Origin: an uncultured Anaerolineaceae bacterium
Lineage (GTDB): Bacteria; Chloroflexota; Anaerolineae; Anaerolineales; E44-bin32
Reading direction: 5' to 3'
NCBI GenBank assembly: GCA_964492745.1
Contig: CAZBLT010000004.1
Span: forward strand, 28,668-92,667
DNA length: 64,000 nt
Shown here: positions 1 through 64,000 of the stretch, in pieces
Layout of the letters: every line of letters begins with the position of its first letter
Position numbering within the stretch: position 1 is the stretch's first letter
Program-made: the position numbers and the translations under genes
The notes under the pieces: generated by a model
The model's database searches: none
Seen by the model: the letters and a program-made list of their open reading frames with translations, nothing else
Told to the model about the DNA's origin: nothing

Positions 1-193
1 CGAGGGTGCTGAGGACGCTGGTGATGGCCACCACCCAAAGGCTGGATTGAAAGAACCCCAGAATCCACGCCAGAGGCTTGCGGCCACGTATTACGAAGAG
101 CACCCGCAGCGTATCGAGTGACATGTCGGCCACACGCAGCAGGAAGATCAAGGCCGTAATCAAGAGAGCCGGCAGTTCCAGGAAGCTAAGCAT
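1..193 (-). CDS. UPF0316 (DUF5698/DUF2179) family membrane protein, N-terminal part; the gene runs off the left edge
   Basis: Reverse translation from the ATG at 193 gives MLSFLELPALLITALIFLLRVADMSLDTLRVLFVIRGRKPLAWILGFFQSSLWVVAITSVL. This matches the typical N-terminal TM pattern of the UPF0316 family. Not in the ORF track because it is truncated. Confidence 0.5.
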   Translation of the reverse strand, partial: MLSFLELPALLITALIFLLRVADMSLDTLRVLFVIRGRKPLAWILGFFQSSLWVVAITSVLSTL

Positions 194-291
194 CTTTGCC
201 CTCGCAGGCTGGCGTAGCTAGGCCCGGGATCGAGCTTGGCGCAGCGCGAATCCAGGGCCACAGAGCGGCGCAATCTTACCACTCTTTGACA

Positions 292-1143
292 TTATCGGAT
301 CCCCTCAAAGAGGTCTCGCTCGCGCACCCGTTCATCCGCAGACGGATAGGCCCGCATGAAGGTCTCGTTCCCAGAAAGGGTGCGCAACAGAAACCCCAGC
401 AGCCCGCCCGATCCGCCGCCCTGCTGGCTCTGATGACAGGCGGAGGCCTGCTGTTTCAAGTGAGCCACATGGCGGTAGCGGATACGCGCATGGACCGGGA
501 CTTCGAAGGAGGCGATCTCGACCAGGTCGATGTCCTGATTGACGCCGAATCGGCGCGGATCGCGTCCGACGAGCGGCATCAGCCGCGCCAGCAGCCGGAG
601 CCAGCGTTTGGGAAGCGTATGGTAATAGAGTTTCTGGGGGCGGTATCCCTGATGGCTGTCTTCAAGCAGGCTGTTGAAGGCCAGGAGCGTGGCCTTATGG
701 ATGGCCACGTGATCGGGGTGGCAATAGCCGCCGTAGGGGTCGAAAGTGATGACTACCTGAGGCTGGATCTTAAGCATCCACTCTCGCACTTTCGAGGCAA
801 CCTCCTCAACGGGCGCGGCGGCGAGCGCTGCGGCATGATGATTGGATTCGCTGCCTGGCATGCCTGAATCCCGGTAGTCCAGGAAGTGGACTGCCCGCAA
901 GCCGAGCAGGCGTGCGGCGCAACGCAACTCATCCTCCCGGAGCTTGGCCACCTGCTCTTCGGAGAGTTGCCCGCCTTCGGGGACTTCCCCAACCTCGCCT
1001 CGGGTCGCGCAGATGAGGTCGACCGCGACCCCTTCCTGAGCATAGCGGGCCAGCGTCCCGCCTGGCCCGAAGCTCTCATCATCCGGGTGGGCGAGCACCG
1101 CCAGCAACACACGCCTTCCCGAGTTGTCAGGGGGAGCGTTCAT
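292..1143 (-). CDS. PIG-L/LmbE family deacetylase (MshB/BshB-like)
   Basis: 283-aa ORF with the AHPDDESFGPGGT motif characteristic of LmbE/PIG-L zinc deacetylases. It shares a 4-nt ATGA overlap with the upstream gene. Confidence 0.85.
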   Translation of the reverse strand: MNAPPDNSGRRVLLAVLAHPDDESFGPGGTLARYAQEGVAVDLICATRGEVGEVPEGGQLSEEQVAKLREDELRCAARLLGLRAVHFLDYRDSGMPGSESNHHAAALAAAPVEEVASKVREWMLKIQPQVVITFDPYGGYCHPDHVAIHKATLLAFNSLLEDSHQGYRPQKLYYHTLPKRWLRLLARLMPLVGRDPRRFGVNQDIDLVEIASFEVPVHARIRYRHVAHLKQQASACHQSQQGGGSGGLLGFLLRTLSGNETFMRAYPSADERVRERDLFEGIR

Positions 1144-1577
1144 CGGAGCTCTTCCCGATCCGCTTCCCCGACGATTTGAACGATTAGACGCCGCCGCCGG
1201 GCACGCACATCAAAGTCTAAGAATACGATCTGCTGCCATGTACCCAGCGTCAGCTGACCTTCCACAATGGGGATGGAGAACGAGGGCTTCACCAGGGCTG
1301 AGCGCAGGTGGGCGTGGCCATTGCCGTCTCCCCAGCGGAGGTTATGGCGGTAGTCGGCATCGGGCGGCGCCAGTTCGTCCAGCGCCCTGCGGAGGTCATC
1401 CAAAGCACCGCCCTCGTATTCCATAGTCGTGATGGCGCTCGTTGAGGAGGGCGCAAAGACCGTCGCCAGGCCCTGGCGGATGCCGGATCCGGCCACGGCC
1501 TCCTGCACGCCCTGAGTGATGTCGTGGATATCGGTATGACCCCGCGTGGAAAACTCCAGGAAATGTGTATACACCAT
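1140..1577 (-). CDS. YjbQ/UPF0047 family protein (secondary thiamine-phosphate synthase-like)
   Basis: 145 aa. The N-terminus (MVYTHFLEFSTRGHTDIHDIT) and the GDGNGHAHLRS...LTLGTWQ motifs are typical of UPF0047. Confidence 0.8.
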   Translation of the reverse strand: MVYTHFLEFSTRGHTDIHDITQGVQEAVAGSGIRQGLATVFAPSSTSAITTMEYEGGALDDLRRALDELAPPDADYRHNLRWGDGNGHAHLRSALVKPSFSIPIVEGQLTLGTWQQIVFLDFDVRARRRRLIVQIVGEADREELR

Positions 1578-1606
1578 CCTTTGCTCTCCTCACCCAGCGG
1601 GTTGGT

Positions 1607-2776
1607 CTAGTTATCGCTGGAAGACTCGGTCTGATTGAAGAGTGGTAGCTGGCTGATATCGAGCTGGGAGCGGATCTGACCGCGCCCTGCCGATTTGGCC
1701 TGGTATTGAATATCATCGGCGCGGGCCAGCAAATCGTCGAAGCTTTCGTCCTCGGGGCGCATCTGTGCGACCCCGGCGGAGAAGGTCAGGATGGGCACTG
1801 CGGTGCCGAGGTTGGCGCTGAAGGCGGTCAGGGCCCGCCGCAGTTTGTTAGCAACGCCCATCGCGCCCTTTATGGTTGTCTCGGGAAGCAGGACTGCGAA
1901 TTCATCGCCGCCGATGCGCGCCAGCAGGTCTGTTGAGCGCAGAACCGAGCGCATGGAGACCGCCGCGTTGCGCAGGATCTCATCCCCGAACAGATGCCCG
2001 AAATGGTCGTTGATGGCTTTGAAGCCATCCAGGTCGAGGTAGAGCAGGGAGAGCGGACGCTGGTAGCGGCGGGCGCGGATGAATTCGCGCTCCAGTTGCT
2101 CGATCATGTGCCGGCGGTTCGCCAGACCTGTAAGCGGGTCTGTATGGGCCATCTCGGCCAGCTTCTCGGTCTGGCGTCGCAATCGTTCGATGCTCAACTC
2201 ATTATGGCGCGAAAACCCATAGAGCAGGACCGCCATGATTTGGTGTAATGCGATCTGGCCGAGCACGAAAAGCAGGGGGGCTGGGATGGCAGAACCAGGG
2301 AGCAATGCTTCCCCCGCGGGGCTGGCAAGGTACCAGGCAGCGAGTAGCGACAGGGAGGCCAGCGCGGAGACAATGAAAGTGGCCGGCCCACCGACGGCGC
2401 TACCTACGATCAGAATCGGCAGGAAGAGCAGGGGCGTGACGGGCAGAAGCCAGGCCGGGAAGAACAGGAAGGTGAACCAGGTGAGGATCAGCAGCGAGCC
2501 TGCCAGGATGTACGCGGCGCGGGGCACATTTCCCCAGCGCCGGGTGCGCTCGGCCAAGGCGAGTGCGGCGCCGAGGAAGGCGATGAGGAGAATGTCGAGA
2601 TAGTTGCTGCTGCCGGGTTGGCGGACCCCCTGCATCCAAGAGATGCCGTCAATCGCAATCCACAGCACCAGCAGAAAGGCCACGCCGAGAATGGCCCGGC
2701 CGGCGACTTTGGATCGGTAGGAACGCAATTCAGGGTCGACGCGGAAGAGAGAGCCGCCGCGCAATCGGGAAAACAC
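1607..2776 (-). CDS. Membrane-anchored diguanylate cyclase (GGDEF domain)
   Basis: 389 aa with about six N-terminal hydrophobic helices. The C-terminal domain carries DPLTGLANRR, the RIGGDEFAV active-site motif and an RxxD-like I-site region. Confidence 0.85.
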   Translation of the reverse strand: MFSRLRGGSLFRVDPELRSYRSKVAGRAILGVAFLLVLWIAIDGISWMQGVRQPGSSNYLDILLIAFLGAALALAERTRRWGNVPRAAYILAGSLLILTWFTFLFFPAWLLPVTPLLFLPILIVGSAVGGPATFIVSALASLSLLAAWYLASPAGEALLPGSAIPAPLLFVLGQIALHQIMAVLLYGFSRHNELSIERLRRQTEKLAEMAHTDPLTGLANRRHMIEQLEREFIRARRYQRPLSLLYLDLDGFKAINDHFGHLFGDEILRNAAVSMRSVLRSTDLLARIGGDEFAVLLPETTIKGAMGVANKLRRALTAFSANLGTAVPILTFSAGVAQMRPEDESFDDLLARADDIQYQAKSAGRGQIRSQLDISQLPLFNQTESSSDN

Positions 2777-2812
2777 GCCTGCCCTTTCTGTCTTCGGGTG
2801 TCAGGATCCACC

Positions 2813-3595
2813 CTAGTCGAGGTCTAGCGGGATCCCCAAGATATTGTAACCCGAGTCCACAAAGAGGATTTCGCCTGTCACCTTGCTGGCCATCGGCGAG
2901 CAGAGCCAGACGGCAGCGTTGCCAACATCCTCGATGGTGATATTCTCCCCCAAGGGTGTCCGGGCGGCGAATTGGCGGTACATGCGCTTAAAGCCGCTCA
3001 CGCCGGCGGCCGAGAGCGTCCGAACGGGTCCGGCGGATATGGCGTTCACCCGTAGGCCCTGCCTGCCTAGGTCGGCGGCCAGGTAGCGGGTCGTCGATTC
3101 GAGCGCGGCCTTGGCGATGCCCATGACGTTGTAGTTGGGGACCACTTTCTGGCCGCCGTAATACGTCAGCGTCAACAGGGCACCGCCCGCTTTCATGTGT
3201 GGCAGTGCGGCGCGGGCCAGGGCGATGAATGAGTAGACACTGACGTTCATGGCGATTTGAAAGCCGGCGCGGCTGGTTTGGTGGAAATCGCCCTGAAGAT
3301 CCGAGCGCTCGGCGTATGCGATGGCATGGACCAAAATGTCGAGCGGTGCGAAGCGCTCGCCCACCTTGTTGAAGAGCGCCTCGATCTGCTCATCCTGGGT
3401 CACGTCACAGGGTTCGACGAAGGTCGAGCCCACCGATTCGGCCAGCGGCCGCACGCGGCGCTCTAGGGCCTCCCCGGCGTATGAAAAAGCGAGTTGCGCG
3501 CCCTGGTCATGCATGGCCTTGGCGATGCCCCATGCAATCGAATGGTCATTGGCAACGCCAAAGATCAAGGCGCGTTTGTCCTCGAGAAGTCCCAT
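2813..3595 (-). CDS. fabI: Enoyl-[acyl-carrier-protein] reductase (NADH) FabI
   Basis: The sequence [27 protein letters not shown]...[22 protein letters not shown] (Y-x6-K) is FabI-like. The start is trimmed to the ATG at 3595, which has AAAGGAGGG 6 nt upstream; the track ORF extends to 3661. Confidence 0.9.
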
Positions 3596-3615
3596 GCGGT
3601 TCCCTCCTTTGGCCA

Positions 3616-4209
3616 TCAACGGCTGATTTGAGCCCTGAAGCGCCACGGCATGCTCTTCCATGGCTCATCCACCTGGTTTAAACCCACGCGCGGCCCGATT
3701 GTCACGGCTGAATCCGAGATGGCCAGACCTTGCTCCAGGAAGAGCGCGGCTTCTGGGGAGCAGAGATCGGAGCCATTGAAGCTGCGGTCGATCCCGAGTG
3801 CCTGACAGAGTTTGGCAGGGCCATCGGTCAGGGATAGGAGCGGCCGCTCTCCGCGCCTTGCCTGCATGGTCTCGAGACCTTCCTCCGGCAGCAGGGCGCG
3901 GATGAGGACCGCGGCGGGGAACCCTTCTGCTTCGGTCACGACATTGAACATCCAATGCATCCCATAGATGAAGTAGACGTAGGCAAAGCCGGGCTGACCC
4001 CACATGGGGGCGTTGCGTGGTGTGAGCCCCACGGAGGCATGCGACCCCTTATCATAAATGCCGATGTAGGCTTCGGTTTCGGTGATCAAGCCCGCTGTGC
4101 GAAGCCCGCCGGGCTCCAGGCGCACGATACGCTGCCCGAGCAGCTGGCGGGCCACGGCAAGGGTGGGCTGGGCGTAGAACTCGCGAGGCAGACGCGGGAC
4201 TTGGCTCAT
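3616..4209 (-). CDS. DNA-3-methyladenine glycosylase (MPG/AAG family)
   Basis: 197 aa. [16 protein letters not shown]...[15 protein letters not shown]...[15 protein letters not shown] is the classic MPG-family signature. Confidence 0.85.
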
Positions 4210-4286
4210 CTCGGCCGAAGGGCTGTTGTCGGGTTGAGGTAATTGCAGGCGGGTGTGAGTGAGGGTTGCATCTGGCGGGAAGCGAG

Positions 4287-5222
4287 CTAACCGTTGGCGG
4301 GTTGGAAGCGCGCATCTTGCTGGATCATGCGCTTCAGTCCATCCTGAAGGCGGAAGCGCGGCGAGTAGCCGAGTTTCTCCTTCGCCCGCTGGATATCAGC
4401 GCACATCCGTGAGGGGCCCGGATCCTGATCTTCCTTGAAGATCCACTCCGCCTGTATGCCTAGCGCTTCCATTGCGTATTGACCCAGGTCGCGAATGCTG
4501 GTCTCTTCGCCGCTTCCGATGTTGATAACCAGGCGGTCGACGGTAGGTGCAGTGGCAGCCGCGACCATGGCTTCAACCACGTCATCGAAATAGACGAAAT
4601 CGCGGGTCTGCTCGCCGCGGCCGTGGATAACAATCGTCCCGCCCCGGGCGATCTGGCGCAGGAAATGGGGGATCACGGGGGGATGGGCTACCGAAAGCGG
4701 CTGCCCAGGCCCATAGGCGTTAAAGACCCGTAGCGAGACGGTCTCGATGCCCCAAAGGGTGCCGATAGTGCGGACGTAATGCTCGGCTGCCAGCTTGGAG
4801 ACGGCATACGGCGAGCCGGGATTGGGAGGCGTGTCCTCCCTGAGTGGCTGCGCTGCCTGGTCGCCATAGATAGCGCCCGAGGAGATGAAGACGACCCGCC
4901 GCACGCCCACGTCGCGCATGGCCTCCATAACGCTCACCGTTCCGCCGACGTTGATGATGTTGTACTCCCGGGGGTATAGCACCGATTCTGGGACAGAGAC
5001 TTTCGCCGCCAAGTGGTACACGCAGTCGATATCCTGCAGCAAGGTCCAGAGTTTGGGTCGATCGGTGACATCACCGCGAGTGAAGAGCACATCCGGACTG
5101 AGGCGCTCTGGATCGCCGGCTGAGAGGTCATCCAGCGCACGTACCTGATGCCCCTCGCGGGCGAGACGATTAGCGAGGGCGGATCCCAGGAAGCCGGCTG
5201 CACCGGTGACGAGGAAGTTCAT
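4287..5222 (-). CDS. NAD-dependent epimerase/dehydratase (UDP-glucose 4-epimerase-like SDR)
   Basis: MNFLVTGAAGFLGSALANRL (GxxGxxG) plus YAVSKLAAE (YxxxK). The start is trimmed to the ATG at 5222; the 87 upstream codons of the track ORF look non-coding. Confidence 0.85.
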   Translation of the reverse strand: MNFLVTGAAGFLGSALANRLAREGHQVRALDDLSAGDPERLSPDVLFTRGDVTDRPKLWTLLQDIDCVYHLAAKVSVPESVLYPREYNIINVGGTVSVMEAMRDVGVRRVVFISSGAIYGDQAAQPLREDTPPNPGSPYAVSKLAAEHYVRTIGTLWGIETVSLRVFNAYGPGQPLSVAHPPVIPHFLRQIARGGTIVIHGRGEQTRDFVYFDDVVEAMVAAATAPTVDRLVINIGSGEETSIRDLGQYAMEALGIQAEWIFKEDQDPGPSRMCADIQRAKEKLGYSPRFRLQDGLKRMIQQDARFQPANG

Positions 5223-5288
5223 GGTTTCAGGTGAGGTCTCGGCCAAATCTACGCGGCCGGATGAGGTCGCGATTATAACATAGTGGCA

Positions 5289-5316
5289 TTGACACGAATT
5301 GGCCGCTTGGTATGAT
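5289..5316 (+). promoter_or_regulatory. Candidate sigma70-type promoter (TTGACA-N16-TATGAT) for the 5323 gene
   Basis: TTGACA lies at 5289-5294 and TATGAT at 5311-5316. The ATG at 5323 sits 7 nt after the -10 box, so the mRNA may be leaderless. Confidence 0.4.
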
Positions 5317-5322
5317 GCCCCC

Positions 5323-6600
5323 ATGTTCCGATCGACGCCGCCGCTTAGGCTCCTTGCCCGTATCGGGAGCGTGATCTTCGCGCTGGCGCTGACGCTCGCC
5401 TTGGGCGGCAGCACGCTGGCGGTCCAAACGCTTGTTGACCGCATCGAGCGGTTGACTTTTCCGGTCGAATTCGATTTTCTCACCTGGACGGTCGCGGCCC
5501 TGGCTGAAAAGACAGGCGCGGCCGGACTAAGGGCGACGGATTACCTCGCGGATGCCGACCGACGGCGAGCGGTCCTGGAGTACCTGGACATGCTCGCGAG
5601 CGTGCATCAGTTGCGCGCCGACCTGGAATCCACTCTGGCAGATCCCACACGTGAGAACCACGAAGAGGACGCGGCCGATATCCGCATCCGGCTTGGGCGG
5701 GAGGCGCGGCGACTGGACCGGCTGCGGCCGCTGGCGGAGAGCGTGCTCCAGGAGCAGGTGGCGCTGGCCTTGGGAGACTCGGGTCTCGGACTGGCAGGCG
5801 TGCCTTTCCCTCCTGTGGTCTTTGCCTTCGCGCCGCTGCCTTCCTCGCTCATCGTCTCGCCCAGAGAAATCATCCGCCAGGAGGCGAGCATTTCCCTGAA
5901 GGTCGATCTGACCCTGGAGCAGAAGATCCAGCTCGAGCGCAGGGTTGAGCAGGCGCTCAATGTCTCCGCGCTTGTGGTTCCCGTTGGAGGGCTTGGTACC
6001 TATCCCACGATGGTGCAGGAGAGCGCGGATTTGCGCTGGATTGCCGAAGTAGTCGCCCATGAATGGACTCATAATTACTTGGCGCTGCGCCCGCTTGGCT
6101 GGCGGTACGGGGCCAGCCCCGAGATGCGGACCATCAATGAGACGGTGGCCTCGTTGATCGGGGAGGCCATTGCCCGCCGAGTGTTGGAGACCTACTATCC
6201 AGAACGGCTGCCGCCGCCTCCTGCGCCGGTCTCGCCGGCAGGACCCCCGACGCAAGAGGAGCCAGCCACCTTCGACTTCCGGGCTGAGATGCGGGAGACG
6301 CGGCTTCGCGTGGACGCGCTGCTGGCGGAGGGGAAGATCGAGGAGGCGGAACGCTACATGGAAGCCAGGCGGCTGGTCTTCTGGGAGCATGGCTATCACA
6401 TCCGCAGGCTCAATCAGGCCTACTTCGCCTTTCATGGCGCCTATGCGGATGAGCCCGGAGGTCCGGCAGGGGATGATCCTGTAGGGGAGGCTGTACGTCA
6501 GCTTTGGGCTCGCATCGCCTCCCCGGCCGAATTCCTGCGCCTGGTATCAAGGGTCCGCAGCTTCGAGGAATTGCAGGGTCTGCTGATTAACCTTCCGTGA
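5323..6600 (+). CDS. Membrane-anchored hypothetical protein with an HExxH zinc-metallopeptidase-like motif
   Basis: N-terminal TM helix (IGSVIFALALTLALGG) and the motif VAHEWTHNYL. The start is ambiguous: TTG at 5299 or ATG at 5323. No RBS precedes 5323. Confidence 0.6.
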   Translation: MFRSTPPLRLLARIGSVIFALALTLALGGSTLAVQTLVDRIERLTFPVEFDFLTWTVAALAEKTGAAGLRATDYLADADRRRAVLEYLDMLASVHQLRADLESTLADPTRENHEEDAADIRIRLGREARRLDRLRPLAESVLQEQVALALGDSGLGLAGVPFPPVVFAFAPLPSSLIVSPREIIRQEASISLKVDLTLEQKIQLERRVEQALNVSALVVPVGGLGTYPTMVQESADLRWIAEVVAHEWTHNYLALRPLGWRYGASPEMRTINETVASLIGEAIARRVLETYYPERLPPPPAPVSPAGPPTQEEPATFDFRAEMRETRLRVDALLAEGKIEEAERYMEARRLVFWEHGYHIRRLNQAYFAFHGAYADEPGGPAGDDPVGEAVRQLWARIASPAEFLRLVSRVRSFEELQGLLINLP

Positions 6601-7717
6601 GCAGCGCTGCCAGCAAGGCCGCCCGCTCGGCGAGTGACCTTGCCAGCACGCGTTCTCCCGGGGAATGCGGCCCCTCTCCCACCCCACCCAAGCCATCCAG
6701 GACCGGCACGCCCAAGGGCGCAACGAAATTGGCGTCCGAGGCACCCCCTGTGCCGCCTTCTCCCAGGGGGAGGCCGAGCGAGGCTGCCAAGGCCTTGGCC
6801 TTCTCATAGCTTGCGGCAATTTGGGGGGTGCGTTCCATGGGCGGTCGGTTCCAGGCTGCCTCAACCCTGAGCTCGGCCCCTGGCAGGATGGGTTTAAGCG
6901 CCTTCAAGCTGCGGATCAGGCGGTCTCCTTCGGCGATGGTCTTAGCGCGGCCATCCACGAGCAGGGTGCAATGCTCCGGAACAACATTGGTGCGCGTCCC
7001 ACCCCGGATAACCCCCAGGTTGAGAGTGGTGCCTAGCCCCAGGGCTGCCTGCTCGAGGACCAGCGGGATTTGGTGAGCCATCTCGGCGATGGCGTTTACG
7101 CCGCGATCCGGGTCGGCGCCGGCGTGGGCCGAGACGCCCCTGGCTTCCAAGCGGAAATCGAGGGTGCCTTTCCGCCAGGTCTTCAGCGAGCCGTCGGGCA
7201 AGGCGGGTTCGAGACACAATACCAGGCTCCGGCCAGCGGCGAGACTTTCGATCAGAGCCCGGGAGGTGTGACTGCCGGTCTCCTCATCCGAGGTGCAAAG
7301 CAGGGATATCCGTGTCGTGGGCATCCTTCCCGAGGCGCGCAGGTGGCGGATCGCGGTGAGGGCGATGGCGATACCCGCCTTCATGTCGAGCACGCCTGGC
7401 CCATACAGGAACCCCGCCTCCTCGCGCCACGGCATGGTCTCCAGAGTTCCCAGAGGGTAGACGGTATCCATGTGGGCCAGGAGCAAGAGGCCACCGGTTC
7501 CCTCTCCCCAATCACCAAGCCAATGGTCCCCCGCTTCGGTCTGGGGATATCGCCGGACCTCCGCTCCCAGAGATCTCATTTCTCCGGCGATCAACGCGCC
7601 GAGTGTGTCCACGGCCGACTTCTCTGTGGTGGGTGACTCCTGCTCTACGAGCTTGCGCAGGAGGCGGATGATCTCCGGGAGATCATTCTCAAATCGGGCG
7701 ACGGGCAAAGGTGGCAT
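6587..7717 (-). CDS. M20 family metallopeptidase (carboxypeptidase G2 / glutamate carboxypeptidase-like)
   Basis: LLLLAHMDTVYP, GPGVLDMKAG, SDEETGS and the dimerisation-domain pattern all fit M20. The start is chosen at the ATG at 7717, with GGAGAG 6 nt upstream; the track ORF starts at 7753. Confidence 0.8.
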   Translation of the reverse strand: MPPLPVARFENDLPEIIRLLRKLVEQESPTTEKSAVDTLGALIAGEMRSLGAEVRRYPQTEAGDHWLGDWGEGTGGLLLLAHMDTVYPLGTLETMPWREEAGFLYGPGVLDMKAGIAIALTAIRHLRASGRMPTTRISLLCTSDEETGSHTSRALIESLAAGRSLVLCLEPALPDGSLKTWRKGTLDFRLEARGVSAHAGADPDRGVNAIAEMAHQIPLVLEQAALGLGTTLNLGVIRGGTRTNVVPEHCTLLVDGRAKTIAEGDRLIRSLKALKPILPGAELRVEAAWNRPPMERTPQIAASYEKAKALAASLGLPLGEGGTGGASDANFVAPLGVPVLDGLGGVGEGPHSPGERVLARSLAERAALLAALLTEG

Positions 7718-7765
7718 GGTTACTCTCCATCGTGCCGCGAGCTTGGGATGCAAGGCCGCTTAAGG

Positions 7766-9088
7766 TTACTCGAGATCCAAGGGGAGGCATAGGTCCTGGG
7801 AGGTGTAGATCCGGTTGGCATACCCGTAATCTAGCGGCTCGAGGATTTCAGCCGCATGGGCAGCGGCGAAAATCTCCGAGGCCTGGCAGGCTGCAGCCCG
7901 CCCGCCACCCTCTTGAAAGGCCTCCCATACCCGCATGGCAAGAGCGGCGTAAGCACTTCCAGGCGAGCCTGCGGGATGGGCGTTTTGCAGAAACTTCAGC
8001 GTTTCGCCGGCTGTGGCGGGATCGGACCGCCATAGATGCACCAGCATCTGGCGGTAGAGGGAATAGGCCGCCAGCCGCTGGTGGCCTTCTGGACCGTAGA
8101 TCCAATCGTCCAGGTCCTGCTCGATGACGGCCTGATATAGGGAAATGGCCTGCTCGTAATGCCCCTTCTCGGCTGCTTGATCGGCGTCATGCACCCAGTG
8201 AATTCGATAGACGGGGGGCTCGAGAAATTCCTCGACCGGGAGGAACCGGCCCTGACTAGGTTCCCAGGCCCAGATGCGTGTCCTTGGACGGTAGGGGCCG
8301 GCACCGACCGAGGCGATGCCGGTGCCGGTGATGGCGATGCGCCTGGGCCCAGGACGATCGGCATCCAGGATTTGAACCTCCGGCGAGGGCAGGTCATCCG
8401 TCCGGCCTTGGAGCAGCTGGACAAATTCCGAATGGGCCCAGGAGAGAAGCTGAAGGCGGGCGAAGCAGGTATGGGCGCCGCAGGATCGGTTGACCACGAG
8501 CAGATCGGGAAGGCCGTCGCCTGTGAGATCCTGGATGGTGAGAATGGAAGGTGTCTCCCCCTCCTTTTCGGGGCGGGCGGCGTAGGCCAGCCGGTATTCA
8601 TCCGAATCGCATCGGAAGATGAGCACGGTGGCCGAAGTCAGTTCCGTCTGATCATCCCAGGCAATCCATGAGATGATGATATCGAGCAAGCCATCGCCGG
8701 TGAGGTCGGCTAAGTCTAGGCTAGGCGCAGCTCCGTTCGCGGAGGCGGCAGAGAGGTGGGTCTCCAGGAGTTCGAGATCGCCGCCGGCGTTGAGGTACTC
8801 GAGGATTTCGGCGGCCCAGCTCCCTGGATTGGCCAGAGTGGGGAAAGGCGGTTCCCCAGGTGGCACAGGGCAAGCCTGAAGTGGCGGCGTCGGCGGGGGC
8901 GATGGTACGGCTGTGGCCGTGGCGGAGGGGATGGCCTTAGGGGTTTGCATGGGCGGCGTCACGGTCGCCATTTGCAGGGGGGTGGCGGCGCTCGGCGGCG
9001 TGCAAGCCATGAGCATGCTGAGAAGGCCGGCAAACACAAGTCCTCCCTGAACCTTGCGCCATCCGCAAGCTTTCCTTTTCGGTCTCAT
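7766..9088 (-). CDS. Secreted lipoprotein with FG-GAP/VCBS-like DLTGDG repeats and a helical C-terminal region
   Basis: The trimmed start MRPKRKACGWRKVQGGLVFAGLLSMLMAC gives a signal peptide with a lipobox Cys. Two DLTGDGL(L/P)D calcium-binding-like repeats are present. The first 100 codons of the track ORF are rejected. Confidence 0.6.
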   Translation of the reverse strand: MRPKRKACGWRKVQGGLVFAGLLSMLMACTPPSAATPLQMATVTPPMQTPKAIPSATATAVPSPPPTPPLQACPVPPGEPPFPTLANPGSWAAEILEYLNAGGDLELLETHLSAASANGAAPSLDLADLTGDGLLDIIISWIAWDDQTELTSATVLIFRCDSDEYRLAYAARPEKEGETPSILTIQDLTGDGLPDLLVVNRSCGAHTCFARLQLLSWAHSEFVQLLQGRTDDLPSPEVQILDADRPGPRRIAITGTGIASVGAGPYRPRTRIWAWEPSQGRFLPVEEFLEPPVYRIHWVHDADQAAEKGHYEQAISLYQAVIEQDLDDWIYGPEGHQRLAAYSLYRQMLVHLWRSDPATAGETLKFLQNAHPAGSPGSAYAALAMRVWEAFQEGGGRAAACQASEIFAAAHAAEILEPLDYGYANRIYTSQDLCLPLDLE

Positions 9089-9153
9089 GGTGGAGAGTCT
9101 AAGCCAGGGGTGTGGCCAGGGCAATCCCCAGGGCCGAACCTGCAAACGAAGGG

Positions 9154-11418
9154 ATGGAGACCCTGACGGCGAGGCACTTGACGTATACTCATGATGTGAT
9201 GGATATTCCACTACCCGTTGGACACTCCCGCGTGCAGGATGCGCCGCTCCAGCGGTTCTTGCCGCCCGTGGATGAGGGGGTGATCGATTGCATTCTGCGC
9301 GAATACGGACTGCCGGACGGTCCTTTCCTTGATCCATTCGGCGCCTCGCCCCGCGTGGCCTTGGAAGCTGCCCGGGCGGGAGCGGCAATCCTGGTCGTCG
9401 CTAACAATCCCATCAATCGCTTCGTTCTCGAACGGACCCTGCAGCCCTTACGCAAGGATGAGCTCAGGAGTGCGCTGGCGCATCTGGGGGCCATGCCTAA
9501 GGATGGAACCCGCATGGAGCGCTTCTTGCTGGACCTCTATGCCAGCCATTGTGCTCGCTGTGGGGAGCGGGTTTCGGTCGATTATTTCGTTTGGGACCGC
9601 GACCTGGGCGGTCCCTCTCATAAGGTCTATACATGCGACCGCTGTGCCTACGCCGGGGAGGCGGCGGCCACAGATGCTGATTGGGAGCGGGCGCTCAACT
9701 ACTCGCGCCGTGGCCTGCACCACGCGATGGCCCTCGAGCAGGTCGCCCCGGCAGGCGACCCGGACCGGCGGCACGCCGAGGCGGCGCTCTCGGTCTATCC
9801 TGGCCGGGCGCTTTATGCCTTGACTACTTTGCTGAACAAGGTGGCGCAGCTTCGCATCGAGCCAGGCCTGAGGCCGGCGATCGACGCGCTACTGCTTTCG
9901 GCCTTAGATGCCGCCAATGCCCTCTGGAGCTACCCCGAAGGGCGTGCGCGCCCCCGGCTTCTGAGCGCCTCCCCGCGATTCCGTGAACACAATGTCTGGC
10001 GGGCAATGGAGCGCGCCGTCGCCTCCTGGGCCTTGGAGGATCCGGAGGTGGAGTTGCTGGACTGGGAGGAGGATCAGCGCCTGGAGCCCGGAGGGGTGAC
10101 GCTCTATGCAGGATCTCTGCGGCGTTTGCGGGAGGCGCTGGGGGATTCACGGCTGCCGGCCATCCTGACCGTGCCTCCCCGACCCAATCAGGCCTATTGG
10201 ACTCTATCGGCCTTGTGGACCGCCTGGCTATGGGGCCGGGAGACGGCCGTCAATGTCAAGGTGGCGCTCCGCAGGCGGCGTTATGATTGGGCCTGGCATG
10301 CCGGTGCGCTGCGGACGGTCTTGCAGAATGCGAGCCCACTGGTCGAAGCTGGCGCGCCCGCGGCGGCCTATCTGCCGGAAGCGGAGCCCGGATTCGTGGC
10401 AGCGGCGCTGCTGGGGTTTGGAGGCGCGGGTTTCAAGATATGCGGCAGGGCTCTGCGGGCTCATGAGAAGCAAGGCTTCATCCTCTGGGAGTTGTCCGAG
10501 GATCAGCCTCGGACAGCCAGCGACGCGCGGATGAAGGCGGACATGCGGGAAGCTGCGATTAGCGTCTTGCACGCCCGCAATGAGCCCACACCCTATGGAA
10601 TGCTCCATGCCAGCATCTGGTTCATGCTGGCGGAACGGGGGTGGTTGGCCCCAGCATGGGAAACTCTGGGGAAAGCGACTTTGCAGACAATTGGGGAGCG
10701 CGTGGCGGATGTGGTCGGGGATGAGAAAGTCTTTGTCCGCCTGGGTGGTGGGGCCGATCCAGAAAGCGGGCTCTATTGGCTTTGCGCGCCGCCGGAGCAG
10801 GGAGAGAGCCTCTCGGATCGAGTGGAGAAACTGGTCGTGGCAACCCTACGAGAACAAGAGACGATCAGAGTCGATGCGCTGGATCGGATTGCCTGCCGAG
10901 AGCTCCTCGGTCTGCTGACACCGGACCAGCGCTTCCTAAGGGCTTGCCTATCCTCCTACGCAGAAGGCCCCGACCCTGAGGGTAAGTGGCGGCTCCGGGA
11001 CGAGGATAGGCCGGAAGCCCGGAGTCGCGATTGCGCCGAGATGCGTTCGTTGCTCACCGAGTTGGGCCATTCACTGGGATGGGAAGTCGAGGGTGAAAAC
11101 CCGCTGCTCTGGGTGGACGGTCAGGGCGAGGTCCGCTTTGGCTTTCGAATCCTTGAGACGTCTGTGTGGGGGCCTTCTCCATGGGATGCAGACTCGAGGG
11201 TGCTCTGGGTGCTGCCTGGCGGGCGGGCCGGCCTGATCGCAGAAAAGGCCCGCCGGGATCCGCGGCTACGGGATTGGCTGGAGAGCGGCGTGCGGGTGGT
11301 CAAGTTCAGGCATGTGCGCAGGCTGGCGGCCGAGAGGGGCCTCACGAGGGAGCAGCTCCCGTCGCGCCTGGCGATCGATCCGCCCGAGAGGCAGGATCCA
11401 CAGCTCCCGCTCTTATGA
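9154..11418 (+). CDS. Large conserved hypothetical protein; degenerate methyltransferase-like N-terminus with a CxxC...CxxC zinc ribbon
   Basis: LDPFGASPRVALEAARAGA resembles MTase motif I (DPFxGSG) but lacks the Gly-rich loop. CARCGERV...CDRCAY forms a 4-Cys ribbon. ILTVPPRPNQAYW lies where a (D/N)PPY motif would be. The start is uncertain: 9112 GTG, 9154 ATG or 9199 ATG. Confidence 0.6.
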   Translation: METLTARHLTYTHDVMDIPLPVGHSRVQDAPLQRFLPPVDEGVIDCILREYGLPDGPFLDPFGASPRVALEAARAGAAILVVANNPINRFVLERTLQPLRKDELRSALAHLGAMPKDGTRMERFLLDLYASHCARCGERVSVDYFVWDRDLGGPSHKVYTCDRCAYAGEAAATDADWERALNYSRRGLHHAMALEQVAPAGDPDRRHAEAALSVYPGRALYALTTLLNKVAQLRIEPGLRPAIDALLLSALDAANALWSYPEGRARPRLLSASPRFREHNVWRAMERAVASWALEDPEVELLDWEEDQRLEPGGVTLYAGSLRRLREALGDSRLPAILTVPPRPNQAYWTLSALWTAWLWGRETAVNVKVALRRRRYDWAWHAGALRTVLQNASPLVEAGAPAAAYLPEAEPGFVAAALLGFGGAGFKICGRALRAHEKQGFILWELSEDQPRTASDARMKADMREAAISVLHARNEPTPYGMLHASIWFMLAERGWLAPAWETLGKATLQTIGERVADVVGDEKVFVRLGGGADPESGLYWLCAPPEQGESLSDRVEKLVVATLREQETIRVDALDRIACRELLGLLTPDQRFLRACLSSYAEGPDPEGKWRLRDEDRPEARSRDCAEMRSLLTELGHSLGWEVEGENPLLWVDGQGEVRFGFRILETSVWGPSPWDADSRVLWVLPGGRAGLIAEKARRDPRLRDWLESGVRVVKFRHVRRLAAERGLTREQLPSRLAIDPPERQDPQLPLL

Positions 11419-11457
11419 GGAAGGAGGCGGCCGCTGGGGGCCAATATTGAGTCGGAT

Positions 11458-12072
11458 TTGCTGTGGGCGCTGGGAATCGGGGCCTTGGCCTACCTGCTGG
11501 GCTCGGTGCCCTTTGCGGTGCTGGTCACGCGCTGGAGGGCCGGCGTGGATGTGCGCCAGGTCGGGTCCGGGCATGCCGGCGCGACAAACACCATGCGGGC
11601 CGCCGGCTGGGGGGCCGGGATTCTGGTGCTGCTGCTAGATGCTGCCAAGGGTGCACTGGCGGTGGCGATCCCGAGGCACGTGGGAGCGCCCGGCTGGGTC
11701 ATGGCATTCGCCGCAGCCGGGGTGGTCATCGGGCATTGCTGGCCGGTGTTTGCGGGCCTGCGTGGGGGCATGGGGATGGCGAGCGGAGCGGCAGCGCTGT
11801 TGGTGATTTGGCCCTTTGGGCTCGTCCTCGCGCTGGGCCTGGGCGCGGGGCTGCAGTTGCTGCTGCGGCATTCGGCGCGCGCCAATGCGCTGACCGGGCT
11901 GCTGGTGGCGCCATTGTGGCTGCTCGCGGGCGCAGGATGGGAAGCGGCCCTGGCGGCCGCGTTGGTGGGGGTGATCATTGCCGTGCGGGCCTTCAGCGAT
12001 TGGCGTCGCGTCTATCGGGAACTCTGGTGGGACCGTGAGGACGCTGCGCCCAGACCTCCAGAAACGGATTAG
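11458..12072 (+). CDS. plsY: Glycerol-3-phosphate acyltransferase PlsY
   Basis: LLGSVPFAVLVTR...DVRQVGSGHAGATNTMR is the PlsY signature. The 204-aa protein is polytopic and has a TTG start. Confidence 0.85.
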   Translation: MLWALGIGALAYLLGSVPFAVLVTRWRAGVDVRQVGSGHAGATNTMRAAGWGAGILVLLLDAAKGALAVAIPRHVGAPGWVMAFAAAGVVIGHCWPVFAGLRGGMGMASGAAALLVIWPFGLVLALGLGAGLQLLLRHSARANALTGLLVAPLWLLAGAGWEAALAAALVGVIIAVRAFSDWRRVYRELWWDREDAAPRPPETD

Positions 12073-12088
12073 GTGAGCTTGATCGGGC

Positions 12089-15000
12089 CTACTCGGTGGG
12101 CGAGGGGCTAGGCGTCGTGGAGGGGATCGGCGTCAGCGTGACCGTGGGCGTTGGCGTCGCCGTGGGCGTGAGAGTCTGAGTCGGCGTTGCGGTTGGCGTG
12201 GGCGTGGGCGTGGGAAGCAGGATATTCAGGTGCAGGTCGACCGAGGCCTTGCCGCCACGCTCGCTGCGCACGGTAAGCCGCAAGGTCACCTGGCCATTCG
12301 GAACTTCCTGCAGGTCCCAATCGAGGAGCTTGCCCGGCTGACGGAGGGGATCCCGGCCGCTGGCGATATCAGGCCAATGCCGGGGCTGCGATCCGGTCCC
12401 TAATTCTAGAATCCAATCTTTGAATTCAGAGGTGGCCGCCGCGCGGGCGAAGATCGCCACTGGACTGGTGGTGATCGTCGCGCCCTCTGGCGGGCTTGTG
12501 AAGGCCAAAATGGGGCGGGGGCTATCGGCGTTGCAGGTGGCCTTGGGGATGAAGAAGAGCGGATCTTCATCGAATCCCATCTCCTCCGCCCAGGCCTTGC
12601 CGGCAGGGTCCTCCCGGAGCCATCTTCGGGCCCAGGGGTCATCAACATTGAGGCCCAGTTTCTCCACCGCATACTCTGAGCATTCCGTGGACGCCAACTC
12701 CAGGGCGAAGCTATCCACCCAGACCTTCTTCCACAGGTCTTGCTCCTTGGGGAGAGGTGGCTGATCGCTGGCGAAGATCTCGGTCTTCTGCCGGGGGCAC
12801 CATTCGGATGGCTCCGTGCCGGAGATGGCACAGATAATGCGGTCGACGACGCCCGCCGGGCGCACCGTGGGGCTGGGAATGCCCCCGGTGAGCCGATCCT
12901 GCGCGAATTGCATGAACTGATTCCAGATGGGCGCAGCGCCAGTCAGGCCCGAGGTGTTGACCATGGGCGTGTAATCCGCGTTGCCCACCCAGACGCCCAC
13001 GGCGACGTCGGGCGTATAGCCCAGGGTCCAGTTATCGCGGAAGTCGTTGGTGGTCCCAGTCTTGGCAGCGGCCTTGAAGGGCAGCCGCAGCGCCGAATTG
13101 GGCCCGAAAGCCGGGGTGCGGGCCTCGTTATCGCTGAGGATGTCGGTGATGAGGTAGGCGTGTTCGGGCCGGATGACTTGCTCGCCCTGGGCCTCATGCT
13201 CGTAGACAATTGCGCCCTCGCGATCCTCGATGCGCAGGATGCCTGTGGGGGCAACCCGAAGACCGTTATTCGCCAGGGTTGCATAGACGGAGGTCAATTC
13301 CAGGAGGGTCACGTCTCCGCCGCCGAGGGTGAGAGAGAGCCCGTAGTCCTGGCGGTCCAGGGTGGTGATGCCCACGCGGCGGGCAAAGGGGATCAGGCCC
13401 TCCTCGGCGGGCGTCAGCGGGTCATCGTAAATGCCCACATAGGCCAGGGCTTTCACGGCGGGCACGTTGTAAGAATTGGCCAGCGCCGACCGCACCGTCA
13501 CGGGACCGTGGAAACGGTTATCGTAATTGACGGGCTTATAGGGCGGCCGGAGGTCACTGGGATCCCCCGAGGGCGGGAATTCGGAGGGCACATCCCAGAT
13601 CAAGGTGGCAGGCGTCCAGCCCTTCTCGAACGCGGCGGTGTAGGTGAGGGGCTTGATGGAGGAGCCAGGCTGCCGGGGCCGGATGGCCATGTTTACCTGG
13701 CCATCGATGGCTTCGTTGTAGAAATCCGCCGAGCCCACCATGGCGAGAATCTCGCCTGTAGAGGGCCGGATGGCGACCAGCGCGCCGTTTGTGGCTCTCT
13801 TCTCGGCCAGCGCATCCACCTGCTGGCGCACGATTTCCTGGGCCTGCTGCTGCAGGACGGGGTCCAGACTTGTGTGGACGGTGAAACCGGAGCGATAGAT
13901 CGTCTGGGGGTCGAACAGGCTTTCGAGCTCGGCGCGAATGAAGTGGACCCAGTGCGGGAAGCGGATCTGGATATCCGGAGTCTGGAATTCATAGGCGGCG
14001 ATTTCCGCTGCGGCCATGCCAGCTTCTTCAGCCGAAATGCAAATCGGCTGTTGGGCGTTGCTGACGTAGATGCAGCCCTGCTCCCGGCTGGTCTCAACCA
14101 TCAAGGTCAGCACCTGCCGGTGACGGGCGAGCGTGGCCTGGCGGTTGGTGTAGATGTCGTAGACCGAGGGTGCCTGGACGAGCCCGGCCAGGAAGGAAGC
14201 CTGGGCGAGGGTCAGCTTATCGGCGGTGGTGTTGAAGTAGGTCTCCGCGGCGGCCTCCACGCCGTAGGCGAGATTGCCGAAGTAGCTCTGGTTCAGGTAG
14301 AGCTCGAGGATCTCGTCCTTCGAGTAGCGACGTGTGATCTCCGCCGCCAGAAGGACCTCGCGGGTCTTGCGCCGCGCCGTACGGCGAGCGCGCTCCTCGG
14401 GCGAGAAGAGCAGATTGCGGGCGATCTGCTGGGTGATGGTGGAGGCTCCAGAGACGACATCCCCCTGGGTGTAGTTCTGCCACACGGCGCGCAGGATGGC
14501 CAGCAAGTCAAACCCCGGGTGACTGTAAAACTGGGAGTCCTCGGTGGCCAGGATGGCGGCCACCATGTACGGCGAGATGCGATCCAGCGGAACGTAGGTT
14601 CTGCGGCCGGCGTTGGGGTCGAGAATCTCGTAGAGCAAGTTCCCCTGCCGGTCCAGGATGCGTGTGGTTTCAAACTGGGCGGCATGCTGCTGGAGGTCTT
14701 CCACGGGAGGAAGCGTGGCCGCCAGCGCGTAATACTGGTAGATGCCAAATGTGATAACGCCGATCAGCAGTGCGGCGGACAGAAACAAGCCCAGGATCCC
14801 CATACGGAGCAGGCAGCCCCCGCAGCCGCTCCAGGTCGAAGGGCGCAGGATTTGCATGCCTTCCAGGGACCTGGGGATATGGAAGGCTGCAGGCACCACC
14901 CGGGTGCCGTCCAGGTCGTTCTCCGGGACGGGCCGGGGCAACTCCCGATCCACGGGCGGCTCGGAAGGGGGCGCGGGCTGGGGTTGAGAGTGATCGGTCT

Positions 15001-15223
15001 TAGACGGTCGTTTCGCGGATGTTTGTAGAGGCTCAGGATGTTCTTGGGTGCCGGAATCCAGCGGGAGGGTATGATCCTCAGCCCTGAGAAGGCGCCGGAG
15101 CCGCTCCTTGGGGTCCAGCGCGGGCTCCCCCGGGCCGCGGGTGCCTTCCGGACGCTCCCCGCTCTCCGGCTGTTCGGGATCGAAAGCCCCGCCCAGGGGT
15201 CGATCGTCGGCCGATTGGCTCAT
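12089..15223 (-). CDS. Class A penicillin-binding protein (GT51 transglycosylase + transpeptidase), with long N- and C-terminal extensions
   Basis: GT51 motifs are EDSQFYSHPGFD, GASTITQQ and RKTRE. Transpeptidase motifs are SSIKP, SYN and KTGTTN. The protein is 1044 aa. Confidence 0.9.
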   Translation of the reverse strand: MSQSADDRPLGGAFDPEQPESGERPEGTRGPGEPALDPKERLRRLLRAEDHTLPLDSGTQEHPEPLQTSAKRPSKTDHSQPQPAPPSEPPVDRELPRPVPENDLDGTRVVPAAFHIPRSLEGMQILRPSTWSGCGGCLLRMGILGLFLSAALLIGVITFGIYQYYALAATLPPVEDLQQHAAQFETTRILDRQGNLLYEILDPNAGRRTYVPLDRISPYMVAAILATEDSQFYSHPGFDLLAILRAVWQNYTQGDVVSGASTITQQIARNLLFSPEERARRTARRKTREVLLAAEITRRYSKDEILELYLNQSYFGNLAYGVEAAAETYFNTTADKLTLAQASFLAGLVQAPSVYDIYTNRQATLARHRQVLTLMVETSREQGCIYVSNAQQPICISAEEAGMAAAEIAAYEFQTPDIQIRFPHWVHFIRAELESLFDPQTIYRSGFTVHTSLDPVLQQQAQEIVRQQVDALAEKRATNGALVAIRPSTGEILAMVGSADFYNEAIDGQVNMAIRPRQPGSSIKPLTYTAAFEKGWTPATLIWDVPSEFPPSGDPSDLRPPYKPVNYDNRFHGPVTVRSALANSYNVPAVKALAYVGIYDDPLTPAEEGLIPFARRVGITTLDRQDYGLSLTLGGGDVTLLELTSVYATLANNGLRVAPTGILRIEDREGAIVYEHEAQGEQVIRPEHAYLITDILSDNEARTPAFGPNSALRLPFKAAAKTGTTNDFRDNWTLGYTPDVAVGVWVGNADYTPMVNTSGLTGAAPIWNQFMQFAQDRLTGGIPSPTVRPAGVVDRIICAISGTEPSEWCPRQKTEIFASDQPPLPKEQDLWKKVWVDSFALELASTECSEYAVEKLGLNVDDPWARRWLREDPAGKAWAEEMGFDEDPLFFIPKATCNADSPRPILAFTSPPEGATITTSPVAIFARAAATSEFKDWILELGTGSQPRHWPDIASGRDPLRQPGKLLDWDLQEVPNGQVTLRLTVRSERGGKASVDLHLNILLPTPTPTPTATPTQTLTPTATPTPTVTLTPIPSTTPSPSPTE

Positions 15224-15247
15224 GGTTCGGCATTATAGCATGCAGGA

Positions 15248-15706
15248 TCACGGCCGGCTTTGTACCAGGACGCTCCAGCGGCCCTTCATGACCGTCTCAT
15301 CGTCTTGATTGCGTACATCCACAGCCAGCAATAGAGATCCGCCACCCAGGCGGGGGAGGGCCTTTGTTTCCTCCACTTCGATGATGACGTGAATCGTATC
15401 GCCCAGGAAAACAGGCCGGCTGAATTTCCAGGAAAGGATTTCCCGGAATGCCAGGATGGTGCCCTCCATGATCCCGGTCCGGACCGCCAGTCCGGAGGCG
15501 AGGGCCAGGCCCAGCAGGCCATGGGCTACGCGCGCGCCGAAGGGGGTCGTTGCGGCATATTCCGCATCGGTGTGGATGGTGTTGAAATCGCCTGAGAGGC
15601 CTGCAAACAAGACCACATCAGCCTCGGTCACCGTTCGGCCGGGGCTGCGGATGGTTTGCCCGACCTCGAACTCCTCAAAGTACATGCCACGATATCGCTG
15701 TTCCAT
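15248..15706 (-). CDS. MaoC-like (R)-specific enoyl-CoA hydratase / hot-dog fold dehydratase
   Basis: MEQRYRGMYFEEFEVGQT...FAGLSGDFNTIHTD...VAHGLL fits the family. The start is trimmed to the ATG at 15706, preceded by GAGGAGAG. Confidence 0.8.
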   Translation of the reverse strand: MEQRYRGMYFEEFEVGQTIRSPGRTVTEADVVLFAGLSGDFNTIHTDAEYAATTPFGARVAHGLLGLALASGLAVRTGIMEGTILAFREILSWKFSRPVFLGDTIHVIIEVEETKALPRLGGGSLLLAVDVRNQDDETVMKGRWSVLVQSRP

Positions 15707-15789
15707 GATTTCTCTCCTCGGACGGCGCCGCCATTCTAGCACGCTGGACCGCTGGGGACCCCAAGACGGTTGTGCTGTACAATCACGGC

Positions 15790-18168
15790 ATGCGACGCTG
15801 GAATCTCTCGTTAGATGAACCCCTATCGCTGCGAATCGCCGCGGATGCCCGCTGGACGCAAATCGAGCCGGGATACGATCAAATCTGGGAGTTGGCACCC
15901 GGCGAGGAGCAGCCACGGGCCATGTCGCTGCGCACGACCTATGGCCAGCGTGTGTCCCTCATGCACATTTTCCCTGGCTTTCGGTTGGGAGATCAACTCG
16001 TTCTGGATCCAGAAAGGTTTTTCCGGCTCCCGCGAATTCATACCTTGCTGCCCGACTACATCGAGTGGAGCGCGGAGCCCTTCGAGGGCCTCTGGGTTGT
16101 GAGTGAGGCCTGGGCCTCCGCGGCGCAGGTTCTCGAGGGCGCGTACAGTGTTCTGAACACCACGGACGAGCCACTCGATACCGGCTTGCGGCTTCATGCC
16201 GTCCTCCAGCCCGTGGGCGGTCAAGCCGCGATGGGGGAAAGAGAGATGGATGGCGTTACGGTGCTGGTGGGGCGGGCTAGCGATCTGGAGCCTGTGCTTT
16301 TCCTGAGTGGAGGAGGCGTGCTGGCTGCAACGCCCTATCCAGCGCTGTCTGTGCAGGCTCGCCTTCAGCCGGGCCTTTCGCGCAGGTGGCGCTGGGTGCA
16401 TTGCGGTGGGCGTGAAGCAGCCCAATGCTTTGCGGTTTGCCGTGAGCGCGTGCAGGTGGCATGGGAGCCACAAATCGCCCGCCTGAAGTTGAGGAATAGC
16501 ACCCTGATCGATATTCGTACCGGGGATGATCGGCGGGACGTGGCGCTCTGGCTTGCCCAGCGCGATACGCTGCAGTGCCTGGCAAGCCCCGCGCGGCATG
16601 CCCGCAAGCTCTGGGCCAGGCCTCACCGCACCATCAGGGATGGCCACGCCGAACATCGACGCCCCAGGCCGTTTGATTCGCCAGTCGAAGCCCGCGCACA
16701 GGTCTACGCCGCTTTGCAATTCCTTCCAGGCCAACCTGAGCTCGCCCAGGGAATCCTTGAGAACCTACTCGCAAATCAGGGCGCATCAGCCGGCCGCGAC
16801 TCACAGGCAAGCGGGTTGGAGACCGGGCCAATCGGCCCGCCCTATCTCTGCTACCTGGCACGAGTCCTCTACGAGCGCACCGAAGATGAACACTTCCTGC
16901 AGCTGCTTTTCCCCAAGCTCCGGGATTGTCTCGAGTCCTGGTTCGGCCCGCGACGAGATCGAGATGGCGATGGGATTCCTGAGTGGGATCATGTTCTTCA
17001 GGCTGGCTTTGAAGATTGGCCGACCTTCTCCCCCTTCTTTGCATGGACGCAGGGCTACGAGATATCCAAGGCCGAGACCATCGATCTGGCCGCTGCGCTC
17101 TACCGTGAGTGCAAGGACCTCTTGGCGTTGGCCGAGGTGGTTGGGGAATCGAAGGCATGCAAGCAGTTCGAAGCCCGGGCCGAGAGGCTGAAGGAGATGG
17201 TAGAGGCTTCTTGGTCTCCTCGGAAGGCCTCTTTTCAGCATCGGGATCGTGATCTGCATAGCACTCCAAAAGGTGGCCTGCTTGCGCGGGGCCGGGGATC
17301 CTTCCGCAAAGAAGTGGGGCGGGAATTCGAAGTGCCCGTGCGCGCCCTGCTTCGGATCCTGGGTCCGGATGGTGCGATCCCAAAATTCCGGATCCGGGTG
17401 GGTTCGAGGGGCTTGAAGGGCCGCGCCCGGGTCGAACGCTACACCGAGCGACACTTTCGATGGTTCTGGGGCGTCGGCAGCCTGACCAGCGAGAAGCCCA
17501 GCAAAGCGATCGAATACATCGAGGTGGATGGGTTGCCTGCTGGATTCCGGGTCGAATTACATGCCGGAGATCTGGCACGCGAGGATGTCACAACCTTGCT
17601 TCCGCTGTGGGCCGGCATGATGGATAGCCATAGGGCGGAGACACTCGTCCAGAGGACCCTGCTGGATGAGAAACGCTTTTGGCGGCGCAGCGGCATTCCC
17701 AGTTGCTCGGCTCGAGATAGGGCCTACGCGCCGGACGGCGAAGGGGGAAGCGGGCCTGTGGATATGTTCTGGAATGCACTGCTGGGGGAGGGCCTGCTCG
17801 CCTGCGAGGCGCGCGGGGAGGCGGCTGAGCTCGCGGATCGGCTGATTCAGGCTGGGATGGGTGCCCTGCAAGAAGAGGGCGGTTTCTGCGCCCGTTACCA
17901 TGCGGACGAACCCCTGGGAGTGGGGGAGGTTGGGTCTCTCACCGGCTCGCCGCCCCTGAAGCTCTTCCTGGATGTCCTGGGCGTGGAGCTGATGAGTCCC
18001 CGAAAAGTGCGCCTGCTGCCCGGCAACCCTTTTCCCTATCCGGTTCGACTGATATGGCGCGGACTCGAGGTACGCAGCGAGGCGGACCTTGTTTGGATTC
18101 GATTCCCCGACGGGGAGGAAGTCGAGATTTCTAAGAGGGGCAGGCATATCGTGGAGCAGATTGGATAA
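15790..18168 (+). CDS. Hypothetical protein, probable (alpha/alpha)6-barrel glycoside hydrolase-like (GH63/glycogen-debranching-like)
   Basis: About 790 aa. The DRDGDGIPEWDH and WPTFSPFFAWTQGYE segments resemble GH63/GH15-clan catalytic-domain loops. The family assignment is tentative. Confidence 0.6.
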   Translation: MRRWNLSLDEPLSLRIAADARWTQIEPGYDQIWELAPGEEQPRAMSLRTTYGQRVSLMHIFPGFRLGDQLVLDPERFFRLPRIHTLLPDYIEWSAEPFEGLWVVSEAWASAAQVLEGAYSVLNTTDEPLDTGLRLHAVLQPVGGQAAMGEREMDGVTVLVGRASDLEPVLFLSGGGVLAATPYPALSVQARLQPGLSRRWRWVHCGGREAAQCFAVCRERVQVAWEPQIARLKLRNSTLIDIRTGDDRRDVALWLAQRDTLQCLASPARHARKLWARPHRTIRDGHAEHRRPRPFDSPVEARAQVYAALQFLPGQPELAQGILENLLANQGASAGRDSQASGLETGPIGPPYLCYLARVLYERTEDEHFLQLLFPKLRDCLESWFGPRRDRDGDGIPEWDHVLQAGFEDWPTFSPFFAWTQGYEISKAETIDLAAALYRECKDLLALAEVVGESKACKQFEARAERLKEMVEASWSPRKASFQHRDRDLHSTPKGGLLARGRGSFRKEVGREFEVPVRALLRILGPDGAIPKFRIRVGSRGLKGRARVERYTERHFRWFWGVGSLTSEKPSKAIEYIEVDGLPAGFRVELHAGDLAREDVTTLLPLWAGMMDSHRAETLVQRTLLDEKRFWRRSGIPSCSARDRAYAPDGEGGSGPVDMFWNALLGEGLLACEARGEAAELADRLIQAGMGALQEEGGFCARYHADEPLGVGEVGSLTGSPPLKLFLDVLGVELMSPRKVRLLPGNPFPYPVRLIWRGLEVRSEADLVWIRFPDGEEVEISKRGRHIVEQIG

Positions 18169-18263
18169 TTCCATCCTGCTATAATCTGATTCACTCATCC
18201 ATGGGTCCGTCTCCCTTGGGGCCGCGAAGCCCTGAACCTGCCTATAAATGAGCGTCGACAACC

Positions 18264-19478
18264 ATGATGACTTTCCTGGCAGTCGAACCCTCCTCGAATC
18301 TTCTCCCGCTGTTATTGCTTCTTGCAATCCTGCTCGTGGCTGCCAAGCTCTTGGGGGCCTTGTCCGTGCGGCTGGGCCAGCCGGCGGTGCTGGGAGAGTT
18401 GCTCGCAGGGTTGCTTCTGGGCCCTAGCCTCATCGATGTGCTGACGCTGCCGGTCTTGCGTTCGCCGGGACTCTCGGAATCGCTGCGGGCTTTCGCGGAT
18501 ATCGGAGTGCTTTGCCTGATGTTCGCGGCCGGACTGGAGACCGAACTAGACGACCTGCGCCGCGCCGGTCGGCCGGCTTTGCTGGGGGGAATCCTGGGCG
18601 TGGCGGCCCCGATCCTCTTGGGCGGGGCTGCAGGCTGGGCATTCGGGCAGGCTCCAGAGCAGGCGCTCTTCCTGGGGATCGTGCTCAGCGCTACCAGCGT
18701 GAGCATCTCGGCACAGACGCTGTTGGAACTCGGACGTCTGCGCTCACGCGAAGGGGTGGCCCTGCTGGGTGCGGCCGTTATCGATGACATCCTGGTCATC
18801 ATGATCCTCTCTGGTTTCGTCGTGGCTGTTGACCGATCAGGGTCATTTGGGCTGGTCCTGCTTCAGTTGGGCCGAATGTTCTTGGTCCTGGCGGTCTCGT
18901 TTGGTGCGGCAATCTACCTGCTGCCTTATGTGATCGGATGGACCTCGCGTTTGCGAGTTAGCGAGGGCATGTTGGCGATTTCGCTGGCGCTCATGCTACT
19001 CTTTGCCTGGGCGTCGGAGCATCTCGGAAGCGTGGCGGCCATCACGGGCGCCTTCATTACAGGCTTGGGCATGCGGCGCAGCCGACATCGGGAGGAGCTC
19101 GAAGAAGGTCTGCATCGGATCAGCTATGGCTTTTTCGTGCCCCTATTCTTGGTCAACATCGGATTGGGGGCGGACGTGGGGGCCTTGGCGCCGCGAGAGG
19201 CGATCTTCGCGCTCATCATCATCGCTGTGGCGGTGCTTTCGAAGATGATTGGAAGCGGGTTGGGGGCCTGGTTGGGCGGATTCGATCGGGACGCGGCGTT
19301 GCGTATGGGGCTGGGGATGATCTCTCGGGGAGAGGTGGGCCTGATCGTGGCCGGGATCGGCCTGGCTGAAGGCTTGATCTCCAGAGAACTGTTCGCGGGG
19401 ATTGTGCTCATGGTCCTAGCTACGACGCTTCTGACCCCGATCCTGCTCCGGCGGGCCTACGCTCATCTGGAGGTTTGA
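18264..19478 (+). CDS. Cation:proton antiporter, CPA2 family (NapA/KefB-like membrane domain, no RCK domain)
   Basis: 404 aa with about 12 TM helices. LGQPAVLGELLAGLLLGPS...FAAGLETELDDL...ISRGEVGLIVA is typical of the Na_H_Exchanger/CPA2 family. Confidence 0.85.
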   Translation: MMTFLAVEPSSNLLPLLLLLAILLVAAKLLGALSVRLGQPAVLGELLAGLLLGPSLIDVLTLPVLRSPGLSESLRAFADIGVLCLMFAAGLETELDDLRRAGRPALLGGILGVAAPILLGGAAGWAFGQAPEQALFLGIVLSATSVSISAQTLLELGRLRSREGVALLGAAVIDDILVIMILSGFVVAVDRSGSFGLVLLQLGRMFLVLAVSFGAAIYLLPYVIGWTSRLRVSEGMLAISLALMLLFAWASEHLGSVAAITGAFITGLGMRRSRHREELEEGLHRISYGFFVPLFLVNIGLGADVGALAPREAIFALIIIAVAVLSKMIGSGLGAWLGGFDRDAALRMGLGMISRGEVGLIVAGIGLAEGLISRELFAGIVLMVLATTLLTPILLRRAYAHLEV

Positions 19479-19479
19479 A

Positions 19480-19857
19480 ATGGCGCAAATGGTGATCCTG
19501 GTTATCCACAACCCAGGTAAAGTGGATGCAGTCGTGAGCCGCTGGGTAGAGATGGGCGTTTCCGGGCTGACGATTCTGGACAGCAGCGGCTGGACCCAGC
19601 AGGCAGGGCGGCGAGAGATACGCGATGACTTGCCGCTCTTTCCCTCGCTGCGCAAGGTCCTGCGTACGGTCGAAGAACGTAATCGGACGATCTTCAGCGT
19701 CGTCCCGGACGACTATGACCTGGACTCGCTGGTCACGGCAACCGAGACTATCCTGGGCAGGCTGGATGACCCGGCCACGGGCATTCTGTTCACCTTGCCA
19801 GTCACACGCAGCCATGGGCTGCGTCCCAAGGGGTCCCCGGGAGAGATGAGTTCATGA
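19480..19857 (+). CDS. PII-like signal-transduction protein (GlnB-fold, non-canonical)
   Basis: 125 aa. MVILVIHNPGKVDAVVSRWVEMGVSGLTILDSSGW...RTIFSVVPDDYDLDSLV...GILFTLPV aligns by eye with the beta-alpha-beta/T-loop/beta-alpha-beta layout of PII proteins. It starts 2 nt after the CPA2 stop, with GGAGG 7 nt upstream. Confidence 0.7.
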   Translation: MAQMVILVIHNPGKVDAVVSRWVEMGVSGLTILDSSGWTQQAGRREIRDDLPLFPSLRKVLRTVEERNRTIFSVVPDDYDLDSLVTATETILGRLDDPATGILFTLPVTRSHGLRPKGSPGEMSS

Positions 19858-19887
19858 GCGCTTCCATTGCCTTCGTGAGGAACCGGT

Positions 19888-21774
19888 ATGAGTGAGTTGC
19901 TCCAAGCAGAATCCCTGATACTGGAACTCTTTCTAATCGTGGCCCTTGTCGCTATCGTGGTCCGCAGGTTCCAGTTCCCGTACACGGTCGCTCTGGTGCT
20001 CGCCGGCCTGGCGCTTTCTTTCCGGTCCGGTCTAGAGATCGAACTCACCTCCGAGCTGATCCTATTCCTGCTGCTGCCACCGCTGATATTCGAGGCTGCC
20101 TTCCATCTAAATCTGCGGCAACTGCGGGACAATCTGGCCACGATCGGCCTGCTGGCCATCCCGGGGGTGATCCTCAACATGCTAGTGGTGGGGGGCATCC
20201 TGTCCTACGGTGCCGGCCTGTCGCTGGCAGTTGCGCTGGTCTTTGGCGCGCTGATCGCGGCGACGGATCCGGTCTCGGTCATCGCAATCTTTCGCAGGCT
20301 TGGTGCACCCAAGCGGCTCGAGGTGCTGCTCGAGGCAGAAAGCCTGTTCAACGATGGCACGGCGGTGGTGATCTTCGGCCTGGCGCTCGAAGTGTTGCAG
20401 CTGGGCAAGTTCAACTTCAGCGAAGCGCTGGTGGAATTCGTACGAACAGCCGGCGGGGGCCTGATCGTGGGAATTGTGCTGGGATGGCTGGTTTCATGGC
20501 TGATCGGCCGCATCGATGATCACCTGATCGAGACCATGCTCACCACCGTCCTGGCCTTTGGATCTTATCTCGTGGCCGAGCAGTTCCATTTCAGCGGGGT
20601 GTTGGCGGTGGTGGCCGCCGGGCTGATGAGCGGCAATATGGGCGAGCGGGCGATGTCGCCCACAACCCGCATCGCGCTTGTGAACCTCTGGGAATATTTC
20701 GCCTTTCTGGCGAATTCGGCGGTCTTCCTCATGATCGGGCTGGATGTCGAGGTGATCTCGCTGGTTTCAAAATGGCGGCTGGTTCTTTGGGCCATCGGCG
20801 CAGTGCTCGTGAGCCGGGCTTTGAGCATCTATGGCCTCGCCCGGCTGGGAAATCCGATCCCTGGCAGATGGCGCCACGTGCTCTTTTGGGGAGGGTTGCG
20901 GGGCGCGATCGCGCTCGCTTTGGCCCTGAGCCTGCCGAACGATTTCGGCCCGGACCGTCGCACACTGATCGAAATGACCTATGGGGTGGTGCTCTTCAGT
21001 CTCGTTGTGCAAGGGCTCTCGATGAACGGCCTCCTGAACCGCTTGGGGATAACCGAGAAGTCCGAGGAGCAAATAGAGTATGAGCGCCGGCACGCGCGCG
21101 CAATGGCCGTCCGCGCCGGCGTGGAGCACATCCGCCGCCTAAGCGAGGAGGGCCTGATCTCGGCCCACAGCTGGCGCCGCATCGAGCCCATGCTGCAGCA
21201 AAGGGTCGAGGGCCTGATTGGCGCCGTTCAGGAGGTGTTGCACGAATCGCCCTACCTGGAGGTCGAGGAGATGGTCGCCGCTCGGCGGGAGATGCTCCGG
21301 GCGCAACGGAGCATGCTCAGCAATATGCGGACCAGCGGCGCCCTCTCCCAAGAGATTTACGAGGAATTGGTTGCGGAGGTTGATACCGCCCTCAGAAGTG
21401 ATGAGGAGGCCTGGGCGCCTTATGCTCGGCAGACGGGCGAGGGGGAGGACATTTGTCATCTCCTGATGGCCGTTGTCCAGGCCCGCGATCTCGAATCGGC
21501 CTCGAATGCCCTCGCCATTCGGGGGGTGCGGGTGACTCGCATCGAGAGCCGAGGGGGCTTCTTGCGCACGCGCAATCACGTGTTGCTGATGGGCATCCCC
21601 CGCGGCCGGTTGCCGGCGACGCTTGAGGCGCTCGAAAGCTCCTGCCGGCAGCGGGTGGAATACCTGCCGCTCCCTGCGGGCGAAGAGGGAAAGGAGGCGC
21701 TGGAGGCGCGCGGCGTGGAGCTCAACGCGGCCGTGACCTTCGCCTTCGACGTGGAACGTTGTGAGGTGATCTGA
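19888..21774 (+). CDS. Na+(K+)/H+ antiporter, CPA1/NhaP type, with a C-terminal DarA/PstA (DUF970)-like domain
   Basis: 628 aa. The membrane domain (ATDPVSV, ESLFNDG, GGLRGAIALALA) is NhaP-like. A helical cytoplasmic linker follows, then a roughly 105-aa C-terminal domain paralogous to the next gene. Confidence 0.85.
   Translation: MSELLQAESLILELFLIVALVAIVVRRFQFPYTVALVLAGLALSFRSGLEIELTSELILFLLLPPLIFEAAFHLNLRQLRDNLATIGLLAIPGVILNMLVVGGILSYGAGLSLAVALVFGALIAATDPVSVIAIFRRLGAPKRLEVLLEAESLFNDGTAVVIFGLALEVLQLGKFNFSEALVEFVRTAGGGLIVGIVLGWLVSWLIGRIDDHLIETMLTTVLAFGSYLVAEQFHFSGVLAVVAAGLMSGNMGERAMSPTTRIALVNLWEYFAFLANSAVFLMIGLDVEVISLVSKWRLVLWAIGAVLVSRALSIYGLARLGNPIPGRWRHVLFWGGLRGAIALALALSLPNDFGPDRRTLIEMTYGVVLFSLVVQGLSMNGLLNRLGITEKSEEQIEYERRHARAMAVRAGVEHIRRLSEEGLISAHSWRRIEPMLQQRVEGLIGAVQEVLHESPYLEVEEMVAARREMLRAQRSMLSNMRTSGALSQEIYEELVAEVDTALRSDEEAWAPYARQTGEGEDICHLLMAVVQARDLESASNALAIRGVRVTRIESRGGFLRTRNHVLLMGIPRGRLPATLEALESSCRQRVEYLPLPAGEEGKEALEARGVELNAAVTFAFDVERCEVI
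21457..21771 (+). other. DarA/PstA (DUF970)-like PII-superfamily domain fused to the CPA1 antiporter
   Basis: HLLMAVVQARDLESASNALAIRGVRVTRIESRGGFLRTRNHVLLMGI...AVTFAFDVERCEVI aligns with KLLLTIIRAKDTEAVMDHLVENDFRVTHIASTGGFLRKGNSTLLIGT...ATVFVLNVDQFSAL of the downstream gene. Confidence 0.7.
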
Positions 21775-21776
21775 TC

Positions 21777-22040
21777 ATGAAGCTCTTGCTGACCATCATT
21801 CGCGCCAAGGATACCGAGGCCGTCATGGACCACCTCGTCGAGAACGATTTCCGGGTGACCCATATCGCCTCGACCGGGGGGTTCTTGCGCAAAGGGAACT
21901 CGACGCTGCTGATTGGGACGGATGAGGCGCGGGTTGAAGAAGCCCTGGAGGTCATTCGCACGGCCACAAGCCCGGCCGAGGAGGGGGAACGCAGGGCGAC
22001 TGTGTTTGTCTTGAACGTCGATCAGTTCTCGGCTCTTTAG
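21777..22040 (+). CDS. DarA/PstA-like PII-family protein (DUF970; cyclic-di-AMP receptor family)
   Basis: 87 aa. FRVT.IASTGGFLRKGN.T.LIG and ATVFVL.VD.F are hallmark segments of B. subtilis DarA (YaaQ) and S. aureus PstA. The gene starts 2 nt after the antiporter stop and has a GAGGTGA RBS. Confidence 0.8.
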   Translation: MKLLLTIIRAKDTEAVMDHLVENDFRVTHIASTGGFLRKGNSTLLIGTDEARVEEALEVIRTATSPAEEGERRATVFVLNVDQFSAL

Positions 22041-22618
22041 GGTGCCGGAGGATCTGGAGGCGCACTCTCGCTTTGCGCGAGGTATTCCTGGCGCAGCAGG
22101 CCATAGATTTCCAGATCCTCGAACTGGCCCCACTTCTGAATATGATGCCTCAGATGGCCCTCATGTCTCATGCCGAGCTTCTGCATAACGCGACCGGAGG
22201 CCGGATTGCGTGAGAAGTGCTGGGCATAGATGCGCTCAAGGCCCAGGGTTCGGAATCCATATTCCAACAGGGCGCGAGCGGCTTCGGTGCAGTAGCCCTG
22301 GCCCCAATAGGCTTTCCCCACCCAATAGCCGAGCTCTCCCCGTCTATGCTCGGGGGAGAGCACCAACCCGCAGGCGCCAAGCAAGGCCCCGTCCTCTTTC
22401 CGGACGACCGCCAGCACGACTTCCCTGCGTTGCGCAAAGTTCTCAGCGTGGGTACCTATCCACGCCAGGGCATCCGCCAGTGTGTAGGGATGCGGGATGT
22501 TGAGCGTGGTATAGGCGACCGCTGCATCCCCGGCAAGGTTGGCAATGGCCTGGGCGTCCCCGGCTTCGAAGGGGCGCAAGAGCAGGCGCCTGGTTTCGAG
22601 TGTGGGCCGGTTGGTCAT
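22037..22618 (-). CDS. GNAT family N-acetyltransferase (RimJ/RimL-like)
   Basis: MTNRPTLETRRLLLRPFEAGDAQ...WVGKAYWGQGYCTEAARALLEYGF fits the family. The start is trimmed to the ATG at 22618. Confidence 0.8.
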   Translation of the reverse strand: MTNRPTLETRRLLLRPFEAGDAQAIANLAGDAAVAYTTLNIPHPYTLADALAWIGTHAENFAQRREVVLAVVRKEDGALLGACGLVLSPEHRRGELGYWVGKAYWGQGYCTEAARALLEYGFRTLGLERIYAQHFSRNPASGRVMQKLGMRHEGHLRHHIQKWGQFEDLEIYGLLRQEYLAQSESAPPDPPAP

Positions 22619-22640
22619 TGGTGGGCCTTTCGGATCAATC

Positions 22641-23006
22641 TCATTCCGCTCCCTGGCCGGCAACTTCTTCATAGGCTGTGTAGAGAATGCGATCTGGGTC
22701 GCCCTGAAGCAGAGGCGCAAGGAAATCCTCTTCCCAGACGCGCCAGTTCGGTGGGTAGGCCTCGGGACCGAAGGGGCGATCTGGGGGACCCCATAGCGCT
22801 TCCCAGGCTTGCCGGGAGGGGTAGACCCAGACGGCTGCTGCCCGGCCACTCCGGGCCCCCTTCAAGCCCACGAGAAGTGAATAGCGCTCCAATCCTGGAA
22901 GCCTAAACAGCCCTGCGGCCTCGGCCTGCCGAAAGGCTTCGATGAGCATTTGGAGGGTGGTGCCCTCCCTGAGCTCATATTCATGGATCGAAATGATGCG
23001 TGCCAT
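22641..23006 (-). CDS. Hypothetical protein (121 aa)
   Basis: The start is trimmed to the ATG at 23006 (MARIISIHEYELREG...). Codon usage is consistent with neighbouring genes. I do not recognise a family. Confidence 0.5.
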   Translation of the reverse strand: MARIISIHEYELREGTTLQMLIEAFRQAEAAGLFRLPGLERYSLLVGLKGARSGRAAAVWVYPSRQAWEALWGPPDRPFGPEAYPPNWRVWEEDFLAPLLQGDPDRILYTAYEEVAGQGAE

Positions 23007-23050
23007 GGTTTCGGGCTCCTGGTTGTCGCCTCGCAGAAGCAATCCTGAGG

Positions 23051-23644
23051 TCAGGCAGAAGGGGATTGCTGATCTGGCTCGCGGTGGAAGCTCTCGACTT
23101 GATAGGTATAGATCTCGACATCGCCCTGCTTCCAGGCGCCAGCGGGGAGGTATGCCTTCTGGCAGAGCAGGTCGAGGAACTGGCGGGGGTCCGGTATCTT
23201 TTCCCACACCTGTGGGAGGAAAGTGCCGCGGTTCAGCCCGCGCGCAAGGATGACTCCGTCGATGCCCGGGCGCAGGAGTGAAGGGATCTGCTCAGGTGTT
23301 TCATATTCCAGGGGATCGGGCTGAGTGAGGACCGAGACTTCTACGGTCGTGTAGGGAACTTCCTCAGGCCTCAGCGGCGGGAAGCGGGGATCCTCCCTGG
23401 CTGCCGCCATCGCCCGCAGGACGACATCTTGCGCCAGAGGGAGCTGCAGTTTGATGGTGCCGATGCAGCCTCGGAGGACCCCATTCTGGGTGAGGGTCAC
23501 GAAGCTCGCACCCGGTTCGCGGAGCCGCTGCGTGAGTTGGCTGAGATCAGGTTCAGGAGCGGGCTGGTTCTGGGCGGCTGCCTGAACAGCCGCGCAGGCC
23601 AGGTCGAGCAGGACGCGCTTCTCTTCTTCCGTCAAGGTTGACAT
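23051..23644 (-). CDS. AMMECR1 domain protein (AmmeMemoRadiSam system protein A-like)
   Basis: 197 aa. GASFVTLTQNGVLRGCIGT and the RFPPL...E..V.VSVL motifs are typical of AMMECR1. Confidence 0.85.
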   Translation of the reverse strand: MSTLTEEEKRVLLDLACAAVQAAAQNQPAPEPDLSQLTQRLREPGASFVTLTQNGVLRGCIGTIKLQLPLAQDVVLRAMAAAREDPRFPPLRPEEVPYTTVEVSVLTQPDPLEYETPEQIPSLLRPGIDGVILARGLNRGTFLPQVWEKIPDPRQFLDLLCQKAYLPAGAWKQGDVEIYTYQVESFHREPDQQSPSA

Positions 23645-23746
23645 CTCTCGAACCTGGTGGGTGCGGATCTGCCTGGAGCTAGTATAGCAAAGCCTGGGCT
23701 GCGGAGCGCAAATGCGCGAGGTCGGTCGGACTGGTTGCTTTGGGCC

Positions 23747-24667
23747 TCAGCCAAAGAGAACACGAAGAACAGAGGTGGAAAAGTCTGTGAGATCCCGGAG
23801 GTCCTTTGCAAAGATTCGCCGGAGACTCTTCGGGCCGATCAGCAGGGCCGGCACAGGGTTCTCGGTGTGTCCGCGCCGCGAGAGGTCTTCCAGATTTCCA
23901 TGGTCGGAAGTGATCACGATCAGGTCGCGCCGGCGTCCCCAGGCCTCGACCAGTGCGGCGAGCACAGCATCCAGAGTTTCGAGGAGACGGAGGGCCTCCG
24001 GCATCTTGCCGCGGTGACCGACGTAATCGCTGGGCCAATAGTCAAACCACGCCAGTTGGTAGCGCCTGGCCAGCTCTGCCAATAGGCGTCCAGCATCCAG
24101 CGGTGTGTACACCGGCGCGGGCGGGAACTGGGGTTGTGCCGCCCAGCCTTCTCCGGTGAAATCGGCGGAGAGTGCGCTTCCCTCTTGGAGGTCCGCGGCG
24201 GTCATGAGCGGCAATCCGGCGGTGTGGGCGGCGAGCGGGATGGCGGAGTAAAGCCGGCGGCCGGAGAGGATCGAGTCGAAGTAGCGGGGCGGATAGGCGT
24301 TGAGCAGAGCCGCGGTTCCCCCTCTTTGCAGAGTCTCCTGGAAGAGATTGCCTTCCCGCAGGATGCTTGCGATCAGGCCATTGGGCTTGGGGCCGTAGTG
24401 GGAGCCGATTCTCGCCGGGACGTTTTCTCCTGTAAGGAGAGCCGCCTGCCCCGAAGCCGATTGGGGTCGTCCGGCCACGCCCAGTGCGGCATCCAGCGCA
24501 AGCAGTGTGGCGTGCGGACCTTCGAAGGGAGCCGCGCCGGCGGCCAGCGGTTGCCCATTCAGCAGATGTGCCAGGCCAGGCATCCGGGCGCGAACGAAGG
24601 GGTTCCGCTCCGGATCGGGCTCTCCCAGCCCCACCCCGTCGAGGAAGAGAACCAAGATGCGGGTCAC
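23747..24667 (-). CDS. Alkaline-phosphatase-superfamily metalloenzyme (iPGM/phosphopentomutase-like)
   Basis: MTRILVLFLDGVGLG provides metal-binding Asp residues near the N-terminus, and ITSDHGNLED lies near the C-terminus. The gene overlaps the upstream methyltransferase gene by 4 nt. Confidence 0.7.
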   Translation of the reverse strand: MTRILVLFLDGVGLGEPDPERNPFVRARMPGLAHLLNGQPLAAGAAPFEGPHATLLALDAALGVAGRPQSASGQAALLTGENVPARIGSHYGPKPNGLIASILREGNLFQETLQRGGTAALLNAYPPRYFDSILSGRRLYSAIPLAAHTAGLPLMTAADLQEGSALSADFTGEGWAAQPQFPPAPVYTPLDAGRLLAELARRYQLAWFDYWPSDYVGHRGKMPEALRLLETLDAVLAALVEAWGRRRDLIVITSDHGNLEDLSRRGHTENPVPALLIGPKSLRRIFAKDLRDLTDFSTSVLRVLFG

Positions 24668-25233
24668 CTGTTCTCAACCCTCCAGTGGTACCAGGCCGAG
24701 GTCCGGCCCCGATCCTCGCCTTGTGTGACCTGAACGAGTTGCATGTGCGCTGAGAATAGTGCCCGAATCGCATACTCGGTGGGTGCACCTGACGGGTCGC
24801 CGGGTCGGGCCCGTACCTTGGTGTAGAGAAGGTAATCGGCGCCGGGATGCAGCCGGGTTAGAAGGCAGGCTACGTAGCGTGATTGCGCAACCGGGGCCAG
24901 GGCGTGGAAGCAACCGATGTCCAGCGCGAAATCGAAGGGTCCCTCGATGCTTGGCAGACGGCTCACATCGGCCCGCTTGAACACCGCCGCCAAGCCTGCG
25001 CGGCGAGTCTTCTGGCGCGCCATCAGGATAGCCAGAAGCGATATATCCACTCCCACCGCGCGCCAGCCATAGCGCGCCATCGTGAGGGTGTTGGTGCCTG
25101 TGCCGCAACCTAGATCGATGGCGGAGGCGGGTTCGCGCTCCTCAAGGAAGGCGGTCAATTCGGGGGGAGAGATGCCGGTATCCCACGGCGCGTGCCGTGT
25201 GAGGTAGCGCCACTCAAAGATGACCCTCCGCAT
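24664..25233 (-). CDS. Class I SAM-dependent methyltransferase, TPMT/TehB-like
   Basis: WRYLTRHAPWDTGISPPELTAFL followed by AIDLGCGTGTNT (motif I). Its ATG overlaps the stop of the thioredoxin-like gene (cTGATG). Confidence 0.8.
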   Translation of the reverse strand: MRRVIFEWRYLTRHAPWDTGISPPELTAFLEEREPASAIDLGCGTGTNTLTMARYGWRAVGVDISLLAILMARQKTRRAGLAAVFKRADVSRLPSIEGPFDFALDIGCFHALAPVAQSRYVACLLTRLHPGADYLLYTKVRARPGDPSGAPTEYAIRALFSAHMQLVQVTQGEDRGRTSAWYHWRVENR

Positions 25234-25718
25234 CAGGGGCCCTCATCCAGGCTTGCGGCGACCTCTCGCGGATCCACCGCTCCCACGGTCCGCCACAGCT
25301 CCTGGCCCTGGCCATCGATGAAGATGAAGGTAGGCGTATATTGGAAAGGATAACGCTCCATCCAGGGCTGGCTTGCGGGGTCTTGCACGTTCAGCCGCAG
25401 CACCGTCAGCTCACCCGCGTGGTCTCTCTCGATTCCATCCACGATGGGTTTCATCGCCATGCAGCCCAGTCAATAAGGGCTCTGGAACTCGAGCAGGACA
25501 GGCTTTCCGCCGCCCACGATTTGTGCGACTTGGTCGGCTCTCGCAGTGGCGCTGCGGCCGGGGCTGAACAGAAAATAGGTGAGGCTCAGGCCCAGTAGCA
25601 ATGCAGCCAGCGCCAGCGCCTTACCTAGGTCCAGACCCCCGCGGCGTAGGAATGCCAGCAGGACTAGAAGAAGCGCGCCGGCGGCGATCGTGAAGGAATT
25701 CTGGTTGATGAATATCAT
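25233..25718 (-). CDS. Membrane-anchored thioredoxin-like selenoprotein candidate (UxxC; in-frame TGA at 25472..25470)
   Basis: Track ORFs 25470..25718 and 25233..25460 are in the same frame and separated only by TGA-CTG-GGC-TGC. The joined reading ...KPVLLEFQSPY-U-LGC-MAMKPIVDGIERD...YTPTFIFID places the TGA at the first Cys of a Trx CxxC motif. An N-terminal TM helix is present. Confidence 0.75.
25435..25447 (-). promoter_or_regulatory. Candidate SECIS hairpin for the thioredoxin-like gene
   Basis: The mRNA reads CCAUC-GUG-GAUGG, starting 22 nt after the UGA. Flanking GAU/AUC pairing is possible. The apical loop contains GU. Confidence 0.5.
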
Positions 25719-25800
25719 GGCACCTCATCTGTGCGCTATTTGCATTCTATCACCCAGCCCCCCATGGAGATGGATCGAGGCCCCTCCGCGGGGCTTCGTC

Positions 25801-25829
25801 TTTACAAGACCTTGATACTCCTTTAGAAT
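25801..25829 (+). promoter_or_regulatory. Candidate sigma70-type promoter (TTTACA-N17-TAGAAT) for the EF-G paralog
   Basis: TTTACA at 25801-25806 and TAGAAT at 25824-25829, about 45 nt upstream of the ATG at 25875. Confidence 0.4.
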
Positions 25830-25874
25830 TCCCATGCTTAAACCGAACCCTATGCTGGAAGGATCCCCTGATCG

Positions 25875-27950
25875 ATGAAAGAATATCCCACCGACAAGCT
25901 CCGCAATATCGCCCTGGTTTCACATAGCGGTGGCGGAAAGACCATCCTGGGTGAGGCCATGTTGTTTGTGACCGGTGCCATCACCCGCATGGGCAAGATC
26001 GAGGAGGGCAATACGGTCTCCGACTTCGAGGAGGAGGAGATCCGTCGCAATTTGTCGCTGTCAACCGCCATCCTTCCAGTCGAATTCAAGGACCACAAGC
26101 TTAATCTGCTGGACACGCCCGGCTACACCGATTTCATCGGCGAGGCCATCTCGGCGTTGAGCATCGCTGATGCAGCCGTAGTGCTTGTGGATTCGGTCGC
26201 AGGCGTGGAAGTGGGCACCGAAATCCTCTGGGACTACAGCAACCGCTTTGCGCTTCCGCGCTTCATCGTGATCAGCAAGATGGATCGCGAGAATGCTAAT
26301 TTTCAGGCTGCGCTGGCATCTGTGCAAAATCTACCCACCGAAGCCACCTTCATCCCGGTGCAATTGCCCTGGGGTGAGAAGCAGGACTTCCAGGGGGTCA
26401 TCGACCTGTTCACCATGAAGGCCCGTCCAGGAGAAGGGAAGGACGAGCAGGAAATCCCCGCCGAGCTTCAAGATCAGGCCGAAGAAGCCCGGCTTGCACT
26501 GGTAGAAGCCGCCGCAGAGGGCGACGACGCCTTGCTTGAGAAGTACCTGGAGGGCGGGGAGCTCAGCGCCGAGGAGGTGATGCGCGGCTTCAAGCAGGCG
26601 ATCCTGGCCGGCCGCTTCGTGCCGGTTTTCGTCACCGCCGGCGGCAAGGCCCATGGGGTCTACCCGCTCATGGAAGCCATGGTGGACTTGTTACCCGCAC
26701 CCACAGAAATGAAGCCGAGGGTGGGGCAGGGGCCGCAGGGCGAGGTCGAGATCCAGGCCTCCGACGCGGGGCCATTGGTGGCCTATGTGTGGAAGACCAC
26801 GGCAGATCCCTTCGTTGGCAAGCTGACCTATTTGCGGGTGTTCTCTGGTGTGCTCGAGTCGGACAGCCGTGTCTGGAACCACGCCAAGGAGGCTGAAGAG
26901 CGGCTGGGGACGTTGTATGTGATGCGCGGCAAGGAGCAATTTGGTGTTTCGAAGCTGCACGCAGGGGATATCGGCACCGTGGCTAAACTGGGCGAGGTAG
27001 CGACCGGCGATACGCTGGGTGACAAGGCGGCCGCCATCCAGGTGCTGATGCCGGAATATCCCAGCGCGTTGTACGCCGTGGCAGTCAAGCCCAAGACCCA
27101 GGCTGATTCGACCAAGATCAGCCCCACTTTGACGCGCCTCTGCGAGGAGGATCCGACTCTATCCTGGCATCAGGAAGGCAGCACCAATCAGACCATCCTC
27201 CAGGGCATGGGCGATCAGCATATTGACGTGGCCATCCGCAAGGCAGAGGCCAAATTCCAGGTGGGGCTCAAGACCGAGATCCCCAAGGTACCCTACCGGG
27301 AGACGATCACCAAGGTCGGGCACTCGCAATACCGCCACAAGAAGCAAACTGGCGGGGCGGGCCAATTCGCCGAAGTGCACATGCGAATCGAGCCGCTGGA
27401 GCAGGAAGAGTTCGAGTTCGTGAACGAGGTCTTCGGCGGGGCCATCTCATCCGGTTTCATGCCGGCCATCGAAAAGGGCGTGCGGGGGGTGATGAAATCT
27501 GGGGTGATTGCGGGCTACCCGATCGAGAAAGTCAAGGTGGCCGTCGTGGACGGCAAGGAGCACCCAGTGGACTCGAAGGCCGTGGCGTTCGAGATCGCGG
27601 GACGGGAGGCATTTAAGCTGGCATTCCGTGACGCGGGGCCTGTGCTACTCGAGCCCATTATGAACGTCCGCATCACCGTGCCTGAAGCCAACATGGGCGA
27701 CGTTTTGGGCGACCTGAACACGCGCCGGGCGCGCGTCCAAGGCATGGAGACAGAGCACGGCCGCAGCGTGGTGACGGCTCAGGTTCCGCTGGCGGAGATC
27801 CAGCGCTATACGACTGACCTGCGTTCGATCACTGGCGGCCGTGGCGTGTTCTCCATGGAGCTGAGCCACTATGAGGTGGTTCCGCCCCACGTCGCCGAGG
27901 AGATCGTTGCAGCACGCCAGCGTGAGCTGAGCAAGGAAGAAGCCGGCTAG
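25875..27950 (+). CDS. Elongation factor G paralog (EF-G2-like translational GTPase)
   Basis: 691 aa. The P-loop is SHSGGGKT, G3 is DTPGYTDF and G4 is SKMD (canonical NKMD). EF-G domains II-V are recognisable. The gene is not in an rpsL-rpsG-fusA-tuf context. Confidence 0.85.
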   Translation: MKEYPTDKLRNIALVSHSGGGKTILGEAMLFVTGAITRMGKIEEGNTVSDFEEEEIRRNLSLSTAILPVEFKDHKLNLLDTPGYTDFIGEAISALSIADAAVVLVDSVAGVEVGTEILWDYSNRFALPRFIVISKMDRENANFQAALASVQNLPTEATFIPVQLPWGEKQDFQGVIDLFTMKARPGEGKDEQEIPAELQDQAEEARLALVEAAAEGDDALLEKYLEGGELSAEEVMRGFKQAILAGRFVPVFVTAGGKAHGVYPLMEAMVDLLPAPTEMKPRVGQGPQGEVEIQASDAGPLVAYVWKTTADPFVGKLTYLRVFSGVLESDSRVWNHAKEAEERLGTLYVMRGKEQFGVSKLHAGDIGTVAKLGEVATGDTLGDKAAAIQVLMPEYPSALYAVAVKPKTQADSTKISPTLTRLCEEDPTLSWHQEGSTNQTILQGMGDQHIDVAIRKAEAKFQVGLKTEIPKVPYRETITKVGHSQYRHKKQTGGAGQFAEVHMRIEPLEQEEFEFVNEVFGGAISSGFMPAIEKGVRGVMKSGVIAGYPIEKVKVAVVDGKEHPVDSKAVAFEIAGREAFKLAFRDAGPVLLEPIMNVRITVPEANMGDVLGDLNTRRARVQGMETEHGRSVVTAQVPLAEIQRYTTDLRSITGGRGVFSMELSHYEVVPPHVAEEIVAARQRELSKEEAG

Positions 27951-28006
27951 GGCGAAGGGTGGAGAAAGCGGCTGGAGAGCTGACGCACTGGGCTGTATGG
28001 GCTGAG

Positions 28007-28426
28007 ATGCAGAATTTCCTTTCGCGGCGCATGATCTTGACCCTTGTGGCCACGCTCCTGGGAGCGTGGCTGTCGTTTTCGGGGCTCCAGCTACGTATCC
28101 TCGGGGGCCTGCTCCCGCTTCCGGTCTGGTTGACGCCCCTAGGTGCCAACCCACACGCGCTGCTGCCGGGGTTCGTGCCGGCGAACTGGAAGGATCTGAC
28201 GGCCCTCGCCTGGCCAATGGTCGTCTTGGGCACTTCCTGGGCGGGTGCACTCAGCGGAATCTGGCTCGGTCAAAGGTGGGGCCACCGCGCCGCCGTCCTG
28301 CTGGCCGCTCTATGCCTGCCTTTCTTCTACCTAGGGTCATTATTGGGCCTGATCAGTCTCGGCCTTTTGATCATGCCACCCTTGCGAACAGCGCCAGACG
28401 TCCAACTCTCTGCCAATGAACCCTGA
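28007..28426 (+). CDS. Hypothetical integral membrane protein
   Basis: Four predicted hydrophobic helices. The start is ambiguous: GTG at 27959 in the track or ATG at 28007. Confidence 0.45.
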   Translation: MQNFLSRRMILTLVATLLGAWLSFSGLQLRILGGLLPLPVWLTPLGANPHALLPGFVPANWKDLTALAWPMVVLGTSWAGALSGIWLGQRWGHRAAVLLAALCLPFFYLGSLLGLISLGLLIMPPLRTAPDVQLSANEP

Positions 28427-28793
28427 GTGGGAGCCGCTGGCCTTCGTGGGCGAGGAGATCGAGGTCAGCTTCCGCCAATCCCCACAACTTGAGAAAAAGC
28501 CGCCTGCGCCGGATGCGTTCCGCTGGAGGGGCCAGGTGTTCCATGTGGAAGAATGCCTTCTGGCGTGGCAGGATTTATCGCGCCGCGGCAAGATGGCGAA
28601 GAACATGCGGCCAGCGAATCGGCGCAAGGCTGAGAGAAGGGGATCGTGGGGCGTTGGTCGCTTCTATTACCGAGTGCGCGTCACGGCGGGCCGGTTCTTT
28701 GACATCTACTTCGATCGCGCCCCACAGGAGGCCGGCGACCGTAAGGGTCATTGGTTCATGTGGCGGGAGATGGGGCGAGCCGATCCCGATTGA
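28416..28793 (+). CDS. Conserved hypothetical basic protein (125 aa)
   Basis: Overlaps the previous gene by 11 nt. Contains RWRGQVFHVEE...GRFYYRVRV..GRFFDIYFDR. I cannot place the family with confidence. Confidence 0.55.
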   Translation: MNPEWEPLAFVGEEIEVSFRQSPQLEKKPPAPDAFRWRGQVFHVEECLLAWQDLSRRGKMAKNMRPANRRKAERRGSWGVGRFYYRVRVTAGRFFDIYFDRAPQEAGDRKGHWFMWREMGRADPD

Positions 28794-28808
28794 GCCGATC
28801 CACGGGCC

Positions 28809-29387
28809 CTAGGATTCCTGCTTTCGCTCGATGATCGCCAGCAAGACGGCGGCGGCCAAGGCCAGCCGCGGGTCGAGCCCGCACCCTGGCTTCAAATCGA
28901 TCTCCATCTCATATCGGAAGAGGTGAAAGCGCTGGCGGTAGGTAGCCGCCAGCCCACCCAAACCCACGAAGAGATCGTATCTCTGCGGCAGCAGCGAACC
29001 GAGCAGGAAGCGTCGCATCAAAGCCAGCCCCTGGCTCTCCTCTTGGAGGACGCCAATCTGCGCCTCGGTCGAATCGAGGATCTCCCAGGTGTCCCGAAGC
29101 ATCGAGCGCCATCCCCGCCGTCGCAGGATCCCGACCGGCGTGCCGCTGAGCGTGTCGGACACGTCATACGCGGCAGAAAAATCGAGAATCTGCCGGGCAT
29201 GAATGCCTAGCACCTGGCGCTGCTTGGCCTCATCCTCATAGACGCGGATATCCTCGCGCAGGCGGAACATCTTCTGTTCAGAGTAGAGCACGAGCTGACC
29301 GGCTGGATCGAAGATGCGCACTTTGCCGGTTAGCGCCAGCACCTGCCGCTTGAGGAGATATCGTGAATGGGAAAACGCTGGATGCAT
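28809..29387 (-). CDS. Scramblase/LURP-one-related (tubby C-terminal-like fold) family protein
   Basis: 192 aa. YLLKRQVLALTGKVRIFDPAGQLVLYSEQKMFRLREDIRVY... matches the LOR/scramblase beta-barrel pattern, and there is a C-terminal hydrophobic helix. Confidence 0.55.
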   Translation of the reverse strand: MHPAFSHSRYLLKRQVLALTGKVRIFDPAGQLVLYSEQKMFRLREDIRVYEDEAKQRQVLGIHARQILDFSAAYDVSDTLSGTPVGILRRRGWRSMLRDTWEILDSTEAQIGVLQEESQGLALMRRFLLGSLLPQRYDLFVGLGGLAATYRQRFHLFRYEMEIDLKPGCGLDPRLALAAAVLLAIIERKQES

Positions 29388-29411
29388 GATGCCAATCTCC
29401 TGGGTGAGTGT

Positions 29412-30401
29412 TCAGCTTCGAGAACGGCTGAGCCGCAGCGCGGCGAACAGTCGCGGGGCTAGGTACGCGACCCACAGGCCCACTGCCGCATAGCGGATAT
29501 AACGGAGTGCCAGGGAGAGTGGGTCCTCCCCGGAGGGAAAGATGGCTCTCAGCCCGAGATAGATCGCCAGCAGGCCCAAGAGCCCCAGCAGATAGCGGGC
29601 GGCATACTGACCGAGGCTGCCCCGGGTGTTGAACCCGCCCCAGGCATACAGCAAGGCCGCGCCGGCACACAATCCGAAGAGGGTTCCGGAGGTTGTAAGG
29701 ATGCCCTTAGGGCTGAGGGGCGCAATCGGCTCGCTGCCGGGCGCGGCGCGGGCCGCTTGTTCGATCCACGCCCCTGGCAGCGGCCTGGCGGGCGAGTTGG
29801 CCCAGGCGAGCAGGCCAAGCGCGAGCAGCAAGAGTGAGACGCCAAAGGAGAGCAGGATGAGCTGGCCCGTCTTCATTCGTCGCAGCCGCAAAGCGACGGG
29901 ACGCTCCAGGCCCAGGAAGGCGGCCAGCAAGAGCCCGCCCACGAGCCAGCCCGCAAGCGTATCTGCGGGGAAGTGGACCCCCAAATACGGGCGAGAGATG
30001 GAGATGAGTAGGATGAGCAGGCCCAGGGTGATCGTGACCCAGCCTCTGCGGGTCCAGGCGGCCAGCCGGCCCCAGATGGCCAGGGAGGTCTGGGCATGCC
30101 CGGATGGCAGCCCGAAGGATGTGTCCGCGCTAAGCGCCCGGATCTTGTTGTTGACCCAATACGGGCGGGGAAGTCCGAAGGCCATCTTTAAGGCCTCATT
30201 CAGGCCTCCACTCACCAAGAGGATTAGCCCGATGCGGATACCAAGTCCCACATCCAAGCACCACAGGAATAACGGCAGAACCAGCAGGTAGAAATTCTCG
30301 GTTCCCAGGAAGGTAAAGAACTTCATCAGAGGCGTCAGGCCATCACCGAGGCCCTGGAGCCAGGCGATGATCGGGATTCCCCAATCGAGCAAGGTATGCA
30401 T
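29412..30401 (-). CDS. PAP2 superfamily phosphatase (membrane)
   Basis: The motifs KMAFGLPRP, PSGHAQ and SRPYLGVHFPADTLAG correspond to PAP2 motifs C1-C3. Extra C-terminal TM helices are present. Confidence 0.8.
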   Translation of the reverse strand: MHTLLDWGIPIIAWLQGLGDGLTPLMKFFTFLGTENFYLLVLPLFLWCLDVGLGIRIGLILLVSGGLNEALKMAFGLPRPYWVNNKIRALSADTSFGLPSGHAQTSLAIWGRLAAWTRRGWVTITLGLLILLISISRPYLGVHFPADTLAGWLVGGLLLAAFLGLERPVALRLRRMKTGQLILLSFGVSLLLLALGLLAWANSPARPLPGAWIEQAARAAPGSEPIAPLSPKGILTTSGTLFGLCAGAALLYAWGGFNTRGSLGQYAARYLLGLLGLLAIYLGLRAIFPSGEDPLSLALRYIRYAAVGLWVAYLAPRLFAALRLSRSRS

Positions 30402-30413
30402 GCTGTCACCTCC

Positions 30414-31196
30414 TCATCGCGGGCCGGGAGCGTGCTCGATCTGCCGCTGGACGAATGCCGAGGCCAGGGCGAATACCTGCTGCCGGGCGGCATCGCAGGT
30501 GATGATGTGATTGCTGCCGTCCACCCAGGCCAACTGCTTTTCGCTGCTTCCCAAATGGGCCAGGATCCGCTCGGGATGGCTGGGCGGGATGAAGCCATCC
30601 TGCCGGGAGTGGATCAGAAGAACGGGCACATGGATCTCGGGGAGGGCGCGCTCGAATCGTCGCGCCAAGAGAGCGAACTCAGGCACGGCCCGCAAGGGGT
30701 AGGCGCCGTAGGCGACGCGGGCTGCCCCGGCTTGCGGCTCGTACCAATCGGGGGGGCCTTTGGGGTAAGATGGGAACAGCAGGCTGAGCGGCCGCAGAAA
30801 GGGCGCGAGCAGCCGCACGGCGGGCAGGGGGGGCAGCTCGATGGGCGTGGCCATGGACACAACGCCTGCCAGCTCTTGGGTGCGTGACAGCAGCAGGCTC
30901 AAAACTCCGCCGGTTGAGAGGCCCATAGCAAAGATCGTTTCGCAAGTCCCCCGCAGCCAGTGGTAGCCATCCTCCACCGAAGCCATCCAATCTTGCCACC
31001 GAGACCGGGCCATATCCTCCAGCCGTGTGCCGTGGCCTGCAAGCCGTACGCCGAGGACGGAGTGTCCCCGATCGGCGAGGTGTTCGCCGAGCTCCCGAAC
31101 CTCCTGTGGGCTGGCGGTGAAGCCATGGGTGAGCAGGCAGCCCACAGGGCCGCCGGGCAGGTAGAAGGGTTCTGCGCCAGGCATGAGCCGGCTCAT
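30414..31196 (-). CDS. Alpha/beta hydrolase (carboxylesterase/monoacylglycerol-lipase-like)
   Basis: HGFTASP, nucleophile elbow GLSTGG, and a C-terminal SNHIIT catalytic His region. Confidence 0.8.
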   Translation of the reverse strand: MSRLMPGAEPFYLPGGPVGCLLTHGFTASPQEVRELGEHLADRGHSVLGVRLAGHGTRLEDMARSRWQDWMASVEDGYHWLRGTCETIFAMGLSTGGVLSLLLSRTQELAGVVSMATPIELPPLPAVRLLAPFLRPLSLLFPSYPKGPPDWYEPQAGAARVAYGAYPLRAVPEFALLARRFERALPEIHVPVLLIHSRQDGFIPPSHPERILAHLGSSEKQLAWVDGSNHIITCDAARQQVFALASAFVQRQIEHAPGPR

Positions 31197-31963
31197 GCGG
31201 TCCCCTCCTCGACATGGCGCGCAAATCCGGCGACCAGGTTGAACACCTGCTCGCGTTCGGCGTCACGCGGCAGGTTATGGCCGCTGTGCTCGAGGAGCAC
31301 GAGTTCCTTTCGCTCGCTGCCTATCTGCTCAAGGATGATGTTCCCCTGTTCGAAGGGGACCACGCCGTCCCCCTTGGAGTAGATCAACAAGGCAGGGGCT
31401 TGGATCTTAGGCAGCGATGCGCGCATGCAGGCGATGAGATCGTGCACTTCGGCGATGGCCCTCACAGGCTGCACCGGGTAGTGGACATTCAGCGCCTCGG
31501 CTTCCTTGTCCTGCCAATCGGAGGGCTCAGTCGGAACCCGGTATCGCCAGACGAGGCTCAGAGCGGGCAGGATCGGACGCAGGCGTTCGGCCAGGCTGGG
31601 CAGCCGGTAGGGGGCCGCCATCGCCACCACGCCCGCCACCGGCAGGCAGCTTGCCATGGTGAGCGCCAGCGTGCCGCCCAGCGATAGGCCGACGAGGATA
31701 ACCCGCTCGCAGGCGCCTCGCAGGATATGGTAGCCATCCTCGACATCGGCCATCCAATCCCGCTTGCGAGCCCGGATCAGATCCTTGGGGTGAGTGGCGT
31801 GGCCGAACAGGCGGATGCCGAGGGCCGTGAAGCCTTGGCGGCCCAGGTGGCTTCCCAGCCAGCGCATCTCCTCGGGCGCGCCCGGGAAACCATGGATTAG
31901 CAGGCAGCCGGTCTCGCCGCCCGGGATCAAGAAGGGCTCGCCGCGTTCCACCAGGATCTTCAT
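31193..31963 (-). CDS. Alpha/beta hydrolase, tandem paralog of the downstream gene
   Basis: HGFPGAP, GLSLGG and SGHNLP motifs. The start is trimmed to MKILVERGEPF (31963). It overlaps the next gene by 4 nt. Confidence 0.8.
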   Translation of the reverse strand: MKILVERGEPFLIPGGETGCLLIHGFPGAPEEMRWLGSHLGRQGFTALGIRLFGHATHPKDLIRARKRDWMADVEDGYHILRGACERVILVGLSLGGTLALTMASCLPVAGVVAMAAPYRLPSLAERLRPILPALSLVWRYRVPTEPSDWQDKEAEALNVHYPVQPVRAIAEVHDLIACMRASLPKIQAPALLIYSKGDGVVPFEQGNIILEQIGSERKELVLLEHSGHNLPRDAEREQVFNLVAGFARHVEEGTA

Positions 31964-33066
31964 GCGATCGGCTTCAGTTCGCGCTCGAGCACGCTCAGGC
32001 ATTCATGTCCCTCCGGCGTGATAACCACATCATCCTCGATGCGGACGCCGCCCAACTCTTGGAGGTAGATTCCGGGCTCAACGGTGAAGGCCATGCCTGG
32101 GTCCAGGGCCTGCGTGTTGCCCTGGACAATGTAGGGCGCCTCGTGAGCTTCCATGCCGATCCCGTGGCCGGTGCGGTGGGTGAAGTGCGGGCCGTAGCCC
32201 GCCGCTTCGATGATGCTTCGGGCTGCCTTGTCGACCGACTCGCAAGTGGCCCCGGGCTGGCTGGCCTCCCGGCCGGCTTGGTTTGCGCGCAAGACGATCC
32301 CGTGGATCTCTTGGAGTTTCGCGTCGACCTCGCCCAGCGCGAAGACACGCGTCAAGTCGGAAACATACCCCTCCCAACGGGCACCCCAGTCGATCAATAG
32401 CAAATCCCCGGCTTGGAGCGGCCGCTCGGAAGGGACCGCGTGGGGCAGGGCGCTGTTGGGACCGGCGGCGACGATGGGCTCAAAGGGTAGCTCCCCCTGC
32501 GAGCCTGCACGCAGCAATTGGACCATCAACTCGGAGGCCAGCTCACGCTCGGTCATCCCGATTCTCACTAGGGGTAGCGTCTCCAGGAGAGCCTTCTCGG
32601 CGATCCTCACGGCCCGGCGCATCGCGGCGATCTCCACTTCTTCTTTTCGGACCCGCAGGCTCGAAAGAACAGCGGAGGCGTCCCGGAACTGACCTTCCGG
32701 GGCGGCTTCTAGAAGGAGCTGGGATTCATAGAAGCGCATCCCTAAAGGTTCGACGCCGATCCGGCCGCGCTCGAGGCTCAAGGCCTTGATGGCTGCGCGC
32801 AGGGCGGGCAGCCGCTCCTGATCTTGCTCGCCATAGGTATGCAGATGGAGCATCAGTGGGCATTCGTCGGCCTTGGAGCGCTCGAAATCTGGCAGGACCA
32901 AATGCGCTGCGCCCTTGGCACTGAAAAGCCCAATCATCGGCCGCTCCATCAGGTGGAATTGAAGGGCCGTGAGGTAGGTCAGGGTGGGGCCTGGGATCAG
33001 AGCGACGGCGTCGAGGCCCTCGGCCTGGAGAGCTTGCCCCAGACGAGTGATACGGTCATCAAGCAT
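31960..33066 (-). CDS. Xaa-Pro aminopeptidase (M24B)
   Basis: DLLLIDWGARWEGYVSDLTR, HRTGHGIGMEAHE and TVEPGIY...GGVRIEDDV are M24B metal-ligand motifs. The start is trimmed to the ATG at 33066. Confidence 0.85.
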   Translation of the reverse strand: MLDDRITRLGQALQAEGLDAVALIPGPTLTYLTALQFHLMERPMIGLFSAKGAAHLVLPDFERSKADECPLMLHLHTYGEQDQERLPALRAAIKALSLERGRIGVEPLGMRFYESQLLLEAAPEGQFRDASAVLSSLRVRKEEVEIAAMRRAVRIAEKALLETLPLVRIGMTERELASELMVQLLRAGSQGELPFEPIVAAGPNSALPHAVPSERPLQAGDLLLIDWGARWEGYVSDLTRVFALGEVDAKLQEIHGIVLRANQAGREASQPGATCESVDKAARSIIEAAGYGPHFTHRTGHGIGMEAHEAPYIVQGNTQALDPGMAFTVEPGIYLQELGGVRIEDDVVITPEGHECLSVLERELKPIA

Positions 33067-33180
33067 GCAGGCCTCCGTTAGCTTGAACGCATTATAGCCA
33101 TGCCCCGGGGAGCGGCACAATCTGGAAACACATCGATGCCAGCCTTCCTACCGCTGTGGTAGGCGGAAAATAGCGGTGCG

Positions 33181-34335
33181 CTATCTGCGGTTAGCTGGGT
33201 CTGGCGACTGCGGCGCCTGCGGACTTGATCGCTGCTGGAAGCGAGCCGCAAAGAACATGGCACAAGCTATGAGGATCAAGCTGGCTGGGTAGGGAAGCGC
33301 TGGATGGCGCTGGAAGAGCAAGCCCGCAACGGGAGGCGCCAGGACCAATGAGAGCGCCCCGGCGGTTTCCATCAAGCCGTAGGCCGCACCCAACCGGTCC
33401 GGTGGAGCAACCTGTTCCGAGAGAGCCAGGATGAGGTTGCGGGCCACACGGAACCCTCCCGCCAGGAAATATCCCATGCCGAACCAGACCGCCGCCGAGC
33501 CCTGCCAGAGCGCCAGGATCGAGGCGGCGACAAGAAGCTGGGATGCAAGCAAGCCGGACAGCGCGTTGGCCCCGCCGAGTGTCAAATTCAAGATCACCAT
33601 ACCCAGCGCATTCAGGGCGCCAAAGAGGCCAATCTGGGTCAAGGGCACTTGGTGCACCTGACGGAGGTAGTTGGGCGTCAGAGGCCAACTCAGGTACAGT
33701 GCAAACATAGAGAAGAAGGCCAGGCCAGCCACGCGGCTGAATGCGGACGATCGAAGCAGGCCGAGCGCGGGCCGGCGCGACTGGTTTTCTTGAAGCGGGT
33801 GCTCGCGTGTGAGGAGAACCATCAGGCTGGAGAACAAGAAGGCAAGGCTGGCGAGTCCGAAGTTAGCGCGAGTTCCCAGGTGTTCGGCGATCAGCCCGCC
33901 TGCCGCGGCGCCAATCACGCCGCCCAAGTTGAACATAGCGCTCACAGAGGTAAGGGCGCGGGCGGTGCTCCAATGCTGCCGTGCGGCGGTGATGTAGCGG
34001 TTCAGCGGTGCCATCACGAAACTTGTGAAATGGTAAAGCAGGAGCCCGCCCACGAATGGCACCAGGCTTCGGGAGACGAACATCAGGACTGCAGCCAGCA
34101 AGCCTGAAGCCCAGCCCGCAATCATTAGTTTCCTGCTGCCTAGTCGGTCTGCCAAGGCCCCCGCGGGGATATGCGTCAGCATCATCGCCAGCCCGGCCAG
34201 GCCTAAGATACCGCCGATCCAGGCGGGATCCGCGCCCAACTCGGCCAAATAGAGCGGGATCAGGTAGAAGAAGAGTGCTTCGCCGAACCCCCAGGCGAGA
34301 AGTGAGATGGAAACCAGACGGAGATCGCGGCTCAT
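33181..34335 (-). CDS. MFS transporter
   Basis: About 12 TM helices with a GALADRLGSRK-type motif between TM2 and TM3. The start is trimmed to MSRDLRLVSISLLAWGF (34335). Confidence 0.8.
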   Translation of the reverse strand: MSRDLRLVSISLLAWGFGEALFFYLIPLYLAELGADPAWIGGILGLAGLAMMLTHIPAGALADRLGSRKLMIAGWASGLLAAVLMFVSRSLVPFVGGLLLYHFTSFVMAPLNRYITAARQHWSTARALTSVSAMFNLGGVIGAAAGGLIAEHLGTRANFGLASLAFLFSSLMVLLTREHPLQENQSRRPALGLLRSSAFSRVAGLAFFSMFALYLSWPLTPNYLRQVHQVPLTQIGLFGALNALGMVILNLTLGGANALSGLLASQLLVAASILALWQGSAAVWFGMGYFLAGGFRVARNLILALSEQVAPPDRLGAAYGLMETAGALSLVLAPPVAGLLFQRHPALPYPASLILIACAMFFAARFQQRSSPQAPQSPDPANRR

Positions 34336-34529
34336 GGCAGCGGCACCTCCGCGCATCGCCGGCCAAGCTGGGCCCCGGATGGTTTGCGGGCAGGTGGGCG
34401 AGGGGCAGGTGTCGCAGTCATTGTGGAGCTCCCGTCGCGGTGCAGCGGTATGGGTGCCGTCGCAACCTGCATCTAAGGATAATGGAGAAACCCTCATTCG
34501 CACAGAGTAGCCATGGGCACCCGCTCACC

Positions 34530-34559
34530 TTGACACCATTCATCGCCATTGGGTACAAT
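34530..34559 (+). promoter_or_regulatory. Near-consensus sigma70 promoter (TTGACA-N18-TACAAT) driving the tRNA-Ala pair
   Basis: TTGACA at 34530-34535 and TACAAT at 34554-34559. The first tRNA starts about 16 nt downstream of the -10 box. Confidence 0.6.
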
Positions 34560-34574
34560 GCGTCCACCCTGCGG

Positions 34575-34647
34575 GGGCCTGTGGCGCAGTTGGGAGCGCG
34601 CATCAATCGCACTGATGAGGTCGCGGGTTCGAATCCCGCCAGGTCCA
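34575..34647 (+). tRNA. tRNA-Ala (anticodon CGC)
   Basis: Manual cloverleaf: acceptor GGGCCTG/CAGGTCC with the G3:U70 Ala identity pair, D-arm GCGC-AGTTGGGA-GCGC, anticodon arm CATCA-ATCGCAC-TGATG and T-arm GCGGG-TTCGAAT-CCCGC. The discriminator is A and no CCA is encoded. Confidence 0.9.
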
Positions 34648-34656
34648 CTCGAGCAA

Positions 34657-34732
34657 GGGCCCATGGCGCAGCTGGGAGCGCGTCTCAATGGCATTGAGAA
34701 GGTCGTGGGTTCGAATCCCACTGGGTCCACCA
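34657..34732 (+). tRNA. tRNA-Ala (anticodon GGC), CCA encoded
   Basis: Acceptor GGGCCCA/TGGGTCC with G3:U70, anticodon arm TCTCA-ATGGCAT-TGAGA and T-arm GTGGG-TTCGAAT-CCCAC, followed by ACCA. Confidence 0.9.
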
Positions 34733-34755
34733 AAGACAACCGCATATGCGGCCAG

Positions 34756-35013
34756 GGCAGGAGTAGTAGGCCAACCGTCAGCGAGCCGGGGAGGGTGAGA
34801 GCCCGGCGAGGTGCCCACGGTGCACTGCAACCCGGCCGGGGTGCAACGCGGCTGAACTCGCCTGCCGTCCTTATATGAGGACAGGCCCCCTCGGTGAATC
34901 CAGTAGCCGGGGGCGGGATCGCCCGTTAGCGCGCCGAGCGGTCTGGTGGATACCAGACAAGCAGGGTGGTACCGCGGAGCCCCCTTCGTCCCTGTGAAGG
35001 CGAGGGGGGTTTT
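34756..35013 (+). promoter_or_regulatory. T-box leader (tRNA-Leu-responsive) with intrinsic terminator, upstream of leuS
   Basis: Stem I base is GGCAGG (34756-61) paired with CCTGCC (34861-66), with AGTAGTA/TGAA S-turn-like elements. The candidate specifier is CTC (Leu) at 34857-59. A GGTGAGAG AG-bulge-like element and Stem III (GTCTGGT-GGAT-ACCAGAC, 34941-58) are present. The conserved T-box AAGCAGGGTGGTACCGCGG lies at 34959-77. The terminator is CCCCCTTCG...CGAGGGGGG-TTTT at 34980-35013. Confidence 0.85.
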
Positions 35014-35070
35014 GAGTTCAGACGATCGGGCGCGGGATGGCTGGCTGAGCGCGCATCTGGGAGGTGTGTG

Positions 35071-37875
35071 ATGACGAATCAAGGGCGCAAGGAGGGGACT
35101 GCCGGGGCGCCGCGATATGACCCGGCGGAGATAGAGCCCAAGTGGCAGGCTCGATGGGAGTCCGATGGGCTGTATCATGCCGACATCGATCCCTCCCGCC
35201 CCAAGCACTATGCGCTGACGATGCTTCCCTATCCCTCGGGTGATCTGCATATCGGCCATTGGTACGCGATGACGCCCTCGGATGCGCGCGCCCGCTTCAT
35301 GCGCATGCGGGGTTTCAACGTGATGTTCCCCATGGGCTTCGACGCCTTCGGGTTGCCGGCGGAAAACGCCGCCATCCAGCGCAATATCCATCCCATGGAA
35401 TGGACCTACGCCAACATCGCTCACATGCGCGAGCAACTCAAGAGCATGGGCGCCATGTTCGATTGGCGCCGGGAGGCCATCTCCTCTGATCCCTCCTACT
35501 ACCGCTGGACGCAGTGGTTCTTCCTCAAGCTCTATGAGCATGGCCTCGCCTATCGCAAGAAGGCTGCAGTTGATTGGTGCCCGAGCTGCAACACCACGCT
35601 GGCGCGTGAGCAGGTCGTGGGTGAGAACCGGCTCTGCGAGCGCTGCGGCACGCCGGTCACGAAAAAGAGCCTGGAGCAATGGTTCTTCCGCACCACGGCG
35701 TACGCCGAGGAGTTGCTCGATTTCTCCCACATCGATTGGCCCGAGCGTGTGGTCGCCTTGCAGACCAATTGGATTGGCCGCTCCGAAGGCGCCCGAGTGA
35801 CCTTCCACACAGAAGACGGCGATCCGATGGAAGTCTTCACCACCCGACCGGATACGCTCTGGGGCGCGACCTTCATGGTCCTGGCGCCGGAGCATCCGCT
35901 GGTCGAAAAGATCACCACTCCAGATCAGGCCGAGGCCGTGCACGCCTACATAGCACAGGCCATACGCCAGACGGATATCCAGCGCGAGGCCGTTGACAAG
36001 GAAAAGACAGGTGTTTTCACGGGCGGGTACGCTGTGAACCCTGTGAATGGCGCCCGCATCCCGATTTGGATCGCCGATTATGTGCTCATGTCTTATGGCA
36101 CGGGCGCCATCATGGGCGTGCCCGCCCATGATGAGCGCGACTTCGCCTTTGCGCTCAAGTATGGGCTGGTCATCCTGCCGGTGATCGAGCACCCGGCAGG
36201 TGTGGCGAAGTCTGTGACCCGCGAGGGCAAATGGGTGCGGGAGGGCTTCGGAAAGGCGCTGGAGGGCGAGGGAATCCCCTTTGAGCGCAAGGGCGACAAG
36301 TTATTGATCACCATTCCTCCCGAAAAGCTTGAGCGTTACGTGGACCTCAGCCGGTCTTATCTGAAGCCCGGCAACTGGAGCGAAGTGATTGGTCTGGGAT
36401 GGGCCTTCATCTTCTCAGACGAGATCATCGCCTGGGACTCGATCGGGGCGGAGGCCGAAATCCTTAAGAGGATCCATGCGCTCGAGCCCAAGCTATCTGA
36501 GAATCGTACTGTGATGGAGGCCCTCTGGCGCGTGGAGTTCTATCGGGATCTACTCTATCACGATGCCTACGGCACCATGATCCATTCCGGCCCTTTGAGC
36601 GGCACCCCCGGTGAACACGCGGTTGAGAAGACGACGGCGTACTTGGAGCAGAAAGGCATCGGGGAGGCTGCCGTTAACTACCGCCTGAGGGATTGGCTGA
36701 TCTCGCGTCAGCGTTACTGGGGCGCGCCCATCCCCATGGTTTACTGTGACGAATGCGGCATCGTGCCGGTCCCGGAGGACCAGTTGCCGGTGAAGCTGCC
36801 GGAGGATGTGGAGTGGCGCCCGACGGGGGAAAGCCCGCTGAAGTTCCATCCCACTTGGAAGCACACCACCTGCCCCTCCTGCGGGGGTCCGGCCGTGCGC
36901 GAAACCGATACGATGGACACCTTCATGTGCTCCTCCTGGTACCATCTGCGCTATCTGAGCCCTCGTTACGAGGAGGGACCCTTTGATCCCCGCGAGTATG
37001 ACTATTGGATGCCGGTGGACACATATACGGGCGGAGTCGAGCATGCCACCATGCACCTGATCTACACGCGCTTCTTCCATAAGGCCTGCCGGGACATGGG
37101 CATCACCCAAGGGCCTGAGCCCATGCTCCAGCTGCGGAACCAAGGTCAGATTCTGGGACCGGATGGCCAGCGGATGAGCAAATCGCGAGGCAATGTCATC
37201 GACCCAGATGAGCAGGTGCGCACGTATGGCGCCGACACTGTCCGAGCCTATCTGATGTTCGGCTACCGCTGGTCGGAGGGCGGTCCCTGGGACCCCGACA
37301 ACATCCAGGGCGTTGTCCGCTGGCTGCATCGGGTGTGGTCGTTGATGACCGAACAGGCGCCGCGTGGAGAGGCCTCCGAGGAGGTGCGCCGCAATCTCAA
37401 GCGCAAGTTGCATCAAACCATCCAGCGGGTGACGCATGACTATGAGACCTTCGAGTTCAACACGATCATCGCAGCCCTCATGGAGCTGTTGAACGAGATG
37501 GTGGCTGCTCGCGAACGGGGCGCCGGAGGCACGCCGGAGTGGGAGGAGGCCGTTGATGCCTACTTGCGGATGATGGCGCCGATCGCCCCCCATATCGCCG
37601 AAGAGCTGTGGACCGAGTACTTAGGCAAGCCCTACTCGGTGCATCTCCAATCCTGGCCGGAGTACGATCCTGAGGCTGCGTCTGAGGAGGAGATCACGCT
37701 TGTGATTCAGGTGAATGGAAAAGTGCGCGACCGTGTCAAGGTGCCTGCGGGTATCAGCGAGGAGCGCGCCCGGGAAGTGGCTCTGGCCAGCGAGCCCGCC
37801 CGGCGCTTCATGGAGGGCAAGGAGCCGCGCGAGGTGATTGTGGTCCCTGGAAGACTGGTCAATATCGTGGTCTGA
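35071..37875 (+). CDS. leuS: Leucine--tRNA ligase
   Basis: 934 aa with PYPSGDLHIGH (HIGH) and QRMSKSRGN (KMSKS), plus a CP1 editing domain. The start is trimmed to the ATG at 35071, with GGGAGGTG 6 nt upstream; the track ORF start at 34966 lies inside the T-box leader. Confidence 0.95.
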   Translation: MTNQGRKEGTAGAPRYDPAEIEPKWQARWESDGLYHADIDPSRPKHYALTMLPYPSGDLHIGHWYAMTPSDARARFMRMRGFNVMFPMGFDAFGLPAENAAIQRNIHPMEWTYANIAHMREQLKSMGAMFDWRREAISSDPSYYRWTQWFFLKLYEHGLAYRKKAAVDWCPSCNTTLAREQVVGENRLCERCGTPVTKKSLEQWFFRTTAYAEELLDFSHIDWPERVVALQTNWIGRSEGARVTFHTEDGDPMEVFTTRPDTLWGATFMVLAPEHPLVEKITTPDQAEAVHAYIAQAIRQTDIQREAVDKEKTGVFTGGYAVNPVNGARIPIWIADYVLMSYGTGAIMGVPAHDERDFAFALKYGLVILPVIEHPAGVAKSVTREGKWVREGFGKALEGEGIPFERKGDKLLITIPPEKLERYVDLSRSYLKPGNWSEVIGLGWAFIFSDEIIAWDSIGAEAEILKRIHALEPKLSENRTVMEALWRVEFYRDLLYHDAYGTMIHSGPLSGTPGEHAVEKTTAYLEQKGIGEAAVNYRLRDWLISRQRYWGAPIPMVYCDECGIVPVPEDQLPVKLPEDVEWRPTGESPLKFHPTWKHTTCPSCGGPAVRETDTMDTFMCSSWYHLRYLSPRYEEGPFDPREYDYWMPVDTYTGGVEHATMHLIYTRFFHKACRDMGITQGPEPMLQLRNQGQILGPDGQRMSKSRGNVIDPDEQVRTYGADTVRAYLMFGYRWSEGGPWDPDNIQGVVRWLHRVWSLMTEQAPRGEASEEVRRNLKRKLHQTIQRVTHDYETFEFNTIIAALMELLNEMVAARERGAGGTPEWEEAVDAYLRMMAPIAPHIAEELWTEYLGKPYSVHLQSWPEYDPEAASEEEITLVIQVNGKVRDRVKVPAGISEERAREVALASEPARRFMEGKEPREVIVVPGRLVNIVV

Positions 37876-37925
37876 TCGCGCACGCGCCAAGGAGGGATCG
37901 GAGCGCGCGCAGGGAAATGGCATCC

Positions 37926-37964
37926 AATCCGCCTGCCCAAGTAGTCTAAGGGGCAGGCGGATTT
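37926..37964 (+). terminator. Intrinsic terminator-like hairpin after leuS
   Basis: AATCCGCCTGCCC (37926-38) pairs perfectly with GGGCAGGCGGATT (37951-63), giving a 13-bp stem and a 12-nt loop. The T-tract is weak (ATTTG). Confidence 0.6.
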
Positions 37965-38067
37965 GCATACGCTCGCGGGGCGCGCGTGCTGATGCGCTCG
38001 GATGCTTTTGCATCCCGTCCCATGCCCGCTTACAATCAGAGCATCTCGACGAACGGAGGTGAGCGCA

Positions 38068-38463
38068 ATGGAAAGACGCACGGCTGTTGCCACTGACCAG
38101 GCCCCTGGAGCGATCGGCCCTTACTCGCAGGCAATTCGGGCAGGAGGATTCATCTTCGCCTCGGGATCGCTTGGTATCGATCCCGCCAGCGGCGATCTGG
38201 TCGAAGGAGGCGTGGAGGCGCAGACCCGTCAGGCTCTTGCCAACCTAGCGAGCATCTTAGAGGCGGCGGGGAGCGGACTCACACAGGTAGTCAAGACGAC
38301 GGTCTTTCTCCAAAGCATCCAGGACTTTGCGCGCATGAATGCGGTGTATGCCGAGTTCTTCCCAGAGGCACCTCCGGCCCGCTCGGCAGTCGAGGTGGCG
38401 GCGTTGCCGCGAGGCGCGGCGGTGGAGATCGAGGCAATCGCGCTGGTGGCCGAGGCGGTATGA
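38068..38463 (+). CDS. ridA: RidA/YjgF family reactive-intermediate deaminase
   Basis: APGAIGPYSQAIRAGGFIFASGSLG...VKTTVFL...ARSAVEVAALPRGAAVEIEA fits the family. The ATG at 38068 has a GGAGGTGAG RBS. Confidence 0.85.
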   Translation: MERRTAVATDQAPGAIGPYSQAIRAGGFIFASGSLGIDPASGDLVEGGVEAQTRQALANLASILEAAGSGLTQVVKTTVFLQSIQDFARMNAVYAEFFPEAPPARSAVEVAALPRGAAVEIEAIALVAEAV

Positions 38464-38502
38464 CCTGAATGGGCGGGCCACACAGGCGTTTCGGAGGTGC
38501 AC

Positions 38503-39183
38503 GTGGGCGGTGAGCTGATCCTGATCGTGGATGATGAACAGAACATCGTAGACCTGGCCCGCCTATATCTGGAGCGCGAGGGCTTTAGGGTGGAATCGGC
38601 CGCGGATGGTGAGCATGCACTCGAGCGCATTAAGAGCCTTTCCCCTGCCCTAGTTGTACTGGACATCATGCTCCCCAAGCTGGACGGTTTCGAGGTTTGC
38701 CGTCGTGTTCGGGGCGAAAGCGACGTCCCCATTCTGATGCTCACGGCGCGCGATGAGGACGTGGATAAGATCGTGGGCCTGGAATTGGGAGCAGACGACT
38801 ACCTGACCAAGCCCTTCAACCCGCGCGAGCTGGTGGCGCGGGTCAAGGCGATCCTGCGGAGAGCCGACCGCCCCTCAAAGGCCGAGGCCCCGCTGCACAT
38901 CGGCGATGTGACCATTGACCCAGCCAAGCGGGAGGTTGTCATCGCCGGCGAGCCGGTCCAACTGCGCGCCAAGGAGTTTGATTTGCTCGAAGCGATGGCG
39001 GCGAACCGGGGAATTGTGCTCACCCGGGAGCAACTCCTGGATCAAGTCTGGGGGTACGATTTCTATGGCCAAACCCGCACGGTGGACGTGCATGTCGCCC
39101 ATCTGCGCAAGCATCTCGCCCGCAGCGCCAGCGTGCGGATCGAGACTGTGACGGGCGTAGGTTACAAGCTTGTGAGTTCGTGA
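38503..39183 (+). CDS. OmpR-family response regulator
   Basis: Receiver domain (LIVDDE...VLDIMLPKLDG...LTAR..KPF) plus a winged-helix output domain (LTREQLLDQVWG...RTVDVHVAHLRKHL). The GTG at 38503, 3 nt after GGAGGTG, is preferred over the track start at 38497. Confidence 0.85.
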   Translation: MGGELILIVDDEQNIVDLARLYLEREGFRVESAADGEHALERIKSLSPALVVLDIMLPKLDGFEVCRRVRGESDVPILMLTARDEDVDKIVGLELGADDYLTKPFNPRELVARVKAILRRADRPSKAEAPLHIGDVTIDPAKREVVIAGEPVQLRAKEFDLLEAMAANRGIVLTREQLLDQVWGYDFYGQTRTVDVHVAHLRKHLARSASVRIETVTGVGYKLVSS

Positions 39184-39190
39184 GGGGACC

Positions 39191-40630
39191 TTGTTTCGAA
39201 AGCTGGCTTCGAGGCTCTTTCTGACGCACTTTCTGGTGGCGGGCATCGCGTTGATGCTCGTCTCCCTCAGTTTGCTCCTCATTCTTCTGCGAGGACCCTG
39301 GGCGGACCAGCGCACCCTGGCCCAACTGGAACGCAGCATCCCGCTGGTGCTGCGCGGCCGGGGCCAGGTGCTGCTCGACCTTCCCGCGCCGCAGCTGGAG
39401 GCAGCGGTCGGCCGCCTGGACCAGGTATCTGGGGTGCGGGTTGTGCTGCTTGATCCCCGGGGCCGTGTACTGGCGGATAGCCGGGAAGGGGAGGGCGAGA
39501 TCCCCCTGCCCACGCGCCAGGCAATCGTCCAGGGCGGAGCGCCGCCTCAGGGACGCTTCCGGGGTGGGGGTGAAGGCCTATGGCTTTACGTTGCCGAGCC
39601 GCTCGTGGGGGGTCACTGGCTCTTGCTGGCGTCGCCGCGACCGGCCTTGCGGACGCTGCAAGTCTGGGGAGAGCACATGCTGCGGCCGCTGATGCTGGCC
39701 GGTGCCATCGCTTTGGCTCTCTCGATAGTGCTTTCATGGATGGTCTCGCGCTGGGTCGCCAGCCCGCTGAAGCGCGTCGCCGAGGCGGCCCGCGCCGTGG
39801 CGGCAGGCGAGTTCAATGGCGAGTTGCAACTGGAAGGTCCGGAAGAAGCGCGCGAACTGGCACAAGCCTTTAATGAGATGGTTCATCAGGTACGAAGCAG
39901 CCAGCAATCGCAGCGCGATTTCGTCGCCAACATCTCGCACGAGCTGAGGACCCCGTTGACCTCGATCCAGGGGTTTGCCCAAGCCATCCTGGATGGTGCT
40001 GCTGCGGCCCCGGAGGATCAGCGCCATGCCGCGCAGGTCATCTATGATGAGAGCGACCGGTTGGTGCGGCTGGTGGAAGATTTGCTCGATTTGGCTCGCC
40101 TGGATGCGGGCCAGATGGATTTCCGGTTTGGGCGCGTCGATCTGCAAGCCGTGGTGCGGGCCGTGGCCGAGCGGCTGAGCGTGCGCGCCGCCGAGGCGGA
40201 GGTGCGGGTGCAACTGAAGTTGCCTGCCCTGCCCCCTATTATGGGCGATGGCGACCGGCTGGCCCAGGTGTTTACAAATCTCGTGGATAACGCCATCAAG
40301 TATACGCCCGCAGGCAGCGAGGTCCGGATCTGGGGTGAAGCCTCCGAGGGCTGGGTCACGGTCTATGTGGACGATAATGGGCCGGGGATCCCACCCGAGG
40401 AAATCAGCCGCATCTTCGAGCGTTTCTACCAATTGGATAAATCCCGCGCCGGTGGCAAGGGGCGAGGCACTGGATTGGGGTTGCCCATCTCGCAAGAGAT
40501 CGTGCGAGCACATGGCGGCAGGATCGTGGCTCAGAGCAGGCCCGGCCGTGGAAGCCGCTTCGCGGTGCAATTGCCGATTGTGCGAAGTCAAGACGCCACA
40601 CTCATCTCGCCGCGCGATTCCCGAGGCTAG
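39191..40630 (+). CDS. Sensor histidine kinase (TM-sensor-HAMP-HisKA-HATPase_c)
   Basis: H-box FVANISHELRTPLTSI, N-box NLVDNAIKYTP, G1 DDNGPGI and G2 GTGLGLPI. Two TM helices flank a periplasmic segment. Confidence 0.85.
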   Translation: MFRKLASRLFLTHFLVAGIALMLVSLSLLLILLRGPWADQRTLAQLERSIPLVLRGRGQVLLDLPAPQLEAAVGRLDQVSGVRVVLLDPRGRVLADSREGEGEIPLPTRQAIVQGGAPPQGRFRGGGEGLWLYVAEPLVGGHWLLLASPRPALRTLQVWGEHMLRPLMLAGAIALALSIVLSWMVSRWVASPLKRVAEAARAVAAGEFNGELQLEGPEEARELAQAFNEMVHQVRSSQQSQRDFVANISHELRTPLTSIQGFAQAILDGAAAAPEDQRHAAQVIYDESDRLVRLVEDLLDLARLDAGQMDFRFGRVDLQAVVRAVAERLSVRAAEAEVRVQLKLPALPPIMGDGDRLAQVFTNLVDNAIKYTPAGSEVRIWGEASEGWVTVYVDDNGPGIPPEEISRIFERFYQLDKSRAGGKGRGTGLGLPISQEIVRAHGGRIVAQSRPGRGSRFAVQLPIVRSQDATLISPRDSRG

Positions 40631-40696
40631 CTACTCGAACAGGAACCGGCGACAGGCTCGGCTATAATTCGCGGGATTCCTTCCAGGAGGCGTGCG

Positions 40697-42721
40697 ATGA
40701 CAAATGGGGAAAGCTCCCGCATCAAATGGTTCGTGCTGGCCTTTGCTGGCATGATGGCGCTATGCTTGGTATGCGCCGCAGGATCGGTGTTCGCGCTGCG
40801 CTTCATCTCCTCCTGGATGCAGACGGCCACGCCGGCCGCTCTGCCGACGACGACGGTCGAGGCCACGGCGACGTCGGCGATCGCGCCCACCGAGCCGGCG
40901 CGGGATCCCGATCGGGCGCGTGAGATGCTGGAGACGCTGGCTCAAACGGTCGTTCCCATCAACGAGCCCATCGAGCTGGCCGAGCGTCTGAGGGGGCTGC
41001 CCAACGTCCCCAGGGTGCTCGCGACCGAGGCCGAACCCATCCCCTTGGGGACGATTGAGACGTTCTGGGTGGGGAACGTGGATACTATTGAGAACTTTCA
41101 GGTCCAGGCTGACCTCGTATATGCGACCGATCACGTCTACTTCTGGGTTGAGCAGGGCGTGAAGTACGACCTCGAGGATGTCAAGGCGCTGGTCGATGAC
41201 TTCGAAACGCATGCCTACCCTACCAACCGGGCATTCTTCGGGTCCGAATGGTCGCCGGGTGTGGACGGGGATCCCCACCTCTACATCCTTTACGCACGCA
41301 ATCTGGGCGCTTCCGTGGCCGGGTACTTCTCGGCCGCCGATGAACTCTCGCCGCTGGCCCATGAATATTCGAACGGCCATGAAATGTTTTACCTCTCAGC
41401 CGATAATGTCGAGCTTTGGGAGGAATTTACCTATAGCGTTCTGGCACATGAATTCCAGCACATGATCCACTGGAGCCTGGACCGGAATGAGGAGTCCTGG
41501 CTCAATGAGGGCTTCTCGGAACTTGCGTCGTTCCTGAACGGCTACGATGTCGGCGGCTGGGATTTTGCTTACGCTTCCGACCCGGATTTGACGCTAACCT
41601 ATTGGCCGACCAATGGGGGCCCCCATTATGGCCAGTCATTTCTATTTGTAGCGTATATGCTCGAGCGCTTCGGCCCTGAGGTGACCCAAGCCGTCGTGGC
41701 CCACCCGAACAACGGGTTGGATTCGATCGACCAGACGTTGGCCGAACTGGGGATCGAGGATCCCTTATCCGGGGCACCCGTCCGCGCGGACGACCTGCAT
41801 CGCGATTGGGCAGTCGCGTTGTTGCTGCAGGACCCCACGGTGGCGGATGGCCGCTATGCTTTCGAAAGCTATGTTGCTCCGCAAGTGCAAGTTGCCGACC
41901 GTTTCGACGAGTGCCCTTTTGGCCCGCAGGAGCGGCAGGTGAGTCAATACGGTATTGACTACATTCGTGTTGATTGTGCCGGTGAGTACACACTCCTTTT
42001 CGACGGGGCCTCGGAGGTGCAGGTTCTGCCAGCAGAGCCGCTTTCAGGGGAGTATGCCTTCTGGTCCAATCGCGGCGATGAATCGGATATGACACTGACA
42101 CGTAGTTTCGACCTCCAAGAAGTGAGCGGCCCAATTGAGCTGCGATACTGGACCTGGTATGACATCGAAGAAGGCTGGGATTACCTCTACCTGGAGATCT
42201 CGGCGGATGGAGGGGAGACCTGGCAGATTCTCGAAACGCCCTCCGGGACAGCTGAAGACTCCTCCGGGAACTCCTACGGTTGGGGGTACACCGGATACAG
42301 TGGCGGAGGGAGTCAGCCAGCATGGATTCAGGAGAAAGTGGATCTCTCAGCCTTCGCCGGGCAGGAGATACTGCTGCGGTTTGAATACATCACGGATGCG
42401 GCGGTAAACGGCGATGGCTTCCTACTCGACGACATCCGCATTGATGCCCTAGGTTACTTCGAAGATTTCGAAGCTGGCGATGGTGGCTGGCGGGCGGAGG
42501 GCTTCGTACGCCTTTATAATCGCCTTCCGCAGACCTATCAGGTGATCCTGGTCGAGCATGGGGATGAGATCCGCGTCCGCCCGGTCGCGCTGGATGCGGA
42601 GAACAGCGCCGAGATCGAGTTCCAAGCAGGGGATGGCATCGACTATATCACATTGATTGTAAGCGGGACGGCTCGGCACACCTGGCAGCCAGCGCCCTAT
42701 CGGTTTGAGCTGAGACCCTAG
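40697..42721 (+). CDS. Secreted zinc metallopeptidase (HExxH, MA clan; M30/M6-like) with a C-terminal beta-rich domain
   Basis: N-terminal signal/TM segment and an active-site-like VLAHEFQHMIHW...NEGFSE motif (HExxH plus a downstream Glu). The subfamily assignment is uncertain. Confidence 0.7.
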   Translation: MTNGESSRIKWFVLAFAGMMALCLVCAAGSVFALRFISSWMQTATPAALPTTTVEATATSAIAPTEPARDPDRAREMLETLAQTVVPINEPIELAERLRGLPNVPRVLATEAEPIPLGTIETFWVGNVDTIENFQVQADLVYATDHVYFWVEQGVKYDLEDVKALVDDFETHAYPTNRAFFGSEWSPGVDGDPHLYILYARNLGASVAGYFSAADELSPLAHEYSNGHEMFYLSADNVELWEEFTYSVLAHEFQHMIHWSLDRNEESWLNEGFSELASFLNGYDVGGWDFAYASDPDLTLTYWPTNGGPHYGQSFLFVAYMLERFGPEVTQAVVAHPNNGLDSIDQTLAELGIEDPLSGAPVRADDLHRDWAVALLLQDPTVADGRYAFESYVAPQVQVADRFDECPFGPQERQVSQYGIDYIRVDCAGEYTLLFDGASEVQVLPAEPLSGEYAFWSNRGDESDMTLTRSFDLQEVSGPIELRYWTWYDIEEGWDYLYLEISADGGETWQILETPSGTAEDSSGNSYGWGYTGYSGGGSQPAWIQEKVDLSAFAGQEILLRFEYITDAAVNGDGFLLDDIRIDALGYFEDFEAGDGGWRAEGFVRLYNRLPQTYQVILVEHGDEIRVRPVALDAENSAEIEFQAGDGIDYITLIVSGTARHTWQPAPYRFELRP

Positions 42722-42760
42722 AGCGAGAAGCGAAGAATGCGGATGTGGCCCCAAGAAGGC

Positions 42761-42784
42761 GTGGGCACGCTGTGGCGTGCCCAC
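42761..42784. terminator. Bidirectional terminator-like hairpin between convergent genes
   Basis: GTGGGCACGC-TGTG-GCGTGCCCAC forms a perfect 10-bp stem, followed by TGTATATTG on the + strand. Confidence 0.5.
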
Positions 42785-42816
42785 TGTATATTGCCCCTAT
42801 GGCAGCGGAGGCCAGC

Positions 42817-43038
42817 TCACCCTGCGGGCGCGCGGCCCCGCAGCCGTTCGAGCTCCGCCTCCAATTGTGCGACCCGGGCCGCATAGGCTTCGCGGACCTC
42901 ATCCCGAAAGGCATCCGTGCGCTGGCGCAACTGGCTGCGTAATTCCTCCCCTGAGGCTGGGGCATAGATCAGCGCCAGAACGGAACCCACCAATGCGCCA
43001 CAAAAGGCCCCGGCGACGAAACTCATGAATCGGCGCAT
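42817..43038 (-). CDS. YtxH domain-containing protein (general-stress-like, membrane-anchored coiled coil)
   Basis: MRRFMSFVAGAFCGALVGSVLALIYAPASGEELR... is a typical YtxH N-terminus. The start is trimmed to 43038. Confidence 0.6.
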   Translation of the reverse strand: MRRFMSFVAGAFCGALVGSVLALIYAPASGEELRSQLRQRTDAFRDEVREAYAARVAQLEAELERLRGRAPAG

Positions 43039-43264
43039 CCTACACCTCCTGCGACAATGTCCATGCCTCATTATGGCACAGGTTCTCGCATGAATAAAGG
43101 TATGCGATGAAGTGCTCGGCTTGCCGATTGAGGGATCTCGCCGAGGAACAATATTATGGCCGGTGCCCTATTGCGGGGTATACTTCGGTGCGTTGTGCGC
43201 CGCCAAGCGCTCTTCCCTTTGAGGATGAACGGTGGCGAGCTTCTTCACAAGGAGGAAATGTGGT

Positions 43265-43501
43265 ATGGCTGATATCAGCATCGAATATTGTGCGGTTTGA
43301 CATTATACTGATAGGGCCATCGGTGCGATGGCGGAAATCTTGAAGACCTTCGAGCGGCGGATTGCTTCGGTTACACTGATCCCCTCCGATTCGGGCCGGT
43401 TTGAGGTTAAGGTTGACGATCAGCTGATCTATTCGAAGCTTCAAACCGGGCGGCATGTGGAAGAGGGCGAACTCATCGAGCTGATCGAGAAGGCATTTTA
43501 G
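43265..43501 (+). CDS. SelW-like (Rdx family) selenoprotein, CxxU motif; in-frame TGA at 43298-43300
   Basis: Not in the ORF track. The ATG at 43265 has GGAGGA at 43251-56. The translation is MADISIEYCAVUHYTDRAIGAMAEILKTFERRIASVTLIPSDSGRFEVKVDDQLIYSKLQTGRHVEEGELIELIEKAF*. The IEYCxxU...L.PS..G.FEV.VDG.L.YSK...GR pattern is the bacterial SelW-like/Rdx signature. Confidence 0.8.
43316..43332 (+). promoter_or_regulatory. Candidate SECIS hairpin for the SelW-like gene
   Basis: GCCAUCG-GUG-CGAUGGC forms a perfect 7-bp stem starting 15 nt after the UGA. The apical GUG loop lies 23-25 nt after the UGA. Confidence 0.6.
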
Positions 43502-43542
43502 CCGCCCTATCCTTCTGATCCGGCAAGATTGGGGTGATGACG

Positions 43543-43995
43543 ATGCGAGCCGTCCTGCAACGGGTGCGCCGCGCCGCGGTGGTTGTCGATGGGCAGCGTA
43601 TCGCGGAGATCGGACCCGGCCTGTTGATCCTCCTGGGAGTGGGCCTGGGAGATACCCACACAGAAGCCGTCTGGCTGGCAGATAAGTGCGTCGCGCTGCG
43701 CATCTTCGAGGATCAAAATGGCAAGACCAATCTCTCGGTGCAAGATGTGGCTGGCGAGGCGCTGGTGGTTTCGCAATTCACCCTCTACGCCAACACGAAG
43801 AAGGGCCGCCGCCCAAGCTTCGTCGAGGCCGCGCCTCCGGAGGTCGCCGCGCCCCTGGTAGATGCCTTCACAGAAAGGCTGGCAAGCCACGAAGTTCCCG
43901 TGCAACAGGGGCGCTTCGGGGCGCACATGCTGGTTGAGATCGAGAACGATGGACCTGTGACGATCCTGCTGGAGCGCAAGCCTGAGGATCGATGA
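43543..43995 (+). CDS. dtd: D-aminoacyl-tRNA deacylase
   Basis: MRAVLQRV...ILLGV...SQFTLYA...KG.RPSF...G.FGA.M.V...NDGPVT is the Dtd signature. The track ORF starts 9 nt earlier, at a GTG. Confidence 0.9.
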
Positions 43996-44229
43996 TCCCC
44001 CAAGACGTCTCCCTCTCCATTTCCTTTCCTACAGAATCGATCGAAAGCGCGTCGCTGACAGCAACACCGCCGTGCCGCAGTTCTACTGCACATGCCGCCG
44101 ATGTATGGCCAGACGGGAGCCTGATGTCAGGCCGGCGTCGGTCGGTGGAAAGGCCTGCGTGATAGAATTCCTCCGCCTGATGCAAACGGCTTCGGGCGCA
44201 GGCATGAGCCAAATCTTAAGGAGGAGTTC

Positions 44230-45267
44230 ATGAACGTGGCAGTGGGACTATCGGCCCTATCGACGCTCGCTTGGGTTGCAGCGCTGGCGGCTGTGGTCCT
44301 TGCGATCGTACGGGCGGCCCGAGGGCACCCCTTGAGGGCCTCGATGGGTATCATTCTGGGACTGGTCGTTCTTGCACTGGTCCTGACAACGGCCAGCGCG
44401 GGGCTGGTCTTTATCCAGCCCACCGAGCGAGGGGTGGTCATCTCGGCGCTCACCGAGGGCGTGCGGCCGGAACCGCTTCAGCCCGGGCTGAATTGGGTGG
44501 TGCCGTTCCTGGAGAATGTGATCACCTATCCCATCACCCGCCAGACCTACACCATGTCGATTGCGCCGGAGGAGGGTGCCATCCGCGGGGACGATTCCGT
44601 GGAAGCCCGGACGGCGGACGGGCAGATTGTGAAGGTCGACGCATCGGTGATTTTCTCGATCAACCCTGACCTGGTCGTCGATGCGCACATCAAATGGGCC
44701 AATAGCTATATCGATAACCTCGTGCGCCCGGTCTCGCGTGGCATCATCCGCGATGGGGTATCCCAGTTCAGCATCGATGAGGTCGTCAGTTCGAGACGTT
44801 TTGATCTGACGGATTACATAACCCGTGAGCTCACGGAGGCCTTCGATGAGGGTGCGCTCATCATGCATGACTTCGTGCTGCGTAACATCGCCTTCTCGGA
44901 AGAGTATGCGGCCTCGGTGGAGCAGAAGCAGATCGCCGAGCAGCGCGCTCAGGAGGCTGCCTTTGTCGTACAGCAGCGGGAGCAAGAGGCCGAGCAGGCT
45001 CGCCAGGTGGCCAAGGGGCAGGCGGATGCAGCCGTGATCGAGGCTCAGGGGCGCGCTGAAGCCCGGTTGATCGAAGCCGAAGCGGAGGCCCAGGCTTTGC
45101 AGATGATCGCCGAGGCGCTTCAAGACAACCCGGATTTGATCACCTTCGAGTATATCCAGAAGCTCTCGCCGGGCATCCAGGTCATGCTCGTGCCCAGCGA
45201 TAATCCTTTCCTGTTGCCTCTGCCTTCGCTGCAGGGGACGCCCACCCCAGCGCCTTCGACGCCGTAA
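44230..45267 (+). CDS. SPFH/Band 7 (prohibitin/HflC-like) membrane protein
   Basis: An N-terminal TM segment, an SPFH domain and a C-terminal Ala/Glu/Gln-rich coiled coil (AEQRAQEAAFVVQQREQEAEQARQ...). The RBS is AAGGAGGAG. Confidence 0.85.
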   Translation: MNVAVGLSALSTLAWVAALAAVVLAIVRAARGHPLRASMGIILGLVVLALVLTTASAGLVFIQPTERGVVISALTEGVRPEPLQPGLNWVVPFLENVITYPITRQTYTMSIAPEEGAIRGDDSVEARTADGQIVKVDASVIFSINPDLVVDAHIKWANSYIDNLVRPVSRGIIRDGVSQFSIDEVVSSRRFDLTDYITRELTEAFDEGALIMHDFVLRNIAFSEEYAASVEQKQIAEQRAQEAAFVVQQREQEAEQARQVAKGQADAAVIEAQGRAEARLIEAEAEAQALQMIAEALQDNPDLITFEYIQKLSPGIQVMLVPSDNPFLLPLPSLQGTPTPAPSTP

Positions 45268-45289
45268 CACGATCCGATGAGCGATCGAC

Positions 45290-45327
45290 GACACCGCCCC
45301 TGGCACATAGGGGCGGTGTCGCTTTTT
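45290..45327 (+). terminator. Rho-independent terminator after the SPFH gene
   Basis: GACACCGCCCCT-GGCACAT-AGGGGCGGTGTC forms a perfect 12-bp stem, followed by GCTTTTT. Confidence 0.8.
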
Positions 45328-45351
45328 GGCGGGGTGAGTTGCAGCGGGGCC

Positions 45352-46635
45352 TTAATCGAGGCGCGAGGCCAGCAAGGGAACCAACATCTCGTCTGGAGAG
45401 AGCCCACCGTGGCGCCCAAGCAGCGGGTTTTCTTTCTGTGCCCACCACAGATAGGCTTCTCCGTGGCTGACCAGGATCATCTCCCCGAGGCGGTCTGCGG
45501 CAACGGCTGCCGGTTCGCCAGGGCCGAAGAGGCCCTGTTCCAGCGCGCTTGGAGCCTGCAAGGGGGTGAAGGCTCCCGGCCAAGCCTGGTTGAGATAGGC
45601 GCGAATGTCACCGGCGCGCTGGGGTTTGGGATAGAGATAGGCCAGGCGGTTCTCGCCGGTGGGGTACATATAGAGCAGTCTCAGGAAATCCGGATGATTG
45701 CGAAGCTCCATGTGGGCATTCAGGGGGGTGGCCACCTGACCATGATCCGAGAGCAGGAGCAACACCGTTTCCCTGGCGACGATGGCGGGCAGCTGATCCA
45801 GGCATTCGTGCACCATGGCCTGGGCAAAGGCTGCGAAGGCCACTTCGGCCTGCTCCGAATCAGGGCCGTGCCGGTGCGAGAGCCCATCCACGCCACCGTA
45901 ATAGACCCAGACCAGGCGCGGCCTAGCGATAGGGGTGGCCAGAAGATGGCGCACGCCCACCCACAAATCGGGGACTCCGGCGAATGTGTGAAGGCTCACG
46001 TCGGCGTAATGCATGCGGGAAAGCCCCGAGCCGCTGATGCTGTAGTGGAGAAAGCCATGCGTCTCGATCCCGGCGGCCCGAAACCGCGGCCCCAGGGTCG
46101 GGACCGGCAGAAACCGCTCGGGGTCGAATCCGGCCGTGTAGAGCAGGCCGGCGCGGCCGTCGAAGACCGCCGGCGCATGCGTGATCATGTTGGTGATGAT
46201 CCCCCATTCCTTGAGGAAGATCTCATAGCCGAGCACGCCGTGCTCCGCAGGGCTCCGTCCGGTCCAGAAGCTGGTGAGCGCGGCGCTGGTTGTGGAAGGG
46301 ACCACGGAGGTCAGGGCCGCCAGATGGCCATGGCTGAGCAAGGGGTTCAAGCTTGCTGCGCGGCCATCTATCCAGCGCTGAAATCGGCGCAGGCCCACAG
46401 CATCGACGAGGACGACGAGGACCTGCCTGGCGCCTTCCACGAGATCGTCTAGGACGGGCAAATCGAGGGGGCTGTGCGCGAGAGGTTCGGCGCCCAGCCA
46501 GCGGCATAGGCTGGCGGGAACGTTGAGCAGTGAGAGCCCATGATATGCAGGGCGAATGCTGTCTGCTCCTAGATCCAAGGAATCCGGGGGCTGGGCCTGA
46601 ATGCGCTGCAGGCATTCGGCGGTGAGATCGGCCAT
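45352..46635 (-). CDS. Nucleotide pyrophosphatase/phosphodiesterase-type alkaline-phosphatase-superfamily enzyme
   Basis: VLVDAVG..., the VPSTTSAALTSFWTG nucleophile motif (compare the NPP motif PTxTxPNHxxxxTG), the GVDGLSHRHG and LSDHGQ metal-ligand motifs. Confidence 0.7.
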   Translation of the reverse strand: MADLTAECLQRIQAQPPDSLDLGADSIRPAYHGLSLLNVPASLCRWLGAEPLAHSPLDLPVLDDLVEGARQVLVVLVDAVGLRRFQRWIDGRAASLNPLLSHGHLAALTSVVPSTTSAALTSFWTGRSPAEHGVLGYEIFLKEWGIITNMITHAPAVFDGRAGLLYTAGFDPERFLPVPTLGPRFRAAGIETHGFLHYSISGSGLSRMHYADVSLHTFAGVPDLWVGVRHLLATPIARPRLVWVYYGGVDGLSHRHGPDSEQAEVAFAAFAQAMVHECLDQLPAIVARETVLLLLSDHGQVATPLNAHMELRNHPDFLRLLYMYPTGENRLAYLYPKPQRAGDIRAYLNQAWPGAFTPLQAPSALEQGLFGPGEPAAVAADRLGEMILVSHGEAYLWWAQKENPLLGRHGGLSPDEMLVPLLASRLD

Positions 46636-46671
46636 GGGTCTTTTATCCTTCTTCTGGATGACAAGTGTTCA

Positions 46672-46701
46672 TTGGTGCCTCGCGAGGTGCTGGCCTATAA
46701 T
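46672..46701 (+). promoter_or_regulatory. Candidate promoter (TTGGTG-N18-TATAAT) for the ABC transporter operon
   Basis: TTGGTG at 46672-77 and TATAAT at 46696-701. The first permease starts at TTG 46745, after GGAGGAGG. Confidence 0.45.
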
Positions 46702-46744
46702 TTTACCCGACATCCCCGGTGGGCCCTGAGATGGAGGAGGATCC

Positions 46745-48454
46745 TTGCAGTTTGCAGCCCCTAAGGGGGGAAGAAAGCCTTTAGGGTCACTCGCCGAACG
46801 CGGGTTTCGCGCCCTGCGGAGTCGGCGCGGCCGCCGCCTCCGGGAATACCTCACCGCCTACTTGATGATCCTCCCGGCGACGCTGCTGATCTTCGTCTTC
46901 GGGATTTTCCCTGTTGGATTCGCTCTCTTCGTAAGTCTGCATAAGTGGCGTCTTAAGCGCGGTGGCTACATCGGGCTGGAAAATTATGTGCGCGCTGTGG
47001 ACAACCTGGTTTATGTGGCGCTCTTCCTTCTGGCCGTCGGCGCCCTCGTTGCAGCCACCCTCTGGCTGCGTTCCTGGCGGCGCGAGGCCCGCGATGCCGG
47101 ATTGCGTCCCTGGGTCTTGCTCCTGCCCGGAGGGTTGCACGCCGCCGCGGCCGTGGCCTTTGTCCGCTGGACGGTTCTCCTACTGCCTGAGATCCTGGAT
47201 ATCGCCGACAAGATCATCGGGGTGGAGAGAACCCGGGCGCTGTTCATGCGCTTGTTAGGCGAAGCCCTGCGAGCCCCGACTGTGTGGGAAGCCTTCGGGC
47301 ACCTGGGCTTGCTCCTGATGCTCAGTCTCCTGAGCGCGGTTCTCTTCGCGCGCCTCTGGCGCCGGCCGGAGAACATCCTCTATCAGATCCGCTTTGCGCT
47401 GGCGTGGCTGGCATTGGGCATGGGGGCATTCCTGCTCCGGTTTACCTACACCGAGGTGGCGAAGGCCTATCAAGCGGCACTCGAAGGAGGCCAATCGCCC
47501 GCGATTTGGTCTCAAATCGTTACGATCACGAGCGGCGTGATCCTGCTGGGTCTGGCGTGGGTAGTCTGGCGGGGTGCGGAGCGCCAGGAGACGGACCGGG
47601 CCTTCTGGTTGCGCATCTTCGCGGCGATCGCCTTGCTGGTGGGCGGCTGGCTGCTCATCGGGGAGATCCCGGTCATCGTCGCCGCGGGCGACGATGATCT
47701 CTGGTCGGGGTTGAAGGTAACTATCTTCTACTCCCTGGGAACGGTGCCATTCCAGTTGGCGATCTCGCTATTCCTGGCGGTGCTGCTCTTCCAGCAATTG
47801 GCTGGATCCGAGCTCTTTCGCATGCTCTATTTCTTGCCCTACGTCACGCCCTTCGTCGCAAGCGCGGCGGTCTTCAGGCAGATGTTCTCAATCCGGCCAC
47901 AAGCGCCTGTGAACCAGTTTCTGCATTTCCTGGGGCTTGAGCCGCTGCGATGGACCCAGGAACCGCGGGGGATCTTCCATCTTCTGGGGGAACGGGCGGG
48001 ACTGGCGATCCCCGAGTGGGCTGGCGGCCCCAGCCTGGCGCTGGTCGTCATCATGCTGTATTCCATTTGGGTCTATGTGGGCTATGACACGGTCATCTAT
48101 CTTGCCGGCCTGGGCAACATCCCCAAGGAAGTAGTCGAAGTGGCACAAATCGATGGCGCCGGTCGCTGGCAGGTCTTCCGGCATGTCATATTCCCACTGC
48201 TTTCTCCCACCACCTACTTTCTCTCGCTGATTGCCATCATCGGCACTTTCAAGGCTTTCAGTCACATCTGGGTCATGCGGCATGAGCTGGCGCTGGGCAC
48301 GACGGATACCTTCTCCGTCACCATCTTCCTGGAATTCTTCGATAAGGTGCGCTATGGTTATGCTTCGGCGCTGGCCTTTGTGCTTTTCGCCATCATCCTG
48401 GGCCTGACGGTGTTAAACAACCGCATCCAGGGATCGAGGGTCTTCTATGGCTGA
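46745..48454 (+). CDS. Carbohydrate ABC transporter permease (MalF-like, enlarged N-terminal membrane region)
   Basis: 569 aa. The EAA-loop region is [25 protein letters not shown] start with a strong RBS. Confidence 0.8.
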
Positions 48455-49325
48455 GCGGCCCACGTATGCCCCGAATTCCGAGAGTCTTGCTTGGGGCAAG
48501 TCACTGCAGCATCTCGGCACCTATTTCGTCTTGATCACCGGGGCGATCATCGCAGTAATACCTTTCATATGGATGCTCTCCACTTCGGTGATGTCCCTGG
48601 GGGAGGCCCAGGGTGTGCGCTTCTTCCCCTCGCAGATCCACCTCGAGAATTACGCTGCCGCGTGGAAGGAGGCGCAATTTGCCGAGTACTTCTTGAACAG
48701 CCTGCAGATCACGTTCATCACCCTCGCCGGGCAACTCACCTTCAGCGTGCTGGCGGCCTACGCCTTCGCCCGCATCGAGTTTCCCGGGCGGGATGCTATC
48801 TTCGGTGTGCTGCTCAGCACGATGATGATCCCGGCCATGGTTCTGATCATTCCCAACTTCCTGACCGTCACCTGGCTTGGGAGAATTGGGCCGATCAAGT
48901 GGATCAACAACTGGCCGGCGCTTACGGTGCCTTTCATGGGAAGCGTGTTCTCGATCTTCCTGCTGCGGCAATTCTTCGCACAGGTGCCAGATGAGCTCTT
49001 CGATGCGGCGCAGATTGATGGCGCGGGCCACCTGCGATTCCTGATCTCCGTCGTGCTGCCACTCGCACGGGCACCCCTGATGGTGATCCTCGTGCTCTCG
49101 TTCATGGGCTCCTGGAATGCCCTCGCCTGGCCGCTGCTCGTGACCAATTCACCCGAGTGGAGGCCGATCGCAGTGGGGCTGCTGAATTTCGTTGAAGAGG
49201 CTGGGCAGCAACTACATCTGATGATGGCGGGGGCGGTGATCACGATCATTCCCGTCCTTATCCTTTACTTCATCACGCAGCGGCAGTTTACGGAGTCGAT
49301 TGCCCGGAGCGGCCTGAAAGGCTGA
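48447..49325 (+). CDS. Carbohydrate ABC transporter permease (MalG-like)
   Basis: 292 aa. The EAA loop is [22 protein letters not shown]. Overlaps the previous gene by 8 nt. Confidence 0.85.
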
Positions 49326-49414
49326 CCCGGCAGGGGAGGGAGGTGGCAGCGATAGGGATCTGCGCAGTTCTCATCGAAGAACGAGATTCAATATCGATTG
49401 TGAGGAGGAAAAAG

Positions 49415-50824
49415 ATGTCCAAGAGAGGATTCGCCTGGTTGCTCATTCTGGCCTTGCTGGTGCCGATGGCGCTTGCGGCCTGCGGGGCCCCCACCGCGGA
49501 ACCGCAGCCGGCAGAACCAGCCCAGACCGAGGCCCCGCCCGAACCAGAGCCCACCGAGGCTGAGGAGCCAGAATCAGCCGCGCCGGCGGTTGACCCCAGC
49601 GGGCAGACCGTGGTCTTCTGGCATGTCTGGGGGACCGGCACGGTTGGCGAGGGCATGCAGGCACTGGTGGAGGAGTTCAACGCCACCAATGAGTGGGGGA
49701 TCACGGTCGAGGCAGTGGACCAGGGGCGCTATCGCGATGCCGAGGACGCCATGAACGCCGCCATCCAGTCCGGCGATCTTCCCAACATTATCGTGGGCTA
49801 TACCAACGCTCTCGATACCTGGTATTCGGTGGGCGTGCTGGCGGATATCAACACCTACATCCAGGATCCCGACTGGGGGCTCTCGGAGGAGGAGATCGCC
49901 GACTTCTATGAGGGCGCCTGGATGAACGGCATCAACGCCGAGGGGGCGCGGGTGGGCTTCCCGCATGGGCAGTCGGCCAATGTGCTCTTCTACAACCACA
50001 CATGGGCCCAGGAGCTTGGATTCGACGGCCCGCCGACTACGCCTGAGGAGTTCAAGGCCCAAGCCTGCGCAGCTGCTCAGGCCAACGCCAGCGACGAGGA
50101 TCCCGATAACGATGGAACCGGCGGGCTGGTGCTTTACACCGGCGCCTCAAATGTCGCTTCCTGGGTCTTCGCCTGGGGCGATGACCTCTATAACGAGGAC
50201 GGCACCGGCTACGATTTCACCAAGCCCGCGGTGGAGGAAGTGGCGTACTTCCTGAAGGAACTCTGGGATGAGGGCTGTGCCTTCGCGACCGAAAGCTACC
50301 CCAACCCCGAATTCGCCACCCGCAAGGCGCTCTTCACCATGAGCTCCACGGCCGGCCTGCCCTATCAGGTTTCGGCCTTCGAGGCCGAGGATGCCACGGA
50401 TGACGAGTGGGGCTTCATCCCCTTCCCGGGGCCGGGCGGCAACCTGGCCGTGAACTCCTTCGCCCAAAACTCGGCCATTGTGAAGTCCAACCCCGAGCAG
50501 GAGCTGGCCTCCTGGCTCTTCATTAAGTGGTTCACAAGCCCTGAGACGATGGCGAAGTGGATCGAGGCCAGCGCCTACCATCCCACTCGCCTGAGTACGG
50601 TGGACTTCCTCGGAGACTACATCGCCGCAAACCCGCTCTGGGCCGAGGGCCTCGAACTGGTCCCGCTTGGCAAAGCGGAGCCCGGCTGGTCGTCCTGGGG
50701 CACCGTCCGCAGGGAGGTGCAGGATACCTTTGCGGCCATCCTGCAGAGCGACCCCTCGGAGATTCCGGCGCTGCTGGCAGAGCTGGACGCTGCGGCCGCC
50801 GAGGCCCTGGAAGAGACTTCCTAG
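49415..50824 (+). CDS. ABC transporter extracellular sugar-binding lipoprotein
   Basis: MSKRGFAWLLILALLVPMALAACG (lipobox) followed by a Pro/Glu/Ala-rich linker and an SBP_bac_1-like body. The ATG at 49415 follows GAGGAGG. Confidence 0.85.
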   Translation: MSKRGFAWLLILALLVPMALAACGAPTAEPQPAEPAQTEAPPEPEPTEAEEPESAAPAVDPSGQTVVFWHVWGTGTVGEGMQALVEEFNATNEWGITVEAVDQGRYRDAEDAMNAAIQSGDLPNIIVGYTNALDTWYSVGVLADINTYIQDPDWGLSEEEIADFYEGAWMNGINAEGARVGFPHGQSANVLFYNHTWAQELGFDGPPTTPEEFKAQACAAAQANASDEDPDNDGTGGLVLYTGASNVASWVFAWGDDLYNEDGTGYDFTKPAVEEVAYFLKELWDEGCAFATESYPNPEFATRKALFTMSSTAGLPYQVSAFEAEDATDDEWGFIPFPGPGGNLAVNSFAQNSAIVKSNPEQELASWLFIKWFTSPETMAKWIEASAYHPTRLSTVDFLGDYIAANPLWAEGLELVPLGKAEPGWSSWGTVRREVQDTFAAILQSDPSEIPALLAELDAAAAEALEETS

Positions 50825-50857
50825 GCCTATCTGGTGGGCGAAGCAGTTGGCATTGCG

Positions 50858-50886
50858 GGGGCTGCCCAATCCGGGCAGCCCCTTTA
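50858..50886 (+). terminator. Rho-independent terminator after the ABC operon
   Basis: GGGGCTGCCC-AATCC-GGGCAGCCCC forms a perfect 10-bp stem, followed by TTTAAAT. Confidence 0.75.
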
Positions 50887-51013
50887 AATGCCCGATCCCC
50901 GGAAAGGGTTCTGGGAGAATGGGAGTCCTTGTCTCCCTGGCGATAGAGCCCGTTTGCCAGCCTCAGGCTTCGGACTACAATCCATCAAGCCGGATGGATC
51001 GGGCGGGAAGGGG

Positions 51014-51361
51014 ATGGGAGCGATGGGAGAGCAAGATCGATGGCGCAAGCTTCGCGACCGCCAGATTGAGTTGCGTGACCCCCAGAAGAAGGAGCGCAAG
51101 CTGCAGAGGAGCATCGCGCACAAACGCCGGAGCCGCCGCGAATGGTTTTCCATGCGGGGGATCTTCGCCGATGTCCCCAAGGTGATCACCGGTGCGCTGA
51201 TTGGCCTGGCGCTCGGAGTGGCGCTCCTTCTGGTGCTGCCCTACCTTATACAGGCATCATGGGTCAATCTCGCCGGCATAGCGGGCCTGGTCATCTTCAG
51301 CTTCTTCGGGATGGCCTTCGGACAGGCCATCGACGGCCGGGATCGGCTGCGGGATATCTAG
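51014..51361 (+). CDS. Small hypothetical membrane protein (basic N-terminus, two TM helices)
   Basis: MGAMGEQDRWRKLRDRQIELRDPQKKERK...VITGALIGLALGVALLLVL...IAGLVIFSFFGMAFG. The start is uncertain (51014 or 51023). Confidence 0.4.
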   Translation: MGAMGEQDRWRKLRDRQIELRDPQKKERKLQRSIAHKRRSRREWFSMRGIFADVPKVITGALIGLALGVALLLVLPYLIQASWVNLAGIAGLVIFSFFGMAFGQAIDGRDRLRDI

Positions 51362-51387
51362 ACGCACTTTGCTCGAGTAGAGAGCTA

Positions 51388-51414
51388 AGGTATCGGTCGA
51401 GGCGACCGATACCT
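51388..51414. terminator. Perfect 12-bp hairpin between convergent genes (possible bidirectional terminator)
   Basis: AGGTATCGGTCG-AGG-CGACCGATACCT. Its 3' arm abuts the stop codon of the nuclease gene. There is no clear U-tract. Confidence 0.5.
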
Positions 51415-54400
51415 CAGTCCGCAAGCATGAATTCGGCGATCAAGGGATCATGATCAGATTTGCGCAGCGCGGTCGTGTCATCCGGCGAAGGCAGACCATA
51501 ATCCGCATCCAAGTGCAGTACGGTCGCATCCACGAGCTGGTCGAAGAGCCCAGGTGTTACCAGAATGTGGTCGAGCGCTTGCGAAACGCCCCGATAAACA
51601 TATGTATACCGGTCCTCAGGGGCCAGGCGTTCGAAGACATGCCGTAGCCCGGCATCCCGCAACACCTCCAGAGGCCCAGAGTCATAGAAAGAGTTGAGAT
51701 CGCCCAGCACGATCACATGCGCGTGATCGTCCTTGCTCAGAATGCGCTCCAAGATCTCCACATTCCAGGCAGCCTGCTCAATCCGGCGTGGTTCGGTCGC
51801 CTCTTCTCCGCCCGACATCGAAGTGAAGTGATTGTTGAGCAGGTAGAGGGTGGTTTTGCCTTGTGTGGTTTGAACCCGGACCCGGATCATCAGCGGCGGT
51901 CGGCTGGTCAGCCCCTCGGGCGCCGGGAAGGCTCGCGCCTCCAGGATTTGGGCCCGATCACCGCGAACGAGATAGCCCACATCGATTCCCCGGCCATCGG
52001 TCCCCTCAATCAGGATAGGCTGATAGTCATACGGCAGGAGGCCGGGAAGCGCGGCGAGATCCTCGAGGATGCCGATGTGCTCCACCTCCTGCAATCCCAC
52101 CAGTGTGGGGGCGCCAGCGGCGAGGATCGTGTCGGCCACCTTGGAAAGATCGCGCTCGTATTCGGACTTGCGGGGCAAGGGAGGCGAGGCTGGATGAGGG
52201 GCCAGGATATCGAACAGGTTCTCCACATTCCAGGTCATCACCCGGAATACATCCGGGGGCTCTGCCTTTAGCCAGGGTAGCGAGATTGGGGCCTTCTCGA
52301 CCCTGGGGGCTTCCAGCGTTTCGATCTTGTAGCTGCCATAGGTATAGGCCAATGGCCCCATCAGGTCGGTCATCTGGTCGCCGTTGGATAGAGAATAGGG
52401 AAGAGTTGATTGGTCTTCGTGAGCTTCGGAGGAGCCATCATCGACAGTGATGAGCAGACCCGTGTCCCCACCGCGCCAGAAGCGTGTGCGACCATGTTTG
52501 GCGAGAGTGACAACGGTCTCGCCAAAACGATTGGTGGGGCCTACGACAACCGCGCGGTCGTAGACGCCGACGAGCATGCCTTCCAGCGTTTCATAATAGG
52601 CAGCCGAGGATTCGGGTGATGCCGGCGGATCGAGCGGGACGGGTGTCGGCGTGGCGGCCGCGACTTCCAGGATGTGAACATCGGCCACGGAGGCGGGGTG
52701 CAGTTCAGTCTGGGAGGAGATTTCCCGCACTTGCCCCCGCACTTCCACAGCCTGCCCGGGTGATAGATCCTCTGGCACAGGATCGAGGGCGACGAATAGC
52801 CCTTCTGACGTCGCCGGGTTGCCATCGGATTCGAGGCTCTGGATCCAGAAGCCGCCGAGATCGGGAAAGACCCCAGTTATGACTCCGCGGGTTGTGAGCG
52901 GCTTCAACCGGTATGGAGAGCGCTCGCCAGGCCCCTGGATGGCAGAGATAGGGACCGTGGCGCCGATATGTGTGGGGGTGGCCGGCTCGACTTGATAATC
53001 GACGTCTTGCTTCAAGCGCAGGCCGAAATCACTCAGGGATGCGGTGGAGGCGCCGGGCGAGGGCTGGAGGCGCAGGTGCACTTCGGCTGCTGAGCCGCCA
53101 GGCTCCAGAGCCGCGATTTGCCAGCGTATCTCCCCCATCGAAGTAATGCCCCCATCCAACACCTGCAGAATTCGAGATCCCGCCGGTTGAGCATCGACCC
53201 AGATCTCCAGGTCGTGCACCGGAGAATCTGTGTAGTTGATCGCCCGAAGGGTCAGGTCGAAGGGTGTACCTGGCAAGACGTTGGTGGGAGCGTCCACTTC
53301 AAGGATCACAGCCGCGGGGTGGATCTCCCGCAGGTCGGCCGCCTGGCGGGGGTAGAGCTGGATCAGGCCATCCCTGACCTCCAGGATCCCGGAGGCCTGA
53401 TAGGCACGTCCTTCTTCGAATGGCTCAACGCTGATGCCTGTCTTCTTGTCGATGTAGAGCGTGAGTATCGCACCGGTTTCATCGGCCAGATCCATCTCGT
53501 AGCTGTAGCTGAATTCCTCGATGCGGGTAGCCGTGCCCTGGACGGTCACCAGCCTTCCAGGCAGGTTTTCCATGTCGGTAGCGGCTTGCCCGAGCGGCAC
53601 TGAGAGGGGTACAGGCGGTTCACCCTCTTGCAAGAGCTCCACATCCTCGGGAGAGCCGGGGATAAGCTCGGCCGCGCCGCGGTAAAGATCCATCAGGCCG
53701 CGGACACGAATCTTGTCGCCGATGGAGACGGCCAGTTCCCCTTCGCCGGACGGCACCCATACTTGAACGCCCCCGCTCGGGTCCTCCACGTAGAATTTCA
53801 CATTTCCAGAGCCGGCGAAGTAGCCGCCCGTGTACATTGTGGCTGTGCCCTCGACGGTTACTTCCGAGCCCACCAGCGAGCGCGCAATCGACACCGGGAT
53901 TGCACCTTCGCGGATTTCGATCCAGAGAGTCTCGGAAAATGCGTAGGAAGTCGGCGGTTCGAGGACCGCCATGATGTTCCGGATGGGGGCCTGCAGGTAG
54001 GTCCATGGGGCAACCAGAGCCACCTGCCGGGTAAGCACGCCGCCTGGCTCGAGAGCTCCGGGTGTCCACACTGCTCGGCCCTCGCTCAGGGTCAGCCTCT
54101 CCTGGAGGGGGCGAAGCTCCACACCCTCTGGGAGGTCAAAGGATACCGATGACACTGAGAGAGGATCGTCCGCCAGGTTCTCGAGCAGGAGAGTCAGATG
54201 GAAGGTCTCGCCGGGTTTGGGTTGCGCCTCGATGGTGGCCTTAAGGCGCAGGGGCGTGGATACGCTCGCGGTGGCGACGTTCTGCGGATCCGGCGTATTG
54301 ACCAACAGGAAATCCTGGGCGTGATTGGGTGGCTCGAGTTTCCCCAGAGCCTCCTGGCGGCGCTGAAGAGAGCAGCCAGCCTCGATGGCTGGCGCAGGTT

Positions 54401-54887
54401 CACCCTGCCGGTAGGCCTCAGGCGCTTTGCCCCAGGCGAGGCGGTCTTGAGTTTGATTCTGCGGGTTGCGCAGAAGCAAACCGCCCCCTGATGTATTCAG
54501 GCTCTGCTCGAAGCGTGCGTCGGGTGTTCGCCCAATCTCTTCCCCAGATCGGACAAGCAGGTAGAAGCCCCGGGGAGGGATCAACGCCGGACGGGTCCAT
54601 TCATAGACGGGCAGGTCCTCTTCACTCGTGGCCAGCCGGTACCAGAGCGACCATCCCTGCAAATCGATCGGTTGATCGGATGGGTTATGAAGCTCGATGA
54701 ATTCGAAATTGTTGTTCCCGGGCGTACCCGCCATCACCTCGCTGATTATCGGGGAGGAGGGGGCAAATCCAGGAGCGGGCGTGCTGGGGCCAGTTGCTGG
54801 GACGCACGACACCAAGACGACGAGCGCGAGGGCAACGGGAAGGGCATGATGGGTTCGATGCATGTTGCTAGTCCTTTGAACAATCAT
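51414..54887 (-). CDS. ExeM/NucH-family extracellular nuclease (lamin-tail domain ... endonuclease/exonuclease/phosphatase domain), lipoprotein
   Basis: Signal peptide/lipobox ALALVVLVSC and an LTD (ISEVMAGTPGNNNFEFIELHNPSDQPIDLQGWSL). The C-terminal EEP domain carries VMTWNVENLFD...GDLNSF...SDHDP. An alternative start lies at 54863. Confidence 0.8.
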   Translation of the reverse strand: MIVQRTSNMHRTHHALPVALALVVLVSCVPATGPSTPAPGFAPSSPIISEVMAGTPGNNNFEFIELHNPSDQPIDLQGWSLWYRLATSEEDLPVYEWTRPALIPPRGFYLLVRSGEEIGRTPDARFEQSLNTSGGGLLLRNPQNQTQDRLAWGKAPEAYRQGEPAPAIEAGCSLQRRQEALGKLEPPNHAQDFLLVNTPDPQNVATASVSTPLRLKATIEAQPKPGETFHLTLLLENLADDPLSVSSVSFDLPEGVELRPLQERLTLSEGRAVWTPGALEPGGVLTRQVALVAPWTYLQAPIRNIMAVLEPPTSYAFSETLWIEIREGAIPVSIARSLVGSEVTVEGTATMYTGGYFAGSGNVKFYVEDPSGGVQVWVPSGEGELAVSIGDKIRVRGLMDLYRGAAELIPGSPEDVELLQEGEPPVPLSVPLGQAATDMENLPGRLVTVQGTATRIEEFSYSYEMDLADETGAILTLYIDKKTGISVEPFEEGRAYQASGILEVRDGLIQLYPRQAADLREIHPAAVILEVDAPTNVLPGTPFDLTLRAINYTDSPVHDLEIWVDAQPAGSRILQVLDGGITSMGEIRWQIAALEPGGSAAEVHLRLQPSPGASTASLSDFGLRLKQDVDYQVEPATPTHIGATVPISAIQGPGERSPYRLKPLTTRGVITGVFPDLGGFWIQSLESDGNPATSEGLFVALDPVPEDLSPGQAVEVRGQVREISSQTELHPASVADVHILEVAAATPTPVPLDPPASPESSAAYYETLEGMLVGVYDRAVVVGPTNRFGETVVTLAKHGRTRFWRGGDTGLLITVDDGSSEAHEDQSTLPYSLSNGDQMTDLMGPLAYTYGSYKIETLEAPRVEKAPISLPWLKAEPPDVFRVMTWNVENLFDILAPHPASPPLPRKSEYERDLSKVADTILAAGAPTLVGLQEVEHIGILEDLAALPGLLPYDYQPILIEGTDGRGIDVGYLVRGDRAQILEARAFPAPEGLTSRPPLMIRVRVQTTQGKTTLYLLNNHFTSMSGGEEATEPRRIEQAAWNVEILERILSKDDHAHVIVLGDLNSFYDSGPLEVLRDAGLRHVFERLAPEDRYTYVYRGVSQALDHILVTPGLFDQLVDATVLHLDADYGLPSPDDTTALRKSDHDPLIAEFMLAD

Positions 54888-55780
54888 GATGGGGGCGGAG
54901 ATCCTCTACGACTCTTGCGCAGGATCTCCCGGAAGCGCGGGCGCAGCGCAGCAATAATAGGGGAGGGCTGCGGGGGCTGCCAGCCGCGGGTAGCCTCCTC
55001 CACAGGCTCCGGCCAGGTTTCCGGGCTGTGCACGATAGTCCCGGGCTCTTCAGCCTGCTCAAGCAATCCGAGGGCCTGGCTGAGCACTCGCAGATGCATC
55101 TCGGCATCCCTCGGCTGGCCGAGCGGATGGCCGAAGGGAAATTCTACGCCCAGCGTGCGGGGAGTGCCTATGCGTTCGGCCCAGTAGGGCATCATGGAGA
55201 TGACAACGGTAGCCAGTCCAGCAGCTTCGAGCGTGCGTGCCAACACGGGCACGTTGATGGCGCAGTCTGGTCAAGCCGGAGTGAGAATCACGCAATCCAC
55301 CCCAGCATGCACGAAACGGTCGGCCACCTCCGGGCCATAGGTCTTCTCCCAGGCCGTGGTATCTGGGGGGAAGCCCTGAAAGCCCATGAAGGAGAAATGT
55401 TCCGGGGCCACGGCCCCGATGACGCCGCCCTCGGCCAATCTATTCAGAGGTTCGATGGGCAACAGAATGTTGAAATCAGCCTCGGCGTCACGTGCGTTGT
55501 AATGCAAGTGGCCCACCCCCAAATCAGCCGGGTGGACATTGGTCGGGATAGGCCGGTATGTCGGGTCTCCCCAAGTGGGCTGCTGTTTCTCGCGCTCGAG
55601 GTCAAACGGGGGCTGAGAATCACGCAGGTAAAGGCCTCCGGAGGTGACCAATCCGATGGTGCACTCGGACAGCGGGCGGGGAAGCGGTGTCCAGGGGATG
55701 GGGAGTCGCCGCTCGACATCGGCCATTCGATAGTAAGTGGCGATTATGCGGGGCAGGAACTTGAAGCTATCAACCGTCAT
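54884..55780 (-). CDS. GrdB-family (glycine/sarcosine/betaine reductase selenoprotein B-like) selenoprotein candidate; in-frame TGA at 55273..55271
   Basis: Track ORFs 55271..55870 and 54884..55252 are in frame. The joined reading is ...HAGVDCVILTPA-U-PDC-AINVPVLARTLEAAGL.... IGLVTSGGL, LPIEPLNRLAEGGVIG and GVD.VILT..U..C match the Sec region of clostridial GrdB as I recall it. The start is trimmed to the ATG at 55780 (AGGAG RBS). Confidence 0.75.
55236..55253 (-). promoter_or_regulatory. Candidate SECIS hairpin for the GrdB-like gene
   Basis: The mRNA reads CGUGCC-CGUGUU-GGCACG, a 6-bp stem starting 17 nt after the UGA. The loop contains GU. Confidence 0.5.
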
Positions 55781-55820
55781 CGGCACTCCTGAGTTGTTGC
55801 AGGTCAAGGAACCCTGTGTG

Positions 55821-56588
55821 CTAGGCGCTGGACACCCGGCCCAGCGCCTTGCAGGTGAGCCCGGGATCATCGCTCAGCACCGCATCGCATCCCAGGAAAC
55901 GATAATACCAGAGGCGGGGTTCGGGGGTGGGGTCGAGCGGGCAGAGCAGCTGCCCGAGCGCGTGAGCCCACAGCACGTAGAGTGGGTTGGCAAGCAGCAG
56001 GGGCCAGAAGGGCCCGACCATCTCGAAACCTCGCGCCGGCCAGGGGTGGGAGGCGGTGATCCATCCGGTCGGCAGTTCGGGAGCTGCTTTACGGACCGCC
56101 GCCAGCCGTGCGCGGCTGAAGGAAAGGACGACAGTGCGATCGATCAGATCGTGATGGTCGAGCAGGTCCCGCAGGCGGTGATTGACCTTCGGTTCGAGGA
56201 AGCGGTCGCTCTTCAGTTCGAGCGCCAAGGCGCGGTCGGGCGGGACCAAGGCTGCTAATTCGTCAAGGGTGGGGATAGGTTCGGGTCCACGATCCGGACG
56301 TCCCGCCGCGGCGTCCAGCCGTTTGAGCTCCGAGAGGGTCATTTCGGCCACGGCGCCCTGGCCGTTCGTGGTCCGGTCCACGGTTGGGTCATGAATGCAG
56401 ATGAAGACTCCATCCCGGGATAGGTGCAGGTCCGTCTCGAGGATGTCAGCGCCGTCCAAAATTGCCTGGCGAAAGGCTGAGAGCGTGTTCTCGGGAAAGG
56501 CAACCCGGTTGCCCCGGTGGGCCATGACATAGGGCTTCTTGCGATCGGGGAGGGCAAGCATTCGGCCGGGGGACTTGGGCGGCTTCAT
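55821..56588 (-). CDS. Glycerophosphodiester phosphodiesterase (GDPD/UgpQ-like)
   Basis: MAHRGNRVAFPENTLSAFRQAI..GADILETDLHLSRDGV.ICIHD.TVDRTTNG is the GDPD signature. Confidence 0.85.
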   Translation of the reverse strand: MKPPKSPGRMLALPDRKKPYVMAHRGNRVAFPENTLSAFRQAILDGADILETDLHLSRDGVFICIHDPTVDRTTNGQGAVAEMTLSELKRLDAAAGRPDRGPEPIPTLDELAALVPPDRALALELKSDRFLEPKVNHRLRDLLDHHDLIDRTVVLSFSRARLAAVRKAAPELPTGWITASHPWPARGFEMVGPFWPLLLANPLYVLWAHALGQLLCPLDPTPEPRLWYYRFLGCDAVLSDDPGLTCKALGRVSSA

Positions 56589-56591
56589 CGA

Positions 56592-57668
56592 TCAGAGTAT
56601 ATCCTCAAGGGAGAGGCCATGGTTCTTGGCGCGCGCCTGCCTCCAAGCCATCAGGTCGGGCGGTGGCGGCGCGATTTCGGCTTCGGGGAGAGGGATGAGC
56701 GCCAGCGCGCCCTCCGGGCAGTGGACGGAACAGACGCCGCAGCCGGTGCAGCGGGCCGCGTCCACGGAGGCGAGGCCTTCGCAGCTTAGGGCGCCAAAGG
56801 GGCAATACCCCACGCATAGCTCACAGCCAACACAGAGATCATCATCCACATGATTGACGTACGAGGAACGGGCCACCACATTCGAGACGCCCATCTCGGC
56901 CAGGCCACGAAGGATCCCACAGGAGCAGGTACAGCAATTGCAGAGATACCAGTGCCCTGTCTGGCTGTTGCTCACCGAATGAACCAACCCGGCCTCGGCG
57001 GCGCGCTCAAGGGTAGCGATGGCCTCTTCGTGGGTAAGGCTGCGGATGGTGGAGCTGCGATCAAAGGCGCCTGGGGTGGCGCTGAAGACCATGCATACAT
57101 CCATCGGATGGTCACAACCCTCGCCGATGAGGGCCTTCTGTTTGCGGCAGATGCAATCGGTCACGCCCCAGGCGCGTGCCTCATCGAGGATCTGCCGCAC
57201 ACTGTCATAGGGCCGGATCTCGCTGTTCATGGCGATGCTCTCGCCCACCGGGACCACACGGTGGACTGGGGGCTGCATGGCGATGGCCTCGTGGAAGGCG
57301 GCCTGGTAGTAGGCCTCGAAAAGCTCGGCGAGCTCGCGGTCGATGCGTCCCGATTGCATCTCATAGATGCCCACCACGAACGGCATCAGCCCATATCCCA
57401 CGCCCTGGTCGGTCTTGCCGGCGGCAATCAGGCCTTTCCTGGCCATTTGCTTCAGCATCTGACGCAGAGCCTGAGGGTCGCGCTCCAGGCGCTCTGCGAT
57501 CTGCTCCGGGGTTTCAAGCGTGAGGCGGAGATGGGCAGCGAGTTCAGCTTCTGGCTCGAGAAATAGATAGCGCAGCAGGCGCAATTCATGGCCTTCAGCC
57601 GTGCGAGGGAAGCCATCAGGAAGTGCATTGAGCCGGGAAGCCAGCTGTTCATGGGGGTCCGGAGCCAT
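56592..57668 (-). CDS. 4Fe-4S dicluster domain protein with an N-terminal winged-helix-like region and an additional Cys-rich (CNCCxCxC) cluster
   Basis: Two CxxCxxCxxxCP ferredoxin motifs (CVGCELCVGYCP, CTGCGVCSVHCP) plus the CICRK...C...C and YLCNCCTCSCG motifs. The stop lies 3 nt before the GDPD start. Confidence 0.75.
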   Translation of the reverse strand: MAPDPHEQLASRLNALPDGFPRTAEGHELRLLRYLFLEPEAELAAHLRLTLETPEQIAERLERDPQALRQMLKQMARKGLIAAGKTDQGVGYGLMPFVVGIYEMQSGRIDRELAELFEAYYQAAFHEAIAMQPPVHRVVPVGESIAMNSEIRPYDSVRQILDEARAWGVTDCICRKQKALIGEGCDHPMDVCMVFSATPGAFDRSSTIRSLTHEEAIATLERAAEAGLVHSVSNSQTGHWYLCNCCTCSCGILRGLAEMGVSNVVARSSYVNHVDDDLCVGCELCVGYCPFGALSCEGLASVDAARCTGCGVCSVHCPEGALALIPLPEAEIAPPPPDLMAWRQARAKNHGLSLEDIL

Positions 57669-57926
57669 GGACGCGATCCTCCACTAGGGGAACGGGCTGG
57701 GAAGGCAGCCGTGATTGTGTGCGGTGGACTAGGTTTGAGCGAGAGCCCCCCTGGAAAGCGGGCCCAAGCACGCCTCGCAGCCGGATTGTATCTCTCCCAG
57801 GAGGTTAAGCAAGCGGCATGATCCTTGCAGCCTGAAGACTGCCTCGCTGCCTGGGTGAGCCGATTCGGGCGGGAGGGATGCCCGGTCGGCTCACCCTGCA
57901 AGGGGCCAGCTTGGAGGGCGAGGGAT

Positions 57927-58163
57927 ATGGCGGAGGATGCAAGACGCTTTCAGTGGCTCGTGCTGGCGCGGCGGCTGAGAACGCCCGGCCTGCTTGAAAC
58001 CATGAGCGATCAGGTGCCCGAGGTTCGTGCGGCGTTCCGCGATCTCGAGGCGCAGGTGAACGAGCGCATGGTGGGCCTCGCCCAGGAAGGCTGGCGGCCT
58101 GTATCCCACGCGCAGGATATCGATAACGGCATTCTCTACGTAAGCGTGCTCCTCGAGCGCTAG
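57927..58163 (+). CDS. Small hypothetical protein (78 aa)
   Basis: The ATG at 57927 follows GAGGGAT. The track ORF begins at 57825, but its first 34 codons overlap a strong hairpin and look non-coding. Confidence 0.4.
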   Translation: MAEDARRFQWLVLARRLRTPGLLETMSDQVPEVRAAFRDLEAQVNERMVGLAQEGWRPVSHAQDIDNGILYVSVLLER

Positions 58164-60004
58164 CCCCTGTCGGCCTTCTCAGTCCTATTGGCCTGGACCT
58201 CCCGGGCTAGTTGCTCAAGCATCTCTACATAGCCATCCATGGTGGCAAAGGTCGCTTCCACCGGATCGGGCTGTTCCAAATCCACACCTGCCACGCGCAA
58301 GGCCTCCAATGGGTAGCGAGAGCTTCCGAGTTTCAGGAAGCTGAGATAGTCCTCGGGCGCCTGGGGTTCGCCCTCGAGGACCCGGCGGGCGAGGGCGTGG
58401 GCCCCGGAGATGCCGGTTGCGTACTGGAAGACATAGAAGTCCACATAGAGATGTCCGAATGTCGCCCAGGTCATGCCGGCCAGATGACGATCCAGCTGGA
58501 CCCCCGGCCCATAGCTCTCTTTGAGGATCCCGTGCATAAGCTCGATCATAAAATCGGCGTTGAGGCCTTCCCCGGCCTCTATACGCTGGTGGATTTCGTA
58601 TTCGAAAAGGGCCAAGGTTGGCATCTGGAAGAAGTAACGATAGAAGTTCGACATGGCCTCTTCGAGCACGGCGATGCGGAAAACCGGCTCATCGCTGCGG
58701 TTCAGTAGGTGTGCCCGAACCATTGCCTGGTGAAAATTAGAGGCCACCTCAGCGATGAATAGGCTGTGATCGCTATAGACCAGCGGTTGCTCCTTCCATG
58801 AGAGATAGGAATGCATCGAGTGTCCCAGCTCATGGGCCAGGGTGCTGAGAGAGAGGAGTGTGTCACCGAAGTGCATCATGATGTACGGGCGGGTTCCGGG
58901 CACGCCGGTGGAGAAGGCGCCCTGCCGTTTCCCCTGATTGGGATATACATCTACCCAGCGCTCATCCAGGCAGCCGCGCCGCACAGCCTCCACGTAGTCG
59001 GGGCCCATCGGTGATAACCCTTCGCAGATCCATTCGACGGCCTCTTCGTAAGATACCTGCGGCCGCTCCTTGGTAAGCGGCGCCCACATATCGTAGGGCT
59101 GCAGGGAAGCGACGCCCAAGATGCGCTTGCGGATCTCGAAATAGCGATGCCAGATCGGCAGATTTGCCTTGAACACATCGATCAAGTTGTGGAAGACCGC
59201 GGTTGGGATATTGTCCTCGGAGAGGGCAGCCTCAAGCGTGGAGGTGTGGTGGCGTGCGCGGGCCAGGAAGACGCTCTGCTTAATGGAAGTCTCCAGGCCG
59301 CTTGCCAGCGTGTTCCGGAATCGGAAAAAGAGGTCGTGATAGCTCTCCCAGGCATTTCTTCGGAGCTGCCGATCGGGCGATTGCATCAAGCGCATATAGG
59401 TGCCATGGGAGAGATGCGCTTGCTCTCCGTTTGCATCCTCCGCGGGGGCAAATTGGAAATCCGCGTCGGTGAGCATCCGGACCGTCGAGCGCAGGCCCGA
59501 AAATGGGTTTTGGACTTGCCGCAGCAAGCTCTCGACCTCCGCTGAGCGGACGTGCTGCTGCCGACGGAAGAGATCCTCGAAGTAATGCTCGTAAACGGCC
59601 AGGCCGGGCTCCTCGGACATCCATTGGCTCAGCGTGTCTTTCTCCACTTCGAGCAATGCGGGCTCGAGGAAGGCCACTGCGCTGCGGGCACGGCTGAGCA
59701 GACCCCGTGCCTGGGAGTTTCGCTGCGCGGCCTCAGGGTCGGCGGCATCGACGCTGGCAGCCATCCCGGCCCAGAGCACGATCCTCTCGGCCCGGTTCTG
59801 CAACCTGAAGGCCGCCTCCAGCGTTTCAAGAAGACGGGAGGGACCCTGCGAATAGTCGGCGTAGCGCTGTGGGAAGCCGTCGGTCTGGGAAGCCACTTCC
59901 CTATATTCGGCCTCCCACGCTTCAAGGCTGTCAAACACAGCGGCCTGATCCCAGGTGCGCTCCTCGGGTATTTCATCACGGGATGGAAGTTGCATGGACA
60001 GCAT
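58160..60004 (-). CDS. pepF: Oligoendopeptidase F (M3B)
   Basis: STLAHELGHSMHSY (HExxH) and overall PepF-like length. The start is trimmed to the ATG at 60004 (GGAGAAAGG RBS); the 93 upstream codons of the track ORF are rejected. Confidence 0.85.
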   Translation of the reverse strand: MLSMQLPSRDEIPEERTWDQAAVFDSLEAWEAEYREVASQTDGFPQRYADYSQGPSRLLETLEAAFRLQNRAERIVLWAGMAASVDAADPEAAQRNSQARGLLSRARSAVAFLEPALLEVEKDTLSQWMSEEPGLAVYEHYFEDLFRRQQHVRSAEVESLLRQVQNPFSGLRSTVRMLTDADFQFAPAEDANGEQAHLSHGTYMRLMQSPDRQLRRNAWESYHDLFFRFRNTLASGLETSIKQSVFLARARHHTSTLEAALSEDNIPTAVFHNLIDVFKANLPIWHRYFEIRKRILGVASLQPYDMWAPLTKERPQVSYEEAVEWICEGLSPMGPDYVEAVRRGCLDERWVDVYPNQGKRQGAFSTGVPGTRPYIMMHFGDTLLSLSTLAHELGHSMHSYLSWKEQPLVYSDHSLFIAEVASNFHQAMVRAHLLNRSDEPVFRIAVLEEAMSNFYRYFFQMPTLALFEYEIHQRIEAGEGLNADFMIELMHGILKESYGPGVQLDRHLAGMTWATFGHLYVDFYVFQYATGISGAHALARRVLEGEPQAPEDYLSFLKLGSSRYPLEALRVAGVDLEQPDPVEATFATMDGYVEMLEQLAREVQANRTEKADRG

Positions 60005-60056
60005 GGCCAAACCTTTCTCCGGGCAGGTGATGCTGATTATACGCGGATAGCAAAGG

Positions 60057-62414
60057 CTACTTGCCCGCGTTCCCTCGCGAGGTTTGCACCCAGAGGCGCA
60101 GGCCATCGGTGACGATCTCGATATCCCCGTGAAGGTCCGTTTGCAGGATAGTTCGCCTCTGGAGCGCGCTCTCCCCATCGGTGGATAGCCCCGTTTCGCC
60201 GGTGCCTCCCGAGCAGGAGAGCAACAGCAACCCAGGATTGGACCAGTCAATCCATCCTGGCGGATTGAGGGCTGGATGGCCACAGGCGGGGAGCAGTAGG
60301 GCGGTCAAGGCGTGCATCTCTGAGTGCTTTCTGAGCAGCGGCAAGGTGTCTGGATCTGCCCCAACGGGCAGCAGGAGCCGGCCCCGGCCGGCTTGAAGGA
60401 GGAATGTGGCACCTTGATCGCCAATCACCATCACTTCGAGCCATTGCCCTTCCCCAAGGTCCAGCCGCTGGCCGATCCGCCCCTGGTCTATGGGCGTGCC
60501 CTGCTCTCTCCACCCCTGGATCATGCGCTCACTGGTTTTCGATGCAAGCGGTGCGGCGACGAGTACATGATCAACTGCCATCCTCCCCTGCACCGCCTCC
60601 AGACCGGCGATTTGACTTTTATCAGCGCTGGCCAGGACCACCCATGCGAGGCGACGGCGCTCAAGCGGCAGGCGGGAGCCGAGCGCCTCAGAGAGTGCCC
60701 GGCGGCTGGGCCCGCCGTTGATGAGCACAGCCTCTCCCTGCGGTGTCTGGATCAAGACCGCATCCCCGCCGCCGACGTCCAAGATTGTGAGGTGGAGGCG
60801 GCCATCCGGCGCCCCGGACCATGCGCGCCAGACCAGCCCCGCCGCGACTGCAAGCGTTGGGAGAGCCCACCGGGCGGGCGAGGGCAATAGTATCGGCATG
60901 GCGCCGAGTCTGGGCCGCTTCTCTTCGGGCATGAAGGCCCAGGCTGTGGCTCCAAAGAGGATGGCGTAGTAAAGAGTGATCGAAGTGAAACCGCTAGCAC
61001 CCAGCGGCAGAGTGCTGCCCGGAACCTGCGCCAGGATGCGCACGGCGCGGATGGTTAGAGCAGGGAACGGCCAGGCCAGCAAAGCCAGCGGCCTTCCCAA
61101 CGGCAGCCAGAGTCCTCCGCTCAGCGCGGCCAGGCCCCCGAGGATCATCAGTCCAGGCTGGAGCGGGAGGATGATGGGGTTGGCCACCAAGGAGATCAGC
61201 GAGAGCCTGCCGGTGGCGGCCGCCAGGATTGGCAGCGTTGTAATTTGTGCCGCCACGGTAAACAGCAAGAATTCGGAGAGGGGGTTCGAAAGGCGCTCGG
61301 CCGTCACCTGATCCACGAAATGCGATAAGGCAGCAATGGAGCCTTTCTGCAGAGGTTTGGCGTACAGGACAAGGCCGAGGGTGGCCGCGAACGAGAGTTG
61401 GAAGCCAAGATCCCAGAGCATGCGTGGATTGAGGGCGGTCATGATCAGGGCAGCGGCGGCGAGGGAGTTCAACCCGTGCGACTGGCGCCCCAGAAACCGG
61501 GCCGAGAGCACCAGGAGGGTCATGATGGCGGCCCGCATGACGGCCGCATCGGCACCCACCAATAACGCGTAGAGCACGACCCCGAAAGCTGCGGGCAGGA
61601 GGCCGCGAAGGTTGCCCAGCCAGCGTCGGAAGAGATGGATGAAGAGGCCTGCGATGAGCGTCAGGTTGAAGCCGGAGATGGCGATAATATGGGTTGTGCC
61701 TGTGCGGTCGAAGTCATCCCGCACCTCAGGCGTGATCCCGGTTTCGATGCCCAGCAGGATACCTGCAAGCAAGGAGGCCTCAGGATCCGGAAATAGGTTA
61801 TAGAGGGTGCCAAGCAGCCGCTGACGCATGCCATAAATGGCTCTGAGCAAGGGGTTGCCGTTTCCCCGACCTAGAAGGCGAACATGCGCGACCGGCATCA
61901 TGCTGAAAATGCGTCTGCGCGCCAGATAGTCGCGATAAGAGAAATCTTCACCATGCTCAGGTGTTTCCAGGTAACCCTCGGCCCGCACCCAGTCTCCATA
62001 TGCCCAATGATGGTCCAGGCTCGCTCGGACGAGGGCGCGGCCTTCGACGGGGCGCGCCAATGCCAGGGGAGTGGAGCGGACCCGCTCTGCGGCAAGCGTG
62101 AGCTCGACATAGCCGTCGAAAACCTTGGGATCCTCGACCACCACGCCTGTGATGGTCAGTTGCTGGCGCAAGTCATTGTAGAAGGCGATGTGCCCAGGAT
62201 GAATGCGGGGTTCGGACAGGTGGAACCGGCATGCGCCCAAGGACAGGGCGGCGCAGAGTGCGAATGTCCAGCGGTCTCGTCGCACGCGCCGGAAAAGGGC
62301 GGCAAGGATGCTAGAGGTGGCAGCCAGGAGCCCCCATTGCCATCCCTGCAACGGCAGGTTGGAGCCGGCTGCGATGCCGGCCAACCAGGCCAGGGCGAAC
62401 CAGACGAGCGGCAT
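60057..62414 (-). CDS. comEC: DNA internalisation-related competence protein ComEC/Rec2 (membrane channel + metallo-beta-lactamase domain)
   Basis: 785 aa. DFDRTGTTHIIAISGFNL is the competence-domain motif. The protein is polytopic and has a C-terminal MBL-like domain (LTILDVGGGDAVLIQTP...). Confidence 0.85.
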   Translation of the reverse strand: MPLVWFALAWLAGIAAGSNLPLQGWQWGLLAATSSILAALFRRVRRDRWTFALCAALSLGACRFHLSEPRIHPGHIAFYNDLRQQLTITGVVVEDPKVFDGYVELTLAAERVRSTPLALARPVEGRALVRASLDHHWAYGDWVRAEGYLETPEHGEDFSYRDYLARRRIFSMMPVAHVRLLGRGNGNPLLRAIYGMRQRLLGTLYNLFPDPEASLLAGILLGIETGITPEVRDDFDRTGTTHIIAISGFNLTLIAGLFIHLFRRWLGNLRGLLPAAFGVVLYALLVGADAAVMRAAIMTLLVLSARFLGRQSHGLNSLAAAALIMTALNPRMLWDLGFQLSFAATLGLVLYAKPLQKGSIAALSHFVDQVTAERLSNPLSEFLLFTVAAQITTLPILAAATGRLSLISLVANPIILPLQPGLMILGGLAALSGGLWLPLGRPLALLAWPFPALTIRAVRILAQVPGSTLPLGASGFTSITLYYAILFGATAWAFMPEEKRPRLGAMPILLPSPARWALPTLAVAAGLVWRAWSGAPDGRLHLTILDVGGGDAVLIQTPQGEAVLINGGPSRRALSEALGSRLPLERRRLAWVVLASADKSQIAGLEAVQGRMAVDHVLVAAPLASKTSERMIQGWREQGTPIDQGRIGQRLDLGEGQWLEVMVIGDQGATFLLQAGRGRLLLPVGADPDTLPLLRKHSEMHALTALLLPACGHPALNPPGWIDWSNPGLLLLSCSGGTGETGLSTDGESALQRRTILQTDLHGDIEIVTDGLRLWVQTSRGNAGK

Positions 62415-62495
62415 GGAGCCCCCTTTGCCCCCTTCGTCTGACCAATCGCGGTCGGGCAGAACCCGGCCGCGCGCATCGGCTCTCGTGCGGCCTAA

Positions 62496-63053
62496 CTAAG
62501 AAGAAGCGCCCGGTGGATTGCCGCCTGGATTGGGGATATCCTCTTTTGGCAGCAGGGCGATTCCGTCCACCATGCGGCGGTTAAAGAGAATCGCAGGGCT
62601 CTCAGCGCGAACATTCGGGAAGAGGATGGCGGTGAGTTCGGCGTTGTACATCGGCACGAAATACCGATCGCTGTCGAACATGAGCGAGCCGAAATCGAAC
62701 TTCCCGGGTGTCTCAACCACGCCCCTCAACTCGTAGCCGCCCATCACGACACGCACCCAATGCGGCACAGAGGTGGTGTATCCGCGCCGTGCGAAACCGG
62801 TCGGGCCGATCTCGCCCCGGCTGCTCAAGAGCACGCAAACCATCTCGCTCTTGACCAGCCAGATGTGGGGATAGCGGGCGACCAGCTTGCCGGGTTGGTG
62901 CAGGCGCATGAGATGCGCGCCCTCGACCTCCAGGTACGATGTGGTGGGGATATTGAGGTAGCTGAACAACCCGCTGGCGGTGGGTGTCACGCGCCCCAGA
63001 ACGCGGTGGCTGGTGGTATAGACTTCGACAGATATTGATCTAGCGGCCATCAT
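62496..63053 (-). CDS. Hypothetical protein built from two tandem ~80-aa beta-rich repeats
   Basis: 185 aa. The two halves align by eye: VEVYTTSHRVLGRVTP...YLEVEGAHL...VCVLL against VRVVMGGYELRGVVETP...YFVPMYNAEL...GIALL. Confidence 0.55.
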   Translation of the reverse strand: MMAARSISVEVYTTSHRVLGRVTPTASGLFSYLNIPTTSYLEVEGAHLMRLHQPGKLVARYPHIWLVKSEMVCVLLSSRGEIGPTGFARRGYTTSVPHWVRVVMGGYELRGVVETPGKFDFGSLMFDSDRYFVPMYNAELTAILFPNVRAESPAILFNRRMVDGIALLPKEDIPNPGGNPPGASS

Positions 63054-63063
63054 GCGGCGCTCC

Positions 63064-63999
63064 TCAGTGGGTGGGGAGTGCGAATGTAATTGAGGTGCTC
63101 GCAGGGGTGTGCTCGTACCACATCACGCCACCCATACTCTCCACGATCAGACGTATCTCTCCCATCGAAAGCCCGGGTCCCATCTTCCCTTCCTGGGGAT
63201 TGGTCTCGGGCGCGGTGATAGCGCGGATGGTATCGGGCGAAAGACCCGGGCTGGAGTCGGACACCCGCACAGCCGCCCAGTTGCCATCAGGCATATCCAC
63301 CTGCACGGTGAGGGGGAATTCTTGGCTGTGTGATTTTTCTATCTCGAAGGTATGTGCCTCGAGCACGACACGTCCGCGCTTGGTGCGCCGGATGGCAGCC
63401 GAGATGAGCGCTTCCAGGACCTGGCGCACGCGCTCGCGCTCGCCCTTAAATAGAGGGATGGGATTCCCGCGCTCGGCGATCAGCTCGAGGCCGCGCTTGC
63501 GGGCTTCCGGCCGCATTTTCTCCACGACCTTCTTGATCAGGCCGTGCAAATCCACCAATTCGCGTGTCTGCTGAGGATCGAGGCGGATGACGGGCGCTTC
63601 CTGGAGTGATTCCAGGCGGTGCAGAATATCCTCCAGAGCGGATTGCCGCTCATCCTCACCGGCCTTAGGGCTCCGAAGCAGCCTGCGCAATTGATCCACC
63701 GCCTCCTGCACACCCATAGCCAGGTCGGGCGTGGCGGCGGAGATGGGCTGTTCCGGTTCGCGTTCCGGTTGGCTCGGCGGGGCCTCGGGTGCCCGCTTGA
63801 GGGCCGCCTTTTCCAGCGCCACTCCGGCCCAGTCTGCGAGCGCCATGAGCAGTGTCGTGTGGTGCTCATTGAAGGTTCGCGGGGCGAGCCGGTTGTACAC
63901 GCCCAAGACGCCCACAACTCGCTTGCCTACCCTGAGCGGGACATTGACCGTGGATTGGACCAGGAAACCGGTTTGGACTTTGACCGGGCCGGTTTGCAT
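63064..63999 (-). CDS. GAF-domain sensor histidine kinase-like protein, C-terminal part (gene runs off the right edge)
   Basis: The end of a GAF domain (VPLRVGKRVVGVLGVYNR...) and a helical linker are followed by an HATPase_c-like domain (VRQVLEALISAAIRRT...VRVSDSSPGL...GLSMGEIRLIVESMGG). Confidence 0.7.
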   Translation of the reverse strand: MQTGPVKVQTGFLVQSTVNVPLRVGKRVVGVLGVYNRLAPRTFNEHHTTLLMALADWAGVALEKAALKRAPEAPPSQPEREPEQPISAATPDLAMGVQEAVDQLRRLLRSPKAGEDERQSALEDILHRLESLQEAPVIRLDPQQTRELVDLHGLIKKVVEKMRPEARKRGLELIAERGNPIPLFKGERERVRQVLEALISAAIRRTKRGRVVLEAHTFEIEKSHSQEFPLTVQVDMPDGNWAAVRVSDSSPGLSPDTIRAITAPETNPQEGKMGPGLSMGEIRLIVESMGGVMWYEHTPASTSITFALPTH

Positions 64000-64000
64000 G

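Follow-up and report, generated by a model that had tools for sequence, protein, structure and literature searches.

Two adjoining cation/proton antiporter modules, each with its own PII-type partner, in an Anaerolineales gene cluster

The four same-strand genes at positions 18264-22040 of the window, by which we mean the whole 64,000-nucleotide stretch of DNA that was analysed, constitute two independent antiporter-regulator modules and not one system. In the first, g1 (18264-19478, + strand; 404 aa), a NapA-like CPA2 cation/proton antiporter without an RCK/KTN domain, is followed by its partner g2 (19480-19857, +; 125 aa), a PII-like protein. In the second, g3 (19888-21774, +; 628 aa) encodes a CPA1 antiporter whose C-terminus bears a DarA/PstA domain, here called L, and g4 (21777-22040, +; 87 aa) a DarA of what we call the S type. 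Order and coordinates agree with the preliminary description, as does the 2-nt gap between g3 and g4; the g1-g2 gap, given there as 2 nt, measures 1 nt, and 30 nt separate g2 from g3. Shine-Dalgarno-like motifs precede g2 (GGAGG), g3 (GAGGAA) and g4 (GAGGTGA), and no terminator-like site was found at any of the g1-g4 junctions, the sole site lying inside g3. An MGH1-like glycoside hydrolase gene (GH; 15772-18168, +; Pfam MGH1-like_GH, E 1.7e-24) lies upstream, separated in the window from L and S by the antiporter genes. At least nine species-level genomes share the full four-gene order, their g2 proteins being as little as 49% identical; the arrangement is therefore beyond chance.

Residues 27-394 of g1 match Pfam Na_H_Exchanger (E 2.5e-63), and Pfam finds no further domain. 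Its best NCBIfam match is the CPA2 model TIGR00932, at 180.7 bits and thus under the cut-off of 238, and its DD ion-binding motif occupies residues 174-175 (nt 18783-18788). The closest solved homologue is NapA of T. thermophilus (E 1e-44), in which the GAAVIDD segment is identical. The lack of an RCK domain noted earlier therefore stands, but calling such a domain usual was an overstatement, since Thermus NapA is itself a CPA2 protein naturally without RCK. For g2, the score against Pfam P-II was marginal (24.8 bits; gathering score 25.0). Its AlphaFold2 model (mean pLDDT 77.6) has a beta-alpha-beta-beta-alpha-beta core above 90 and its top Foldseek matches are all canonical PII proteins (GlnB/GlnK, probability 1.0), so that the PII fold is confirmed at the level of the predicted structure. 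The other two PII-superfamily assignments of the preliminary description also held, by Pfam and, for the g3 C-terminus, by structure prediction with Foldseek. The family to which g2 belongs carries a T-loop motif, R-D-D-L-P-L-F-P (residues 48-55, nt 19621-19644), of which P-L-F alone is invariant or nearly so over the whole family alignment; R48, D50, L51 and P55 are invariant only in the close, CPA2-linked group.

That each antiporter has a PII-type partner of its own had been proposed from the gene order, and a survey of gene neighbourhoods in related genomes bore it out. A g1-like CPA2 gene lies immediately upstream of a g2-like gene in 79/80 Anaerolineae species genomes, at 38-95% identity; the median spacing is 4 nt, and in 26 cases the two genes overlap. 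This pairing persists although the genomic contexts vary widely: homologues of the window's flanking genes occur in only 15/80 of these loci, and 65/80 lack the upstream PBP, MaoC and GH genes. Among more distant family members (35-45% identity), all five on sampled contigs are the first gene of PII-like/PTS_EIIA_2/Mrp antiporter operons, and another pairs with a CPA2 gene. We are thus looking at what appears to be an undescribed PII-like family dedicated to antiporters. Its member g2 lacks the canonical ATP-binding B-loop, and the earlier suggestion that it answers to a second messenger was not supported, as nothing links the two.

The membrane domain of g3 (19888-21084, +) is a CPA1 antiporter of the a_cpa1/NhaP type: residues 16-384 match Pfam Na_H_Exchanger (E 3.9e-70), and TIGR00831 a_cpa1 scores 327 bits, over its cut-off of 279.6. 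An ND motif lies at residues 155-156 (nt 20350-20355), and the closest solved structures are SOS1, SLC9C1 and NHE1. A cytoplasmic helical domain follows (21085-21441, +; residues ~400-518), with four long helices in the AlphaFold2 model; the TIGR00831 alignment reaches residue 500 within it. This domain is common to CPA1 relatives without a DarA domain, and most of the 150 closest representatives of g3 are 510-560 aa long, ending near its residue 505. Beyond it lies L (21451-21774, +; residues ~522-628), matched by Pfam CdAMP_rec over residues 525-624 (E 6e-11). With the model of this part, Foldseek ranks PstA/DarA structures first (3m05, 4rww, 4d3h, 4rle; target-normalised TM 0.76-0.83). L has a long B'-loop and, read from alignments against the PstA contacts (PMC4316997), keeps the c-di-AMP contact equivalents R548, T550, GGFL556-559, N563, G569 and F618. 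Among ten long g3 relatives sampled, five carry cNMP_binding at the same C-terminal position (these include P0375, P0380, P0381, P0405 and P0406) and one carries Usp. These relatives strengthen the idea that a nucleotide-sensing module does here what an RCK-type regulator does elsewhere.

The short protein g4 matches CdAMP_rec (E 4e-23) and retains R26, T28, the ASTGGFL motif, N41, G47 and F77 (equivalent to PstA F99), with the motif T28-T43 at nt 21858-21905. In the PDB alignment to PstA, a gap marks the absence of ~22 B'-loop residues (PstA residues ~66-87). The same architecture defines the S family as a whole (86-88 aa, c-di-AMP contact residues kept, the B'-loop of ~22 aa absent), which comprises 156 protein clusters with at least 590 genome matches. 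An L-type gene lies directly upstream of S in 78/80 loci, the two being separated by 2 nt in 43 loci and by 1 nt in 10, or else overlapping, and S follows CPA1-L in 9/10 fusion loci chosen without use of S; no S lies within 4 kb of the fusion in L173. All 81 S sequences fall into a single clade, and by their sequences S and L are ancient paralogues. Two genomes hold CPA1-L and S followed by a second, free L, S pair, so that every L has retained an S of its own. In PstA, the R26/T28 and N41 contacts of one site come from opposite subunits (PMC4316997). R26 is present in 77/81 and T28 in 81/81 S sequences, N41 in only 35/81; conversely, N41 is kept in 63/77 L sequences, while R at position 26 occurs in 3/13 fused copies and is outside the four commonest residues in the 64 free ones. 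Sequence conservation thus suggests complementary half-sites at the family level, a trend from which the window's own L departs by keeping both R and T. The stand-alone g4 is best read as an obligate partner of the fused domain and not as a second independent regulator, although common descent by itself may account for the agreement between the L and S clades. Against a c-di-AMP role, neither a diadenylate cyclase motif nor a c-di-AMP riboswitch turned up in searches of the window and 1.6 Mb of related loci, which cover only part of the genome.

The preliminary description had joined all four genes in a single unit, with three PII-fold modules jointly gating both antiporters by a second messenger. 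We regard such an integrated system as unlikely. The genes are closely spaced and co-directional, with the terminator-free junctions and the conserved order described above, and in seven other genomes (L016, L021-L024, L055, L158) a free L, S pair directly follows CPA2 and its PII-like gene. Yet in about 60/80 of the CPA2 + PII-like loci no DarA gene is close by, and 64/80 L-S loci are free-standing pairs without an antiporter, L being rarely fused to CPA1. Either half also occurs by itself: L172 has GH, CPA1-L and S without CPA2 and its PII-like gene, at the corresponding syntenic position L007 has the latter two but neither CPA1-L nor S, and in L012 and L019 some 1.8 kb separate the halves.

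Slightly better placed, though still improbable, is the reading that L/S primarily regulates another target, such as the MGH1-like hydrolase (compatible-solute breakdown), with the CPA1 fusion a lineage-specific side branch or insertion accident. Most L-S pairs have no adjoining antiporter, and a GH homologue lies co-directionally upstream of L in 31/64 free-pair loci of other Anaerolineae (at 11-193 nt in 30 of the 31; 2029 nt in L130), so that the ancestral target may have been something else; these GH proteins are, however, only 22-37% identical to that of the window. The free L B'-loop is also strongly conserved (consensus PlE-xaPlp-P-pTp, with variation at some positions), as would be predicted if it bound a conserved external partner, whereas that of fused L is variable. 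Against an accident, the fusion has been retained through divergence to 39-52% identity and perhaps arose twice, since in L141 and L149 the L domain clusters with the free copies, and the cNMP or USP sensors that relatives bear at the same position fit a regulatory role better. It is hardly credible, finally, that g2 should be a standard nitrogen regulator of the GlnB/GlnK kind and g4 a decaying DarA fragment, both lying beside the antiporters without functional meaning. Several g2 homologues are named 'nitrogen regulatory protein P-II' by JGI, and of the 109 positions in the CdAMP_rec profile g4 aligns to no more than 1-63; but g2 has neither the canonical PII B-loop TGxxGDGKI nor the Q39/K58 pair, reaches only 15 bits against the GlnB/GlnK equivalog models (cut-offs 181-202), has no amtB nearby and belongs to a family paired with CPA2, and the short g4 form is a conserved family in which ASTGGF, T28 and V78 are invariant across 81 sequences. 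These data contradict that reading.

We therefore favour, as probable though far from secure, two self-contained modules that came to adjoin each other in one Anaerolineales lineage, and infer the physical interactions, ligands, stoichiometry and direction of regulation as follows. In the first module, the electrogenic-type g1 would be co-translated with its dedicated g2, whose trimer, by analogy with GlnK-AmtB and SbtB-SbtA, may dock with the antiporter at its cytoplasmic side through the T-loop with its P-L-F core and switch exchange on or off by a small-molecule ligand, presumably bound otherwise than Mg-ATP and 2-oxoglutarate are in canonical PII proteins. A PII trimer on a dimeric CPA antiporter entails a symmetry mismatch, which counts against this docking: AmtB and SbtA, being trimers, share the symmetry of PII, and the dimeric CPA antiporters do not. 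In the second module, the electroneutral-type g3 bears the c-di-AMP receptor-type L after its helical domain, and the translationally coupled S would form with L a hetero-oligomeric PII-like body, most economically a trimer of the two L of an antiporter dimer and one S. Binding of c-di-AMP at the L/S interfaces could then shift the helical domain, thereby gating K+(Na+)/H+ exchange. To our knowledge, no cellular target of DarA/PstA c-di-AMP receptors has emerged in a decade; here, a receptor of this type is fused directly to a cation/proton exchanger.

Compared with known systems, g4 and the g3 C-terminal domain match the trimeric DarA/PstA family of Firmicutes (PF06153) well above the Pfam threshold, and share with it a T(K/H)(L/I)xxxGGFLxxGN(T/S)T-type motif and the PstA contacts R26, T28, F36, L37, N41, G47 and F99. 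Firmicute DarA is, however, a single 109-aa protein encoded in a tmk operon (PMC4475381), whereas here there are two ancient tandem paralogues, of which S lacks the B'-loop proposed to bind effectors and L is fused to CPA1 in the window; against the NCBIfam DarA equivalog (cut-off 140) the two reach only 85 and 47 bits. CpaA and KhtTU of Bacillus and Staphylococcus are likewise monovalent cation/proton antiporters set by a cytoplasmic c-di-AMP-binding module, c-di-AMP stimulating them via RCK_C domains that are fused in CpaA and form a separate, transporter-adjacent subunit in KhtT-KhtU (PMC10636490). There the RCK_C sensor sits on a CPA2 antiporter, whereas here, without any RCK, a putative c-di-AMP sensor of PII-like fold sits on CPA1 and the CPA2 protein is paired with a different PII-like protein. 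As in GlnK-AmtB and SbtB-SbtA, g2 is a small PII-fold protein encoded beside a transporter, co-conserved with it and expected to act via its T-loop, but the partner of its family is a CPA2 or Mrp cation/proton antiporter and not an ammonium or bicarbonate transporter, its B-loop lacks GDGK, and its T-loop motif, with the invariant P-L-F core, is its own. The tandemly encoded NifI1 and NifI2, which act as a heteromer, offer a parallel to L and S: in both cases two diverged paralogues of the PII family are consistently encoded next to each other and presumed to work jointly. NifI1 and NifI2 belong, however, to a different PII subfamily, with ATP and 2-oxoglutarate as ligands and nitrogenase as target, and the L/S heteromer is a predicted one. 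SLC9C1, SOS1 and their bacterial CNBD relatives, lastly, have the same membrane domain and the same layout of antiporter, helical region and nucleotide sensor as g3, with a CNBD as the sensor where g3 has a PII-like DarA domain and a separately encoded partner subunit.

The interval from 18264 to 22040, for which the preliminary description of this stretch had reported a four-gene cluster, is filled exactly by four co-directional ORFs: g1 (18264-19478, 404 aa), probably a NapA-like CPA2 antiporter; g2 (19480-19857, 125 aa), a PII-like protein; g3 (19888-21774, 628 aa), a CPA1 antiporter with a C-terminal DarA/PstA domain; and g4 (21777-22040, 87 aa), a short DarA protein. The 2-nt gap described between g3 and g4 was confirmed, whereas the one described between g1 and g2 is in fact 1 nt; between g2 and g3 we measured 30 nt. 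Each of the downstream genes is preceded by a Shine-Dalgarno-like motif, placed either in the short spacer or still within the end of the gene before it. A scan for promoters and terminators was uninformative on operon structure, as it returned no promoter-like site and a single terminator-like one, located inside g3, whereas shuffled sequence gave more. The surrounding gene order runs from a penicillin-binding protein (PBP), a MaoC gene and an MGH1-like glycoside hydrolase (GH; 15772-18168, plus strand) through the CPA2, PII-like, CPA1-DarA and short DarA genes to a GNAT acetyltransferase and AMMECR1. At its C-terminus, the class A PBP (Transgly and Transpeptidase domains; 12089-15223, minus strand) carries a low-complexity tail rich in Pro and Thr (PTPTPTPTATPTQTLTPTATPTPT...), and its N-terminus is extended by a long stretch rich in Pro and Glu. 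On the other side, the GNAT ORF (22037-22849, minus strand) converges on g4, with stop codons overlapping by 4 nt; its Pfam domain begins only at residue 88, so that translation probably starts at a codon further downstream. This ORF is partly overlapped by a 188-aa ORF without Pfam match (22641-23207, minus strand). A second copy of either DarA type or of the PII-like gene in the window was ruled out by tblastn.

The only domain recognised in g1, Na_H_Exchanger, spans residues 27-394 and thus leaves no room for a fused RCK domain. Although g1 scored 180.7 bits against the CPA2 model TIGR00932, below the cut-off of 238, this model was nonetheless its best family match. The closest solved relative is NapA from Thermus thermophilus (E 1e-44), with which g1 shares an identical GAAVIDD segment holding the CPA2 double-aspartate site, and these matches together make it likely that g1 belongs to the CPA2 family. 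No RCK/KTN domain (TrkA_N or TrkA_C) was matched at E values up to 1 in any of the four proteins, and the flanking genes encode the GH and the GNAT protein. The CPA2 antiporter thus lacks RCK/KTN, as previously stated, which is not unusual given that NapA also lacks it.

The assignment of g2 to the PII-like proteins was likewise borne out by structure prediction. While its score against Pfam P-II (PF00543), 24.8 bits, fell just under the gathering score of 25.0, the AlphaFold2 model built from 35 homologues displayed a beta-alpha-beta-beta-alpha-beta ferredoxin-like PII core with pLDDT above 90, and the top 50 Foldseek matches in the PDB were all PII proteins (probability 1.0), the highest being canonical GlnB/GlnK. 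Against the NCBIfam GlnB/GlnK equivalog models, g2 reached 14-15 bits, with cut-offs of 181-202, and therefore stays below the family thresholds. Canonical PII proteins bind Mg-ATP and 2-oxoglutarate through the TGxxGDGKI motif together with the residue pair Q39/K58 (PMC4316997). According to the family alignments, g2 carries neither of these, K58 being aligned with T70, and its family has a B-loop of the form P-x-T-G-I-L-F without GDGK. Invariant or near-invariant features of the family are instead the GxTxLDSxG strand and a P-L-F core in the T-loop, which reads R-D-D-L-P-L-F-P in the CPA2-linked group. With its defining motifs absent, an identification of g2 as GlnK was rejected, and the proposed role of g2 as a second-messenger sensor is left unsupported. 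Given the lack of canonical ATP/2-oxoglutarate motifs and the pairing with antiporters, we refer to g2 as PII-like and antiporter-associated.

This pairing is widely conserved. The protein collection held 161 detectable relatives of g2, and when a single genome for each species was scanned with an alignment of the close g2 group, 170 loci were returned, nearly all in Anaerolineae and other Chloroflexota; the best one came from an uncultured Anaerolineaceae MAG (95% identity), and the cultured Bellilinea caldifistulae was also represented. Among the 80 loci retrieved from these 170, a g1-like CPA2 gene lay directly upstream of the g2 homologue in 79, at a median spacing of 4 nt (54 gaps of at most 20 nt and 26 overlapping pairs). 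The sole exception, a g2-like gene at 6001-6351 of contig L047 without upstream CPA2 gene, proved real on re-checking. Since homologues of the window's flanking genes occurred in just 15 of the 80 loci, the CPA2 and PII-like genes are kept as a pair rather than carried along by local synteny. Outside this group, g2-like proteins with 35-45% identity that come from other phyla (among them Aerophobetes, KSB3 and Fermentibacterales) open operons that continue with PTS_EIIA_2 and a multisubunit Mrp (Mnh) antiporter, an arrangement seen on all five sampled contigs (L004, L005, L006, L169 and L171), and another family member (39% identity) is again located 3' of a CPA2 gene. Our literature search found no description of PII-like proteins paired with CPA2 or Mrp antiporters.

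The second half of the cluster consists of g3 and g4. As a transporter, g3 belongs to CPA1 (327.3 bits against TIGR00831 a_cpa1, above the cut-off of 279.6) and carries the ND motif as FNDG at residues 154-157. Its C-terminus (residues 525-624) matched CdAMP_rec (PF06153) with 42.9 bits, while g4 reached 82.2 bits (E 4e-23) over only the first 63 of the 109 profile positions, both above the gathering score of 27. Neither passes the 140-bit cut-off of the NCBIfam DarA model NF058593 (85 bits for g4, 47.4 for g3), so that, judged by profile scores, both are DarA homologues but not equivalogs. For g3 residues 400-628, the alignment used for modelling came from a protein search that returned only gene fragments shorter than 400 aa; the resulting model has four long helices and, after them, a PII-like domain, whose best structural matches were PstA/DarA crystal structures with target-normalised TM scores of 0.76-0.83. 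Both DarA/PstA-like assignments therefore stood. The alignment of g4 to PstA runs residue by residue as far as position 64 and resumes in the final strand, with around 22 residues absent in between. These correspond to the B'-loop (PstA ~67-94), which a structure paper has proposed to be the effector-binding loop (PMC4316997) and which the g3 domain retains in its long form.

We therefore distinguish a long DarA type with a full B'-loop, either free or fused to CPA1 as in g3 (L), from the short type of 86-88 aa represented by g4 (S). That g4 might be a truncated pseudogene was rejected, as it belongs to a conserved family of such short proteins in Anaerolineae, which counts 156 protein clusters and has no fewer than 590 matches in genomes. 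In 78 of the best 80 loci among these (76 by BLASTP and two by relaxed tblastn), an L gene with full B'-loop lay directly upstream of S, so that the survey of DarA neighbourhoods, too, revealed a conserved pairing. Out of 76 such L proteins, 64 were free-standing (median 114 aa) and 12 were C-terminal CPA1 domains; the two genes were separated by 2 nt in 43 cases and by 1 nt in 10, and overlapped in 13. All 81 S sequences formed one clade apart from L, which indicates that the two are old paralogues. We also considered matching L and S clades as evidence of interaction and set this argument aside, as shared descent alone could yield them. In fusion loci that had not been chosen via S, S follows the CPA1-L gene in nine out of ten cases (eight found through g2, plus L172). 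The exception is a CPA1-L fusion on contig L173 (1729-2484), which has no S gene within 4 kb. In two genomes (L141 and L149), CPA1-L and S are directly followed by another L-S pair whose L is free, meaning that each L keeps its own S even beside another one; in L130, CPA1-L is followed by two S-like genes. Evidently, the DarA pair has been duplicated locally in these three cases. As a whole, the tandem arrangement suggests that c-di-AMP receptors of the PII-like kind can assemble as heteromers.

The residues predicted to contact c-di-AMP were examined in both types. In PstA, R26, T28 and G47 of one subunit and F36, L37, N41 and F99 of its neighbour form the site, and mutating T28, N41 or GGFL weakens or abolishes binding (PMC4316997). 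Equivalents of all contact residues are present in g4 (R26, T28, GGFL34-37, N41, G47 and F99 in PstA numbering) and in g3 (R548, T550, GGFL556-559, N563, G569 and F618). Across the families, R26 is kept in 77 of 81 S sequences and mostly lost from L, where it occurs in three of 13 fused proteins and does not rank among the top four residues of the 64 free ones, and T28 is found in 81/81 S and 56/77 L. Conversely, N41 is present in 35/81 S versus 63/77 L. The ASTGGF segment is invariant in S and GGFL is mostly kept in L (G34 in 76, G35 in 70, F36 in 65 and L37 in 72 of 77), while the F99 equivalent is common to both (80/81 and 67/77). By these counts, the sole interface that is contact-complete at family level would be formed by the R/T face of S and the F/N face of L. 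Such residue complementarity fits a hetero-oligomer and is not proof of one; in the window's own L domain, which keeps R548 and T550, the half-site trend is absent. A regular-expression search for the diadenylate cyclase motifs G[TS]RH[RK][AS][AG] and HDGA gave no credible match in the window and 168 loci (1.64 Mb). At the Rfam gathering threshold, two adjoining tRNA genes (34575-34729, plus strand) were the sole matches in the 64-kb window and nothing was matched in 12 related loci, hence no ydaO c-di-AMP riboswitch. The literature searched for c-di-AMP or for diadenylate cyclases of Chloroflexi yielded nothing useful.

The four genes were originally read as one system. While the complete cluster is kept in at least nine species-level genomes, each half also occurs without the other: L007 (59% identity) has the CPA2 and PII-like genes at the same position without CPA1-L and S, and L172 has GH, CPA1-L and S and lacks the CPA2 and PII-like genes. 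In seven further genomes, the CPA2, PII-like, free L and S genes are consecutive, and free L-S pairs share a conserved neighbourhood with the window's cluster, AMMECR1 being found downstream in 46 of 64 free-pair loci (52 of 80 overall). Together, these loci depict the cluster as separable modules, g1-g2 (module A) and g3-g4 (module B), juxtaposed at an old L-S locus. What holds of the original interpretation are thus the PII-fold assignments and the antiporter pairings, but neither the one-system view nor the link of g2 to a second messenger.

The shared neighbourhood also offers a possible alternative target for L and S, namely the GH. Of the 64 free-pair loci, 31 have a GH gene upstream of L in the same orientation. 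In 30 of these, 11-193 nt separate its end from L, and in L130 the gap is 2029 nt; the homologues beside L-S (loci L096-L168) share only 22-37% identity with the window's GH. Through this mannosylglycerate-hydrolase-like enzyme, c-di-AMP receptors may be linked to the breakdown of compatible solutes. The antiporter is the target suggested by the fusion itself, which is retained down to 39-52% identity, and which could be either accidental or regulatory. An exhaustive HMMER search of 1.84 billion representatives bears on this choice. Most of the best 150 CPA1 relatives of g3 have 510-560 aa and end around g3 residue 505, past the helical cytoplasmic domain, and about five reach into the DarA domain. 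Among ten longer relatives, five carried cNMP_binding, one Usp and one CdAMP_rec at the C-terminus, with three lacking a recognised extra domain, showing that this subfamily has repeatedly gained nucleotide-sensing domains there. The cNMP_binding domains, one or two per protein (P0375, P0380, P0381, P0405 and P0406), and the Usp domain (P0297) occupy the position of g3's DarA domain, and the C-terminal extensions of the three others (P0331, P0344 and P0365) have no Pfam match. From these domain compositions, nucleotide sensors (cNMP-binding, USP or DarA) appear to be interchangeable at the C-terminus of this CPA1 subfamily, and the CPA1-DarA fusion looks regulatory, not accidental. A like layout, with a C-terminal nucleotide-sensing domain, is found in the eukaryotic SLC9C1 and SOS1, g3's best matches among solved structures. 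In a neighbour-joining tree, 11 of the 13 fused L domains fell into one clade and those of L141 and L149 among free L, which may reflect a second fusion event; a tree of ~100 residues is weak evidence for it. We found no description of DarA fusions in the literature.

Taking the antiporters as targets in both modules, we propose the following mechanism, in which the interactions, the ligands and the direction of regulation are all inferred. In module A, a g2 trimer would dock via its T-loop on the cytoplasmic face of the NapA-like antiporter in a ligand-dependent manner, and would thereby play towards g1 the role of the RCK subunit KhtT towards KhtU. In module B, L and S would assemble into a PII-like hetero-oligomer with c-di-AMP bound at the interfaces between L and S, and this body would gate, through the helical domain, the K+(Na+)/H+ exchange of the CPA1 dimer. 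CPA1 exchangers form dimers, PII-like proteins trimers. Two fused L domains and one S would be the simplest closed trimer, which would explain why S accompanies L. In B. subtilis without c-di-AMP, either a gain-of-function allele of the CPA1-type nhaK or the loss of darA relieves toxicity (PMC7857571); we speculate that apo-DarA restrains a K+-exporting CPA1 antiporter, which would fit these genetics. A broader, joint reading is tentative and, taken as a whole, rather improbable: DarA/PstA would act directly on CPA1 antiporters (NhaP/NhaK-type, K+(Na+)/H+), with the Anaerolineae fusion as a Rosetta-stone record and an NhaK-type protein as the Firmicute target; the receptor of Anaerolineae would be an obligate L/S heterotrimer, built on two antiporter-borne L domains and completed by the loop-less S, and g2 would represent a new PII-like branch regulating CPA2 and Mrp.

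The interaction partner of DarA/PstA was listed as unknown in reviews from 2023 and 2026, extensive efforts notwithstanding (PMC10636490 and a second review), and the location of Firmicute pstA in the tmk operon gives no clue to the target (PMC4475381). [quoted passage not shown] Through the g2 family, in turn, PII-like proteins become linked with the CPA2 and Mrp types of cation/proton antiporter. GlnK-AmtB and SbtB-SbtA are established transporter/PII pairs; the family linked here to CPA2 and Mrp is a distinct PII-like one. Control of cation/proton antiporters by c-di-AMP is established for CpaA and KhtTU, where it acts via RCK_C domains (PMC10636490); here, in contrast, the putative sensor is PII-like, a DarA domain fused to the CPA1 transporter. 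Relative to these systems, what is new is the combination of a PII-like sensor, a DarA-CPA1 fusion, an obligate neighbour in the form of a DarA paralogue that lacks the loop, and a distinct PII-like family associated with CPA2 and Mrp.

Follow-up and report, generated by a model that had tools for sequence, protein, structure and literature searches.

Of all bacterial selenoproteins, those with a thioredoxin fold and a UxxC motif are the most common, and gene callers routinely cut bacterial selenoprotein genes in two. Among the described systems are selenocysteine-containing thioredoxins (Trx, PF00085, UxxC), for example that of Treponema denticola (PMC13188914, PMC1794560). A second group consists of exported or membrane-associated thiol:disulfide oxidoreductase selenoproteins and includes a thiol:disulfide interchange protein, DsbA-like and DsbG-like proteins and a UGC-containing TlpA family (PMC13188914, PMC5029168). 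Further Trx-like selenoprotein families, among them SaoT, HUIPC-motif, VPGUxxT and TsoB, are listed in PMC13188914. For the bacterial SECIS element (bSECIS), a model is available that specifies an apical loop of 3–9 nt with a G at loop position 1 or 2, an upper stem of 4–16 bp, a UGA-to-loop spacing of 16–37 nt and a minimum free energy of -7.5 kcal/mol or lower (PMC13188914).

The window analyzed here is a 64,000-nucleotide stretch of DNA from an uncultured Anaerolineaceae bacterium. Translation of its open reading frames (ORFs) yielded an 82-aa ORF (25470..25718) and a 75-aa ORF (25233..25460) that lie in one frame on the minus strand, separated by TGA CTG GGC TGC alone, as noted in a first-pass annotation of the same DNA. 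That annotation gave no strand; the orientation is corrected here to minus, 25718..25233 (Table 1). Translation of the joined frame agreed with the 161-aa product quoted there. Comparison with related sequences indicates with high confidence that the internal stop is a selenocysteine (Sec) codon, and that the two ORFs constitute a single gene for a membrane-anchored thioredoxin-like oxidoreductase with a U-L-G-C motif, its Sec insertion being directed by a SECIS element.

Table 1. Features of the putative selenoprotein locus (window coordinates).
Feature	Position	Strand	Remarks
Recoded CDS, full	25233..25718	-	161 codons plus terminal TGA; internal UGA read as Sec
Start codon ATG	25718..25716	-	recoded CDS
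Terminal stop TGA	25235..25233	-	recoded CDS
In-frame UGA, proposed Sec codon, residue 83	25470..25472	-	first position of the U-L-G-C redox motif
UxxC active-site motif, TGA CTG GGC TGC (U-L-G-C)	25461..25472	-	C86 invariant in family
SECIS-like hairpin, 5'-CCCAUC GUG GAUGGA-3'	25434..25448	-	conservation, compensatory changes, bSECIS fit
TM helix 1, about residues 9–24	25647..25694	-	hydropathy; helix 8–27 in P0002 model
TM helix 2, about residues 33–51	25566..25622	-	hydropathy; helix 33–51 in P0002 model
Thioredoxin-fold domain, residues 69–158	25245..25514	-	PF13098 and PF00085; profile against solved thioredoxins; homolog model
cis-Pro-type T-P-T motif	25329..25337	-	within thioredoxin-fold domain
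SAM-dependent methyltransferase, TPMT/TehB-like, 189 aa	24664..25233	-	Pfam TPMT and Methyltransf_25

For Pfam searches, the stop was replaced by Cys. The resulting protein matched Thioredoxin_2 (PF13098) with 35.7 bits (cut-off 27) and Thioredoxin (PF00085) with 34.1 bits (cut-off 23.5). A profile of the family matched solved thioredoxins with E = 2.5e-15, and in this alignment the U column coincided with the leading Cys of WCGPC, and TPT with IPT. The AlphaFold2 model of a Cys homolog (P0002) was used as a stand-in for the window protein. It had a pLDDT of 90.2, a beta strand at residues 74–79, a helix at 84–99 and CxxC at 83–86, and its best structural matches were thioredoxins (TM about 0.8). 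Model and alignment thus show the arrangement typical of the fold, with CxxC following beta-1 where helix alpha-1 begins and a cis-Pro loop ahead of beta-3. The score against the NCBIfam TrxA equivalog TIGR01068 was 38.2 bits and did not reach the cut-off of 96.8, so the protein is classified as thioredoxin-like and not as a TrxA ortholog. Redoxin (PF08534), AhpC-TSA (PF00578) and DsbA gave no Pfam match at E <= 1, and the 50 PDB matches listed by Foldseek included no structure of the Redoxin/AhpC-TSA type. The Trx/TlpA-like fold named in the first-pass annotation was thus retained in its thioredoxin part, which Pfam, profile and structure matches all support, and a TlpA/ResA/CcmG-type (Redoxin) classification was rejected. 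Among the NCBIfam families for Trx-like selenoproteins (SaoT, HUIPC-motif, VPGUxxT and others), TsoB was the one match listed, at 17.6 bits against a cut-off of 805.

An N-terminal membrane anchor had also been proposed. The anchor was upheld, with two helices instead of a single one according to both hydropathy and the P0002 model. The distribution of charges puts the loop between the helices inside the cell, and the Trx domain is probably tethered to the outer face of the membrane. With the Sec-thioredoxins, the family shares the Trx fold, Sec in place of the N-terminal nucleophilic Cys of CxxC, the occurrence of Cys orthologs beside Sec forms and a SECIS element in the coding region just past the UGA. 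It differs from them in the two-helix N-terminal anchor and probable extracytoplasmic location, in a motif of the type SPY-U-x-[AG]-C instead of W-U-G-P-C, in scoring far under the NCBIfam thioredoxin equivalog cut-off, and in its distribution, which so far seems limited to Anaerolineales and related Chloroflexota. The exported thiol:disulfide oxidoreductase selenoproteins are likewise extracytoplasmic Trx-fold redox proteins with Sec in a CxxC-type motif. Unlike those, the present family lacks Redoxin, AhpC-TSA and DsbA matches, is closest to classical thioredoxins and carries a helical-hairpin anchor and not a signal peptide or single span.

The codon at the catalytic position was compared across homologs. 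In full-length database proteins of ~160 aa (n = 49), C83 and C86 are invariant, and the UGA codon aligns with the first of these. The stop thus lies at the first Cys of CxxC, where it had been placed in the first-pass annotation, by alignment with homologs as well as with WCGPC. Six further database proteins end exactly at the UGA column or show W there; the contigs fetched for them (L001–L007) carry an in-frame TGA in 7/7 cases, and the frame continues beyond it. Among the best 80 loci on one-genome-per-species contigs, nearly all of them from Anaerolineales or Anaerolineae MAGs, the codon is TGA in 57 and TGC or TGT in 23. When all 88 family sequences were compared, TGA was found in 65, TGC or TGT in 23 and TGG in none. 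Such alternation of TGA with Cys codons, and never with TGG, is the signature of Sec/Cys exchange. Homologs with C or an in-frame TGA at this column, and Cys-containing orthologs in related genomes, had been named beforehand as the expected evidence; the orthologs were found in the 23 loci and the 49 database proteins. A neighbour-joining tree of the family requires at least 8 Sec/Cys switches. To judge how unusual this pattern is, 4342 in-frame TGA junctions were tested in 1.29 Mb (window and related loci), and the present site was the sole column family with exclusively TGA (65) or Cys (23). Almost all other recurrent TGA junctions were C/W/* mixtures, mostly stops, or low-complexity translations, and were discarded as wrong-frame artefacts.

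The reading frame is preserved on both sides of the site. It is open for at least 84 codons before the UGA site in 87/87 loci examined and for 71–87 codons past it in 87/87 (86 loci plus the window), and no full-length homolog loses the downstream frame, as homologs ending at the column would have done. The ordinary terminator is also TGA in 73/86 family loci. In the window, TGA terminates 10 of the 18 Pfam-supported genes, which is consistent with the standard genetic code. These data bear on the possibility of a nonsense pseudogene, i.e. a thioredoxin-like gene that was inactivated by a TGC to TGA change and is decaying. A single base change does turn TGC or TGT into TGA, and public records show the gene as two fragments, a 'hypothetical protein' and an unnamed piece. 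This explanation is nevertheless considered very improbable, since the TGA is kept in the 57 of 80 species-level genomes and in relatives down to ~40% protein identity, the downstream codons are intact everywhere, and the catalytic, TPT (cis-Pro) and other motifs are conserved across the family. In addition, the TGA forms share an RNA hairpin that is selected at synonymous sites (see below), which would be senseless in a dead gene.

A sequencing or assembly error that produced TGA from TGC or TGT has nothing in its favour beyond the general possibility of such errors in metagenome assemblies. The exact 82-aa ORF was recovered on 9 contigs, which come from assemblies of NCBI (GCA_029934135.1 among those with the identical ORF), Logan, JGI and ENA. 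The split into 82 + 75 aa was identical at the five of these places that were displayed, and TGA occurs at the site in 64 other related loci. Because the same split gene is present in independent assemblies, the chance of such an error, raised in the first-pass annotation as a possible refutation, is practically negligible.

Alternatively, the locus might hold two small genes, one for a membrane peptide of 82 aa with two helices and one for a 75-aa protein whose start is the ATG at 25460. It is also conceivable that the 82-aa product is the sole functional one. Exactly these two ORFs are called in all assemblies. In known systems, Sec insertion has to compete with termination at the UGA, and some 82-aa product is therefore probably made. 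Against separate genes, the Cys-form orthologs are single 160-aa proteins, and the three codons between the ORFs are the conserved xxC of the motif. The 75-aa piece would start inside helix alpha-1 and lack beta-1 and the redox motif, as judged from the thioredoxin alignment and the P0002 model and in line with the first-pass annotation. Two genes are accordingly regarded as hardly credible.

The single-gene reading with Sec at the UGA is supported further by a hairpin in the coding sequence. CCAUC-GUG-GAUGG was located where it had been described, beginning 22 nt past the UGA. In the window, it has five inner pairs (25447..25443 with 25439..25435) and a GUG loop (25442..25440), with a C.A mismatch at the outermost position. 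The family consensus, CCC-AUC/GUC-GUG-GAU/GAC-GGG, has a 6-bp stem and begins 21 nt past the UGA, the loop beginning at 27 nt; the window hairpin is a slightly weakened copy with GGA replacing GGG. At least five of the six stem pairs are formed in 63/63 unique TGA forms compared to 4/23 Cys forms (Fisher p = 1.6e-15), and all six in 51/63 unique TGA forms. Compensatory changes occur at two stem pairs. Pair 4 in the TGA forms is A-U in 45, G-C in 15 and G-U in 2, with a mismatch in the remaining 1, and 3 sequences have U-A instead of C-G at pair 3 despite the resulting Gly-to-Arg change. Paired cells amounted to 86.7% versus 24–48% in slid controls, and the observed covariation was reached by no shuffle.

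The hairpin codes for P-I-V-D-G in helix alpha-1, and its synonymous sites are constrained. The Pro codon is CCC in 60/63 TGA forms versus 8/23 Cys forms (window background 0.40), and the Gly codon is GGG in 53/63 TGA forms (background 0.28). Some Cys forms also retain P-[IV]-V-D-G in part, and selection on the protein could therefore account for a share of the sequence conservation. The consensus hairpin has an energy of -7.9 kcal/mol, and the G-C variants range from -12.4 to -13.9 kcal/mol. The window copy (5 bp, -5.0 kcal/mol, z = -0.85) is the weakest variant and lies above the model's limit of -7.5 kcal/mol; when the 48 nt past the UGA are folded, the structure of lowest energy contains a competing pairing of GCGAUG with CAUCGU. 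The significance of the hairpin thus derives from conservation and covariation across relatives, and not from its energy in the window.

The bSECIS geometry agrees with that of the hairpin (3-nt GUG loop beginning with G-U, 6-bp stem, 5 bp in the window, 27-nt spacing). Proposed in the first-pass annotation as a SECIS candidate, it is conserved, covarying and specific to TGA forms. Like bacterial SECIS elements in general, for which E. coli fdhF is the paradigm, it is a coding-region stem-loop that follows the UGA and has a small apical loop starting with G-U, at a spacing within 16–37 nt. It differs from the general bSECIS model in being very small (15 nt; 6-bp stem, 3-nt loop) and near-invariant in sequence over more than 60 species, with no fitting Rfam model. 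Neither a lower stem nor a bulge was found to be conserved, RNAalifold detecting nothing conserved outside the hairpin. Bacterial SECIS elements are poorly represented in Rfam, and no SECIS family was matched at gathering thresholds (whole window) or at E <= 10 (25200..25760). Those scans yielded two tRNA-Ala genes and a miRNA match attributed to chance, and nothing else. A second match to the hairpin pattern (27540..27553) sits inside an uninterrupted EF-G gene and was dismissed as chance.

Genes for Sec decoding were searched for in the window and in the 87 loci (1.29 Mb in total). Neither selA, selB, selD nor tRNA-Sec was found there with ARAGORN and with tblastn using E. coli SelA, SelB and SelD, and Pfam identified no Sec machinery among 26 window ORFs. 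A neighbouring 691-aa GTPase was considered as SelB and rejected as an EF-G paralog (TIGR00475, 31 bits versus 242). When E. coli SelA was used as query in a large protein search, the 120 matches listed were all enterobacterial, which is uninformative for Anaerolineales. For Anaerolinea thermophila UNI-1, SelD, SelA, SelB and 4 selenoproteins have been recorded (Peng et al. 2016, supplement Table S1, PMC5029168). In the window itself, a PrdB/GrdB-family gene is interrupted by an in-frame TGA (55273..55271). Two homologs (P0218 and P0222) have Cys at this column, and more than 100 homologs stop there, those named by NCBI mostly as 'selenoprotein B family protein [Anaerolineales bacterium]'. This gene has a conserved SECIS-like hairpin of its own. 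Given a second UGA-interrupted gene, from an established selenoprotein family, in the same window, the organism very probably decodes Sec.

Read-through of the UGA without Sec was also weighed. It might involve a near-cognate tRNA (Trp or Cys) with stimulation by the hairpin, or Sec machinery inserting Cys when selenium is scarce. The missing Sec machinery genes in the 1.29 Mb would be compatible with it, as would the W that some gene callers placed at the codon in P0004 and P0049. These W calls, however, result from gene calling with an alternative code, and the underlying DNA has TGA. The codon counts at the column, with TGG at zero, the agreement of loop, G-U content and spacing with the bacterial SECIS model, and the same kind of signal in an established selenoprotein-family member of the window also speak against this explanation, which is considered improbable.

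Under the favoured reading as a selenoprotein gene, the UGA at 25472..25470 would be decoded by Sec-tRNA(Sec) delivered by SelB. The signal would be the SECIS hairpin within the coding sequence, with its 6-bp consensus stem and its GUG loop 27 nt past the UGA. The second UGA, at 25235..25233, is without such a hairpin and would bring about normal termination. Sec83 would stand at the N-terminal end of helix alpha-1, where thioredoxin has its nucleophilic Cys. There it may attack substrate disulfides, and the resulting selenenylsulfide would be resolved by Cys86.

In the protein database, full-length entries exist for the Cys minority only. Together with the split records, this makes the Anaerolineales selenoprotein clade (57/80 of the nearest species representatives) effectively invisible to protein-based surveys. 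The gene is a well-supported, unsurprising addition to a known class of bacterial selenoproteins and leaves the understanding of selenoproteins unchanged. The family does provide a clean natural collection of sequences for studying recurrent exchange between Sec and Cys, in which the SECIS element constrains synonymous sites and also the amino-acid sequence of the catalytic helix, and the matched Cys forms are usable as controls.

A wider interpretation is put forward tentatively and is rather doubtful. It would see an uncatalogued Anaerolineales clade of exported, membrane-tethered seleno-thioredoxins in which Sec is ancestral and in the majority, in which an unusually minimal, near-invariant 15-nt SECIS dictates P-[IV]-V-D-G in helix alpha-1, and whose function is linked to that of the TPMT/TehB-like methyltransferase. 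The two might, for example, make up a membrane module for handling or methylating chalcogens or thiols. The methyltransferase ATG overlaps the terminal TGA of the thioredoxin gene (TGATG), and both genes thus probably form one operon. The methyltransferase lies directly downstream in 72/86 family loci, in Sec and Cys forms alike.

With high probability, the split thioredoxin-like gene is a real selenoprotein gene. It keeps one conserved frame and encodes a thioredoxin fold; Sec and Cys replace each other at the catalytic column, and a covarying hairpin is specific to TGA forms. Translation in a single frame gave ...EFQSPY*LGCMAMKPIVDGIE...YTPTFIFIDGQGQELWR..., and the spacer between the two ORFs (see table) consisted of TGA CTG GGC TGC and nothing else. 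The first-pass annotation had described both ORFs, their common frame, the spacer, the joined sequence and a hairpin CCAUC-GUG-GAUGG starting 22 nt 3' of the UGA; all were present on re-examination. The sequencing or assembly error that it named as a possible refutation was contradicted, since the exact 82-aa ORF recurred on 9 contigs of independent assemblies (NCBI GCA_029934135.1; two Logan runs; JGI 3300003332, record name GBSed; ENA ERZ2433807) and the 82 + 75 split was identical in the five places shown. The in-frame TGA is therefore not an artefact. HHH83619.1, an 82-aa protein that is near-identical to the ORF and shares its 90%-identity cluster, was named 'hypothetical protein [Chloroflexi bacterium]'; in the cluster of the C-terminal fragment, no member in public records carried a name.

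Coordinates of the split gene and of other features in the window
Feature	Position	Strand	Details
Split thioredoxin-like gene	25718..25233	minus	161 codons
82-aa ORF	25470..25718	minus	ends in TGA at 25472..25470
75-aa ORF	25233..25460	minus	frame shared with 82-aa ORF
Segment folded 3' of UGA	25425..25472	minus	48 nt
TPMT/TehB-like SAM methyltransferase	24664..25233	minus	starts on A of the thioredoxin gene's terminal TGA (TGATG)
AMMECR1-family gene	23051..23644	minus	'AmmeMemoRadiSam system protein A', TIGR04335, 194 bits
EF-G paralog	25875..27950	plus	NF009381, 895 bits
Two tandem tRNA-Ala genes	34575..34732	plus	anticodons CGC and GGC, 9 nt apart
PrdB/GrdB-family gene	54884..55870	minus	in-frame TGA 55271..55273, VILTPA-U-PDC; hairpin 55236..55253

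A large protein collection yielded 53 relatives, 49 of them full-length (about 160 aa, 37–57% identity). Where the source gave names, full-length homologs were labelled thioredoxin family proteins or thiol-disulfide isomerases, and NCBI names pointed to Anaerolineales or Anaerolineae MAGs. Both cysteines of SPY-C-x-x-C were invariant in the alignment of 47 full-length homologs and the window product. Four matches (database proteins P0050–P0053) terminated exactly at ...EFQS(P/N)(Y/F), and two (P0004, P0049) showed W at the column. The DNA of these six proteins, seven contigs (L001–L007), had the codon TGA in every case, and the frame stayed open across an intact thioredoxin domain as far as the normal C-terminus. 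A real Trp in P0004 and P0049 was rejected because the DNA has TGA, not TGG; the W translations apparently come from gene callers applying an alternative code to short contigs. Public calls of this kind (P0004, P0049, P0183; loci L005–L007) present the Sec codon as W, giving full-length but wrong 'Trp' selenoproteins.

A contig scan with one genome per species found 217 relatives. DNA was retrieved for the top 80, which came almost entirely from Anaerolineales, Anaerolineae or Chloroflexota MAGs (closest, 93% identity). Among these best 80 of 217, the column codon was TGA in 57 and TGC or TGT in 23. Homologs thus alternate between TGA and Cys codons, and the Cys-containing orthologs sought by the first-pass annotation were found at those 23 loci and among the 49 full-length proteins. 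The frame was open for 71–87 codons 3' and at least 84 codons 5' of the site in 87/87 loci examined, which contradicts the reading that homologs consistently end here. The true terminator was TGA in 73/86 loci, so that one mRNA carries one recoded and one terminating UGA. A reassigned genetic code is excluded, as TGA ends 10 of the 18 Pfam-supported window genes. Sec and Cys forms were interspersed in a neighbour-joining tree; parsimony required 8 or more switches and inferred Sec at the root. Across 4342 in-frame TGA junctions in 1.29 Mb, only this site formed a column family in which TGA and Cys were the sole states. At the other recurrent junctions the column was a C/W/* mixture dominated by stops, with Cys and other residues in small numbers, or the translation was of low complexity; these were read as wrong-frame artefacts.

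In TGA forms, codons 8–12 3' of the UGA read CCC AUC/GUC GUG GAU/GAC GGG, which gives a stem of 6 bp capped by the loop GUG. At least 5/6 stem pairs were present in 63/63 unique TGA-form sequences (6/6 in 51), versus only 4/23 Cys forms, the other 19 having 0–4 (Fisher p = 1.6e-15). Among the 63, pair 4 was A-U in 45 and G-C in 15, with two G-U pairs and one mismatch, so the Ile/Val codon and the synonymous third position of the Asp codon covary. In three sequences (CCU...AGG) pair 3 was U-A in place of C-G, even at the price of Gly to Arg. RNAalifold recovered the helix from a 46-sequence alignment with two compensatory pairs; 86.7% of cells were paired versus 24–48% with the partner slid, and 0/500 shuffles reached the observed covariation. 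The Pro codon was CCC in 60/63 TGA forms versus 8/23 Cys forms and a frequency of 0.40 in window genes, and the Gly codon was GGG in 53/63 TGA forms versus a background of 0.28. Synonymous sites of the hairpin are thus constrained in TGA forms. The peptide K-P-[IV]-V-D-G showed almost no variation in Sec forms, whereas Cys forms could vary here, the pattern expected where a coding region also carries an RNA signal. Two Cys-form loci retained a perfect 6-bp hairpin (L064:4611, CCGGUC-GUG-GACCGG; L065:10237, CCUGUC-GUG-GAUGGG); these look like fossil SECIS elements from recent Sec-to-Cys conversions.

The published bacterial SECIS model (PMC13188914) specifies an upper stem of 4–16 bp and a loop of 3–9 nt that lies 16–37 nt from the UGA and has G in its first two positions, in many cases with G or U next. 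The energy may not exceed -7.5 kcal/mol. The family hairpin, conserved, covarying and TGA-specific, fits in loop (GUG), stem (6 bp) and spacing (27 nt), which bears out the SECIS scan proposed earlier. Folding energy was -7.9 kcal/mol for the consensus and -12.4 to -13.9 for G-C-rich variants. In the window copy GGA replaces GGG, so the outer pair is lost and only 5 pairs remain, at -5.0 kcal/mol versus the limit of -7.5. In the minimum-energy fold of the segment 3' of the UGA, GCGAUG paired with CAUCGU in competition with the SECIS hairpin. Competing fold and lost pair are a real weakness of the window copy. In L008, the closest relative, GGG is present and the GCGAUG sequence is shared, possibly with the same competing fold. 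Rfam contained no family matching the hairpin in a whole-window scan or a relaxed scan around the gene.

With Cys substituted for the stop, Pfam gave Thioredoxin_2 at 35.7 bits (threshold 27) and Thioredoxin at 34.1 (23.5). The family profile matched solved thioredoxins (E = 2.5e-15), placing the U column at the first WCGPC cysteine and T-P-T opposite the cis-Pro I-P-T. An AlphaFold2 model of the Cys homolog P0002 (pLDDT 90.2) showed helices 8–27 and 33–51 followed by a beta-alpha-beta-alpha-beta-beta-alpha thioredoxin fold, the CxxC starting helix 84–99; its best PDB matches were classical thioredoxins (target TM about 0.8). Of the proposed Trx/TlpA-like fold the thioredoxin part stands, and the TlpA-like class is unsupported, the joined product having no Pfam match to Redoxin or AhpC-TSA. 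No NCBIfam model, selenoprotein-specific ones included, reached its cut-off. The proposed N-terminal anchor is hydrophobic but comprises two helices, not one. Lys+Arg averaged 2.3 in the loop between them across the family, and the 15 residues following helix 2 averaged 1.2 Lys+Arg and 2.4 Asp+Glu; by the positive-inside rule, this distribution suggests that the thioredoxin domain faces the outer side of the membrane.

The neighbourhood was common to Sec and Cys forms. The methyltransferase lay directly downstream in 72/86 loci of both forms, followed by a metalloenzyme-superfamily gene and the AMMECR1-type gene. Methylation of selenium and tellurium compounds is known for members of the TPMT/TehB-like methyltransferase families. 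The EF-G paralog was divergent and upstream in 79/86 loci; its identity as SelB was rejected (TIGR00475, 31 bits versus a cut-off of 242).

No tRNA-Sec, selA, selB or selD was found in the window or the related loci (1.29 Mb), and the matches listed in a protein search with E. coli SelA were all enterobacterial. As indirect support, the Peng et al. 2016 supplement records Anaerolinea thermophila UNI-1 as positive for SelD, SelA and SelB, with four selenoproteins (PMC5029168). A composition-filtered scan of TGA junctions revealed the PrdB/GrdB-family gene, in which the Pfam GRDB match extends up to the TGA and TIGR04483 (PrdB) spans the site with 147 bits. More than 100 homologs (169 aa) end exactly at this column, those named by NCBI being mostly 'glycine/sarcosine/betaine reductase selenoprotein B family protein [Anaerolineales bacterium]'; two homologs have Cys there and one has W. 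Its hairpin (CGUGCC-CGUGUU-GGCACG, -9.9 kcal/mol) has the loop 23 nt 3' of the UGA, and TGA and hairpin recur in two other MAGs (L095, L096). Given two independent UGA-interrupted genes with SECIS-like hairpins in 64 kb, one of an established selenoprotein family, the organism very likely decodes Sec.

SelB carrying Sec-tRNA(Sec) would bind the hairpin and decode the UGA 27 nt 5' of the loop. Sec83 would act as nucleophile and Cys86 as resolving residue, in an enzyme presumably active on the outer face of the membrane and recycled by a reductant. Termination at the UGA probably also yields some of the 82-residue product, particularly under selenium scarcity. UxxC thioredoxin-fold proteins are the commonest bacterial selenoprotein class, and existing catalogues list selenothioredoxin as well as several thiol:disulfide oxidoreductase selenoproteins that are exported (PMC13188914, PMC1794560, PMC5029168); the present gene would work like these and is of the same kind. 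New are the membrane-anchored Anaerolineales family itself, which may already sit in BSepDB under generic thioredoxin, the predominance of Sec over Cys within it, and a SECIS that is very short and almost without sequence variation.

One Anaerolineae MAG locus (L072) carried the family gene in its Cys form and, about 2 kb downstream, a paralogous lipoprotein-type thioredoxin-like gene (L072:11894..12736) with an in-frame TGA at about 12492..12494 (FFRFT-U-STC). The paralog's hairpin, CCCGU-CGUGC-ACGGG, lies at the same codon offset as that of the main family.

Follow-up and report, generated by a model that had tools for sequence, protein, structure and literature searches.

A SelW-like gene of an Anaerolineae genome, probably decoded as a selenoprotein through an in-frame TGA and truncated by gene callers

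Does the TGA triplet that interrupts a short reading frame in this Anaerolineae genome end a peptide of 11 residues, or does it encode the selenocysteine (Sec) of a SelW-like protein that annotation has overlooked? The question arises within a stretch of 64 kb, which is the whole of the DNA analysed and is called the window below, and in which the mechanical list of open reading frames (ORFs) holds a single entry at this locus, a 57-aa product starting from the ATG at 43328. When the TGA is read through, a longer gene appears, with the following features:

43128–43157, forward strand: weak promoter match of the sigma-70 type, TTGAGG-18-TATTAT, between the SelW-like gene and the divergent gene ahead of it
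43251–43256, forward strand: Shine-Dalgarno (SD) sequence GGAGGA, with a spacer of 8 nt to the ATG at 43265
43265–43501, forward strand: complete coding sequence of the SelW-like (Rdx family) gene, 78 codons followed by TAG, with the predicted Sec at codon 12
43289–43300, forward strand: predicted redox motif Cys9-Ala-Val-Sec12 (TGT GCG GTT TGA), aligned with CTQC/CRQC of 2FA8, 3DEX, and 2P0G
43298–43300, forward strand: in-frame TGA, very probably read as Sec, given its conservation in homologs
43316–43332, forward strand: SECIS-like hairpin GCCAUCG-GUG-CGAUGGC, whose apical loop starts 22 nt past the UGA
43328–43330, forward strand: internal ATG (Met22), the start used by gene callers, inside the 3' arm of the hairpin
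43534–43995, forward strand: dtd, D-aminoacyl-tRNA deacylase (PF02580), about 32–35 nt past the SelW-like gene

The gene starts with the ATG at 43265–43267 and ends with the TAG at 43499–43501, the TGA being its codon 12. A re-reading of the sequence agrees with the positions that an earlier sequence-only reading had given for these three codons, and the read-through peptide quoted there is exactly the translation. That reading had also placed a GGAGGA ribosome-binding site (RBS) 9 nt upstream of the ATG, of which the site itself stands and the spacing is to be corrected by one nucleotide, and had located, 15 nt past the UGA, a perfect hairpin of 7 bp, which is indeed found there. Its expectation that gene callers would miss or truncate the gene is borne out by public annotation: on all eight contigs shown, of 22 carrying the gene in JGI, ENA, and Logan assemblies, the called gene is exactly the 57-aa product. 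The promoter match, which scores 9 of 12 and is no commoner than in shuffled sequences, is only a candidate. No terminator-like site was found between the SelW-like gene and dtd, and the two genes are probably co-transcribed.

By using profile searches in which the TGA was read as Cys, we found that the 78-residue product matches Pfam Rdx (PF10262) across the TGA, as the sequence-only reading had proposed to check, with 80 bits (E = 1.5e-22; threshold 22.6) over residues 4–75. It also exceeds the cut-off of TIGR02174, CXXU_selWTH (61.4 bits vs. 34.2), and scores 78.8 bits with the equivalog model NF041051, SelTWH_Campy, below the 88-bit cut-off, which makes the gene a relative and not a member of that group. 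The best matches of a PDB sequence search were the SelW-related structures 2FA8 (Atu0228), 3DEX (SAV_2001), and 2P0G (Vibrio cholerae), with whose CxxC motifs C9-A-V-[TGA]12 lines up so that the TGA takes the place of the second Cys. The fold was modelled by AF2 on P0002, a homolog 63% identical to the window protein. This model (pLDDT 93.9) has the order beta1-loop-alpha1-beta2-beta3-beta4-alpha2 and places the CxxU motif between E2–9 and H15–32, that is, in the beta1-alpha1 loop; in Foldseek comparisons, it superposes on 2OBK, 2FA8, 3DEX, and 2P0G with TM scores of 0.87–0.91 and on mouse SelW (2NPB) with a TM score of 0.73. On this basis, the window gene belongs to the Rdx family and codes for a SelW-like protein of 78 residues, with the thioredoxin-like fold indicated by the homolog model.

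Relatives were collected in a scan with one genome per species, which yielded 572, and the comparisons described here use the best 80 of these 572, all Chloroflexota-labelled and mostly Anaerolineae, among them the isolates Thermanaerothrix daxensis GNS-1 (NZ_LGKO01) and T. solaris (NZ_JAUHMF01). In these 80 species genomes, the aligned codon is TGA without exception (80/80), and TGC or TGT occurs in none (0/80). The block YCAV-TGA-HYTDRA around it is almost invariant in the same set, and the Cys of the motif and the TGA are invariant in 81/81 sequences. Nucleotide entropies at the three codon positions are 0.69/0.52/1.47 before the TGA and 0.87/0.47/1.38 after it, a pattern which indicates that the same frame is under protein-coding selection throughout. 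All loci but one (L063) have a start codon 10–12 codons ahead of the TGA, mostly behind a GGAG-type RBS. Homologs that align only downstream of the TGA, which the sequence-only reading had named as evidence against itself, are thus not what we observe, since both the upstream block and the start are conserved. In L063 (about 2995–3003), an in-frame TAA lies nine codons before the Sec codon (RM-stop-ITIEYCAV) and no standard start is found upstream; this early stop is likely a 1-nt assembly indel or reflects an atypical start.

If the UGA specifies Sec in a bacterium, a SECIS-like hairpin should follow it within the coding sequence. The consensus used by bSECISearch (Zhang and Gladyshev, 2005) reportedly places the apical loop within 16–37 nt of the UGA, with G(U) in the loop; the window hairpin, a perfect 7-bp stem with the loop GUG, falls in this range and has its G in the loop. 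The minimum free energy fold adds three optional outer pairs, between GAU at 43310–43312 and AUC at 43337–43339. Taken on its own, the hairpin is weak evidence. Its folding energy, computed on a 53-nt segment, is not significant against shuffled sequences (z = −0.73), and a comparable hairpin, defined as a perfect stem of at least 7 bp with a G at loop position 1 or 2 and the loop itself 16–37 nt downstream, follows 19 of the 1,687 TGA triplets of the window (1.1%). The argument is consequently a combined one, in which the hairpin counts together with the family homology on both sides of the TGA and the conservation seen in other genomes.

We addressed this conservation by aligning, without gaps, the 48 nt from the UGA in the 80 sequences, where the window helix pairs columns 19–25 with 29–35. 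Standard pairs make up 88% of the cells in the window helix, vs. 20–56% when the partners are slid. Double-sided changes occur in four of the seven pairs (38 cells), and the covariation score was reached by 0/500 shuffles. Pair 22/32 is never unpaired (AU in 41 sequences, GC in 25, GU in 14), and pair 24/30 covaries from C-G to U-A through changes that are all synonymous and at third positions (AUC to AUU, both Ile, together with GCG to GCA, CUG to CUA, or CAG to CAA). The switch is seen in L045 and L086 as well as in L014, L015, L022, and L028, the latter four having closely similar N-termini, and constraints on the protein hardly account for it. The 30-nt segment has a mean folding energy of −11.4 kcal/mol, vs. 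−5.1 in control windows from the same loci, and in 86% of genomes it is among the top 10% of windows by stability. Conservation at the nucleotide level is also due in part to the conserved peptide HYTDRA(I/V)G.

In about a quarter of the genomes, the stem adopts another register (CCGGGCC-GUG-GGCCUGG), 4 nt nearer the UGA and with its loop 18 nt from it. The existence of two registers implies that the genomes share a stable, G-containing hairpin at SECIS distance rather than one fixed helix. The register switch (alignment columns 15–35; window 43312–43332) is accompanied by Ile/Met to Val/Ala-type changes in the peptide. A scan against Rfam, at the gathering score and at E up to 10, gave no family match to the hairpin, which says little because, to our knowledge, Rfam contains no general bacterial SECIS model. 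The description of the hairpin as SECIS-like in the sequence-only reading is supported by its conservation among homologs with compensatory changes, and we regard it as a putative bacterial SECIS element to which SelB would bind. The AUG of Met22 lies within its 3' arm, which helps to explain both the partial conservation of this Met and the systematic miscalling of the gene.

The machinery for Sec decoding was searched by tblastn with E. coli SelA, SelB, and SelD as queries. SelD detected a homolog in L063, 1.6 kb past the SelW-like gene, in a cluster (3001–5874; the same locus as L116) with the order selW-like, trpS, dtd, selD; the catalytic position of this selD is likewise an in-frame TGA (CAG-U-ASK). 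Two further SelD scans, the later one with a lineage-specific SelD segment, gave 31 loci and the best 80 of at least 526, nearly all Chloroflexota-labelled. The catalytic codon is TGA (CAG-U-ASKL) in 18/30 and 71/80 loci, respectively (L116–L226), and TGT or TGC in the other 12/30, which are mostly Leptolinea- or Flexilinea-labelled. At least ten genomes of the SelW set carry selD (among them CAZTZE01, CAWAKH01, CAYRBO01, DIDQ01, and DAOUBQ01, as well as DYJB01, JAJRUD01, JABGQU01, DAOUGR01, and CAVOSB01). Because each list holds the best 80 of more than 500, an overlap of ten is close to that expected were both genes present in nearly all of these genomes. In about six loci (L063, L087, L117, L168, L169, and L223), the SelW-like gene lies within 2–4 kb of selD. 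CAZQDE01, the GTDB representative MAG of the window species and itself a carrier of the SelW-like gene, is not among the 80 SelD matches listed (of at least 526). No Sec machinery was found when 20 further ORFs of the window were surveyed with Pfam. SelB and Sec-type formate dehydrogenases have been reported in single-cell genomes of Anaerolineales, and SelB in A. thermophila (PMC4959059).

Two other genes of the window are interrupted by a TGA:

55780–54884, reverse strand: PrdB-like gene (PF07355), TGA at 55273–55271, motif TPA-U-PDC
25718–25233, reverse strand: thioredoxin-like candidate, membrane-anchored, 161 aa, TGA at 25472–25470

The first is split by callers into ORFs of 169 and 103 aa and reads ...VILTPA-U-PDC... 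when the TGA is translated. TIGR04483 (PrdB) matches across the TGA with 147 bits, which is below the equivalog cut-off, hence the name PrdB-like. The TGA is kept by all of its homologs (25/25). Among these are the MAG CAZQDE01, from the same species, and three further genomes in which the SelW-like gene also occurs. A hairpin of 6 bp (CGUGCC-CGUGUU-GGCACG) begins 17 nt past the UGA. In the thioredoxin-like candidate, the TGA stands at the first Cys of the CxxC (Y-U-L-G-C), the Pfam domains Thioredoxin and Thioredoxin_2 cross it, and a 93%-identical metagenome relative (L227) retains it; no convincing SECIS-like hairpin was identified at this site. As for the SelW-like gene, the folding energies of the two sites are not significant. 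From these alignments, the PrdB-like gene is predicted to be a second selenoprotein gene of the window, and the thioredoxin-like protein is a third candidate. One PrdB-like gene is carried by a MAG labelled "Methanosarcinales archaeon" (L100; JAIWHF010000117.1; coverage 0.33), whose sequence around the TGA is identical to that of three Anaerolineales-labelled MAGs (L091, L106, and L111); the archaeal label is probably due to binning contamination.

These observations bear on the possibility that the UGA of the SelW-like gene is read by a standard amino acid, either through near-cognate insertion of Trp or Cys or through a reassigned TGA code. Such a reading would accommodate the results of the searches for Sec machinery, in which ARAGORN found no tRNA-Sec in the 64-kb window or the related loci scanned and neither the window nor about 1.5 Mb of sequence from related loci matched the SelA and SelB queries. 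It would also accommodate the W printed at the Sec position in two Logan calls, P0002 (L232) and P0005, which are the sole full-length products in the protein database; however, the DNA reads TGA in both, and these short contigs were evidently called with a code in which TGA is Trp. Against a reassigned code, TGA is the ordinary stop of 13 of the 30 window genes, from which we conclude that the code is standard. Trp, moreover, would inactivate the motif, as the position aligns with a catalytic Cys. Neither variant accounts for a hairpin conserved at SECIS distance, nor for the presence of TGA at known Sec or Cys sites in the PrdB-like and SelD homologs of the lineage. We therefore consider it very unlikely that a standard amino acid is inserted.

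Slightly less probable still is that the TGA is a true stop, in which case an 11-residue leader peptide would precede the real gene, a 57-codon ORF starting at the ATG at 43328. This ORF passes the Pfam Rdx threshold by itself, with 55 bits, and its product is the one called on every contig shown. The difference between 80 and 55 bits nevertheless means that the 11 codons ahead of the TGA carry family signal, worth 25 bits, and these codons show protein-type conservation. The internal Met is present at the Met22 position in only 51/81 homologs, whereas the upstream start is near-universal, and no SD-like motif precedes the ATG at 43328. An independent 57-aa protein would also lose beta1 and the entire CxxU active site. 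The judgement of the sequence-only reading that a peptide followed by a separate ORF is the less parsimonious interpretation is thus strengthened by the homologs. A pseudogene in decay, or a Cys codon (TGC/TGT) misread in sequencing or assembly, of which a lone in-frame stop in a short ORF would be the usual signature, is effectively refuted by a TGA that is identical in eight independent metagenome assemblies of the window population, which excludes a sequencing error and disposes of the Cys codon that the sequence-only reading had allowed resequencing might reveal, and that is kept in 80/80 other species, where the codons before and after it are under purifying selection.

The in-frame TGA at codon 12 almost certainly encodes Sec. 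The claim of an uncalled SelW-like selenoprotein gene made from the sequence alone agrees with the family match across the TGA, the TGA in 80/80 relatives, and the conserved, covarying hairpin. We infer a SelB- and SECIS-dependent insertion of Sec into a SelW-like thiol/selenol oxidoreductase whose gene would be co-transcribed with dtd, and we give this explanation a probability of about 0.9. Translation would begin at the ATG at 43265 behind GGAGGA, and the ribosome would pass the UGA at 43298 without terminating, as the hairpin at 43316–43332, within the coding sequence, would recruit SelB-GTP-Sec-tRNA(Sec) for the insertion of Sec. The product, with Cys9-x-x-Sec12 between beta1 and alpha1, would most likely work as a thiol/selenol oxidoreductase.

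Bacterial SelW-like selenoproteins are said to have been described by Kryukov and Gladyshev in 2004. They have been known since 2004–2005, and the window gene is an annotation gap, not a discovery. It resembles them in its size of about 80 residues, in a CxxU past beta1, in its predicted thioredoxin-like fold, and in an in-frame UGA with, after it in the coding region, a stem-loop that has a G in its small apical loop. Nothing fundamental sets it apart from other bacterial SelW-like selenoproteins, of which it represents the Anaerolineae/Chloroflexota branch, in which trpS or dtd is the conserved next gene. In the Sargasso Sea survey, SelW-like proteins with a CXXU motif and a coding-region SECIS outnumbered every other selenoprotein family (PMC1088965). 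Sec-using organisms have few or no Cys forms of this family (PMC1794560), which matches the absence of such forms from the 80 genomes compared here. The Cys-form Rdx proteins 2FA8, 3DEX, 2P0G, and 2OBK (Pseudomonas fluorescens) share the same fold, with an rmsd of about 1 Å to the homolog model, but have a CxxC with ordinary Cys codons, are about 25 residues longer, and are about 30% identical. Mouse SelW (2NPB) and MIEN1 also belong to the Rdx family, with CxxU/CxxC and a thioredoxin-like fold (TM 0.73–0.75), at an identity of about 19%. Decoding of the eukaryotic gene depends on a SECIS in the 3'-UTR and on SBP2/eEFSec, whereas the element of the window lies inside the ORF straight after the UGA, in the bacterial style. 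Like SECIS elements of the E. coli fdhF type, it is a coding-sequence hairpin that closely follows the UGA and has G(U) in its apical loop; unlike them, it is a putative SelB target in which no bulged U was identified, it has no sequence similarity to them, and its helix register varies among Anaerolineae sub-clades.

The neighbourhood of the gene is conserved as well, and in Anaerolineae the gene forms the first cistron of the cluster. In 59 of 79 genomes (drawn from the best 80 of the 572 relatives), trpS directly follows the SelW-like gene on the same strand, often with a gap of −4 to +15 nt, so that stop and start codons overlap or nearly abut, which suggests translational coupling; dtd is the neighbour in 19 genomes, the window included, and another gene in two. 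Literature searches on a linkage between SelW-like genes and trpS, and on Anaerolinea with SelW, returned nothing specific. We consider it unlikely, though less so than any of the alternatives to Sec weighed above, that the conserved arrangement with trpS, dtd, and selD is functional. If it were, the efficiency with which Sec is decoded at codon 12 might gate translation of the trpS, dtd, or selD gene coupled to it; alternatively, the SelW-like protein might be a partner of SelD in redox chemistry or in the handling of selenium. Elsewhere in the window, two tandem tRNA-Ala genes on the forward strand, at 34575–34648 (CGC) and 34657–34732 (GGC) and 8 nt apart, lie directly upstream of a leucyl-tRNA synthetase gene.

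Since the SelW-like gene and at least one other predicted selenoprotein gene of the same 64 kb are truncated or split in every public call seen, the selenoproteomes of Anaerolineae, an abundant class in sediments and digesters, are under-counted. Callers are misled consistently because the false internal start sits in the stem of the putative SECIS. The new biology is otherwise little, SelW-like proteins being among the most abundant bacterial selenoprotein families; what is added is a dual-coding SECIS-like stem that holds a false start, two helix registers within one class, two or perhaps three predicted selenoprotein genes in 64 kb, and the conserved placement with trpS, dtd, and selD. This linkage is the only point that might open something new. 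tRNA-Trp is a near-cognate misreader of UGA, and, if the gating were true, selenium status would be linked to the enzyme that charges tRNA-Trp.
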